Assembly: GCA_036172245.1 (NCBI GenBank)
Contig: JAYWIR010000049.1
Location: forward strand, 1,178,001 to 1,242,000
Origin: Raillietiella orientalis
Taxonomy: Eukaryota
Length of the DNA stretch: 64,000 nucleotides
Direction of reading: 5' to 3'
In this document: positions 1 to 64,000 of the stretch, piece by piece
Numbering within the stretch: the first letter of the stretch is position 1
Layout: each line of letters starts with the position of its first letter
Translations under genes and position numbers: made by a program
Notes under the pieces: generated by a model
The model's database searches: none
What the model was told of the DNA's origin: nothing
The model's input: the letters and a program-made list of their open reading frames with translations, nothing else

Positions 1-543
1 GTGAGTCCTCAACTAATTTCTAAGTATGGGAATCTGTTCATGCATTGGGGACCAGCTGTGAATTCAGCTGCTCCCTCACACCATGGTAATTGCAGTCTTC
101 AGCTACAATGGGGGACTTTGTGAAGTCGACCAACCGTTGGTCTTGAGATACTTCAAGGCAACGCGTTCTCCCTTGAGCATACCTCATCGAATAGTTTCGG
201 AAAACTTCTTCGAGCTGTAGGATAACTTTCGGAGAACCAGAAAGCACCAGAGACTTGTCCCCTTTGGTGTGCTTTGGATCCTTGCTGAAGGTCTTTCCCT
301 CATTTGGAGCACTTCCAAATTGAGCCTGTTTGTACCGCTCTTAGCTACTCCAGAAAGTTTAGCTATCTCTTTTTGGGTAGATTTGTACGGGGACTCAGGA
401 TCGACTGGGAACCGTGATCAAAAGCTGTTCGCATGGAACCCTTCTCCACATCAGACCTCCAGGATCTCACTGGAGTTTTTGCTACTAGCACCAAGATCTG
501 CGCCGACGGAGACTCCAGGCAAACTCATACTTAAATTCTTTTG

Positions 544-1169
544 CGCGCCCGCCGCGACCCTCCTCGGAACCCGAGGCGCCGTCCGGAAGGCAGGAACGAT
601 TCTGTCCCGGCTCGACGCTTAAGAACCCCACCCATCTCCAGGACCGGTTGCTTCGACAGGTGAGTCGTTACACACTCCTTAGCGGATTCCGACTTCTATG
701 GTTACCGTCCTGCTATCCATAGCAGCCAACACCTTTCATGGGATCTGATGAGCGTCGCATCAGGCACCGTAACCCAAGGTTTGGTTCATTCCACAGCGCC
801 AGTTATGCTTACCCAAATAGACCCACTGGGTCCCCTTGGATCCGATAGTCCGAGCTTCAGCTTTCAAGCAAGCCAGACTTCTCACCCATTTCAAGTTCGA
901 GAATAGGTTAATGTCGTTTCGGCCCGAAGACCTCGGATCATTCTCTTTACCGGATGAGACTCCGTTCTTTTTCCGCTACAGCAAGCTCCAGCTTTCCCGA
1001 GGGAAACCTTGGAGGGAACCAGCAGCTACCATATGGTTCGATTCGTCTTTCGGACCCCACGCCCGGTCTCCAACGACCAATTTGCACGTCAGGGGGCGCT
1101 GCGGGTCTCCACCAGACCACAAGCGGTGCCCCATTAGCTTCGTGCTGGCCAGGCATAGTTCACCATCTT
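544..1169 (-). pseudogene. 28S (LSU) rRNA gene fragment, diverged
   Basis: The reverse complement contains conserved eukaryotic 28S cores: AAGATGGTGAACTATGCCTG (1150-1169), GGAGTGTGTAACGACTCACCTG (~657-678) and AGGAGGGTCGCGGCGG (~549-564). It is only ~0.6 kb, has substitutions and has no other rDNA around it. Confidence 0.9.
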
Positions 1170-1289
1170 GGTTGTCATGCCGGCCTTGCTGTTCGTTTCT
1201 TCTATGAATCAGTAAACTGCAGTATGACTCAATACAGCTTTAGTTTTGGGGATCTTTCAATAACTGTGGATAAGTCTTACATGACCTTT

Positions 1290-2100
1290 GTCGCTGGGAA
1301 TATGCAACTTTCGCCTATGCAGCGCTTTTTCGGTTTTAAGCTCCGGTGGGTAGAGTGAACCTGCTCACAAAAATGGACCGCTTTTAAGAAGATCTGTTTG
1401 ACCGCACGCACATACTTCCGGAAGGAGCACTCTCTCCTCTTTGCCCACCTGCTGCCTCCAGACCACTCTTTCGCTAAAGTTGAAAAGTTGCATGATTTTC
1501 AGCAAGCTATCGGCTCTATGGCCGCCACTGAGAAGTGCGTATCCATGTCTTCTTACAACGAAAAATTGGAACGAGAAATGCTATATGCAATGTAGAATGA
1601 GATCTTTGCACGTTAAATGAGATCATGGATCTCATTTAGGAGGACATAGCAGAAGAGGTTGTTCTCATTGTCCAAAGAAGTAATGCATGATAATTTGCTT
1701 CGCTACAACAATCTCGGCTTCTCAACGACAACATCCATTGGCAGAACCTTCAATTTTTCCCATTTCTTCGAGCAAGTGTCTCTATATAGCTTTCCATACT
1801 CCTCGTATAGAAACCTCAACTTTGCAGAAAGCGCACTTTCTCCTGACATCACTTTCTTGGAAAGTTTGGACTACCGCAACTGTCACGAACAAGGAAGCAA
1901 ATGTTGACAGGAGTGGGGGATGTGTCAAGGCAGTGGAATGGACAAGAAGTGAAAGTCTCTCTTCTGCAACCAAAACAATCTTCTTAGACGATCACCTACT
2001 AAATTTGCACCGAAAAGCTGTTAGAAAACTGACTGTGTTGGACCATGAATCAAGGGGCATATGCCCGTTCTGCTTTCAGAGTTAAACAGGAAGGTAGTAG
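1290..2100 (+). mobile_element. Possible highly decayed L1-clade LINE ORF2 C-terminal region
   Basis: Broken frames give FKLRWVE (post-RT-like) and HRKAVRKLTVLDHESRGICPFC (zf-RVT-like CPxC). Many stops. Confidence 0.3.
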
Positions 2101-4649
2101 CTCGGTTGTCTAGGAAACCAATCCGATTCCTCTCTCGATGGGGCTACGTCCTTGCACATTGCTCGCACCATACGCATTCAGGAGTGATTTGTGACAGCGA
2201 GACTTCCAAGGAAATGTGAAGTGATTCTGTTGTCTGCACCCTTTGCAGCTCCTACGATTGCTCCGAGTTGCTGTGGGCATGCCAAAGACAGACTCATTTC
2301 CGCGATATGCGATACTGAGCGCAGCATTTTCAAGGACATCAACCACCTAATGTTGCATTCTGTTGCTGGAGAAATGCGTTATTCTTGTTTGGTGCATAAC
2401 AACCTCCTCAACATGCAACGCCTGACCAAAGATGCGTTCGGCATTTTCCTGTATGATGGCCCCACCAGGTCCCAAGTAAAAGAGATTTTTCGAAAACACC
2501 TTTGTTTCCTTTTTCTCTCCTCCTCATTGGTTTCTTTGTGAAAGGGGAGCAACGGCAACCTTGGAGGTCCATGCTGCTTTGCAACTTTGCAAATATCCCA
2601 ATACAGCAAACAGCGGAATGTTCTCTGGGAAGGGCCCACTGCACATAGGGACTGACAGAAATTGTATTCACAATTCACAATGTCACGAGGTCATGACTAG
2701 TCGAGTAGACCGTCAGACGGAGCCAACGTGGAGGAAGCATCTTTGTTTGCTCATCGACGAAGTAAGCGTTCAGGACTGAAAAATCATAGAAAGGGAAAAA
2801 AAAAATCTACTTCTCGACGTAGCCCTTGTTAAATGTGATTAGCATTTTTTAGATGCGACTTTCCCATTGGAAAAAAGGAACCGCCTTCGTCTAAAATTAA
2901 AGGCACACGGTGGTTCGAAGTTGTTCGTAAGGGTAGAGAGAGAGAGAGAGCTGTTGAAAAAAGTTCGGTGCTGCCCATTCCAGATTGAAAGACAGAAATT
3001 TCAGCTCGAAAAGAAGTCCAGGCGAGCATCATTCCGTATATCCTCCTCAATCTGCACATTGGAATATTTTTTTTTTTTTGGAAATTGTGCGTGGCGAGGA
3101 GTCGAGCTGTTTCAAGAGTGGCCACCAACAGCAGCCTGGCACTCGATGCAAACAGCTGGAAACAAGGAAAAGAATTCTGCAGCTGCACCCTCCACCTTGA
3201 TTTGAGCAACTGACCACCGCACTGCATCAGAGCGAGCGGCTCCAATTTTTATATCCCTAGTGGACTGACCCGAGGACAGGTACACGGCACTCTGTCTCGG
3301 AAAACCTGTACCTCATTGACGTCCCTGCATGCAAATTGGTTGAGAATGATGGGAGGGAAGATAGTCTGGTAGTGGGAAAGTGCCAACTCTCGAACTCTCC
3401 GGAACTCTCTCGAACACGATCCCTCTCCCCTCCTATTCATAACTCTCGTCTCCACAAAGAGCACAAAGCAATTTCAAGCACCAGCAGTAGCAAGTGCAAA
3501 GCCAAGAAAATGCTTTGGTGTCTCAAAATTATTTCCGATCCGTTGAAAAATTAGCACAAATCGGAGGCTGTTTCTGCAACAGTGTTGCTCAACTGCTGCA
3601 AGCCGATGTGAAATGTCTGAAGTCAAACATTCGAAAGTCTGAACCGCTGCCATGCATCTTGCGGGATGGGAAAGACTTTGTTCATTATACTGCATTTTTT
3701 TTTTTTTTCCATCAGCAAACTCTGCATAATGAGTTGCTGAGCAGCACTGAGAAGGTTCCGAGAACGATTCTCGGAACCTCTGCCAACCGTTCGACGGTGT
3801 GTCACTTTCCTGCGGTGCCAGCAGAGGCCAAAGTAGCAAAAAGACTTTTTGCACATTCTGAAAAAAGAGACTACTGAAAGAAGCCTCTCTTCCTTGGATG
3901 CATTGTCCGACTCACACGAACCGTTCAGCTCCAGATCCTCTACGCGACATCTCACATGCCGCCCCCTCACAAGCTGTTGCACCCTCGGTGTGACGACGTT
4001 TGCAGTCAATGAGCGAGAAGACTCCACTCAGAAGCAGGTCCACTGACCGCTCACTGTCCTCGCTGCCTATAGCTAAAATGGCTGGATGGTCACAGAGGGA
4101 ACAACGGTTTGAATGCCATCTCATTAACGAAAAAGAAACGCATCGCCCACTCAAGCAATGTTTTCAGCTCTTTGGAAGCGGTGGATGCAGCTTCTTCGTT
4201 CGTGCCTCCGTGACCTCAGGTGAGCGTCGCTCTATTCTAGGCTACATGCCTTTCCTCTTTGGAGGGAATCGCACTTCCTCTGGTAGATATGAAATAACGA
4301 CCAGGGAATGCATTGTCGATTAGCTCATAGATCGCAAGAGATGCTGTTTTCTCCCAAATGAAGTCAGAAAAGGGACGCAAACCCTTGGCTGCATAGAAGC
4401 GAACGTAAAAAGGCGTTGGCACTCAAAGTCGGAGACTCCTCTCATATGAATTGGTGATTTCTCACCAATGCTGCTTGCAGCTGAAAAGCGCATTCGAGCT
4501 ACCTCACGAAGCAAGCAAGATTGTAGCAATGAACGGGTGGAGAAGACGGATAGCAGCAGGCAAACAAATGATTCGTAGTGATGGTGGTTTCTGCTCGATG
4601 CTCTCGAGGAACAAAGAACCAGAAGCAATGCACACATCGGCAGAAAATT

Positions 4650-5560
4650 GGCGGTTAAAGTGCGCATGCATTGGAAGCAGGTGAGCAAAGGCTGATGATG
4701 AATTTGCAGTAATGATTACGTTGCTTTCTTAATGGTCTGACATTGCTAGAAAAAGCAAGTGCAAGAGTTATAACGAAACGAAGGTCTACTATGGCTGGAG
4801 AGTTGGCAATTCTGAAGAAAACTTCTCTGTCATCAAGTGAGTTTCTGACCTTCTTTTGCGAAGACTTGTTCCATCTTGTGGTTCCATCTGGAAGAAACGA
4901 ACCATCGATTTCCCGCAACTTCTCCTGAACCTCTGATCACAGCATTGCAACTTTTCACCGAAGAACGGCTAACCCCTCATGTTCAGCAAGCAGGAGGTAC
5001 ATCTGCATCCTTTCCCCAGGGATCATGATCCCTGCAGTTCCCTGCACCTTGGAAAGCCGACTCCGACATCCCTTCTTTTCTCAGATTTCCTCTCTGGAGC
5101 AAGCGTGAGATTCGGAGACAATGCGGCTGCTCACGTGGAGTTCGCGACACTTCTGCGTGGAACGTGCGTTTTAGTTAGAATCTCGAAGAAGGCACCAACG
5201 AACCCCGCTCTCTGAAGCAGACGGAGCGCCTTCGCGGAAGCAACGTGAAGCATCCATTAGGCCGACGAGTTTCAAGCCATCGCGGGCACATATGTGGCTC
5301 TGCTATCCTATTAACAAGTACATGTGATAAATTGTTGTCCCTCATGAGCCAGAGCCGTACAAGTAGAAACTCGTAGCTAAGTAACCGGAATCCAGGGCCT
5401 GCAAGGACGGGAAATTTTTTGAAACTCTTGTGGTTTTCTGCTCTTTGGGCAGAACGATGGATTCCCAAAGAGGAAATTCCCACACTTGCTTCTTGGTACC
5501 CAAGGCATGTCAGGTCTCCTAGTGTAGCAGCTGCCCATCCCTGGAAGCAGAGTGACGTCA
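4650..5560 (-). mobile_element. Possible decayed LINE zinc-knuckle (zf-RVT-like) remnants
   Basis: REVFFRIANS...RPLRKQRNHYC and RDNNLSHVLVNRIAEPHMCPR resemble the C-terminal zf-RVT region of L1-like ORF2. The similarity is weak. Confidence 0.25.
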
Positions 5561-5869
5561 CAAACTACTGACACGAATCGTAGAAGTGCTCTTTGCGCAA
5601 GCACTCCTTTCGTGGGTTGTAGTGTGATGACTGTGGTCCAAGTTCATCATTATGAAGTCAAAATCCGAAGTTCATGTGCCGAAGTGGGCATGCAAGATTG
5701 CTCCATTTCTCATTGGCACTTAGACTGGGATGCACTTGATTTGGATCGCGACTGGTCCTCGATCTTGGACACAGAATGACTTTGCATTTTCACGGTCACT
5801 CCAGGGTGTTTATTGTGAAACAGTATTTACAATAAAAAGGTCGAAGTGGAAAAAAAGGCCATTTGTCCT

Positions 5870-6520
5870 CGGCGGGAGGGCAATCCCACTACCTCGACAA
5901 TTCTCAATGGAAGTAGCTGCTCAGGAGCAGCTTGGCGGAAAAAGTTCCCAGAGGGAAAAGTGAAGGGAAAGGGAAACAAATCAATAAATGTCCAACAAAC
6001 ATAAGATACAAAATACTGAGAGGCAGGGGAAGTCACACGGTGTACTCCTTAGCGTCCTCTGCATCCTTTGGAGAGTCCTCTCCTGCTGAGAAAACGCGGC
6101 CATCTCGTGGTCATCCCCCAAAAGGAGATCACCAGCGGAAAGGTATCTCTGCTCTTCCGGCCTCCATCATAATCGCAGCTTTTCGCCACCACGACCCCGC
6201 GTAAGCAGCGCAGAGCTGCGATCGACTCCCCAGGCGACATTCCGCTGCGAGCGAAGAGGCCTCTCAGCACTCTTCTGTGTCTCTCGGTGAGCCCGGGATC
6301 CAATGTTCCCAAACACTCTGAAGGGAAACGCATTCGAAAAGCAGGTGCGGGAAAGTTTCCCTTGCACCGGCCCCGGTCCAGTAGTGGAGGCATGCCTTGC
6401 ATGGAATAGCCCGATGCCGCAGTCGCGACGCCGTGTCCTGCCACTTCATGGACTTAAGGATTGGAATCTCTTCATCGTTCCGAGAGTTTTGCGAGTGCTA
6501 CCCCCGTTTCCAAGTGCGTA
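5870..6520 (-). mobile_element. L1/Tx1-like LINE 3' fragment, related to the 8.4-11.1 kb copy
   Basis: GAGARETFPHLLFEC parallels CGARESFPHFVLYC in the 8621-9454 ORF. It is followed by PGESIAALRCLRGVVVA and a pyrimidine-rich 3' UTR. Confidence 0.65.
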
Positions 6521-7038
6521 TTGTTTCAGCTTAATCTCAAGATAGTCAGATGGCAACGAAAGCTGCAGTCGACTGCATGCGCAAGTTCCGAAGCCGGAGG
6601 AAACGTTGAGCGGGCTGTCTCTGTCTCCATAAGACGTTCGACTGCGTTAATCAATAAATTCTGAAACTTCTGGAACGCCTTGGACTCCCAACATGCCTCC
6701 TCGTTCACTTGCGTTCTCCATGGCGCAACCTGATTATCCATTTGTTTCCAAGCGGCTCTTACATGTCCAGCGTTGCTGTGCACAAAGACAGGAGGCAGGG
6801 CACAGCTTAAGCCCTATGCTCTTCAGTATCTACTTCAACTTGGTGTTGTAGACATATAAGATGACACTGGCCAACCTGCCCAGCTCTTGTCAGCGTACTC
6901 CCGTAGCCGCCTATGAGAACGAACTGCTTCTCCTGCTGCCCATGCTCACCCCGGCGTGCAGTTTCCAAGGTTTCTTCAAGTCGATCAGTAGGGGAGTCGA
7001 TCCGTAGGGAAGAGCATGGCTGCCCGGCCATGCTCCTC

Positions 7039-7490
7039 TTGACCCTCTATAGCCCGAATCTTTTTTTACGGCTGTAAAAAAAATTTGGTAACGTGAAATT
7101 AACAAATGATCAACCTCTAAATACAAATTAATGATGAATTCAGTAGTTTAAATGACTTTACTATAACGAATATGCTTTGTAACTTTGGGGTTACAATGGC
7201 GTGCAACGTTTGCACTTGTGCGCATAAAAACTGACGTGTGGAATTTCATAAAACAGTTTGTACTTGGCGTTAAACACAGATGTACGTTGCATTTCGAACA
7301 TTTTATTTTGGGAACTCCTTTGCATCCCGGCTTTCTGCAGCGTCCCCTCTTAGCATCCGAAAAGGTTGGCCAATGTGCTATTTCATCTTTTCTCACGTTT
7401 TCGACTGGAAGTGTTGCACTTGCTTCCCTTTCCTTCTCCTCTTCTAACTGTTTATCTACAGGAGTTGATACACCGAATCCCACCATTACA
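7039..7490 (-). mobile_element. piggyBac-family transposon 3' end (transposase C-terminal cysteine-rich domain plus candidate TIR)
   Basis: HWP..RGRCRKPGCKGVPKIKCSKCNVHLCLTPSTNCFMKFH is the piggyBac cysteine-rich-domain pattern. TTGA|CCCTCTATAGCCC at 7039-7055 resembles a TTAA|CCC terminus. Confidence 0.8.
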
Positions 7491-8379
7491 GCTCATTGTG
7501 ACTTGAAAGTTACAAAGCCATACCGTGCGAAAATAACAAAATGATTCTTAAAATGCAAACAAGTGAGAGATAACTGATATGCAAACCAAGAGCTATTACG
7601 TAGACTTTTTTTCGTTTATCAAAACACCGATAGAACGAAAGATAATAACAACTGCAAAGGATGCTTCCCACAACTTCCATCCACAGACAACTCGCAAAAG
7701 CATTTACCCCTCGATATCTCGGGTTAGAGTTGATATCCGTCACCAAGACCGCTATTGGTTACCAAGGAGACTTTATGCAAGATGTATATGTCGCCTTGCG
7801 GTAAGAAATCAAATACATCAATAAGATACCGATATATTAGGATGTGACTTCAAAGTTGCATCGGAGGTAGTCTGATACTTGATCCTCCTGGGGATCTCCA
7901 CGAGCAGGTGCTTGAAGTATTTGATCGTTCTTTCGGGCGCGTTGCAGACGCTTTGTCAGTCTGCCTTCAAAAAGCTGTTCACCCAGTTGCGCTGGACCAT
8001 TCATTCCATAAGCAACACTACATTTAGCCAAAGAACTGCGTTTCTTGCAAGTCAATAAATTGAAAACACAGTTCCGTCAAGAGGACTTGCCGACTCGCAG
8101 AAAAACCATCTTGCCAATTGTCTGCAGTATTTGGGAGAGAAGGGAACGAACAGATACATAGGTGGTGGAGAGGGGATACGGTAACCAGGAAAGCTGGTGC
8201 TCTCTTACAGCCTCCACAAGATGTTGGCTACTTCTTCGCTGACTCTTTGCTAACGTCCAGAGTTGCGCGTTTCGCTAATGCCGCGGACGCTACAGGAAGT
8301 TTCTTACCCGGTCATGCCGGGACGTTTATTTGCATAAACCAGCTGGAAACAGTTGTTTCCAGCCGATGACTACAAAAAA

Positions 8380-11075
8380 CCAACAACGGAGATGCGCCAC
8401 TGGCACGCAGGCCAGGAAAACGGAAGGTCCGGAACGGGTGAGGGAGGAGGGGACTACAAACAGAAAAGAACAGTCTAAATGGGAAGAAAGGGCCAGAGAT
8501 CTTTGGTGACGCTCCGCAGTCACCGGGAAAATCAAAGAGTAATAGCACCAAAAGCACTACGGAGCAAATGGGAGAAAGGGCGCGAAAACAAAAATGAAAT
8601 TAAATGGGAATAAATGTGGATCACTGGGATCGTCGTTCCAAACCGTAGGTAATCTGGCTATGGATGCCGGTGAGCTTTACCGTTGCGTTTTTGATTAATT
8701 GGCACCACCCAGCTGCCACACTGATAAAGTCGGCTGTCTTCCAGGTGACACAACATCGCTGCCTAGTGTTCTCCAGCACGTCTCGGACCGTGACGATGGC
8801 GCGGATGCAACCAACGGTCGCAATCATCGCTGCCGTCGAAGGTCCTTGTGGCTGGAAGAACCGTCGCAGCACTTCACGAGCAGTGTCCCTCGGTGACAGG
8901 AGTGCTGCTGCCAACCTCCGGCAGAGTTCGTGGAGGGCACCGCAGTACAAAACAAAGTGCGGGAATGACTCCCTCGCCCCGCACCGGGCACAGCACCGGG
9001 GGGTAGCCACCCCACCGGAAACTCGGTGCCGCCGCTCATTGTAGTGCAAACCCCAGTGCAAGAAGAGCAAAACGTCCTGCCTCCAGGCAAGAGGAAACAC
9101 CGAACCCTCCAAACAGCAGGGAGGGACTATCACTTCCTCGGGGGCAACACTAAGAGCTTCTTCCCACCGAAAGAGTATCTTTGACGTAGCACGAGAAGTG
9201 GCAGCATCCGCCAGCTCTCTCGTGTCCCATTCGCCAAGGAGTTTTCTTCTTCCTGCGATGGTGCAGGAGAACCCCCACCTCACCGGTTGGCTACTGTCTT
9301 CTCTAGCCTCGAGGGCAGACAGTGCTTCGGCGAGGGGCGTAGTGGCCAGGGAGGAAAACTTCACCTCGTCCTGCTTCACATCTTGGAGTGGCCAAGGTTG
9401 GAATTGACGCAGGGGGCGAAGATCTTCGGGGCTCATTCTCAGGAATGCAGCCAAGAATCAACAGATTCCTGCCGCCAAGCATTGCAGTTCATTGGGCGGC
9501 AGGAAATACAGAATTGGCTCGCAACAGTGAGGCGAGTTGCCTCAAAGGATAGCCAAACCCCTGTGGCGCCTGCCCGGCACCAAGGAAAAAAGTCCTTCAT
9601 TGCCAGCACACCCCCGTAGGAGGATGCGCGCAGGCGCACAGAGCAGAGAAGTCCATAGCTCGGCACACAGTGCGAGCATCCGGAACTGCACCTGCAGCCC
9701 GATTCTCTCCATCGTAAGGATGCCAAGTCCAGCATCCCGACTGCAGCCGTCAGGTCTTTGAGGCGGATCCTGGATCGCGCCGGACCCCAGAGAGCGTTCC
9801 TTAGCAGGCGTTTAGCTCGCTCTTTTGCCGCGTAGGGGGGGTCCAAAACAAAAAACAGGGGTCAGAGGTGGGGGACCATGAAGGTGTTCCAAATAGCTGC
9901 CCGTTCCGGCAAGGTAAACTTGCCATTAATGAACGGGATGGAGGCCAACTCTGCCTGATGAAGCAGCGGCAGCACCGAGGTCGCCCAACGGAACGCCAAG
10001 GTATTTGAAATACCGGCCCGTGGGGATCCCCAGGCAGATCCACTCGGACTGCCGCTCCCACGACGCTCTCCCAGGAACGACCGCTCCCCAACGCTCTTCT
10101 TCCTGTCCACGCTCACTCCCGCTCCCCGACGAATCAGGTCGAAGAAATCTTCGATACTGGACGCCGGGGTGGACATGGGGACCAGAAGAAGCAGGTCATC
10201 TGCATAGGCAGCCACGGCAGGCGTTCCCGGGCAAGAGCTAGGCAGGTACTCCAGCGTCAGCCTGTACGCCCTCAGCATCAACTCAACGAAGATGCTGAAA
10301 AGCAGCGGGCTTAAGCTGTAGCCCGTACACGTGGCAGCCGCTAAAAGAAACGCAGGTTAGCGCGTGGCGCCAGCAAGCGCGCAAGTAAATCAAGAGTTGC
10401 GCCGGGAGACCGAGGCATTCCAAGAGGAGTCCCTGGTTTACGCAATCGAACGCCTTGTGGAGATCGACTGCGACCGCCAAGGCACCCGGCGTACCCTCCT
10501 ACCGCTTCTGCCGATACCGTCTGTCTTCGGCAGCGGCCTTTGACACGGCCCGGCTTTGCTGCGCTACGCGCTCCTGCAGCTGCATCCAGGAGCGGGCGAA
10601 CATGAGGTTCTCGTCCATGGACCGCCCGGGAATAGCGTAAGTCTGCTCCGGGCTTACCAAGCAGACTGCGCGATCCTCCCTAGCCGCGCGACACAGCTTG
10701 GAGAACAGCTTCATGCCCGAGTTCACCAAGGTGACCGGGCGCCAGTTGTTCAGATGGCGTGCGTCTCCACCTTTCTGCAAGAGACGCACCCTCGCTGAGC
10801 GGAAGGAATTGGGGACATCCCCTGAAACCCCCATCAGCGACAAGAGTCTGAGACGAGCTCCGCCGCGAAGCACTGATAAAAAACTCCGCGGGGAGCCCAT
10901 CCTTGCCTGGCGCTTTTCGTCTCTTGAGCCCCGCGATGGCGGAGGAAATTTCCTCCGCCGTGAAGGACTCGTCCAGACGTGCGCGTTCCTCCTCGCTGAC
11001 GACGGGAGCATCCTGAGACAAGAGTAAGTGGGAAAGTCGCAATCACTGCGAGGGGCACTCTGGCGCGGACATCCG
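8380..11075 (-). mobile_element. 5'-truncated, frameshifted L1/Tx1-clade non-LTR retrotransposon (RT plus C-terminal zinc knuckle)
   Basis: Motifs in order: FTAEEISSAI..KAPGKDGLPAEFF; LLQKGGD..NWRPVTLVN..KLFSK; SPEQTYAIPGRSM; VDLHKAFDCVN; AYADDLLL; then CARCGARESFPHFVLYC. Multiple frameshifts. Confidence 0.9.
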
Positions 11076-11077
11076 AC

Positions 11078-11130
11078 AAGGATTCCAGCTGCTAACACGT
11101 AGCGATTTGTAAATCGCAGGAACGTGTTGC
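11078..11130. repeat. Nested palindrome resembling Wolbachia intergenic palindromic elements
   Basis: AACACGT..GCGATTT-GT-AAATCGC..ACGTGTT forms a nested hairpin. The lead-in GGATTCCAGCTGCTAACACGTAGCG resembles Wolbachia repeat motifs as I recall them (not searched). Confidence 0.4.
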
Positions 11131-11222
11131 CAGATTTTATAAAATTTATTATCCTCAAGACTTGAAGTCTTCACATGTTTTGTATGTACAATGCGTTTAT
11201 TAATGAAGATCCGGGGAGAACG

Positions 11223-11753
11223 ATGGAAGAGAAATTAATATATTACTTTGGTAAGGACAGTTGTGAAGGCAACGCAGAAATGAAAAGGCTGCTAAGGGGA
11301 AAAGGGGCAAATTTAGCGGGAATGTGCGATATCGGTGTTCCTGTTCCTCCTGGTTTTGCAATTTCTACTTCTGCTTGTAAGCAAGATTGTCTGACAATCT
11401 GCGTGATGAAATCAAGGAATACGCGGCAACTCTCGGAGGTGACGTTGGCTGTAAGTTCGGGGATTTGGATAATAACCCTTTGCTACCTTCAATACGCTCT
11501 GGTAGCGTCAATTCAATGCCAGGCATGCTCGCTACTATTTTAAATGTTGGTCTGAATGATGAAACTGTTGTTGGGATTATAAGAAAACCAATGGAGGAAC
11601 CGGTGAGGTTATGCTTAGCATTCTTCTACAATTTCATCCGAGTTATCACAAGCATTCAAAACAATAATTAGCTGGATAGATGAAATCAAAACGATCAAAG
11701 TGAGAGCAAATGCCGATACGCCAAAAGATGCAGAGATTGCGAGAAAATTCGGT
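11223..11753 (+). pseudogene. ppdK: Pyruvate phosphate dikinase pseudogene, Wolbachia-like, internally deleted and 3'-truncated
   Basis: GGAG ribosome-binding site, then [53 protein letters not shown]. Near 11588 it jumps to the mid-protein segment [35 protein letters not shown]. Confidence 0.95.
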
Positions 11754-12617
11754 TCGTAGTATTTGTTTGAAGCAAGGACTATCTCGTTACCTTTCTCATC
11801 AAGTTGTAAAATTACTGCTGAACGTCCGTTGCCTATATCATGACCTTTTATCACTTTAAATATTTCAATCTTATCCTTTTCTATAAGTTCTTCTAATTCC
11901 TCGTTCTTTCCATTTAACTCTTCTTCCCTTTGTCTTTCTGCTTCTTCATCAGCTTCCTTTTGTAGTTGTGAGAATACATTTTGTAATACATCTTGTGTTT
12001 GCGTTGCTTAGCAATTTATCTAGTATGTTCGATACAATTGGTAATAATTCACCACGGTCATCAAATACTTTTTCCTTTGCTTCATCATAGTAATTCGGGT
12101 TATAGATGGCATATAGAGGATAAAAACCAGAATCTGCTCTTGACACATTGCTAGATGACAGTTCCATTGAGAACCCGTAGCGATCAAGCGGGAGATTGGA
12201 AGTTAAATATCCACCGCTGTCGCCCTTAATGTAGAACTCATTTCTATTATCATTATGCTCATCATATTTGTTATAGTAGAGATGAAAATTTTCAGGGTCG
12301 AGATTTGAGCAGTTATCTAGATTATCAAGTTGATTCGAACTGCCGAGCTTTTCACGCAAAAGATTTTTGCTCTCGCTTGTGAGCTCTATACGCGATATCA
12401 TCAAAATGATTGGTTAATTGATCTATAGATTCACCTTCTCCTATTCTCAAATTCAGAGGAATCTTATCGTCAACCATTAGTAAGCTCTTGTAAATCATCC
12501 TAACATTTAACAATGATAAGGTGTGTACTATGGAAAACATGTTAATCGTTAAGATTTTTTGTGTATCTTGGTGAGGTACGGTAGGTTCAGTGCATAAGGC
12601 TAGAACAGAAAAAGCAT
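11754..12617 (-). pseudogene. Frameshifted bacterial-type hypothetical protein, probably endosymbiont-derived
   Basis: ORFs 12352-12540, 11949-12404 and 11615-11854 join through frameshifts into one intronless AT-rich gene with an acidic coiled-coil-like stretch (KEADEEAERQREEELNGKNEELEEL). It is truncated head-on against ppdK. The start position is uncertain. Confidence 0.55.
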
Positions 12618-12642
12618 GTTTAGGTTAGCTATTAGTGGTCAA

Positions 12643-13695
12643 TTATGCACCGCTACAATATTTGTTTACTGTTATGTCTGTAAGATATCCCACTGCACCA
12701 CCTAATGCGGCACCCCTGCAATTCCTGACAGTACAGCAGTTGCAATGACCCCGACAGCAGCAATCTCAGGTATAATCCCTATGGCAACTCGCGTGGCTCG
12801 TACAGCACCAAACGCTGAGCCTATTGTACATACTCGTGAAGAAATTTCTGAAGGTTGTATTCGCGAGAAATTATGTATTTTCTTGTTGGATATAGGCAGT
12901 TGCTTGTTGTTTTTTGTTGTTTGCCAAAATTATTGTTATTTCCATTGCCTGTAGATGTTGTTGGAGGTAAAGTTCTATTCCCTGAAGGCGTTTTTAGGCT
13001 ATCTACTAGTTGTATCTGTTTCGTAGGTGTTGGAGTAGTGGTTCTAGCGAGGTCAACAGACTCTTGAGCAGGTTGTTTAACACTGTCCAAAATATCATTA
13101 GCTTTATAATTTCTGTAATGCCAGCTTTTATCACTCGTAATGGTAACATTTTTATTCCTATCGAATGCAAATAACTGACCTTCGCAATATATTTTGTCAT
13201 ACATTTCGCCAAAATCAGGAGAAGAAGAACTTATATCAATAAGTTTTAATAGATTTAAGGTATTTTCAGTTTTTATTTTCCCTATTAACATATTTGCCAT
13301 ATGACTTTCTCCAAGAAAAGGTTCGTGAGCGTTAACCCTGCGAAGCGCTTCTTGGAAAGCCGGAAGTATGGCATTACCCTCTCTTGACACAGCAAGTATA
13401 GGTAAATCAAGTCTTGCAAGCCCATCTACATCCTTAAATAAATAGGCAAATAAATAACCCCTCCTTTTATCATTCTTACTTTGCCAATTTTCTTTCCTTC
13501 AATGGGCAAAGTATCAAAATCGAAAATTGCGAGTGGGTTGCCAACTCCTACTATTGGATCGGAATGAACTGATAAATGATATTTCATCAAATCTATTGCA
13601 TCACTGAGGTCCATTCTTGTTTTTACTCTTTCAGAACACATATCATTCCAATATTGTGATAATTTCCTGTGCATCCTTCCAAACTGCTGGAGCAA
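12643..13695 (-). pseudogene. Frameshifted bacterial-type hypothetical membrane protein, probably endosymbiont-derived
   Basis: ORFs 13426-13698 and 12821-13390 plus a shifted tail give a globular region, a T/P/N-rich linker and a G/A-rich hydrophobic C-terminus (IGSAFGAV..AIGIIPEIAAVGVIATAVLSGIAG), ending at TAA 12643-12645. The 5' end is missing. Confidence 0.6.
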
Positions 13696-13729
13696 CACGA
13701 GATCTTACGGGCTGGTGCTAGCCAACCGC

Positions 13730-15550
13730 ACCCAATTATCTACGGATCCCTGCCGCCAAGCATGAAAGTTCCAAGAGCAGATCTACTCGTTGGTTTCCAA
13801 CAAGGAGACTAGCTGCTTCAGGGGAAACTCCAAGAGCTGCAGAACGCATGATTCTTTCCCAGAATGCCAGATGTCCCTGGTGGGAAGAAATTTGTGCAGA
13901 GACCGCCAGAATCTTACTCCTGCCACTGAGGTGCACGAAGCTTCCTTCGTGGGGACAGAATGACGCTTCGTTTGCCGAGAGTGTGCTTGAGGCAGCAGAA
14001 AATGTCATGCGGTGGTGTAATTGGTTGATAAAGACAAAGACCGCGAAGACATTCGCGGTGGAGCAAACCACGCACACGTGAAGGTGAGTGGTTTGTAGCA
14101 AACTCTGGAGCTGACGTGGCAGTTCGCAACAGCGCCTCTAGTGGAGCACCAGGGTGGAGTCGATGCCCTCTAGGCAATCGGTGAGCTCATTGCTGAACAT
14201 AATGGGCGTTTGTTGAAGAATGCCTCAGAGCAGGTCTGAATCTCCAAAGAGGTTGTTGGCTCGAAAAAGCTGGCTCCTCCTGAAGAACTGCTCTCTTCCT
14301 AGAGAACGACCTAATTCATCGAGTACTGTCTCTGAAAAGCACAGGAGCTCTGGTCGTCATCTCTTTGGGCTGACCAGATCACCGAAACAACTTAGCAGCG
14401 AGCATCGAACAGAGGATTGGATCGCAAAATGAGCACTTGTGTTGACACCCGGTCACGCCGGGCGCTTCTTTATTAAAAATAAAACTTGGACGTCAGTGGC
14501 AAGATGCGTGATCCTGTCGAGCTACAAAAGAGGCGAGCCTTGCCGGCGCTCAGGCCGGCAAGGCTCGCCTCGGCAGCACAGGGGAAGGAGAGATAAATAA
14601 AAAGAAAAAAATAAAACGAAAAACATGCAGTCGAAAAATGGGGGTTCGGGAAGGGATCACTGTGTGCTGGAGAGTGGTCCTCTGCACCTTTGTAAGGATG
14701 CCAGCAAATTCCTGTTTAATGGTTCCCAGATGGGGACATCTTGACGCTATCCTCATGAAGAGGGCAGAAAAATGGATGGTGTCCCTATCGATCTGAACTC
14801 CTCGGCACGAGTCACTTGTGCAGAAGATGAGCAAGATGAGAAGAATCTATGAGCGAAAGACGTTTCACGCTGCGTGAACAATTCAGATGAGGGTTAAAGA
14901 GAGACCAGGGTGATGCAGTGGTGACCTGGAAACCAGGAAGGCTACTGTGAATGATTGGTGATTGGCAGCAGCGGAAGAGACTTTTCCGGTAACGCGCTTG
15001 AAACAAAATTTGCTCAAGTGCTTCAGGGGGAATTGGTCGCACTAAAAGTCGAATTCCCAAGTGAATTTTCATCAACAACGCTTGAAGGAAAAAGCCAGGA
15101 GAAGGGAGGCAATCACCAAAAACTGGCTCTCCACCTCGCTTTCGAGGAATGTTCGCTGCAGTAGGGGCAACTCCTGTATGGTGCCTGGAATTTCGGGACC
15201 GAAGAAACAGTGCAGCAGCGAGACAATCGAGAATTTCCAAGAGGCAGGAGGAGCACAAACGAAACCGAAAGGAGGGGTGTGCTCGAGCATGCAGTAACCG
15301 CTGACTTCCAAACACCGGACGAAACGGAGGAACTTTCGAATTCATGGGATGAGCGGCAGAGACAGAAGATGGTGGGCGCTCCCACCCTTTGCAATCTGCT
15401 TGCATCTTCCTTCGAACGCTGAGCGATCGACAAATTCGAAATGAAGAAGCTTGCACGAGAGCGAGTAATGCCAAGCTTTCTAGTCATGTGTAACGAACAC
15501 GAATTGAGCAGAAATGGAGCTTTGTATCACTTTGGTTTGGGGTTGGCGTA
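13730..15550 (-). mobile_element. Decayed Penelope-like element (GIY-YIG-like C-terminus)
   Basis: RGLLHRECLRGLCLYQ..LKH and LAVSAQISSHQGHLAFW echo the VYxIxCxxC..YIG and SAxAxH...H..W patterns of Penelope endonucleases. Very degraded. Confidence 0.35.
14530..14571. repeat. Perfect 18-bp GC-rich inverted repeat (6-nt loop)
   Basis: GAGGCGAGCCTTGCCGGC-GCTCAG-GCCGGCAAGGCTCGCCTC; the arms are exact reverse complements. Confidence 0.95.
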
Positions 15551-15649
15551 CCGGTTGATGAGTGTCAAAAGGATAACCGAGACTTTTTCATGAGAAGAGA
15601 AACATTTTTTCCTTCTCTTCTATCCATTTTCTTTTGGGCCCATTCCCAA

Positions 15650-17000
15650 AGCTGGTGACTCGCGGAAGATAACCGGCCGAAGCGTTGGGCTGGTGGACTT
15701 GGACGACATTTGAGCAACTCAGGATCCGCCTCAAAGACTTGGCGGCTCCGCGGTCGGGGTGCCGGCTTGGGTATCCTGATGCTGGATAGGATCGGGCTGC
15801 AAGTGCAGTTCCGCATGCTGGCACTTTGTTCCGCAAGCTTTGGACTACTCCGTGGTTTGCTCCCGCGGGCCTGCTGCTGCGGTGCCGCACTGGCAGCGAT
15901 GGACTGCTCTCGCTGCTGCCTCACTCCCAGTGCGCCAAGAGAGAGTTCGGCTTCACGCTGAAGGAGCCCGCCTCGCTCCTGGAAGCGCATTCGTGGATCT
16001 CCTGCCACCCGACGAACTTTAAAGCGTGGCGGCAGGAGACGGTATCGTCCTGGGCAACGCATCAGGAAGTACCCTTTGTGGAGCTTCGTTGCGTGAATCT
16101 CTCCCCTTACTGTCCGATAGAGGATGTGTTGGAGGACTAGGGCGAACAAGTGGGCTCGCCTGGCAAGGGGCAAGGGGCTGCCACGCCCCTTGCCGCAGCT
16201 CTGTCTGACCTAAGGGCAAGAGATGACAGTAGCCTACTGGCGCGGTGGTAGGTCGCCTGCACGATCGCAGGAGAAACTCCACCCATGGGCGGCTGGATGG
16301 TGAGCGAGCTGGCAGACACCGACACTCGTAGTTGTGCGAAGGGACCCTTCGGTGGAGAGAGCTCCAGAGTGTGCCCACCGAAGAACTAGTGGTCCCTCCT
16401 TCGTGCGTGGACACGACTGTGTTCCCACTTCGATGGAAACCGGACGCTTTTCTGCGGTTACATTGGGGTTTCCATTGCAATCAGCACGCAAACCTAGTTT
16501 CCGGGGCAGTTGCGTCCCCGAACTGTAGAAGGTACGGAGCAACGGAATAGTTCCCGCACCTGCTGTTTGACTGCGGTGCCCTTCGAGGACTGTGGCGGAG
16601 GCAGTCTTCAGCGCTCCTGCATCCGGGGGACACCGCAATGGACGTAATGCCCCGCTTCTTCACGGCCTCTCGCTAGGTGCGGTCATCGCAACCATCTTGC
16701 ATCCGCGCCATCGTCATGGCCCGCCACGCGAGAGTCGCGAGCGGCCCAAACAGAGGTCACCACGATTGCAGTCTCCAACATGAGGACGGCTGCCAGGTGG
16801 CCTCACATGAGCGAAGAAGGCAGGTGGAGGATCTCCGGCATTGTGCGCTGGTTCTGGGAACAAAGAACGGCTGAAGCCAAAGACCCCTGTCCCCTACCCC
16901 CCTCCTCCCCATATCTCATTGTATTTATTTATTGTCCCCTTCCTCCCGTTCCTGACTCTCAGTATGCCCGACCTGCATGTCGGGGAGCCCTCCCGTTGAA
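15650..17000 (+). mobile_element. L1/Tx1-like LINE 3' half, third copy of the same family, opposite orientation
   Basis: GAGLGILMLDRIGLQVQFRMLALC, CHPTNFKAWRQETVSSW, EELVVPPSC..FPLRW..FLRLHWGFH and CRRYGATE*FPHLLFDC each parallel segments of the 8.6-9.8 kb copy. Confidence 0.8.
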
Positions 17001-18196
17001 CTTCTGCTCCCTTTGCCTGGGGACTATATTTCCAGATGATTCCATTTCTAATAGGCGTTCCGGCGCAACCGGGTAAGAAACATTTGAGCAACGTGGAACG
17101 CAACATGGAAAGAGGGTCCACGACGATCTGTTCTCAATTTTGAGAAATCGGCCTTGTGCTGTTTCCGAAATTGTGAACCTCAGCCCATTTTCTTTTAGGA
17201 CCCACGCCTGGAATGGAGATGCGGACCTCTGCTGCGCTGAACAATTCGTGCAAACTGACGCAGTTGACGTCAGGAGAACCGAATTGTCTAGATAACGGGT
17301 AGAAGTGACTTTCACGTAAAGAACACGAGATGGGATTTTTAGATAGCAGGAAAAGCTCGTAATCGTCACTCTCCCATCCATAGAGCCTGGAAAGTTTGCA
17401 TTTTCTGGGAATGGAAACTGTTCGTTGACGTTTCACGTGGAATGCCGAAGGAATCGACATGTGCAACGGGAAAGGAAAATTTTCATTTTGAACAGCTGTC
17501 GGCATTCCCTTTGAACGGGAAGTGTTAAACTTGTATGAGTTCCGGGAGAACACAAGGGAGTATGTCTTTTGTTGCATTTTTATCGCAGTTCAAAACTCTC
17601 ATGCCATTCTGGCGCTCAGAAAGCTTTCAGCCTGAAATGACAGCCAGGATTCTCCGTGTTTTTTAAAACTGAATACATATGCCCGTTACTAGCTTCTCAC
17701 TGAACAACAGTTAGTGTACTAGAAGGTGAATGATGGAAAGAGGCATCAGCAATGAACATAATCGTAGCCTATGTATTGATACACCAATGTATTGATGAGT
17801 ACGGAGAATGAACACACACTTTTTGCTAGTAACATGTATATGAATTAATGTTAGCGCCACCAACAAACAGTGTATAAATACCATTGCTTGTACCCATTAG
17901 CAGTATCCATTTTTTTTTTTATATTGATTTTTTGTTCCAGGTTCAAAAATGCTTTGTGATATGACCACATTAATGCACTGGATCATTACTAATAAACCAC
18001 GCACTAATGCTTTGCTGTTGTACATTTACGGTTTTTTAACATTACTTTCATACTAACTGCTGCTAAAATACTGACTGAGAATGTCAACTGAAGCACCAAA
18101 AATTTTTCAACTACTGATTTCTTCCATTAAAAGATACTCATAAATGTGATCACTGAAAACTTTCAATCCATCACTCTCTCATCTCATTTCAGTCCT

Positions 18197-21100
18197 TTAG
18201 TTTATTTTCTTCCCAATACTTCGTGTAACTGTAGACATACCATCAACAAATTTGGTCCGAAACAGCACATTGGCATTGTTAAACATTCCTTCTTTCAATG
18301 ATACAATAATGAACTGGATATAAGAAATGAGACTAGTATGAACAGGAATTTTAGTGTACCTGAGAATGCCGAAAATGAGTCTTGATGATAGTTCCAATGT
18401 TCTGTGTGTGACTGAGATCCAATGCTGCATCTACTTCATCCAAAATATAGATAGGTGCTGGCTTGAAAAGTAGCATGGCCAAAATTAAAGATAGTGCAAC
18501 TAGTGATCGCTGACCTCCACTTAATTCAGTAAGTGAATCTTTCCATTTATTCCCAAATGCAATTTTGACCTGCAAATCACTGTAAAAATTTAGTTTTGTG
18601 TGTTTTCAGTACCTCAAGTCCATCAAGCACATTTCCTCCTGTAGGTGGTTGGAGTCTTGCCTGGGTTCCAGGCAATAATGCAGTAAAAATTGAACCAAAA
18701 TCTTTATTTACTTGATGGCAGGCTTGTTTAAGCACTTCATTTTTTTTGTCATCAATTTTCAGTATGAACTGTTCTATTTTTGCTTTATCATTCTCAACAA
18801 TTTTCTTACGTTTGATCAAATCATTGTACTAAAAAAAAGTACAGAGATATTTATTTGAAAATGAATTTTAAGTTACAACCCACTGAACATGCATCCTACC
18901 TGATCTTCTGCTTCAGTAAGAAGATTCATAGCTCTCATGTTGACATTTCTACTCAGTTTGGTTTTTGTTTCTTCCAAATCTTGGATACGATGAGCCATTC
19001 TTTTAGGATCTAAGGAGCTGAAATTATACATTGTGTTGGACTGGCCAAAATATTGCATTTCTTGAGATATCCATTCATGTTTATGGAGTAATGCTTGTAC
19101 TCTCTGCTCTGCATCATGCAGTTTTTCTTCAGCTTGTTGCACATGATGATTTAATTTCTTCATTTCCAGCTGAAGAGCATTCAGGTTGTTGGTGTGAGTT
19201 TGTTTTTGGAGAATTATAGCATCAATCTCACGGTTCTGTTGAGATAAAATTTTTTTATGTGCTTTAACTTCCTCGCTGATTTTATCCAGTTCTTGCTAAA
19301 GACAAATGTGTGAGTACTTCATATAAATGCGATCACAATGGAATATATTAAATAATAAGGTGCTCACACTGGCTTGATTCACTTCAGTTTCTAACTGTGC
19401 TTCTTTTTCTTTTAACATTAGGAACTCTTGCTCAGCTACTGAAATGCTCTCTTGGACCTTTTGGATGGCTTGATCCAAATCTTCACATTCTAACTTCAAA
19501 GTTTCTGCTTTCTGAAAAGCTACTCCTTAGGATACATGCAGGATAGAATATCAGATATGATTATCCTAAATTTTCTATTACATTTAAAATAATGATATGA
19601 TGATATTCTTTTAAAAAAACACGCACACACATATGAAACCCATTTTTCAAGTCATTACAAATGCATGAATAAGTACTTGTGAGGTGGACACCTGCTGTCA
19701 TCATACTTTGATTGGAATACTAATGTTGCATGAAAAAACTTAGAGCAAGCAAGCCTTATACAAAATCAATTAGCTATTGGACAGAAGAACTGCTATACAA
19801 TAAAACCAGAATGCTAATTTCGTTATATAAATAAAACTTTCTCCACATTAGGCCATACATTTCGATCTTATCAAGAGGTACTTCCTTGACAAGAAAAACT
19901 ACATTCCAAATTGTTTCTTTAACTTGGACTTTGTTATCCTGTTTCCAAAATCAAGGATTTCAGTTGCATTTTACCTAATTTTCAAAGATTCTAAAACATT
20001 AATAGATTCATTGTGCAATTTCCTTTCCTCTAATGAATAGGCCTCTCCATGGTTCTTGGACATTATCTCTGAGGGGATCTCCAATATACAATTCTCTCTA
20101 AAGCAACTAGACAATATAAATTTCGGCCAATAATGTAAGTGGAGAAAAACAATTGAAGTGCTGAATTGTAAACAAAAAAATTTCCAAAAATAATTTGCAA
20201 AGCACTAAAATTAATAATTAGGAAAAATTTTGGCAATGTTTTGGCAATAACAAAATTTACATAAAATTAAATGAATTAAGCACAATGAATTCTCATCTAT
20301 CTATATCACAACACATAATTTTCTCTATTTACCATACTTCCTTGAAAATGACTGCATGGTTACTTTAAAGGTGGAAATATATTAGAAATGTAGTTCTTAT
20401 AAAAACGCACAAAAGTATACACACATATCTAGTGAGGGCAAGTTCCAGAATTAATGCAGAATGCATCGTGAACGGAACTTTCATTGTTTACAATTGGATA
20501 TGGAAGAATTGAAAATGAGCTAATTCTCAGTGCAGTTTGAAGAAATATTTATTTTGAGGGCAATCTAGCAATTTTGAAGTACAAATCAATTTTACTTGAA
20601 GAAATAAAAAACTGCGAATCTCAACATCTATTCTATTAGGTAAGCAAGATAATAAAGCACTTACATAATAAAATAAATGTTAAGGGAATTTACTCCAGAA
20701 AAGAATACATGCTCCCCAAAGGTATGCATTTACAAAAAACGTTACTTTCATTCACATGCATCACTTTTGCATAAGTCATAGTTTCCCTTCAAAAATACTT
20801 ATTTGAGATGATTCACATTTACATCAGTCATCAAGTACCTATACCTGAAGAAATATGACTGCTAGCCTTTATTTTGTATAACTTCATGTTAGAAACATGT
20901 ATTTTAAGAGTTAAATACAGTTAAACTCCTTTAAGCAACTCCACAACACATAAAAGAGCCCAAATAGTGCTTGCTTTCGATTCCAAATTCATTCATTTTT
21001 TCAATATTTAGAACAGGGGGGATTATCATACCTGTGCCTTCTCTTTCCATTTTTTTCGTGAAATATCTGCCTGCATACGACACTGCTTTAATTCTTTTTC

Positions 21101-24100
21101 AGCTACTTTCATCTCTTCCTCTTTGAAGGTTTTACCATTCTCAAGCTTCCGTTCTAATTCCAAAACTGTTTTATTCTTCTCATGAACTGATTCCCTAGTT
21201 TCTTTAATATCTTTCTGTTGCTCTTCTACAGATGAAATTAAATTTATTCTACATGCCTTATTCATACCAATGCTTTGATAAAGAGCCTCTAGTTCTTGCT
21301 GTAAAATAGTATAAGGACTGTTATTAATTTTATTTTGGAAGAGATGTAATTGATGTTCTTTCAGTTCGATTTGCTTATGAATAGTCTCAAATTGTTCAGC
21401 TATTTTCCCCAAAGTTGCAAACTCTTGATGAAATGAAGATAATTTTTGTTTTTTATTTTTGAGTTCTTCATGGAAAGCATGTAATTTTTCTGTCTGAAGC
21501 AGAATCGAATTACTGTGACCTCTAAAACCTTCAAAAGAACTTTTTGTCATTTACATAGTTGAGCTATAGTTATTCTAACTAAACCTCCTGTTAAGGTCCC
21601 TGCAGGATCACACACATCTCCATCTAATGTGACGCATTTGAGGCCAATCCTCTCATTAAAAGTGATCTTCTTGGCTGTTTCCATATCTGAACAAACAAAT
21701 GCATGACCAAATACCCATTGCATCGCTGGATGTAGCTCATGACCATACTCAATCAATGATAATGCAGATTGGACTTTATCCTTTCCTACCTAGAGAAATA
21801 AAGAATGTCAAATAATACCAAATAGTATTAGATACCAGTTTCTGCGCCTCCAAAACAACACTTTCACTGATCGATTTTCCCCTTATTTTATTCAGAGGAA
21901 TCATGGTCACACGATGTGTTAGTTGGCCTTTTTGAATAATCAATTTGCTAGTGACTTCAGTATCCACTACAACATGGAACAGCTAAAATCCAATTATTCT
22001 CATGGCATGCAAAATCCTGTACTGTACTTTAGAACCAGCTACTACTTCCAAAGCTGTAGCATACTTAGGATCTTTAAGCCTGAACAAACGACAAAGTACT
22101 CCTTTGACTCTGCATGGATCAAAGTTTGCTTCAGGGAACTGGTAGTTAAATATCACCCAAGGAATGCTTCAATCTCGTCTTAATACATACCAGAATTATA
22201 CATCAGTATTCTTACCTCGTCTCCAAAGAATCACTTTTTTGCATCAAATACTTAATATCCTGTTTCAGTCCATTCATCTGCTCCTCTAGTCTCTCTAAAC
22301 TACCAACATTATATCCCAAAGACTTCTCTTCTTGCTGGAGCAGTTTCAAGGTTTCCTCCAAATTTTTCAAATGTAGTATGTCTTCTTGGTACAATGCTTC
22401 AATTTCTTTGATTTCTTTCTGTTTTTTGGTTGCTTCATCCTTGGCAGGTTTTAGCTTCATTTCCAGTAAATGAATGTAAGTCTCTTTTTCTGACATCTCC
22501 TGCTTTTTTGCTGTAAATTTATTCCATTCCAAACTCAGGATTACAATCAAGATAAGTACCAATTAATAACTCCTGTAATGTTTTCTCTTCTCCATTTTCA
22601 GATACATACAAACCTGAAGTAATGGCCTGAAAACGCTTTTGAGCAGTTAGCAGTGCCTGTTCATTCTGCTCATATTCCGATTTTAACGTTATAAATGAAT
22701 CCTTCCATTTTTCTTCTTCCAATTTTTTTTTTTCCAAGCTTCCTCTGTCCTAAACTGGAAATAAAAATCGGAAATACAGGTTTTCAAGCTTACATCAGTA
22801 AGACTTTTTTGCAGCTGCATTAAATTCTTCTCGGAACTACGAATATCATCTTTAAGTGATTTAAGTTTGGCGACAATTACGACTTCCGATAATTTTTTGC
22901 TTGATAACAGTTCCTCTAGTTCATGAAGCTTCTTGTGAGATTCATGATTACGCTGTTTTTCCAGTTCAGTAATTTGTTGATCGAATTCCTGAATTTTCTG
23001 CGTAATCATTGAAACTTCATCACTTTGATGAATATATTGCTCATTTAATTTACTGTGCTCCGCTCTTAACTTTTCAGAAGAGTCCTACAAATGGATAATT
23101 GGTTAACAATCATATTGACATCCAATACAGGAAATTCTTCATGATCAAATGGCACACAAAAAAATTCCATATAAGCATCTGTAACTTCAAGACAACAGAT
23201 GACCATACACATTTTGTTTACAACCCAAGCACATGAAAAAAAAACTTATACTAATGTGGGTGCTGCCATCAATAATTCACATGCACTTTTCAAAATGGAA
23301 AGCAGCCTTTAGATAATACATCGGAAAATTTGAAATCAATGTAGATCAAAACAAATTAAAATACACAGTGAATATGCTTACTTTTGCTTGAACAAACTCA
23401 TATGCTGTAAAAACTTTCAGCAAATGTTCCAGCTCTCTTTTGACATTTTGAAATTCTAAATATAGAGTTCGTTCTTCCTTAAGATGAACAATTGCTGGTG
23501 TTATTGTCTCTTTCAGAATCTATGAGCAATTGCTATTTGTAATAAAATCAATACTACTACCTCATCAATTTCTTGGAGCTTTGCATTTTTTTTATCAATG
23601 GTTTTCAGGGCATGCTGTTTTTTGCCTTCATACATACGGGTTCCTGCTGCTTCTTCAATCATACTCAGGATCTGCAATGTGCTAATGACAATGCTAGGTC
23701 ATTAATTTGATTTCTAACCTCTTGGGGTTTCATATTTAGAACTTTGGTAATACGCCCTTGCATTATTAGGAAATGTGGATTATTAACATTTAACTGTACA
23801 GTACGAAATAAATCTGCTACTTTATTGTTCTGTGCATTAGTTCCATTAATTAGGTATTTATTTTTACCTCCTGTAACAACCTAAAATTCAAAATTATGAA
23901 AGCAGTTTCATGAAATGTGAATGATGGCAAGAAACCAGTTTTTTTTTTTGCAATATAGAATTCTTATGAAATGCTCTAATCTGAAAATTAAATCTTTTGG
24001 GGAAAACGATCAAAGTAAAGCCACACTCCAATCAAATATAACAAACTGAAAGTTTTAAATCATATATTCTGTCTTTATTGGTAGAATATTTTTATTTCAC

Positions 24101-24804
24101 AAGAGTTGTACACGGTGTGACAAATGTGGAATAAAATTAAACCATAACAATATTATATGATTATTTATATCATAGTCACACCTGAAATGAAGATTTTAAA
24201 TTAGTTTGCAATGACATTTATTGATTCATCAACACCAGGGTATCAATGAAGTTTTTATGTTTTTAATATATTACAAAAGGCACTTTTCAGTGTACAAATT
24301 ATTTCAGAACATAGAAATTAACAAACTTGGAAATCCTTCTCTTATCATACTATGGGATATATGAAGAAGAAAATATATTCTTTATTGATGGCCAATACTT
24401 TACATAAAGATTACATCATTCCACCTTTCCCTTCCCCTCACCTGTCTTGTTACAGTAATTTCATCATAATTTTCGTATCCAAATGGGCATCTTTTCTTGT
24501 CTCTATTATCAAAAGTGATTGAGACTGTAGCTTTTGTAATACCTGCCTGACCATTTTTAAAAATCAGTTCTTGCAAACTATTTGCTCGAACCTAATTAAC
24601 ATCATAAAAAAAAAAATCTAGTGACAACTTACATACCTGACTCAGGTTAGTTATTCCAAGAAGGAAACAAATGGCATCTAAAATATTAGATTTACCGCTA
24701 CCGTTCAAACCAGTAATTGCGTTAAACTGAGGGTCAAAACCACTGATCTCTGTTCTTTGACCATAAGATTTAAATCCATCAACTACCATAGATTTTACGT
24801 ACAT
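18197..24804 (-). CDS. SMC2: Structural maintenance of chromosomes protein 2 (condensin subunit), about 18 exons
   Basis: N-terminus [36 protein letters not shown] (Walker A); hinge [17 protein letters not shown]; signature [13 protein letters not shown]; Walker [15 protein letters not shown] introns, e.g. 24592-24636 and 18314-18359. Confidence 0.97.
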
Positions 24805-26979
24805 AATTTGTTTTTAAAGATACTCTTTGAGATCAGCTTGAAACGTTACAATTCTTGACTCATCTTCATTACAAGTAAACCTCTTTTCAAGTGTTCGAAT
24901 CAATCAAAAATGTCAAGTAGATTAAGCAGGCCATCATAACACAATGTTCATATTTCGTTTACTGATTGCAGTCTTGCCTATCTAAAGATCAGTTCCTCAG
25001 AAAAGTTCATCTTCACCATATTATTTCAAAGCAACCTTTAATTTTGCGAATATGCACAAACGCTACATAAAACAATGCGAAAAGTTGCACATTTCAAATA
25101 ATATTGGCGCCCCTTCAGATTTACCAGTCAAATTGAATTGAGACCAAGAAAAAAAACATGCACGTAAACGATTCTTAGCAATTCAAAGACAAAAATTCTA
25201 GCTTTTATTTATCCTAAACATGTATTAAATGGATGATTATTTTTTTTCAAGTATACGTTTTATTTCAAAAAATATGAAATCTTCATGTAGCATTTTTAAG
25301 AAAATTGATTTGAAAACGTATCAACGTTGTGGGTTTACTTCTCAATCATTTGTGAAGTTATAAAAATGCATTCTCCTCATTTGCATTCAGAATTTACAAA
25401 AAATTCATGAATTTCCATTTTTTATCTGTGAATTCATTGCAAGCACAATGAGAAAATAAAAACATAGTATACTGAGAAAGGATAGAATTAAAATTAAGAG
25501 TAAGAATAAATGATATATAAATACATAGAGTAGTATTATTTGTGTGCTTAAACATGTATATTAGTGCAAGCACAATAAATAAGAGAGTGTAGTCGTTTAC
25601 AAAGTGTTTACATGGCTTGTCATTCTGGACTCAACATATCTCCAGCATACGTTCCGAGGAAACCTGCATGAGTCCTTTTATAATTATGCTACACAATGCT
25701 TATCGTTATTGTTGTCTATTGATCAGTAATGAAATTGTGACCATTGTTTTCTTACCATTGTATTGGTTCTTACGGTGGTTTAGAATAGTGAATTAATCCA
25801 AACAAATCGATTTTACATGCAGATGCTTTTTTCTGTAATTTACACAAACCTGCTCGAATGACACACAGGAATCGTGCTATAGATATTTGAAGGCAGTGTA
25901 ATAACTGTCTCAAAGTTAAGTGATTTTAAAATTTCTCGTGAACTCACGCTTACTTGCAAATCGAACAACTGTTTACAGTATAAATCCTATAAAAATATTT
26001 CGAATAAACGAAGAAAAGCAAGCTTAATTTCAAAAAACAAATATTCACGGGTTCGGATTAAAATTACACTTTGATCGTTAGGAAAGTGTTTCAAAAGCAT
26101 CTCCTGACATCCCTGACATCTCCTGATCAATCCTTTGTCTTTGTTTACTTCACGAACGGCTCATCATGAACTTGCAGCCTCATCAGGTAGCTATTGTTAA
26201 AGATTGGTTGCACCAAGCTAACGTGTGTTTTCTATGGATTGAAACACGCGGATTTCGTGAGGATGCTGTTAACTAGGTTGATGCAAATCTCAGACTAAGC
26301 ATTTAACAGACACACTTGGAGTTAATTAACAGAACAAACTTTGAAGTAATGCCAGTTTTCAAGCAACTTTGCAAAATGTGATTCATCTACACCTCATCTG
26401 CCTGGAACATTCCCAGTATTAACATTCAGTTTCATTATTTCTCAATAATATTTGTTAAAATATAATGGAAAATCTGGCAATTCGATTTAGAATACATATG
26501 TATATAAATTAAGTAACAGCAGTAATATGTTGAACTGAAGCAGTCACTCAATTTGGAACCAATTTTGCTTTGATCAGTTTGTTATTTAGGGCACATACAT
26601 GGCTGGGATGCTCAGAATAGTAATGGTTAAATGATATGAAAAATGTGTAAAGCAGTCTCATTGCATTCTTAATTTTTGACAGTGAATCCGTAAGAAAAGG
26701 TTCTTGATAAAAATTGTAGGCATTTCATAAGATTCAGAATATCCTATCTTTAAAGTTTAATAAAGTTTTGGTTCACTTACAATACAAATGGAAGAAAACC
26801 TTTCTATCCTCCATCCTTTCATTTTCTCGATTCATATTTCTCTATAAACAAAAAAACTGAAATTTGTTTACGATTCATCACAGATTAGATCGTTCATAGA
26901 GGAAGTCACCGAGCAGACCCTACCTTATATCATTCATAAGAAAATGTTTTTAGGAAACATTTTGAACAAATTTTTGACA

Positions 26980-27225
26980 AATTCCTTATAATATCCTTAC
27001 TTCACCACTTAATCTTATTCAACATTCTTACTAATTAAAACATTATTTCACATAAATTATTATTAATTACATTTCATTTATTTAATATTTTAAAAATCAA
27101 TATTAACTTAGTATTAAAACCCTATAATAGCTACCTCTAAGCCCATAACTTATCATTATTATCTTACATTTACAAAAAAAAAACAAGCTCATCCCTGCTC
27201 CATTACCTATTGATAATTGGAAATG
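26980..27225 (-). other. Possible mitochondrial-derived fragment (NUMT)
   Basis: Locally very G-poor plus strand. The minus strand in the invertebrate mitochondrial code gives VMEQGW, reminiscent of the nad5 C-terminal DQGW motif. Weak. Confidence 0.25.
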
Positions 27226-28999
27226 TTAATTTGTCAGCATATCACCTCCAAATAAAATTCAACTATACTTTATCATGCATAGCAACATCTAAACATCCTT
27301 AACAGTTATTGGTTACTTTGAACTTGAAGTTATGATTTCTTGTAAAAAACCTCAAGTCCCTAATCTGTATCCCATTTCAAGGATTCTTGATGTTCCTATG
27401 CTTGAAAAAAAACAAATCAGCCGAGCTTTTTTTTTGGAACAAGAAAATCGTTTAGAGATTAGGCTGTTGAAAATAATTAAATGGCATCTATGCATCCAGT
27501 GAATTCAACCATAAGTTTTGAATTTTATCTATCGCAACTTCACTGCGCCTACATTGCTACTTTCTCATCAAGCTTTATTAAAAATATCTTTGCTTAATTA
27601 GTTCTACTAAATAAGGATCGATGATAAATGAATTGAAAGAAATGAGTACAGAAGAGAAAAAAAACCAGCAAATATCTTTAATGTTTAAATGTACTCGATT
27701 GGTTATGAATGATATAAGGGATGATGTATCGACATAAATATTTCTATCACACTTCGTTTCCTCTTCCTTGCATTTCTAAATAGAAGATTTGGAATATTTT
27801 GGATGTTGTTGTCTGTGCAAGATAAACAACAATCATGACACGTGAAATATTTGTTTTTTTGGAAAGTCATGTTTTAAGTATTAAATGCATTTTGCTAAAA
27901 CAATTTGGCAACCCAAAAGAAAAAAGCTTGGTGATGAGAACATCCACAACATCACATGCAATGAAATAATTGAGCAAACAATCTCGTTGACGAATTTAAT
28001 GAAAGTTAAAAAGTGCTGGTCAGGATGCCAGCTTCCCCCTCCAAAATTGGAACTAATGATGTTTTCAACCAAAAGAAACCGCTGGGGCATTCATTAGTAT
28101 CGTAAGCTTAAAGCGCAGTCACAGAATGAGATTTCTGAACTGCTTTGATGCTATATAAAATCTGTTAAAATCAAAAGCAACGGATAAAGAAAGCCGAAAA
28201 GAGTGTGGAGAGGAAATCAGATAAGGGCATACCATGTACGGTCTGTACCTTCCTGCCTCCTCATATTCCTAGTGAGGCATCTTATTGAAAGCATTGCATG
28301 TTAGAAAATCTCAAGGCCTTGAAATTTCAAGTCCCAGATCGAAGTCGAATCCTCCATCCAAACCAGGGTTTAGAAGTTTATCCTTTTAAAGCACTTTTTC
28401 CGTTTCATTTTTCATGTTTAGTTCTGTAGCGCTGTAAACTTGCTTGCATGAACTGAACCATCTCAATCTTTGATTAATCTACAGCTGAAGTTTCTTGGAA
28501 GGAGACAGTTTTCCTTTGCTTTCCTGTTCAGCAGATTATTTTCATTTTCTTTATTTCGAGAATTCATTTTCTCTTTTGATTAATTATTTCGCCAGTATGA
28601 TTCGGTATGCATTATGCCTTCAATTTACTGTTTCCGAAAAAATCGTATTCACCTTATCCAGCATTTATTTCTTAATTGCAAAATCCAAAAATCATATGGA
28701 ATATTTTTGAAGGAGGCACTTGGTAAAGAACATACCTGCAAATGTACTGCTTTTATGATCTACTGGTATTTTTGTTGAGGGCTGATACAAAGGAATGAAG
28801 TCAAAACTACACCTTAGCAGCCTAGAATTCAAAAACAAAGTCATGCATTAGAAATGCATGTATGTGTTTTGCATAAAAGTCGTTTTTCTCCCAATTTTTT
28901 TTTTTCAGGAAATATTCTTTTTACTGTGCTTTTTGAAAATTCCTTGCTGTATATCCCTCTAAATTAAAAAAAATAAAAATGAAAATCGAGGGGACTGAC

Positions 29000-30280
29000 T
29001 CTCTCATTTTGGGGAATCGGAAAAAACCTCGGTTCTCCAAACTGTTGGAACGCCCTACTCATTCGAAAGCACCCTTCCATGATTGCTTCTGGTGAACTTT
29101 TGATCTCTGACTCAACCTGAATACGGATTGTGCTTTCCACGAATAAGGCAGTCATTCAAAAATGCAGCCTTAATTCCTATTCGGTTCAGTCCTTCAATGG
29201 TCCCCACAGAAGCCAATTTCTCCAGCATTCCACAAAAGATTCATCTTCCCTTAAACACAGTCTAACAAGATGCCTCTAATGCTCTCGACTCCATTTTCGA
29301 GAAATGACCGGAGTGCCTGTTCAATCATTTACGAGTAGTTTGCGTAGTTCGGTTCTCTTCAGTGAACAAAATTCATTCTATAATTCCACACAGATTCAAA
29401 TTTTACGTTTTTAATTGCGTCTGACTGATATATCGCAAGATTGTAAAACAGCACGAGTTATTATTATTCTTTTCAGTGCATTTAGGTGGTCATTAGCAAT
29501 CATAAAACTTATGAGGATGGTATGAATTCCGAGCAATTAATTTCAAGGTTTTTGCACTAGTAGTCTCACCGAAAATCCATTACTAGGGTTTACTTGCTTG
29601 AGGTGTCTTATCTGTGTCTTGTTTAATCCTTGTGGAAGTGCATTAAGCAAGACATAAATGTGCTTCCATCACCGTAGCTATGAAGAACACTACTGAGGAA
29701 TCCCTGTCTGTAGCTAAGTTGACGATTCAAAATATCGAAAGTGTCCTTTTTATGAGTTGCCCTTCTCATAACAGCAAAATTACTGCAAAACCGATGGTGA
29801 CCACGTAAATGAAGACCGAGTTAGGGGAAGCCTGTATCTCTCGGATGACTCATCTTTGATCTTTTCGTGAAAGGCAAGATGGAATACAAGCATATGTGAG
29901 TTTAAAATCGATGGATGACTGTCTCATGTAAAAAATGATGTATCTTGATAAATTTTTCAGAGATTCCGAGGTTTGCCTTCATGCTTATGATAAAGAACAC
30001 CTCCGTATGCAAAGCTCAGTGGCAGGCAGTTCTCGAGTCCACTGGCTGGAGTTTTGCTGCCCGGCGGCCCTCCATTTTTCCCCACGAGCACTTTTTACGA
30101 GGATTTTTGATTTCGACCGCCTCCTGTCCCTGTAGTCCTCTCGACTTCCTAGCCTTCGGCGTATGGAATCCCAGATGAAAAAAATCCCCGAGAGATTGTT
30201 CTTCGGATCCCACCTGTTTATCCACATCTGTTCCCATTCTCTCAAACCGACTGGAATGATTTTGCTAATCTCCACAGACA
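29000..30280 (-). mobile_element. Decayed DIRS-like retrotransposon RT/RNase H remnant
   Basis: EWEQMWINRW..SGIFF (RT N-terminal W...W..G pattern) and SSIDFKLTYACIP (IDLKDAY-like), with an RNase H-like stretch near 29.1-29.2 kb. Confidence 0.45.
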
Positions 30281-31449
30281 GATATGTTTTTCATCCAAGG
30301 GATGAATGCCGAAGAGAACTCAAGACGAACGTTATAATTTTTTAAAGGGAGCAGCAGAGGAAACACCGTCAAACACGCTGATGAAACCGTTTTGATAGCC
30401 ACGTTTGAACACAGGAACACGAAAAGTAGAAAACTGAGAAATGGAAGACGGTATTTGTGTTTTCCACGAAATCATCAAAGATCTTGAGTTCTACTCGAAT
30501 TATGTTCTTCATGGCTCAGTTAGATCCCTGTTAATGTGTCGTCGTTGTGACACTTTGTGATCTGTGAGAAATCTTATCAAAAGAATTGCTCAAGGTGCTT
30601 TATGAATGAAGTTTGGTTATCACACAAAAGACAGCATCCATAAGGGAACTGTAAAAATGCAGTAAATATATGAAAAACTGGATGTAAGATTTCAACACGT
30701 GAAAACTCTTGAATGTGAAAGAGTGGATGTAAACTCCACAAACTCAATATATATGAAACTGAAAACTTTCTTATTTATCACTCATTGACAGTTAGCATCG
30801 GAATCTTCTGACTTCGAGATCATTTGTCTTCTATGGTAACGTCCTCCCAAAGTTCGTATTCTCAGCATTTTGTTTGAAAAGAGACGAAAAAAAGCCGCCA
30901 AAGAAGTCAGGGGTGCAGTCTCCTGGTCACCAAATGTAGATTTTGTTCATTTATACAAAGATTCAGGAATTACACGGGGGTGGGTGAGTGCTCAAGTAGG
31001 TCGATTTGCTATTTTTTCGCGATTATAATGGAAAAACAAACAGTTCGCATGGAGGAATTCGGACACGTAAATTTTCAGTACACACCATGAAAAAAAGACT
31101 CCGAAATGAAACCAAAGGATTGAAGAATCCAACAGAGCATTCTATATGCTGAAGATAGATGTTCGTGCGTTACTCTTTACTCTCAACGAAGTGTGTTACA
31201 TTCCCTCTCTAAAATCCTAAAAGCTATATGGATACTGATCTGATACATTATGATGATTGATTGAGCAAAGCATAGAATGCGATGCTTAGAATGGAGGCTG
31301 ATGGTAAGTTCCAAGTTACAGGTGCAGCATGAGAACGTTTTAGGAATTGCTCATCCGAACGCGGTTTCATTTTTTATCTCTCTACTCATGAACTAGGTGG
31401 TTTGGTTTCGAAGACATTTTATAAAGCAGGGATTTGAACACAGGCATAA

Positions 31450-33350
31450 CTAAATAAAAATAGTTGGCAAATTCAATGGTGATTTCTTAGAAACGATGGA
31501 AGGCAAGCGAACGTATTTGTTGAATTGGTGAATTCCTTGCAGAGAGTATGTGGGTCGGTGCTTGAACAGCGTGCTCCTGGAAGCCGCCCGTACACACTTT
31601 TTCAACGTTAGATTACCTCCATAAGTGTCAGATGACCTCATTTCTATCATCTGGTATATCCGTGCAAAATGCTCGTGCTTTTCCTCTATTCCTCATGAAA
31701 CATGGCTAGCCCACTGAAGAAAACAATGCGAGAGCACCTTTTCCGATGATGTTGTTGGGATCCCTTCCAGGGGCGTTTCAGATCGGCCTCTGTGAAGAAG
31801 TCCTTATGTTGAGACGAGATGATCTGTGACGGTCGAAAATTTGCGAAAGTGATCCAAATCCAGTTCGCTTCCATCCTCGGTTTGTTGACTGAAATTCTCA
31901 CCGCGGTCGGAGGAAGGCGCCAGGGGAGGACGGCCTGCCCGGGGAATTTTCTCAATGCTTCGCGGCAGAACTGACCCCCTCCCCCACCGGTGCTTCGGTT
32001 GACGGAGCTGATTCGAGGCGAAGGCGACGTTGCGGTGCTTTCCTCACCCAGCATCTCGTTTCAAAGAACAACACCTTTTTTCCCCCCTGTACGCCAGGAG
32101 TACTGGAGTACCACCATTACTTGCCGAGATTCATGTGTTCAGATCCAGTTCCTCCCAAATACGCAGCTTCCAGATCCATGTAGGATACGCTGTGGAATGT
32201 TTCTGCCACACGAGTCTTGACGAATTCTCTGGGTGGATCTCTTCCACGAACTCTGTTGTTTGTAAACGTTACAAGGAAACTAGTGCAAAGAAACGATCTA
32301 AGCTTCCGCTAAGGAAGGGAAGATGCAGTTCTGCGGTGTCAGCTGTGGGAAAAAATGTTCTCAAGGATCTGCTGAACTCATTGGAACTTTTCGTCTCTCA
32401 AAGGCGTGCTACGTTTCTATGATTGAGGCGATCATAGACCAAAATAGCAATCGTTGCATAAATGGAAGAACTTGGAAATAAAGCCGGACAATTGAAAACG
32501 GATCTCCTAACTAGCATGCTTTTGTAAACAAAACAAGGAACGGGTCCGTGCTTGTGACCACGTTTAAGCAACCGAGCTCGGGAGCATAGCTTGTGCGTAT
32601 AGATCACGACTAGATTTCATGCTTGAATTCCTATTTGGCATCCGTTTGCTAGCTCTATTAAAGCTTGAAGCTCTGAGAAGTTGGTTTCTCGTAAGGATCA
32701 AGCGTCCATCATCTGCGAAATGTATGATTCCACTCCCTTTGTCTACCCTTTCGAGGTGCCTCGCTCTCGTAATCACCAACGACAGACATTCATTCCCCAA
32801 ATGGCAGAAAACAGGAACCCATACTGACTGGACAGTTTCACAAGGAGCTACCAAAAGCACTTGTCTATGGAAACCCTTTCTTTTCTGTCTTCTCCGTTCT
32901 TTGGCACGGTTCCACGCCAACCGAAGGTGGGTAATTTCTTCAAGATGGGGGGGAGGGGGGGGGGTGAGGCTCCGCCCTATGAATCCAGGAAGGACTCGGA
33001 ATCCGTTCCTCTCACGCCTGGGGAGTGATCCCCGGAAATGATCACCTCCACCCTGCTGGTCTCCGAAGTGGAATCCGGAAGGGAATATCCTTCCTTATTC
33101 TCTCCGGAGGATCGCCGGGAGGGTCCGCTCCATTCTTTCTTCTCTGAAGGGAACCCGGAAAAGATCCGCTCCTGGATTTTCTTCTTCGGAGGGGATACCC
33201 CGCAAGGGATCCGCTCCTGTTTTTGATCCTCTGAAGAGAGCCCAGAAGGGACGCTTCCGAAATTCAGAAGGACACAGCTTCCCTGAAGGGATCGGCTCGC
33301 TTCTCTGCACACTTTCTGGAGAGGTGGTGGCGACACGCCTACTCCATCAG
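31450..33350 (-). mobile_element. Decayed DIRS-like retrotransposon (RT, methylase-like region, tyrosine-recombinase tail)
   Basis: In DIRS domain order: KEGYSLP; VAP..VWVPVFCHLGNECLSLV (AP..P+..L..G-like); EADLKRPWKG (DAF..W-like); CVRAASRS..FNKY (HSxRAAS-like). Confidence 0.5.
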
Positions 33351-33584
33351 TACCACTTGGAGGGTCCCCCCCCGGAATGGGGGGTCCGCTCCTTCACAAC
33401 CGGAGGGGAGCTCCCACTCCGTGATTCCTAGAAGGACAAGGAGATCGACTCCCGTTTGTCCCGGCCCTCATCGGGGGGCATCCGGTTTCAACCGCTACCA
33501 GTGCCGCACCCGGATGAATGTAGGCCGACCAGCGTCATCTTGTGGGGTGAACTCGGGACCCACGAGGCACTGCGTTGATTCGGT

Positions 33585-33656
33585 TCGGGGTATTCGAACC
33601 CGTGACGCTTGGTGGTGCCACGCGCGGAGACCACCATAACCACAAGGCCTCCGGGG
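33585..33656 (-). other. tRNA-derived sequence with Pol III A/B box-like motifs
   Basis: Minus strand: AGGCCTTGTGGTTA (A-box-like), hairpin TGGTGGT/ACCACCA, GGGTTCGAATAC (B box). No clean cloverleaf. Confidence 0.35.
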
Positions 33657-34671
33657 CGGGCTACCAAAAGCAGCTGTCCATCGTCCAGTCTAGCGAGGGC
33701 TCGGCTGGTTCTGCATCGATGGTTGCAGCTTCTGGGGAAGTATGTGTTGGTAGAAGTGTGCTGTGGGAGTTAAATGACTCAACCACACGTGTAGTATACG
33801 AAATTTCAAAAAATACATTTCTCTGATTTGTTGTCAGTGTGTTTATGTTTTCCTCTATTCGTTGTTGGGGCCTGGATGCTTGAGAACATAAACTGCATGA
33901 CCTTTTTATTTATATGTTAAGAGTCACATGAAAAACTGGTCATCTACTTTTTATAATACTTGAACTTGAAGTTTTAATTAATTGAAACGCCGCTACCCAT
34001 GATAATTCACTTCTTTCAGCCATTAGATATGGACGTCTAGAATTCAGGCAGTAGTTTATTGAATTTGAAAGTAAACTTGATTCATTAGTTACCATTAACG
34101 ACCGCAAATATTTTTTTATTTCAGTTGTGATGAGATTAAAATGATGGTTTTAGTTAATATTTCTAAAATTGTTTTCTAAGCATGAGACTTCAAAAGTAAT
34201 CAAATGTACTAAATATAGTTGTAAATCAGAATGTAAACTCAAAGTGATATAAACTCAGTGTTGTAATATATCTTTTTATTTTGATTTTAGTGTTTCTTCG
34301 TGAACATCCTGGTGTAGCATGTTGCCAAGTGCAATGAATTTTACAACTATGGAAAGGAATTACATACTTCAATTTATTTTAGATGTTGAAAATTATTTTT
34401 TTAATTCTTATTAAATGATAAACTTTTATTAAATTTTAACCAACTTTTGTGTTTCTTATCGGTTATGTTTTCTAACTCTAAGTCACATAGCAGTATTTAA
34501 TTTTAGTTTTTGATCAACTTAAAGAGATCAACAGTTCCTTTCTTAAAAAGATGGTGACTATAGTTGTTCTGGTTTTGAGTTTTGGGTGCATGGCAGACTA
34601 ATATTTAGGATTATTTAGAACTTAATTTTTTCAATCAACCGTACCATCCTAAATACAAATTCGTTTTTCCA

Positions 34672-37372
34672 ATGACTGTTTATAATTTATATATCTATGA
34701 TAAGAAAGGTACTCTTCTATATTATCATGAATGGCGTAGAACAAAGTTTTCAGGAATTCCCAAAGAAGAGGTACTTATCAGTTTACTCAGTAATTAATTT
34801 CTAATAGATCCAAAGCGCGTCACAATATGCTTTTAGCAGTAGATTGAGTTTGTTTTTATGTTATAAGAAGTATGGTTCAATGTTGTTCATTGAAATTCAT
34901 ATTATTCTTTAATTTTTGAAGTGATATCAGTTTATGTTTAGTGCAAATGAATAATGCCCATTCTTTGTTGAAATAATTTACGAAAAAATTTCATACAAAC
35001 TTGCTGATTATGGAAAATAGGAAAGTTTCAGAAAGCACATTTGTATGAGAGGAAATTGAATTCCAATGTTTTCCGGAATAAAGTTATCTGTAATGTAAGG
35101 CACTTATGATATTGAACTTTTAATGTCAGAAATTTCCAATTTATTTGAATTAGATTTTTTTGGTATCACGTTTAGGACATACTTTTTGCATTAATATCTG
35201 GATTGTTGCTCAAGCAAAATCATGACAAATAATTTGCAAATACAGGCATGAATTTAATTTAACAACTAAGGATGATTCGTAAAATTATATTGCCTGTGAT
35301 TTATCCTATACAGCTGCAAAATAAATCAAAAAGATGCAATTAACAAGGTTACAAGATGTTAACCAATTCAACAAAGAATGCATGAATGTTCAAATGCATC
35401 TTGGTTTTTGTTGATGCCACTCATTTTTTAGGAAAGATTTATTAAGCATTGCGTATGTAATGCTCATTAATTCTTGTGTTTAAATTAAAATAATGGATGG
35501 TGGGGAAAAAAGTGATATTGTTAATTTAAGTCATGAAACATTTGAAAGGAAAATCTGTCTTAATTTACTGTCAATAATGTTTCGCCTGAAACAGATTGTT
35601 AATTCAATTCATTAATTTAAGGAAGAAAAATTGTTGTATGGTTGTCTCTACTCTTTGAAATCATTTACAAGCAAAATATCTCCACTTGATGTTACTGATG
35701 GGCTTACTTCATTCAGAACAAACAAGTACAAATTGCATTATTTTGAAACAGCCACAGGATTAAAATTTGTAATCAATACAGATATATTTGCATTAAATGT
35801 TCATTCAACTTTGCAACAGCTATATTCACAGGTAATTTCATGTTTTCAGTAATGACAGATTTTGATCCTTAGTTTGTATTGTTGTAAAGGGATTGCTCTA
35901 CAAAGCAAGCATTTAAATGCAAAGCTTGCATTGCTGTTTCAACTTATCTGTATACACATTAGCAAATGCGTATTTATAAGCTTTATAAATGGTATTACCT
36001 GTTTTACGAAGTTACAAAGCAGTCACGGTATTACAGCATTTCTATCATTACCAACTTTTGAAACAATATTGTTGCTTTTGTTACATCTGTAATGAAACAT
36101 GTAGATCCATAACATTATAGATCTGCATTATTTTACCGTAATTATTCAAGTTTAGATGTACAAACGTTGCCACTTTTTTTGCTTAAAAACAAAGAATCAG
36201 AACTGGTTTCTGTTTAACAAGACAAACTTTGCTGAATACATGCATGGGTAGCAAAACTGTAGTCATGAAGGAAAATTTAGGAACAGGGAACATGAATAAA
36301 ATAACTCAAAAGTATTGTGGTATTGAGCATGAAAGTAATAGTAAAGTAAAAATTAAACAATTTGGTTAATTTGTTTGATGATTAAGGTCAATTCCCAGAT
36401 TGAGAGTACAGTTTGAGATAAACTGCTGGAAGCAAAGGAAACTGGAATTAGGGAACACAAGAATTTTAAACAAAGTTGCACATTCTTATTGAAAGCCTTA
36501 TCGAAACCTCAACCTCGGAAATCAGGTGAAACAAAAAAGCTTGATTCCATCAAACAGTGTCTAAATTCGACTAGTTGTAATGGGAAGAAATGAATCCACT
36601 TTTGAGTAGGAGAAGGGTCATTAAAAAAGTTTTAGATTTTTAACTATCCTCTGGTAAAAACGAATTGTAAATGTATCATATTTTCATGTTATAAAATTAA
36701 TTCAGAAACTTTAATGAAAGTTTGTACAAAAAAATTGGTACATGGAATAATTTTATTTTGAATATAGGAAACTTTAGAAACCAAATTAGTTTGAAATTTG
36801 TCAGATTGTTTTGATGATCATGTGGAATCATAAACTCGTAGAAATATAGATATGAATTGCATTGCACATTCTTAGTGCTTTTTAATTAATTAAAGTCTCA
36901 GATCCAATTAGAATGCAGAATTAGGCACAAACAAATGCATAAAACTTATTGCCAGGTTTTAAGCAATAAGCATTCCAGCTACAAATTTGTTCCGTGAAAA
37001 AAGTTCGATGAAATCTCAACAGCCTTTATAAAGTACATAGGATAAAGTACGTATTCATAGGATGCATGTTTTATTTTTGAGGGTTGCTAGATGTCTTTCT
37101 TTGAAGAACCAACTGTTGACCAAAGTGTGAGTGTATTGTGTATTATTAAGTCACATGAAAGTGGAAATGATTTGGTGAAAACAAAACTTAATGCATATCA
37201 AATAATACATTTAATTAAATGTACAGATTGCATGTATTAGTTTTTGTTTTAGGTATATGTGGAGTATGTTGTGAAAAATCCGCTTTGTGAACAAGGAAAA
37301 CCTATCAGGAGTCTGTTGTTTGCTGAGCAAGTAGATAATTTCATAAAACAATCCCCAATTTTTGGAAAATGA
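34672..37372 (+). CDS. TRAPPC1: Trafficking protein particle complex subunit 1 (BET5); exons 34672-34770, 35622-35831, 37253-37372
   Basis: [24 protein letters not shown] / [45 protein letters not shown] / [18 protein letters not shown] junctions keep the frame. Confidence 0.95.
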
Positions 37373-37914
37373 TTGCTTCAGTTTTTATTCCTTCATGGAA
37401 ATATATAATTGGAAATGTGCGTTGTTTAAATTGTTTCAGGTTATTATATAAAAGCTACATGTTATTTGCTTGAATCAGAAGAAAACAGAATCTGGTGATT
37501 AATCTGGAAACTCTTACTATTAATGTGTAATTTTTTGGAGTAGTCCTTTGATGTGATGTACAAAACTATCACTGACAACATCCTAACCAAGATTAGTAAC
37601 ATTTATTAAAATCAATCACTGCTTAAATATGCAAAGTATTTGAATAAGACATGTTAGTCCTTTTCACATGTTTTTGTATTTCTGCTGTATTAACATGTTA
37701 GTTCCTGATAGTTCTCGAGCCAAAAAAGCTAACCACTTGCTACAATACTACTGCTTCTCTGCATGTTTTGTTTTCTCAGCATGTCTTAAAAGATGCATGA
37801 CTGCCATTAGTTTATATTATTGATTCAGAGCTTCAGATGTAAGTTTTCTGAATGCATTTTCGTAATTGATTGCAATTACTTTCATAAAGTAATTGCACTC
37901 AATTCTGTTGACCT

Positions 37915-40900
37915 TCAGCTAACAAACAAGGAAGTCTTGAAATCATGTTCATTGAGAGGCAGCTGGTAATTCTTCATAATTTCTTGCACCTTTGCACGTC
38001 TCAAAGCTTGTGGAGCTAGGTTTCTATAAAAATTTGCTGGAGTCAGAATTAATTTCAAATGCTCCTTTGCTTACCCTGCATCAATTTTTTCAGCTTCCAG
38101 CCTCTTTCTACGACTGACATTTAGCATTGTTTGTCGAACTAGATTACCAGCCACTTGCTGCCGGATCACCATTCCATCCATTAAAGGTGCAATCAGACTA
38201 TTTTTACTAATTTAATAAAATCTTAAAATTATATGTATAGATTTCAAACAAGTCCTCACCTAATTTGTGAATTATAAATAACTCTCAGCATACCACTTTC
38301 AAGTAAGTGTAAGTACAACACACAGGTTTCTTTTTCTGATGGGCATTTGGTTTCCAAACCAGTGCTGGTATACTGTAATAGTTTCTCAACTGGGAATGTC
38401 AAACAGTCTTCAAACTGTTCCAACCAAACTACGAGAAGTCGCAAATGAATATGGGATGTTCCTTGTCTTTCACTCTGTTCAATAACCAATTTTCCTAGAT
38501 CTAGAGACAATGCTCGTGTTTGTTCTGTTGAGCAATGAAGAGGGCTACTCTTAGTAGTTGTGTGTCTATTGACTGTCATGTGACAAGGACTAGGTCTTAA
38601 ACTAGGGGTAAGGAACACAACTTCAGATAAAGCATCTGCCCAGTAAAGGGCAAATTGGTCGCCACAGTAACAAGATGCACATGCATCTTGAGATTCAAGA
38701 ATTTTCCAAGCAGTTGTTATGTGTCCTGTCCATCCTGGATGTTGAAAGACATTAATGGGCCAGCCAAGTGAATGGAAGAACATTTGGAAACTCTTGGAAG
38801 TGTTGCTAGAAGTAATGTTCCCAAGGATATCTTGAACTGTTGTTTGTCCAGCACTAACGTAAAACACAAAAACAGTGTCAAAAGTGCGTCCAGCCAATTC
38901 ATCAAGCTCAGCTAGATCTTCTGCAAACCCTGGTGCTTTAGAGTCCAATGCTACTAGGGAAGGAAATGGAAATCCTTGACGCTTAATGATGCTTAATGTA
39001 GTGGCACTGAATTTCACTAAGCATCTTTACCTGCAAATTTTCTGGTGTTAAAAATCCAAAATGGGATAGGAAAAGTCTTGCTGTTTGATATTCTTGACAC
39101 ATGGCAGGAGGGCGACATTCAGTTTCAGGATTAGGATAAGCCTGATGATCTGGACCCAGTGTTCGAGAGACAGCTTCCTCAAAAAGTAACTGCTGAGTAA
39201 TAAGACGGCTTAGCTGGCTGTGTTCTTGCTGCAATCCACATTCTGCAATTACAGACTCCAAAGATGGAATTGATGTATCCCTAGCAGTAAAAATGTTGAG
39301 TAACAATGCAAAAGCATAATGCATACATTTTGCAAGTTGGAATCTTATCCACAAAATCAGGAGCAATTTTGGGAATTTTGGGTTTCTGTATTTTGACATC
39401 ACTAAGAGGAACAGGGCGGCCAGGATTGTTATTCCCTAATTTATTGCCGCACAGGTGCCGAGGAACTTGACGTAGCTGCATAGTCCATGCATGACGCCCA
39501 AAAGGACCTCTCATTATTACTGTGACAGTGGGTTGTGGATCTGATCAATTTATCAGTTTTTTCTCAAAGTCACATCCCTGTATCACCTTGCACATTTCCT
39601 GGTGACTGCTCCAGCAAAGCAAACAAAATACTGTTGTCAAAAACAAAATACTTAAATTGCTGAATGGCCTTATGTCGATTCACTGTAGCATTGTTAGTAC
39701 AATGTTTCAATAAAGATAATTCTTCTAAGAGAGAAGATAATGAGGCAGGACCACTTGGAGAAGGGAAATAGCCAACTTGATTCATAATGACTATTAGCAA
39801 AGATTCTGCTTGATCACGAACACGAATTGACACAGGCTTTAGCTCTTTCTTATCTTTTGCTATAGGCACACCATCTGGATAAGCCTAAATAAAAAATTCA
39901 GATCACTTTCAATGAACTTAAAGAATTCACCTGAGATTTGCAGCCAGAGAGTCCCAACTCCACTGTTTGCAAAACTGTGTCCAAACAACTTCTTTCTTGC
40001 AAAAGAAGTGGATGATGCAACAGCCATTGCATAAGACACTGAAAAGCCAGCACAATCACGGAATGTAATTCTTTTATATGTTGCTGTGGGGGCCGAGAGC
40101 ACTGATGCATAATATAATCACAAATCCAACGTACAGCATGAGCACATTCCTGCAAATCTATGAAGGCATAATTGAAAACGTCACTTAAGAGTATTACATT
40201 CATCATCTGTTGGATGTAACTGCACAGATGCCAAACAAGTTAGCAATTCTAAAGCTGTAAAGGACACATTGTGATCTGTCAACCATGATGAATTTAATCG
40301 ATGGCAAGTGACATGGACAGACTGCACCCACAGGTGATAAGCCGTGTGAACCCAATTGACCAGAGGTTCCAGACATTCTGAAGGCAATCCTGGATCTATC
40401 TGAAAGTCACCTGAATTTCTTTCTTCAGAAACAACATGCGATTTCTCAAAGTCAGCTAAATCCTGGACTAAAACTAATAAACCACCTATACAGGCCACTG
40501 TTCAGATTACTATTCCAAACAGTCATATTATACCGAGTAACAGCTGCATGTTGATAGATTCTGTCTCCATTTGCGTAGCCGTTAATAACAGACTCACAAG
40601 TTTAGGATGGAAGCTTGCAAAAGTTTTCACGTTACTTTGACCATCTTTAAGCTTAACTAGCTGTCGGACAAACTGCTTATTGAAATGCTGGGGCAAACAA
40701 ATAATAGAAAAAAGTATCTGAATGGAAGAACGGCGCAACGCAACAGGGTTGTATTTGCTAAGGGTGCAAATATCAGCTTCTGTGATCACAACTTCCAGAG
40801 CCCATAATAGGAATGGAAGAAGCACATTAATGCCATCCAAATCCACTTTAAAAAGGTCTGTGCTGTTTAGCAGGATACTCACTAAGACATCACCAGATTT

Positions 40901-43900
40901 TTTTCCCTTAATGAACATGAAAAAGCTGTTATATTGCCCTAGTACCTGGCATAGGCGCAATGCTTGCACAATGGAATAATAAAATCGTGCAAGATAGACT
41001 GCATTGATTTGTTCACCGGTTTTTTTTGAACAAAATATTCGACACAGTGCTCCAAGGGATTCAGCTTTTCCCAAATTGAATTTTTCTATCCTTATGGAGT
41101 CTTGTGATTCACTCTCTGGGCCTGTTCTCCAATTACTGTTATCCTCACACCACAAGTTAATGGACTCACAATGCTCTGCATGACAAAACAAAATTCATTA
41201 AATTTCAGCAGTGCGTTCTCACTTTTCTTCTTAAGCACAGAATCATCACCTAACATGGAAGCTTCAAACAACCAGTCACCAAATAGATTTAAAACACTAT
41301 TACAACAAGGTCTCCTTTCATTTAGCAAACATTTGGGTTCCAGAGGTAACGATGTGGTGTAGCCCAGTTTTTTAAAATCTGTTCCTACTTTTTTATACAG
41401 ATACTTTCTCTTAAGGCTTCTCAAACCTGGAGTTGAGAGAGATGTTGACTGACTTGAAAGATTTAGACTCTGGAACACACGTGTATGGTTGATGTACTTC
41501 AAGGATACTAGTAAAGAGAAACCATTGTGAAGTCATTGCACATACACATTCGATACTATTCATCCCCTCGCATGTTTGCACACTGCTTACCTTTGTGTTT
41601 AGATCCATCAGAAGATGTTCGTCCTTTTCTTGGAAAAAGAGGAGTTGTGACCTCTGTCTCTGATTCAACAGCATCGTTTTCTGGAAATCGGATTTTTGGC
41701 CAAAGCTTGCATGACTGATTCAAACCTAACAAAATAATTAACATTCAACACAAATAGTACAAAATAACCACCTAAAAAGGCATCACATAGGAAAGCCAAT
41801 CCTTTCATAGCTTTCACAAAATTCTGAGGCAAACTATCCATTGATATTTGATTGGGAAATTCTCCTGCTTCACGCTGATGGTGCGTTTTACATGCAGAAA
41901 CCATAATAACATTGGGATCACTTAATTCCACAGGATTACCAATGGTGTTCAACATTCGGTACCATGTTTGTGCAACAGTTTCGTCATTCATTTCTGATGA
42001 GATTATCTTACTGTCTTCATTATCTGTCAATAACATAGGTAAACCCATATAATGCATTTGAGTGCATTTCAATTACCTAACTTAATATCTGCATACGATG
42101 GTCCATATAGAAAATGAAGTAACCGAGCAGTCAGCACTACATTAACTCGATTCCACTGATCAATTAAAGCACTATGGCTTCTCCAATTCATACACTTTGC
42201 TTGCAGAGTTTTCCATAGAGAGGGAGAAGGAAAACAATGATGTGAAGCAATAATCCAAACTTCAAACAATACACTGAGTACACGTTCACATAACAAATTG
42301 CCATGATCATCTGAAATGCTATGAAGCTACAGTCAACTAAAGAAGAATCAACCTTTGGTTCTGCTTGTCAGTAGTACATCATTCACGGCTATCAAGAAGA
42401 GCAATATTTTCTCCCACATATCTCTCCCAATGAATTGGGTCCAAGATACCATTTCTTGAATAGTCCTAAGAATGCGATGGCATAACATAGCTTGTTTGCT
42501 CATTTGGTCTCCTGAAAAATGGCGTTACAATCGAATGATATCAAGACAGTGAAACATTCCTAGTTTGCAAACATTTTAATTTCGAATCTTACTTAAATCC
42601 GATTAAAATATTTAGGATCTTTTTTTGATATTACTTATTGATACAAGGTTATGAAATCACAACGAGCACTAACCACTACTGTTCAATATAGGTCACATGC
42701 TCAATCAAACAATCCAAACAAAAACTGAAAAAAACAACAGCAATTCTGAAGCAAACAATATCAGTGCAGGATATTTTGGACATGTCAAGTAAAATACGGT
42801 ACAAAATCATTGCAGCTCTTATTCAATAATTTTTCAAAAACAAATGGTTTATAGCAATATAATCTTTCCTTAACATGTGTATCTGTTACACCATCATGGG
42901 TTTCAATTTTGGTTGATTGAGATATCCTCTGATGACTGATTTTGCATACTTCACAAATATAATAAATCGCAAATTATCTCACCTTCCTTATTCCTAGGAA
43001 CAAACATATTGTATAAATGATCTAACATCACTGGACAAAAATAATTTGGATCTTTAACAATTGGGAGAGGTACACATGTTTTTGGTGTGGATAACAAGGC
43101 AGAAAACCATTCACAATAAATGTTGACACAGTCTCTTATAATGTCATGTTCAGAGATAGGAAGAGTCAATCCATAGCATATGACCTAGAAAAATTACAAC
43201 ATAAACTTGCAAACTAACTGCAAGTCCACCAGACACTGGAAGCAAATATATAGCCAAATTAGAATATGAAAACAATAAGCAAAATAAAAGAAAACACATG
43301 GAATTACTAAAGTTCTAATTACTAGTCGTTTAATGACCATTCTATGATGCAAGCATGAAATTGAATGAACATGTACTTTTGAACTTTAATCCAATTACAA
43401 ATGATGAGATTGTTGCATACATTAAGGCATGGTATCAGAAATAGTTCTAGAATGATGTGATAAAATAAGAAATACTCTCAATTTGATCTCAAGTTCTAAT
43501 TCAACTTACTCTGCAATCATTCAAAAAAAGTCAAATGACTCAATAACATTTGTCTTTTGACAAATAATTTGCTCAAGAAATACAAAATATTTTGTATTTC
43601 ACAGTAATGAAATTTGTTCTTAATGTACATAAATCATTTAAAATGACTTGATCTTTGTGTACTGAGGTCAATTAAAGAAACCTTTTTTGATTAGGATAAT
43701 AATATTATGTGTTTAGATTGGAATATAAATGTTTTTTATAATAAAATACATATTTGATTGGAATACATCCCCTATTCCAGAAATAATCAAACCATAGTTT
43801 ACTGGCTGATGCCATGATTTACAAGCTGAGTTTTAGTATGAGAATACACAAGAATAGTATAATAACGCTATGTCATACATATGACATTATGATTATTAAG

Positions 43901-44828
43901 CATATGGCTATAATCAGGCATCAGATATTCAGACAATCTGATTTCAAGTTTCAGTAACATTCTAAACATTCTTAATCAACTTAGTAATTGCTTCAATTTG
44001 AGTTGTAACATTTATTATTAGAATTCCTTCTAATGTCTTTATGGGCATTCAGATTTGTTATAAACAATTTTTACAAAACTAAGCTTATTACTAAGTATAT
44101 TATTTTTGGCCTATTTTTGTTGCTTTGTTTGTCTCTTTTATTGTTATACTGATGTTGGAAGGTATATTTTACAATATTCTTAAGTCTTATTTCATCATAG
44201 ATTGCGGTGCATACGACATCCATAATTTTTCAAGATGCTACTTATTGTTAAATTGCATAACTTTCCTATTCTCGTAAAAAATGATCGTGTAAAAAACATC
44301 ATGAAGCACAAATCTTCAATGCACAAAATAACTATCTTGAAATAATACTTTGATTAAAAAACTGCTTTTCTTACTGCTTCAGTGCTACTTCAGTCATAAT
44401 CAGAGCTATAAGTAATGTCAATGAAAACAGAAATGATTTATAGCAATTTGTTTTTAATTCAAGCAAAAGATTTAAAAACAAAATGAACAAGCAGTTCAAA
44501 ACAAGCTATCAGAAACAGTTCAGATGAGATGGAAAGGAATTAAAACTAAAAAATTATTCCATAGTCATGCTATAATGCTTTGAAAGTGTACCTCCATATA
44601 CCATTTCACTTCTTTCAGTGTTGTCAAAATTGGTTGCTGATTTGTTGACATTGGAATACCAATGGATTGAGCCAGTGGCTTAATAATTGCTTCACATACT
44701 TTTCTTCCAATATCTGAAGGGTCATGCTTTGCATTTGAAGCTTGATCTCCAGATTTAAAAATGTTCAAAACACTTTCAGAAGAATTATTCAAATCATTGT
44801 AATGCAACACCGCCCATTCAGAGTACAT
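37915..44828 (-). CDS. RALGAPB: Ral GTPase-activating protein subunit beta, multi-exon
   Basis: Starts MYSEW. Recognisable blocks: EVKWYMEV; CVNIYCEW; FPSPSLWKTL..W..H..LIDQW; LNLFGDWLFEA; GKAESLGALCRIF; RGPFGRHAWTMQLR; ARLFLSHFG; GWP..HPGWTGH. Stop at 37915-37917. Confidence 0.93.
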
Positions 44829-47099
44829 AGTGACAATGAACAAAGCTCCAAAAATTGAAAAATTTTATTGGTAAAAATATTTTATGGATTCCATTTATAA
44901 ACTTCTTTGTAACATAAGCAAAAACCTTGGTTTGTCAACAGCTAATCAAATATAAACTAGTCTTTACAACTTGCAACATTTCAATTGGGTGACGTTGGTC
45001 CTCCCACAAAGCTGGAATCACAAAGAATGATTTTATCTTTGGCCTGAAAAATCATATAAAAACATGGTCAGCGTAAACAACATGAATTAAAACCGCCCAA
45101 AACTATCATCCATAAATGCATAATGTTTTTTTAATTCCTTCCACTCCCGTGGTTTTTTTTTCCTTTAATAAATGGAAGTTTTAAAATGCTTTCGGTTTTA
45201 TTATGCATCATTTGAACCTTAATTCTTTGAAATGTGGTGAATCTTTCTCGAACATTTATCTTACTTTCTTAAGCAAACATGAAAGTCAAGATCATTGACA
45301 TCCACACACACAAACCAAACGAATTAGCACATATCACTTTCGAGAACTTGGTATTATAGGTACAAAATGACTTATGGTCCTGAACATTATTAATAAAAAA
45401 AGAAGCCATATTACACACAATAAAAGAGAAATTATTCTATAAAATGCGGCGATTCCTAATATCCTGCATTCAATTTGCGTCTAAAAAACCGAAGAGAAAA
45501 CGATGCTTTGAAACCTGATGTTTACGAGATAATGTAAAAAGTGCTCATGGCCAAAGGTCAATCGTATCTTATGTACCTTTCACATCTTCCCTTTGGTACA
45601 ATACGATAAATGTATTCAAAGTTTTTGGCTAATACGCTGAAAGAACTTATATGGTTTTGGCACTATACTTTACGTAACTTTGTCGGAGAAAACTTTCAAC
45701 TTGACCATCGGCCTACCCCTTTGTAACTGACGCGAACGTCTCGGTTTGCAATCTTTGAATTCACAGTAATAATTCCGAATATATATATATATATACATTC
45801 AGCATTTGCAAATTCAGATTATGTGCTTTCGCAGTGGAATGAATCATCAAATTACGAATGCAATCACAATTTGATGCTGCAGACGAACTTCCTCCGGTCG
45901 ATCTTGCAAACTGCAGCACAGAATCGCGGTACCATGGTGATATTAGTCCTACCCACATTCGAAAGAGTCCAGCCTGAAACCCATGGAAACGAACCATACT
46001 GAAATCTTCCAAAATCGGCTCGTTCTGTTCATTTCCAGCTTCTGCACGTTTCAGATTGTTCCTTTTTTTCTGTGATTAAAATAGTTATGGCTTATGCCCA
46101 TTTAACGGAATGATATAAATGCATCAATTTGTGTACCATTAGGGAAGAAACGGGAAGCCTTTGCTTTTCTTATGCATCAGTCACCAGAGAAATTCGAGTT
46201 CCATTTTTTTCCTTTTTCTGGCTAGTTTATGCCCATATCTTACTAATCCGATCCATGAAAGATTCTGAAAGGTGCCTGTCTTCTATACACAATCATATCT
46301 AGCTCATGTGCTTGAAATTTAATGAATTCGCTTTCCTTAAATCTGTTTGTTCTTTCTAAAACTGCCCATTTGCTTATATAAAAGGAAGAATGTTTACATT
46401 TGTCGTTCCTCGGTGAAGGAAATTCATACATGATGATGTTTTCTCGATTCGCACTTCTTAAGCAATGGTGTCTTCTCTTTCTGAAAAGATAACCCCAGAA
46501 GTAGCCGAACGGATTCGCCCAACACAAACTGCAGAATGTATTCTAAGCAGGTCCTGTACAGCAGTTTGGTACACGCCAAAACGATCATAACTTTCGTTCC
46601 AAAGTTTGCATTCTCAGATTTATTCGAACACCGTATTATATTGAATGCGTGAAAGAGGAGAAAAATTAAAGTGTAAAGAAAAAGGGGTTACGATTTTGAT
46701 TACGCTCCGAATCGTCTGTGCAAGTATTTCATTTAGCTTCCATAATATTGCCGAAACGTGTCCAAAATCTCCTTCCAGACACATTTTGACAGTATGATGA
46801 AATTCGGGACGTTTTGGCAAAATACAGAATTATCGAAATATATAAAATATGGATACAACCGCAAAGACCGAACAGTGGTTTTGAGAGAATGTAGACACAG
46901 TTGCTAAATAGGGAATGGTCTATCGGATTGAACAACCTGAAATTCTATCAAATACTAAGATTGTGAAAAAGCACAAAAACAATATGATATTCCCACGTGT
47001 CTTTTTTTTTTATTTTTTTATTTGCAGAAATCCATTCTCTTGTAACGATAAACATACGTAGCTGCTATCAGTTAATGAATTTGTGTTGAGTACATTTCC

Positions 47100-47600
47100 A
47101 AGTATGTCGTTTTTAGAGTCCTATCTTTGGGGGATGATCACGTGACCAAATAGACTTTTTAGATACTCTCTGAACCTTTCATCTGAAGAAATGATAAAAG
47201 CTCTGCTCGTGTTTAGCAAAAAATTTGGATGATTCAAAGGACCGAAATTCCACTGCATGGGAAACCATCTCACAAAATTAAACACTGAAGAGAAGTTCGC
47301 ACCTTTACATTTCTTCAGGAAAGTTCAAAACTTCAAGCAGTAATTGGAATGCAGAGCTGATCTTATGATTTCAGTAAATGGTTCGCATAGTAACGGGGGC
47401 AGAAATATCTGCCCAAACTTGAAGTAACATCGGAATTCCTCCAACTTCAGTTTACGGGCCTTCCGCCTTCCCTCACCTGACCACCGTCTTATTCGACAGG
47501 AAGACGAAGGGAACGGGAAACAGGGAATGGAAACTTTTGGCACATTGTGGATAGGAAATTCATGGCGTTAAAACCTGTAGAACCCTTTTTCCGCTCACAT
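47100..47600 (-). mobile_element. Decayed Ty3/gypsy-like RT fragment
   Basis: LFGHVII (FLGHVI-like) near 47130-47150, with DGGQVR (KDG.VR-like) upstream. Heavily disrupted. Confidence 0.3.
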
Positions 47601-49539
47601 CCAAGCATTTTTCCCATGACGTAAATTACAGAGACAACAGCAAAACATTACTGGATGCCTACAAGGCAAACAATGTTTCGAAAATGACCCATCGGAAGCA
47701 CTAGACATTGCATGAGTAGAAGAGTAAATCAAGATACCTATTGAAGGAGGCAAAAAAAGAAAACGAAACGAAATCAAACTCGGTATATGTGGAGAGGATG
47801 GAGCGCATTCAAAATCTACAGAGTTGTTTTTCATCAAGTCAGGGATGGGTTGCATTTCGTGTTCACCTCATAGAGGATTGATTGCAAAGTTGGCCGTAGC
47901 TCAGTTTCGTGTCGAATCACATGCTCGCTGGATAATAAACACCAACTACACTGTGCTATTGTGGTGCTCGACGTTGGATTACGCAGTCACCTAGTTTGTC
48001 CGTTTCCAATTAAGATTTCAGGATTCCAGAGAACTTCGTTGCATGGCAACGCTGTGGCAGTTTCCGACCGAGTCAAGTGACGATTTCAAATCTGGTCAAT
48101 AATTTGAGTGCACTTAATTAGTAAGCAGCACTTGGTTAGCGTAGTTCGTCTCTTGATTTGTGTGAGATCTTTTCCTAAAGCAAAAACTCGGTGTTTGCTT
48201 CAACTTTGGAAAAAAAAAAAAAAAAAAAATCCTCACATGTCAAATCTTTGCATAATTTGCTTCTCTTTTTCATCTTTCCATGCTTTTGTCAGTGTAATAT
48301 AATTTTCAGTTACAACTGTGGCAATTCTATTTCTGATGATACCCCATTCTGTGGCGGTGTTCAAAATCCAATCAGAAATATTTTCAGTTGTATACTTTTC
48401 AGCAAATTCTCGACAGCTCAGGCGAGAAGATTGAAAACATAACTGGAATGACAAGCAAATCATGAGTAGTGAGTACCAGAAAAGTTGTGTTGCATAGAGA
48501 GGTCCATCCAGTGGCGGTGAGGCAAATAGCACAAGCGGAATTGAATTTTTGTTTCTTTGTGCAAACTGGGAATGCGACTGTTTGAAATAGTTTTTCGTGA
48601 TGACAGCTGATATCCAGGGTTGAGCAAATAGACAGAGGTTTTAAATTCAACACCTTCTACCAAGGAAAATGGACGAGATTACTTATAAATCATTTTTACA
48701 CGTTTTCATTATTTTTCTAATGGAGACAGGCTCTACAATGTTTATGGAAGATGTTCTAGGTGATTGCCCTGTTGAGCTCTGTCTGAAGGGAACTGGAGGT
48801 AGAAGGAGTCTCAGCTAGAAAGTTTTCATCCGGTCCATTCTGCGAGTCCAGTGTTGAGAGAACAGTAGAAAGTTCCGAACCGGATGGGGCGGGAAAAGAA
48901 CACAGGGTGTTCTTGGAATGGATGACGGAGCCATTTTTCCGAGTGATGTTATTCTGATCGAGGGAACCGCCGTGTGCCCCCTTTCCAGGCGTGGCGACAA
49001 ATCCCCAATGCCACCTCCGGTCACGCTGATTGTGTTTTTGCAATACCGACACTCGGTCTTTTCCTCCATTGACTGAGAAATGGTACAGCATGCCACTCCT
49101 TTTTTTCCTCCATAGGAGCTGAAAGCGACAATTTGGCTACGCACAAATTGTGTAAGAACTCGCAAATATTTCCTTTTTTCTCGTCACTAACCAATTTGCA
49201 GATTGCAGCCATGCATGCTGAGAACAGGTGAAAAATGGGATTAAAAATACGTAGAAAAACAAGTACTCGAGTACTCGAGTAGAATTTTCCCCATCATTCT
49301 TCCCGCTTCGTTCCTGGATGTGATGCGGTGGCATTTGGTTTCCCGGTTGCCGGAGTCGCAGCAAGCAACGAGTGTGAACCCTGTTTCGACCGGATGCAAC
49401 GCAAACGGATGCAATTCTCCTGCCTGTTACCTTCGGAGACGGAAGCGTCCGAGGTGGTTCCCCACCATCTTCCGTAATGCCCGGAACGCCTTGCACGTAC
49501 ACGCTATCCGCGTCTCTTTTTCTTTCCTTCCTGGAAGTG

Positions 49540-49892
49540 AGCACGGACGAACCGTCTGGAAGTGTGTATGCCTACGCTTGGCAGCCCGCGTCGAAACGGG
49601 CCCTGGCCCTCCCTCTCCCTGCGCCCTGGGCGTACCCGGGTGGCTAACCCCTCCCTCTCTCTGCCTGTCTGCGAAGGGAACTCATTCCTTACTCTCCCCG
49701 GAGAGACTGCCCGCAGGGGGCCACCCGTTGCTTGGCGTCGGTCGTTTCCGTTCCTTCGCACCTGCAAAAGTGTGGTGCGACGCGCGCAGGCTGCAGCCAC
49801 ACCGCCGCCAACGCAAGCTGAAGCAAAAGGGTGGTGAGGTTTGAACCCGCACCCACGATTTCCGCGTCGCGTGCACGAGCCAAACCACCACC
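49540..49892 (-). mobile_element. Putative tRNA-derived SINE
   Basis: Head at 49830-49892 on the minus strand: GGTGGTG...GCGGGTTCAAACCT-CACCACC, i.e. acceptor-like pairing, a B box and an anticodon-arm-like stem, followed by a GC-rich body. Confidence 0.4.
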
Positions 49893-50169
49893 GTCAATGT
49901 GTACTTACAACTAGCGTGCGCGCCCCCTTATATGGCTCGCGCAACGCTCTTTCCGCACTCCGAACGGGGAGCGTGAGTCTTTCGACCAAAGGAACAACAA
50001 GGTGACTCATTCATCGCCTCCGGCCGGAACCCCATCGGGGAGAGTTCTGCCAGGTCGAACCGCAACGAAAAGAACGGCGGCCAACCGCCTCACATGCAAA
50101 AATCCGTTCCGCTACCTGCAGTCCATGTGTTGTCGAATAGGAAGCAGACATGCCGAGCTCATCTGCAGA

Positions 50170-50256
50170 AGTAGGGAGAGGAGCATTTTCATGGGAGGAT
50201 TCGATGGAGCAGGCAAAACTACCATTTCGCATAGGTTTTGAGTCATACCTACAATC
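50170..50256 (+). pseudogene. ARF/ARL small GTPase gene fragment
   Basis: RERSIFMGGFDGAGKTTISHRF*VIPTI matches the ARF-family pattern E.RILM.GLD.AGKTTILY.L...TIPTIG, with a stop and a deletion. Confidence 0.6.
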
Positions 50257-50589
50257 GAAGTGTGCGAATTGACACGACTGGAAGACTTTCACTGGCACGT
50301 GTGTTCACGTTGACAGCTGACCTGTCACGTGGGATTGCACAACTGTGAATTGGCTCGTCAATGCTTCCGGATGCAATTTGCATGAATTGTAGCTGCCGTT
50401 CCGACTACACGCTTAAATGTTGAGCAAGTTTTTGAAAAAACGGAATTCGAAGAATGGGGAACATGAAGAGATCACGTATTGATGGATCGATGCTGAGGTA
50501 GAATATTGAAGGAGATAGAAACATTCAGCTGGAGCGGAAAGTGCTTTTTTTTTTTTCGGGGTTACACAAGGGAAGGAGGGAGGTAGTCA

Positions 50590-51550
50590 TGGAAATCCCC
50601 AAATTCATGCAGGAAAGCAAAGGACTGAAATTCGGATGATGTTGCAAAGGACTGAAATTTTTTTTGCCCCCTTTTTCTGCATGTGCTCACGTACATTCGA
50701 ATCCCACCAGGGAAGAATTCGACCCCCAGAAATGGGTGCTTCGTGGGTTTCGAGTCTCCCCCTCAGGATGACTCTGGTTTGCTTATTAGGTTGCGGCACG
50801 GTTTACAGCCGGAACTTTGATGACTGGCTCGGTTCGGAACTTGGCCCTCCGGGTTCTTTCCAGGAACCAAGGAACTGGTCCCCATCGGAATTCCACTCTG
50901 GTTGTGAAAATGGAGCCTTGCCCCTGCTCGAGGGGAGCCTTTATATTGTGCAATGGAGTTGGCTCTCGACCTTCTTCGGTGGTTTGTTTCCAGAGTGCAA
51001 GAAGAGCGCTGCTTCCTTTAGGAAGCCTTTTTCAGAGGAACGTGTAGGCGTCCTTTCGGTTCTCTCTACGGTGGAGTAACAAGGAGCGCATCTTTTCCGT
51101 GGGGCTCCTTCGGATAAAAAAAAATCATCCTCTCGAGGTTCGCTTCGGAGAAGAAACGAGGAGCTGTTCCCCTTTGGGGGTCACACAGGCAGACCTTATT
51201 TCATACGTCAGCACTTTGGTGGGAATGTCCAGGCAAAGGAGCGTGGCTGGGGAGCAAACGGAACCTTCTCGGGTCAGGCGAACGCCGAGTGACATCAACC
51301 ATCCGCGATACGTGGGAGCTGCCGCAGTGCTGAGAAGGGGAGAAAGGGGGATCTGCGTCGAGGATGTAATCCTCACTGCGGGAAGTTGCTTGGCGCGTGT
51401 GGACTGCAGCATTCGTCCCCGTCCGTTTTCCTGCTAGGGCGCCTTCTGATCTCCGGCGTTATGGAGCCTTCTTCTCGTGGCGCCATCTCGTAACAGGGAA
51501 TGGTAGCTACTCAGGCATTTGGCTTTTTTCCGCAGGGAGCCTCGAAAACG
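50590..51550 (+). mobile_element. Decayed DIRS-like RT/RNase H remnant
   Basis: WSNKERIFSVGLL (WS..E..HIN.LE-like), ADLISYVSTLVGMSR (DN..AV.Y+N..GG.S-like) and QTEPSR (AD.LSR-like). Confidence 0.4.
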
Positions 51551-52925
51551 GGAAACACATGCTGAAAGTCGACGCGTTGCTGCTGCGTGTTTGTTCTGCA
51601 AAGGTCCCTTCCGTTGCTGGGAAGGAATTGAGACGGCTAAAAGTCCCTATAACAGGAGACAACGAATTCAACCAAAAAAAAAAAAGTCTCGAATTTGCAC
51701 GCTGGTTGCTGGTATGTTGCAAAGTCAAAATCGCCTAACCTTAATCTTTTGTTTAATGGAAGGAAGATGAGACAGGTGAAACATTATGCGGAGTCAGTTG
51801 CATGGCATCCGAGTTTCCACGCATGAAGAAATTTCACGTGATGGTTCATTCAAGTGGACGAGACGCTTGCGGTCGGAAGCCTCGTTTCACTGACTGTGTT
51901 CCCTTCTGTTCTCAGCGGGAACCTTCATCCGTAGTCTAAAGAACAGGAAAAAAAAGTTTTTGCTGAGGATACAGGAGGAAAAGAGCGTGCAGATGCATCT
52001 TCAAGCAATGCGCGTGAGCTTCCGAACTCCGCCGTGATCCGCCGTGGAGATTTGGCTTGCTCAGGAGCCACTGATGGCTGATTGCCTTTCGTGAAGGGAG
52101 CGAGGCTGTTTCCTGGACATCCCACCCCCCTCGTGTGCAAGCAAGTGCGCTGTCCAGCGATGGGAGTCTACTGGCTGGGAGCACCCTTCCACCTGCTCCC
52201 TCCTCATCATGCGGGGACGGTGGTGGTCTTCTCCGCTGGAGCATTCTGTGTGGTAGCCGGTGCTGAAGATCGCGATAGATGGAGCGCTTCGTGAGCACCA
52301 GCAAGTTTGTTGGCCACGTGCGAGTTCTCATGAACCTTTAACACGCCTTTCGCTAGTAACAGAGATGAATGCTCAAGTTGAAAGCTGATGTTCAGTTTGA
52401 GGAAGAGCGAGACTGTTTTCGAGCCTCTACCGCGGTCATTATCAGGAAAACTGCGAGAATCTTTCAGTTTCTCCCTTGTATTTATCCTGCCGAGAAAATT
52501 CCATTAAATGCTTTATTCTTTAACAAAAGGCACGTTGGCCTTCACAGGTGAACCTGATTGGCACTCTCTATATACTACAAATGCAACTGGGGGGGGAAAT
52601 ACCAAGTGAATCATGGAAGTATCTTTGCCTCAGTTAGCTCAAACAAAAACCATTGTAAGATGTGCGGTAAACTCAGATTTCCAAATGCCTGTTTAGGAGT
52701 GTTTGTGAGAAGAATAGCCGAGAAAGAGGAAATAGATCATTTTCATTTAATAATGTTCATTGTATGGTCCAATAGCTTAGACAAGGATTCAGCACAACGC
52801 TTTCAGGATTTCCAACAAGGAAATCCCTAAGATGGATAAGGGAATTGTGATGAATCTGGTATGCAATTTTATAAACTATGAGACACCATGAAGACATATG
52901 TAAAGGGGGTTAAGCCGTACCCCTA

Positions 52926-53335
52926 TTCGAGGAGCGTCGCTTGAGACCCAGGACAAACCAAACTCTGGCTACGAAGTTTGAGTATTCATTACTGCTTTAT
53001 TTTTTATTATTGTCTGCCCATTTGGTTATGAAACTCATTTAGTGATAAGTCGTACTGGAAAAACCACTCTGGCTCATGAAGTTGCAGAAAGACTTGAAGA
53101 TATCACTTGCAGATTTTTACTCCTCTGAAGAAAAAATAGGAGAAAAAAATAGCAAGTGGCTCATTTGAAACTTAGGGATGATTATCGCTCCATGTTCTAT
53201 GAGAACAGTGTCTGAAATTGCTTCAGGCGTCACTTCCAACCTGTTAACGAGAGCTGCAGATGTAATGCTAAAAGAAAGAAGGAAGTTCTTATGGTGTGAG
53301 AGTCGCCATTGCATCTTGGTCATTTACGAAATATG
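52926..53335 (-). mobile_element. Decayed mariner-like transposon 3' end
   Basis: [26 protein letters not shown] follows the mariner C-terminal HDNA..FP..K..L.G..F.S.EE layout. TTCGAGGAGCGTCGCTTGA resembles TACGAGGGGCG-type TIRs. Confidence 0.45.
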
Positions 53336-53342
53336 TTAAAAT

Positions 53343-53499
53343 TGACGGAGCTATGTTTTTAGGGCTAAATGGTATCGTCATTAAAAGTCATGGAAATTCT
53401 GATGCTATTTCTTTTGCTCATGCTATAAAATTTGCAGTAAATGCCATTAGTAAAAATTTAAACCAAAAGATAATTAATGAGGTAAGTCAGGTTGAATAA
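53343..53499 (+). pseudogene. plsX: Phosphate acyltransferase PlsX 3' fragment, Wolbachia-like (nuwt 2)
   Basis: [43 protein letters not shown] is the PlsX C-terminal motif. The 5' part is absent. Confidence 0.92.
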
Positions 53500-53801
53500 A
53501 AGTTTTATATTAAGCACTGGATCTTACTTGCCAAAAAAAACATTGAGTAATAACGAAATTGCATTAATGGTTGAGACAAGTGCTGAGTGGATTAGACAGA
53601 GAACAGGAATAACTCAAAGGCATATAGCAGACGAAGGAGAATGGACTCTCAGATCTAGCTGTCAGTGCAGCAGAAAATGCTATCGAAAAAGCTCAAATCT
53701 CAGTAGATGAAGTTGGTCTAATCATAGAGGCAACACCCGATAGAACTTTTCCTAGCTGCACAACTATTTTGCAAAGCAAGTTCAAATGTAAAAACGCATT
53801 T
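53492..53801 (+). pseudogene. fabH: Beta-ketoacyl-ACP synthase III 5' fragment, Wolbachia-like (nuwt 2)
   Basis: TTG start overlaps the end of pls[47 protein letters not shown], frameshift, then [33 protein letters not shown]. Ends before the catalytic Cys. Confidence 0.95.
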
Positions 53802-56800
53802 GGGGTTAAACTTCTGCTCTGTAGTATTATCTTCCCTGCTATCTTTAGGGTAAGAAATGAACTTCATGTATTGCTACTAAATGACTCCATGCTTCCGTGA
53901 AGTGCATACGCAAAATCTATTAAACAAAATACCTGAGACTATGGCTCTCCTTCTGAAGAGTGTCAGCAGATGAAAAGTATCATTTCATGTTGTCATTCAG
54001 TTTGTTCTAAGGATGCAACTGAAAACTAAATCCTGGCCATAGAACAATGTATGTCTATATCACTTGGTTATGTATAGTGTGCAGTTCTATCGCCACGAAT
54101 GCTTTCAAGACATGCAATGCCCTAAAGTTTCTTTAAAAAAATATCTTTTGTTTTTCTGTGCAACAACTGCAATCATGAACTTGATTTAACCTCCAGATGG
54201 TAGGCTTCCGATGGAAGCGATTAGGTTGATAATCTATGACAATAGATTATCATCTTTCACTCTAACACGATTACCAATTCTGCAGCACAAGTCTCAGACA
54301 TCGCTGCCTTCCATTTTATTCAAAAACCTTATGACTGTTTATCTCAAGAAACAAACGTGTGAAAGAAAAAGCATTTCGCTTCAGTATGCGTAAAACACAG
54401 TTCATCATTAAAGATTAAGAATGATTCTAAAAGAATTTAAGTGTAACAGAACTATGAAGCATTGGCGATTACATGCAGAACTGAAAGCTTGCTTTGTAGA
54501 TGGAGTGGTTACAAATCATGCCGCTTAACGGCTATTTACTAACTCAATAAAACCTAAAGTTTTCCAGTATCCCATGCTAGTATGCTTTGAGAATTTATTT
54601 TATCTCCATCGTCATATCATACTTTCTCAATCATTTATAAGTGTTCTGTCATTGTCATCACCAATTTGCCTCAAACCTGTCTTATATGTATGTGGTATGA
54701 CTAAACGCACTTGAATGTTACGACAGCAACTAAATGCAGATCCTACGTCTTCAGGGCCAGAGACACATTCTCTACATGAAATAGTCGATGTGTCTACAAA
54801 TAGAAGCATATGATGTGGTGTCCTTCGATTTTTTAAGAGCAATTTCTCATTTTTAGATTCAGATCCGAATTCAATTTTTGTTTTTTTTTTCTTTTTGCCT
54901 GTAAAGAGAGCACTGATTTAAATTAAAAACGTTCGCGTTTCTACTTGAAGTCTCCTGGAGTTTTTAAGCTTTACAAGATTTACAAGAAGTGAATCCGATG
55001 TAAAGGAATAAGGGGCAATGTTTAATCCTGGAAAAAACATCACACCTTGGACCATTCTGTGATGAAATGACCAAGAGACAGCGCGATCTGGAATAATGGT
55101 CACAATCAAAGGAGTCAACATTGGGTTTCTCACGAAAATGTTTCCTAGGGAGCTTGTTTCATACCTATTATTTCACATTTTATTATCAGATTCATTTCGT
55201 TTCAGGAATTTTGTAAACTCAGCATGCCCATGTCAAGTATAGGCAAACTGGGAATCCCAAGAATGATGAGATTAGCTATCATTTCCGTCTCATGAGTGTT
55301 TTTACTCTATTGACTGTCTTTGTCCGACAGCGAGTTAAGCTTACTCTATTTGCTCTATTGAGTGACTCTGTTGTGTTTACTTTCACATCATTTCTTCAAG
55401 AAATTGGTTGAGTAAAGTCCGAAATTGCGTGTGATCATTTGCTTCATGAAGAAAGACGAAAAGCACATCTGATTTAAATGATACTGATTCTGATGTAAGT
55501 GAATCCAAACGATTCCCAGCGTAGCGTGACGTTTCAAGCTCTGAGAAGAGCCTTCATTTTTTCTGAACATGGATACTGTTTATTAGCTAAAGGGGAAACT
55601 GGAAATGACATGTTTGTCTGTACGTGGGATGTAGCAAAGGATATTGACGGGAAGCATCTACTGTGTGCAAACATGTTGACGATACATCAGGGATCATGGC
55701 GAGTACACATGTGCTGCAGGCACATGCTGAGCAAATTCCTTATTTTCTGTGAACACAGCTTTATGACTATTCCAATATGAGTCGATCCGTTGTTTCTGTA
55801 AAAGACAATTGCGTATACATGATTACTGAGAGCTACTAAACAGCATGCATGAAATATTTATTTCTGTGATTTGTTTCAGGCACTTGTGTTCCATTTGTAA
55901 AATCCACCAAGAAAACAACTGATCATTCAGCAATAGCCACATTCAAAAACGCATTTTCATTTTAATCCATGCACATTTATTTAATATGTGTTAGTAGTAT
56001 GTCTCTGATATTGTCTCTGATATGTCTCTACTCATTGACAAATCCTGAAAATTAAAAAAAAAAAAAAAAATTTTTTTTTTTCAAAAAAATAACCCAACAA
56101 GTAAACGAATGTACTTATTAAGTAAAATTTACTTCGAATGCATACGCATTTCACACCCATCATTTTGCTGCACGAAAATCTCAAAAGAACGTCAGTTTTG
56201 GAATTTTTCCTCTTCATGAAACAGAAACTTCGATAAGAAGAGTAGCAAAGGTCAAAGATCCTGCTGCTTCCCTTGAAGAACCTTGGAGACACATTAGTGA
56301 CCTGAACAAGCGTTCGATCCGGGAGAGGGGGCCGATGGCCGATGCGATCGTCGTCGCGGCACCTTGTCTTCTTCGGTTGTGGGGGGTGTCCCCACCCTTC
56401 TTCACAAGTCCGAGTCGTGGAGGTCAGCAACAACAACGAAGCTGCAGTAAGAGTTCCAAGCGACGTTGCTTGAGGCGTGTAAGGATGGCTGACGGCCGTC
56501 GTCGAACTCGCCCTACTTGGAAACAGTTATGCAACGTGTTATCGGCACTTAGATTGCAGGAAGAATTGGGGGAATGGCAGAGTTATCTCCGAATGATGTG
56601 GAATGTCGATTCGTGGCCAAGTTTCGATAACAGCCCAGCCGACCTGCTCCCTTCTTTCACGATAATGGAGCACTGGAAGTACTGTTCTCTGCACACACCT
56701 CAGCACACTTGATGCGTGCTGCTAAAGCAGAGATCGACCATTCAAGAAGAAGAAAGGAAAAAAAAACTCGAGAAAGTTTTGTAGGGTGCACTTATTTGCC

Positions 56801-56918
56801 GTGGCACAAATCCTGACTGATCAGCCGTTGTTTCGGGAACTCTCTGAAGACAACACGGAAATCATTCTGTTAATCACATCTTGCAGCACGATTTTTGGGG
56901 GCTTCAGGAATTTTGACC

Positions 56919-57961
56919 ATGCATTTGTGTGCGGCATGCAATTCTCGTTTCTGGGATAAGCAGAAAGTGTGGACAAGCCCTCGAGTAGTGGTAGGTTCGT
57001 TTTTAAATGAAGATGTGTTATTCAGTACCTACATAGCCATTCGAATTGTATGATCTTTTCAGCTGAAAAGCATAGGGCCAAAACTCGTTCCATTTTTCAA
57101 GACGGTTGCCATATACTTTGTGTTGCTAATCCCATCGGACAGCCCCTCATGGTTTGCAGTTCTTCTGAAGTGTGCTCCCATATTATCGTTAGTTTTTTTT
57201 GTCTTGTTGCACGGAATAAGCTTAGGAGAAGAGTGAGTATTCCTAATTACGAATGTACCCATCCAAGTTCTCTAAGGTATACTTATTCTCGACGTGTACT
57301 TTGTGGACTTCTGTTTTCGTGTATTGGTGATGCGCTCCTAGTGTTTCGTCCATGCTTTGAACTAGGAATTTTGGCCTTCAGTTTAGCCCAAATCATGTAT
57401 ATTAGTGCCTTTGGGTTCAGACCAATTAACCTTTCAGTAGGGTTTATTCTTTACGCGGTAGCAGTATCAGGTATTATCGATTATTGTAAACTGTTTAAAA
57501 GAATACTTTGCTTTTTAGTATATAGTGTTTTCGAAGTAGCCGGCCCTCTATCTATAGCTGTTCTATTCTATTTATTGTTAATGGCCACCATGGTATGGAG
57601 AGCTGTAGCTCGTGTCCAATTCTTTGAAGTCAGTTCTTTTGTTTCTTAAACTGATTTAAAACCTATGAAGGACCTGTGGACCTGGACCAAACTTTGTTCA
57701 TGCGCCGGAGGGATTCTGTTTGGAATATCTGATGCATTATTAGGAGTAGCAATGTTTACATCATCACTAAAGTACAATCAGGTGCCCTTTTTAATTCCAT
57801 GTTTTGAAAGAGATCGTTTCTTTGTCCTGCAGATAGGAATTATGGGTACTTATTATGCAGCCCAGTGTGGTATAGCACTGAGTGTTGTAGATTGTAAAAT
57901 TGAGGAAGACATGCAGTGTAGATGCCATACGAGTGTGATGCATCCAGATGAAAATACATGA
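56919..57961 (+). CDS. TMEM86: TMEM86/YhhN-family lysoplasmalogenase-like protein, 6 exons
   Basis: TSPRVV|LKSIGPKLVPFFKTVAIYFVL; GLLFSCIGDALL; AQIMYISAFG; MVWRAVARV; LFGISDALL; IMGTYYAAQCGIALS. Introns 56991-57062, 57233-57276, 57471-57518, 57629-57670, 57782-57832. The start codon is inferred. Confidence 0.9.
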
Positions 57962-58051
57962 AAGTATCAATATGGTCATTAGAATGTATTCTTGCCACCA
58001 AAAGATTCCAAAGTTTTCCTTAAGTAGAACCTATTGACTAATGTTTTATTG

Positions 58052-58888
58052 TCATTCAATTAATTTAAAAAGAGCAAAGGAGAAGCCAATGCCAAGGAGC
58101 ATAAGAAAGGCCACCCCAATACCAACTCCACCTAAGATACCAGCATGCTGTTTTGCAAAATTCATGGTGGCAGGTAAACAGCCAATGTGATTAGTAGTAG
58201 TGGGATCTTGGGGGTTGCGAGTACAATTAGCCAGTATGCCATCTTCTTTGTGTTTACAGCAACTACTTGGCACTTTCTCTGGTCCTTTTATGAAGATTGT
58301 ATTTCCAGTTGTTCCAGACCAATCATTGTAACCCAATTCTCCTTCAACTCCACAGCACTGAAACTAATCAAAAGATAATGATATTCCAAAAATCATCAGT
58401 TTCTCACTTGACTTTGGATGGTATCCCAGGATTCTGTAACTCTTGGATGAGCTGGTCCATAAAACATTATGCTTCCATACATTTCATATTTGAGACTCTC
58501 TTCCACTTTGTTCCGGAATACATAACTTAGAATACCACCAATCAGAAGTATAATAAACAGAAGAAGTAAGAACAGAGCATATGTTAATAGTAGGCATTTT
58601 ACTTCTCGGATGGCACCCACACATCCCAAAAAGGACAGCAGAATCACGAGAGTCCCTGTTCCAATGAGAATGTATGTTGCATTCAAATACAGATTATTGC
58701 CTAGAACATTGGTCATGAATGTCTTGTCTACCAATGTCCATAAGCCAACTCCTAGCACAACAATGCCTCCAACCTACAATTGATTATGGAATGAAATAAT
58801 TTGGTTTTTTGACCACTCAACTAACCAAAATCAGAAGATTGGCTAAAAAAAGACTGTACTTCATACATTTGCCACATCCTTCCATCAT
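58052..58888 (-). CDS. Tetraspanin (CD151/TSPAN9-like), 3 coding exons
   Basis: MMEGCGKCMKYSLFLANLLIL; four hydrophobic helices; SFLGCVGAIREVKCLL; WDTIQSQ|FQCCG; VPSSCC; GC. Introns 58774-58825 and 58364-58407. Confidence 0.93.
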
Positions 58889-60599
58889 AATTCCTTAGAA
58901 CAATGTAAACATAATTCAAACCACCTAAAAACACATTCAATTATTGTTGAAATCAAACGAATTTTTTACATTGATCCAAAAGATTAATACTGTTAATATT
59001 GATACTGATTCAAAATTCAAAATTTGGCACACAATGTTGCAGACTGGAAGCCGTAATGCTGGAAGAGAAGACAAATTTAAGTGTGGGCACCTCGAAAGAT
59101 GAGATTTGGAAAGAATGTTTCAATTTTAACTGAGGTTTTCATTACTTTCTGCAAAGCTGTAACTTGAAAGCTCCTTGAGGGTCATGTGAGTGGTTTTAAT
59201 CGACTGCTTATGCCAATATCATGTCTCCATGTGTTCGTCCATGCTTTCAAATCAAGAATGTGCATTAATTTTTATCTGTAAAGACTCATTAGCAACCAGA
59301 AGCACCTCTTTAATTTCAGTAAATGGTGCCACACTCCTATATGTTTCAGCATATGCAGTGTTTTTGTAAATGAGGATGTTAGTTTTTTTTTTTTTTAAAA
59401 AAAGTTCATCTGGCCTATAATTCGGTGATCCCGAGAAGAAGAAGGGAAGCAATAAAACCATGTCTGTATAAAAGTACTTCGCCCTATGGGTGCTTACCAA
59501 ATTTCTGTTGGCAACGCCAGTTTTGTTCGGGAGAAATAAAATCGAAGGAAAGACTTTTTGAATAACTTTATCCCTTAATGGACTATCATAATTTATGTGA
59601 TATGATACGTGCTTCATCAAAATATGGGAATTCTGCATGGCACCTTAAACACCCATTCTTGCGTTCATTGAAACAGGAGTTTTGGTGCTCACGGGGATGC
59701 TGTTAGAGAAAATGTCTTTAAGAGACATTTTAAACAAATTCCTTATCATTTTAAAAGTTTTTAAACGCTCAGTCCTTCCTACGGATCGATACATTAGGAG
59801 CTTCTGATTCCATCAGGGAATTTAAGATGCTTGCAACTTTCACTTTTTTGTTGTATAATTAATATGCATGCTCCAGTTCTAGCTTCCAGATTGCATGCTG
59901 CATGTACAGAGCAAAAATAATGATTCAAATAACTTCAGAGCCATAATTGCTGAAACACTTTACCATTACAACGCGCTTACATTCTGATCGCATCAGAGGT
60001 CAATCATATGCGGATGGTAAACAAAGTCTCGGAGATACAAACAAAATGATGTAAACAAACTTCTAAAGGCAAGATCATTGCGAACGTGATTTTTCCACAA
60101 TGCTTAGTGTTGCCAACGGAACAATTTCAATCTACGGGACTAGAACATTATGTTTTACTTAAAAAAATCTCTGTAATTGTTTCTTTGTTTTTATACTTTA
60201 ATTACACGAAATTTGTGTGAGAATAGAAGAGATTAAACTATTCATAACTTCAGCATACGCGTAATAAATTAACTTCTTGAGTAAACCACGCCGGTTTTGT
60301 GTGATCTTTGATATCTACTAGTAATAAAGTTATAATAAGGTCCAAGCTTTCCATTTATATTCGACTTGGTAACTTGCATTATCGTCAGGAGGTATCAGGA
60401 AGGGTGGCAAACAAAAGGTGGGTAACAGATAACACAAAGATATGTGTATGCTTTTGGCACTTGCAGTGAAACACAAAAGTTACGTGCAAACAAAGCTGGG
60501 GCAAAAAGGCACATACAAAAAGCGATATTTTATTGACTTTTGTTTCAGCTACCCACATATATTTTTTTCCTCATGATGGCTCAAAGCTCGTGTCAAATG

Positions 60600-61900
60600 T
60601 CAGCGAGAACATGCATTTTGATTTAGATGATGATCCATTAAAAGTCTGGCATCATAGTCGAATTGTAAGGCTCAGAGCAGTTTATTGCTTGATATCACAA
60701 TCTGGTTCAGAGCTCCTAATTTCGAACCCCCTGTTTAATGCTTTTCATAGCAGCTTGAGATCTCAAACTGGATAATCTCTACTGAAATGTAATTATCAAG
60801 GATCGAAACCCTCCTTTTTCCTAGAGAACCCTCTTTGATGTTGCTGAGCAATAACCGGCTTTATCGTGTTTTTGATCCTTTAACACTTCGTACACAGCAT
60901 TTTTGGAATGCCCCGAAACTCCTAAAGGCATAGACCCTCTCCGACTTGAGAGATGCGTGCTTGTTTGAGCACGTTCTTGAGAAACCCTACGAGTCTGTTA
61001 ACCATGACCAATATTACTGATTTATTGGATGAACTAACGCTGCCACTTTGGAAGGTAGCAGCCACATTGAATATGAATGAAATTGCAAAACATCTCCATC
61101 TGACTGCAGCGGTTTTTACCCCACTAAACCGGATTTAACTGGGTGGTGCATAAATCTCATTCGTCCAGCATGTCAAGGCAGTTCTATTTGCTCACGGCAC
61201 CAGTTATCTATGAAGAGCTAGTAAACCTGTTGGATGGTGCTTCCGGCACAACTCATTACCTAAGTAACAAACTGACACCTTTTCTCGAACGCAGATTTTC
61301 TTTGGCAGATTCTTGAAAAGCAGCTATGAAATTCGCTGGTAGATTCGCATCATCCTCATTTGACCATTCATCTTGAACATCTACGATTTCGAAAATTCGC
61401 TCCGGCTATTTGAGTATCTCTAGTCAGTGGCACATGAATTTTCTAAGGACTCTGGTATTCAGTGTCTCAGTATACTACATTTCGAGGGTGGTCTCATCTC
61501 TTTGTCTCATTCCTTACATAGTAAAGTGTTTGCAGGTTTGCACACGCCTAAGTCCACTCGTCACATCCGATAAACGGCTTGCAGATGCAGTTTGCTTTCT
61601 TTGATTCTTCTCCGTGGTGTCACACGTTGTTTTGCGAATCCCGCAAACCACAAACTAACATCTTTCTTGTTTCCGTGTTATGCGCCATACATCTTCAATT
61701 GCCAACATCGATCGTGTTTTTTCTTGATTTTTTAACGACAATAAGGTTCGATAAGAGTTGAATATTTCAAAACATGCCAAGAACTTCACCTCTGGTACTT
61801 TAAAAATATAGCCAATTAAACGAAAACTCCATGCAGATGGCCAAGAAAACATTCGTGAATATCACAGCCATGAGCTACACGCTCCGCATGTGCACTATGC
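60600..61900 (-). mobile_element. Decayed Penelope-like RT remnant
   Basis: Broken frames suggest DKG..V.+..DY (KTRSMLAIEDVW), LRPI-like (EMRPP), KFT..LPFLD-like (NRFT..CLDML) and KSVILVMVNR segments in Penelope order. Confidence 0.35.
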
Positions 61901-62749
61901 AGGGAGACGTTCCTTTTTTTTTTTTTTTTTGCTATGGTTGTCTTTTTTGCATCTTCCTTGCAGAAGAAGGAAAAAACTCAACGAATAACCAACGAGCCGA
62001 CCAACTTATGAGATTGCTAGGAATCGCCACATTGTACTAAGAACTAGGAGCTCGACATCCCAGTTAGTCACGCAACAGCCCCGAACTGGGTTTGCAATCA
62101 ATGAAAGCACAAATCTCCGTTGTTTGCTTTTGAAGCCACATCTTACCACAAATCAGGACTTTTTACGAAACTGAAGAGACCTCAGAGTCTCCGACTAGCA
62201 TGGGTGAGATCTCTGTGAATTCAGTGAAACCAAAAGTCGCGAAAGGATACAGAGCTACTGACTGATTCTGCTGCACGTTGGAAGCACGAAATCATGACTA
62301 TCACCAAAATCTCACTCGACATGGAACGGAATCAGTCTCTCATCAAAGGGTTGAGTGAATGCAATGGCATTACGCACACCTGCGCCGTTGTTCGAGAGAA
62401 ACAAGCAAGGAGCACAAAGAGCAAGCGATGCGTGCCGAGTATCCTTGAAACAACCTTGCTCCTAATTTTTGCTTTCAATATTGAAAATACGAAACATGAC
62501 CTGGAACGAGAACATCAGGGAATCCAAGATCTATTGGGGCTGGATTAAAAGAACAAATGATTTTGCTTTCAGACGCCATTCCCAAATCCTGAATCACAGA
62601 CAAGGATGGAGACATCAGAGAACCTCAATTCATGGATGGTCTGCGAATACTCATCGCAAATGGTCAGATTTGGCCGTTTTGTAGACGAATGGAACAAACA
62701 ATAGTCATTTTTTGGTCACCTAAATTTTCTCGCAGGTTTAGAGAAAAGC

Positions 62750-63400
62750 AAAAGAAAGCACTGTTTGCAAGAGCGGCTCAATGAGAGTGACTGATTGATA
62801 GACAGATCACTGTGATATTTAGTTTCTGTAGCCTAATTTGCATGAAAAACGCGTCATATCCCAAGTGTTTCGTATTCCAAACTTCCCAGCACCTATCCGG
62901 GAAAAGCTTACCGAAGATGTGGAGAAATTCCTGGAATCTACTGATACTGTGCTCTGATTTCCCAGATGATAGGTGCATGTGTTTTTAGAAAGGCATTATG
63001 TGGCATTATATGTTGCTACATCGTTGAACTGAAAAGAATAAGTGAATCAGAAATATGTATACATATAATGGTGCTAAACGTTGTTTCACGCAGTCAATGC
63101 AATGAATGTAAATTCAATGCTTCTACGAACGTCCGATAAACAGCGAACCGGGTATTTCAGGGAGCTTTGGGATGAAGATTTCAAAGGGTTCCGTGCTGTA
63201 CAGTTCTACAGTTTCTGAGGGTGGTTTTCCTTCGATTTGAAAAGTTTCTCATTTACATTGTGCTTTATTCAGTTTTACTTTCTTGTACGTAATGAACAGA
63301 TGAAGACTGAGGGACCACGCTTTCTGCACATTCCCTCGTGTTTTACAGTGAAACGCCCTGCGGGACGACAACGACGCGACCAGGAAAACTGACTGCCAAT
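62750..63400 (-). mobile_element. Possible decayed LINE RT fragment
   Basis: KKVKLNKAQCK (KA.G.D-like) and IFIPK motifs in RT domain order. Weak. Confidence 0.2.
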
Positions 63401-64000
63401 TAGCACGGAAGTTTCTCTGATGGTCCTGCGCCATGAACATTCACTCAAAGCTGCTGTTTCACGAGCCATTTTCGACTCCTCGAGTTGACATTTGCTAGCT
63501 TTGGGTCGCAATCGGACATTCCTTCATTGAGGTCTACTAATAAAGAAACAGACTGCACACTTCAGGCCTTGTAAATGCGGTGGATGTTCACAGGATGAAA
63601 CATCATTCAAAAGTTCGTTTAGGCGGTTCAATTGAGACAAGAACAGCAAACGTCATTCAGTTTTTTTTGGCGACAGATTTGCGGCTGACTAAGACAAACC
63701 AATGCCTTTCGTGCACAGCCTGTGCGTGCACAGTCTACCTCATGAGAGGTAGGAATGAAAAAAAAAAAAAAAACGAAGACGGCTTTAAACGTAGATGGAC
63801 ATGGAATCAGCTTATCTACGGCCTGAAGACTTTTCCATACAAATTAAATCTACTTATGAGAGAGCTGAGCACTTCTCGTGAGATTACTTGCAGAAGAGAC
63901 GCAGAGATTCATGTGACACGCATCGACTTGCCCCGGATTCTCTGCTTCACGAAACCGAGTTCTGTACTGAAAATCCCAGAGAGTCCTTGTCAGTCGATGT

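Follow-up and report, generated by a model that had tools for sequence, protein, structure and literature searches.

A decayed, mosaic block of Wolbachia DNA, probably a nuclear transfer, beside a retroelement remnant in an arthropod genome

We analyzed a 64,000-nucleotide stretch of Raillietiella orientalis DNA (the window; positions are counted from its first letter) and found that 2.6 kb of it is derived from Wolbachia. Similarity to Wolbachia runs from 11104 or 11118 to 13665 or 13678, depending on the reference and the search, with DNA matches to Wolbachia genomes at E values between 1e-85 and 2e-196. In our judgment there is a probability of about 0.9 that this block is a nuclear Wolbachia transfer (a nuwt, referred to as nuwt 1), that is, DNA from a germline infection that entered an arthropod chromosome and has since decayed as non-functional sequence. 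The first-pass annotation had proposed the same reading from the letters of the sequence, and our results sustain it: the ppdK remnant falls inside Wolbachia, the remainder matches Wolbachia with its gene order kept, and the surroundings are host nuclear DNA.

The block was bounded at 11114-13678 by a tblastx comparison of the whole window with 137 Wolbachia loci (688 kb). Its AT richness, pointed out previously, is plain against both flanks, since GC is 0.385 to 0.41 in the 11- to 14-kb region, 0.58 to 0.61 on the left (9 to 11 kb), and approximately 0.50 on the right. The span given before, 11078..13695, was slightly too generous: 11078-11117 and 13666-13695 have no assigned origin. On the left, of three Wolbachia references compared, one can be aligned starting at 11104 and two starting only at 11118, where the blastn matches also begin, so that the junction stretch at 11079..11117 (no strand assigned) may be filler or diverged Wolbachia intergenic DNA. 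The right junction zone (13666..13700, likewise unstranded) is similarly graded, with the nucleotide alignment to genome G050 stopping at 13665, tblastx reaching 13678, and GC rising beyond. ppdK itself covers 11118-11753, a share of only ~640 bp; the other 1.9 kb, 11756-13665, represents two other Wolbachia genes, which the first-pass annotation had not recognized. There are three pieces, namely, the upstream region and 5' end of ppdK, a piece from the interior of ppdK, and a two-gene piece in inverted orientation. All three gene remnants are truncated and frameshifted, and the earlier report of frameshifts applies to each of them. No tRNA was found in 10500-14500 or in the sequence upstream of ppdK in locus L002. 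In a phage collection, the only matches were four of ~105 bp between the ppdK region and Listeria phage records that carry no annotation, and they are uninformative.

The first ppdK piece (piece a, 11118..11587, plus strand) comprises ~105 bp of upstream non-coding sequence followed by codons 2 to ~148 and matches Wolbachia loci at 72 to 78% identity by blastn. The alignment shows that the ~100 bp of non-coding sequence found 5' of ppdK in Wolbachia is conserved in the block along with the coding part. A frameshift and the loss of ~79 nt at 11381-11411 interrupt the piece, so that tblastn recovers amino acids 2-54 in frame +3 and 91-168 in frame +2. Piece b (11589..11753, plus strand), which holds codons ~525-580 at 83 to 87% nucleotide identity, follows after a deletion of 1131 bp of ppdK, visible as a jump from 1532 to 2663 in the coordinates of the reference locus L089. 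The PpdK segment recognized in the first-pass annotation, WIDEIKTIKVRANADTPKDA, is indeed present at ~11676-11735 and is identical to that of one Wolbachia PpdK; IDEIKTIKVRANADTPKDA also falls within piece b. Two plus-strand open reading frames (ORFs) in 11175-11671 match the PpdK N-terminal domain (PF01326), one at 27.4 bits (E = 2.6e-6), against a Pfam cut-off of 27, and one at 17.1 bits, in agreement with the N terminus that had been claimed for this region; the other 9 of 11 tested ORFs match no family. A working PpdK would carry N-terminal nucleotide-binding, central phospho-histidine, and C-terminal PEP/pyruvate domains in one frame, but the block retains only amino acids 2-54, 91-168, and ~525-580 of 906, in different frames, and amino acids 808-902 are found 36 kb from here, with two stops.

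At 11754-11755 the ppdK remnant meets the inverted piece, which lies on the minus strand and comes from a distant region of the Wolbachia genome. Some part of 11756-13700 is matched by 47 of 60 Wolbachia genomes. The portion next to ppdK (11756..12483, minus strand) encodes the N-terminal amino acids 4-246 of an uncharacterized Wolbachia gene, here called hyp, whose product is 310 to 587 amino acids long in living strains. Its DNA is 71 to 77% identical to that of Wolbachia; the remnant is truncated at ppdK piece b, has lost 9 amino acids to a deletion, and passes through frames -2, -3, and -1 by at least two frameshifts. An intergenic spacer (12484..12651, minus strand) separates it from the C-terminal amino acids 141-470 of an uncharacterized Wolbachia membrane protein (12652..13665, minus strand; 75% DNA identity to G050, E = 2e-196). 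This second remnant lacks the N-terminal 140 amino acids of a protein that is 476 amino acids long in G050 and has at least three frameshifts (frames -2, -1, -3, and -2). The block retains a Wolbachia gene order, since wCon has the membrane-protein and hyp genes in the same order, adjoining priA, and the match to its locus (L082) is continuous over 11797-12857, across the spacer. In G050, the membrane-protein gene adjoins priA, a transposase-like ORF comes next, and hyp is found at a separate genomic location. The membrane-protein gene is rare: a 189-amino-acid ORF from it matched 2 of 60 Wolbachia genomes in a whole-genome search, a pattern scan of genome contigs with this ORF gave 90 pattern matches of which none was confirmed, and a search for homologues of nearly the same length found none. 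No significant Pfam or NCBIfam family was found for either gene, the only matches being weak and below cut-off (E = 0.004 to 0.09); ankyrin repeats were found solely in the C-terminal part of the longer hyp homologue of G050, a part that is absent from the window.

A 72-amino-acid ppdK fragment searched against one genome per prokaryote species found 260 relatives. Of these, 80 were retained; the list is headed by 20 that belong to Wolbachia or are MAG contigs placed in Wolbachia by trees (63 to 76% amino acid identity), followed by three Ehrlichia at 63 to 69%, with the remainder mostly at 49 to 60%. The best matches, for which a search among Rickettsiales had been suggested earlier as a check, are Wolbachia first and Ehrlichia next. 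In the ppdK tree, the window sequence nests within Wolbachia (100/100) and, more narrowly, within the crown clade of the genus (100/99), and it joins no named sub-clade. A phylogeny of ppdK had also been proposed as a means to assign a supergroup; it delivers the crown clade and nothing narrower, since approximately unbiased (AU) tests rejected none of three placements, with an A-like clade (p = 0.42), with the clade of G041 (p = 0.33), or with the B clade containing wCon and wStri (p = 0.33). Thus, ppdK alone cannot assign a supergroup. The hyp tree goes further: the window is sister to G009 within a terminal clade formed by G009 and G050 (100/99), and union with the clade of G041 is rejected at a p-AU of 0.012, a value that belongs to groups picked after the tree was seen. 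Taken together, these placements point to a donor in the Wolbachia crown clade, and hyp indicates the G009/G050 clade. We note that hyp, an accessory gene and the one with a resolved placement, seems to move among strains, because genome G021 falls in one clade for hyp and in another for plsX/fabH and ppdK.

It could be argued that the donor was another member of the Anaplasmataceae or a relative, since the nucleotide identity of the ppdK pieces to any sampled Wolbachia is only 67 to 80%. We regard such a donor as barely credible. Neutral decay accounts for the low identity, the ppdK placement within the crown clade is far from Ehrlichia (58 to 60% identity), and hyp nests at 100/99 in its terminal Wolbachia clade. 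In addition, both hyp and the membrane-protein gene match Wolbachia and have no match in the one Ehrlichia genome searched (G005). The block descends from a Wolbachia genome by both trees and by its DNA matches.

We asked how the block has changed relative to sites that are invariant in living Wolbachia. At sites invariant in 12 crown-clade ppdK genes, changes in the window are spread evenly over codon positions 1, 2, and 3 (21/184, 22/200, and 9/66), for a total of 52/450, or 11.6%; in living lineages, 0 to 4.7% of codon positions 1 and 2 are changed at the same kind of site. With 29 crown genomes, 44 of 378 invariant sites are changed. The fastest living lineage has 51 changes at ~1349 such sites over the whole gene, and the rate in the block is approximately three times higher. 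For hyp, the changes by codon position are 28/182, 22/196, and 18/155 relative to eight close relatives, and 17 of 179 sites invariant in all 31 sequences are changed. The end branches are correspondingly long, at 0.29 for the ppdK of the window compared to a median of 0.045 to 0.12, and at 0.19 for its hyp compared to 0.034 for the sister G009. Even change over the codon positions, together with the deletions, frameshifts, and truncations, shows evolution free from bacterial coding constraint and indicates that the block is decaying neutrally after loss of function, at ~9 to 13% of sites invariant in living Wolbachia. The direction of substitution was also considered as a sign of nuclear residence and was discarded as uninformative: the block has 28 to 35 AT>GC changes and 12 to 13 GC>AT changes, and the same bias toward AT>GC is seen in living Wolbachia lineages at sites of this kind (187 versus 100).

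This pattern bears on the possibility that the block is an assembly chimera or contamination, in which host repeats were wrongly joined to a contig from a living Wolbachia. Contiguity at both block junctions is that of the assembly, and the junctions adjoin repeat-like, GC-rich sequence, where assemblers can mis-join. A living symbiont, however, would not be expected to carry a core gene with a 1131-bp deletion, frameshifts, truncation, and fusion to unrelated genes, nor to change equally at all codon positions. The nearest sampled Wolbachia is only ~80% identical for ppdK and, for hyp, ~78% identical by blastn or 83% over the aligned columns of the tree, and two more decayed Wolbachia pieces lie among host genes of the same window. 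We therefore hold a chimera to be very improbable. The first-pass annotation had argued that decay of a core metabolic gene favors an old integration over a contaminating symbiont contig, and the neutral pattern, with its evenness over codon positions, its threefold excess over the fastest living lineage, and its structural damage, argues in the same direction. On an assumed ~0.10 to 0.13 substitutions per site and generic arthropod neutral rates, which may differ from the host's own rate, the insert would be ~10 million years old or more, as an order of magnitude, and we infer that it has no function today.

The block is surrounded by animal nuclear DNA with intron-split genes. Exons of SMC2 occupy 18.35 to 24.8 kb on the minus strand, with the last exon found at 18354-18605, ~4.7 kb from the block and close to the ~4.5 kb estimated beforehand; the gene is identified as SMC2 by its best PDB matches (E = 2.4e-26, compared to 1e-9 or weaker for SMC1, SMC3, and SMC4). 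Farther along lie the host genes for sybindin (35.6 kb), RALGAPB (38 to 42.3 kb), and tetraspanin (58.0 to 58.8 kb), as well as YhhN-family ORFs at 57.0 to 58.0 kb. The one RALGAPB exon searched is nearest to insect proteins, beetles first, at 40 to 43% identity, with no close relative among the matches, which points to an arthropod host. In the assembly, the block is contiguous with all of these and abuts a LINE-type reverse transcriptase. A YhhN ORF at 57 kb was considered as a further bacterial piece and was rejected; with this query it was absent in 5 Wolbachia genomes, and its Atlas matches, at 0.83, were below the trust level.

The left neighbor is the remnant of a non-LTR (LINE-type) retroelement (8784..11078, minus strand; GC, 0.58 to 0.61) whose 5'-truncated end faces the insert. 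An RVT_1 domain at 9862-10356 has an E value of 2e-4 at 21.5 bits, under the Pfam cut-off of 29.6, and the ORF at 10499-11170 matches R2 and LINE-1 ORF2 reverse transcriptases in PDB (E = 9.7e-6 to 2.6e-3), so that the LINE reverse transcriptase noted here earlier is a non-LTR type domain; an endonuclease domain was not found in the element. To its left, DNA and tblastx searches revealed no similarity to Wolbachia. The right flank was previously described as Penelope-like debris, a description that our searches did not uphold. None of 67 ORFs matched any Pfam family, neither the 37 of at least 60 amino acids in 13650-17600 nor the 30 of 30 to 59 amino acids in 13660-15760 (E ≤ 0.05), and the longest, of 223 amino acids, has no homologue. 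The reverse transcriptase and GIY-YIG endonuclease remnants that mark such elements were not seen in these ORFs, which a heavily decayed element could still escape, and the 13.7- to 15.7-kb region bears no likeness to the reverse transcriptase part of the left LINE. Retroelement debris is nevertheless present on both sides of the block, since the 3' portion of the left LINE, 8784-9772, recurs in inverted orientation at 15720-16723 with 65.7% identity.

On the preferred reading, DNA from a germline Wolbachia infection entered an arthropod chromosome. The block is a mosaic of at least three non-adjacent pieces, joined head to tail or inverted, presumably through end-joining repair during integration or afterward. 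The junction between ppdK piece b and hyp is clean within 2 bp, and the deletion between pieces a and b ends in short similar motifs. The 5' truncation of the left LINE exactly at the insert could be the trace of a LINE that inserted later, next to or within the nuwt; equally, Wolbachia DNA could have inserted at a break adjacent to a LINE remnant that was already there. A different history, in which an older nuwt located elsewhere in the genome was duplicated or was carried here in association with a retroelement, would fit the LINE at the left with its inverted partial copy, as well as another ppdK piece found 34 kb from the block, on the far side of three host genes, and duplicated nuwts are reported for other hosts (PMC3849323 and PMC4299567). 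Searches within the 64-kb window, however, found no piece of the block a second time, and we consider such a secondary origin unlikely.

The distant ppdK piece (47630..48006, plus strand) is the detached 3' end of ppdK, amino acids 808-902 and ~75 bp downstream, with two in-frame stops and one frameshift. It has the same orientation as pieces a and b and does not overlap them, and its decay, 20 of 121 invariant sites, is similar to or greater than that of pieces a and b, from which it is not significantly different (p = 0.057). It probably derives from the same original insert as nuwt 1, from which it is now separated by 34 kb and three host genes. A further Wolbachia fragment, at 52990-53818, is a composite of a ubiX/folD part and a plsX/fabH part and is 88 to 93% identical to a clade that includes G041 (source of locus L003), G038, and G014, among others. 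Each of the two parts nests in this clade (100/99 and 100/98), and an AU test rejects grouping with the A-like clade (p-AU = 8.8e-5). Changes at invariant sites amount to 10/279 and 7/189, or 3.6%, which is lower than for ppdK pieces a and b (24/257; Fisher p = 0.002) or for ppdK and hyp together (41/436; p = 0.0006). This composite is therefore younger than nuwt 1 and differs from it in clade affinity, which suggests that it represents a second insertion event.

It is conceivable, and on balance we lean slightly toward this interpretation, that these 42 kb record two infections, one after the other, in which members of different Wolbachia clades entered the same arthropod lineage. The older insert would comprise nuwt 1 and the ppdK 3' end (~9 to 16% decayed, with hyp sister to G009 in the G009/G050 clade), whose parts a local rearrangement would later have placed on either side of SMC2, sybindin, and RALGAPB, and the younger composite at 53.0 to 53.8 kb (3.6% decayed) would stem from the G041/G038/G014 clade. 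If so, a symbiont replacement would be recorded in one intergenic neighborhood, and this cluster of two ages and two clades is the most interesting lead from the window. Independently of this, the insert speaks for long-past carriage of Wolbachia in the germline of the host lineage, and the past infection proposed in the first-pass annotation is supported by an old, decayed nuclear insert. There is also a practical side, in that Wolbachia screens using ppdK or other gene fragments could take such inserts for live infection.

Nuclear mitochondrial DNA (numts) offers a parallel: numts are likewise captured at chromosome breaks by end joining, form mosaics of non-adjacent donor pieces, and decay neutrally. 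The donor of the present block differs in being a facultative bacterial symbiont, not an organelle. The block adds an instance to the published nuwt phenomenon and involves no new mechanism. Nuwts are described in arthropods and nematodes, with Drosophila ananassae and Brugia malayi among the examples (PMC4299567 and PMC3849323), and the block resembles them as a set of Wolbachia fragments in a host chromosome, with non-contiguous pieces joined and repeats nearby. Unlike those nuwts, which are reported to be recent, large, and often duplicated or transcribed, it is 2.6 kb long and ~10% decayed, with every gene broken. For filarial nematodes, PMC12693587 treats NUWTs as fossils of past infections, with inserts from several supergroups in one host, including supergroups other than that of the current infection. 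The decayed inserts in the window likewise point to earlier infections, and its pieces are also of two clade affinities; the difference from the filarial case (PMC12693587) is that the pieces sit in an arthropod genome. Read alongside the younger composite at 53 kb, nuwt 1 would offer a means of working out, from nothing but the host genome, whether infections were lost, replaced, or doubled, as PMC12693587 reports for filarial nematodes.

The Wolbachia-derived insert (nuwt 1) lies between 8784-9772 and 15720-16723, where a LINE-like element's 3' part is present in two diverged copies; these share 65.7% identity, are inverted relative to each other, and have their 5' sides pointing inward. A similarity of 72.9% was also observed between 6798-6996 and 10122-10324.

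Wolbachia sequence recurs farther along the window. The ppdK 3' end, covering aa 808 to 902 and ~75 bp downstream, was found on the plus strand at 47630-48006, 34 kb away from nuwt 1 and separated from it by SMC2, sybindin, and RALGAPB. This piece carries one frameshift and 2 in-frame stops, and 20/121 of the sites that are invariant among the living Wolbachia compared are changed. At 52990-53818, we identified a composite of two Wolbachia fragments, a ubiX/folD region followed by plsX/fabH, which stem from far-apart places in the Wolbachia genome. Decay at invariant sites is only 3.6% here, and identity to the clade of the Wolbachia genomes G041, G038, and G014 is 88 to 93%. The composite is younger than nuwt 1 and differs from it in clade affinity.

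Two neighboring plus-strand ORFs of 212 and 103 aa (57011-57958), without an obvious intron, jointly span a YhhN-family domain. Their closest Atlas clusters are bacterial, with a score of only 0.83, and a search of five Wolbachia genomes with the YhhN query returned no match. These ORFs probably represent a host TMEM86-like gene.

L001 (JAIRLR010000017.1), a MAG contig titled Streptococcaceae, contains a Wolbachia ppdK, which has 92% aa identity to that of Wolbachia genome G050 and is nested within a Wolbachia clade; the contig has probably been mis-binned. Locus L003, titled Rickettsiales, is also Wolbachia.

In Wolbachia genome G021 (loci L108, L137, and L170), plsX/fabH and ppdK place the genome with the G041-type clade, whereas the "hyp" gene places it with the A-like clade, a discrepancy suggesting that this accessory gene was swapped between Wolbachia clades. 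In G050, a transposase-like ORF pair (L087, 2427-3253) comes after the membrane-protein gene, and "hyp" is ~330 kb away. The two genes lie side by side in Wolbachia strain wCon, as they do in the window, which may preserve the older arrangement.
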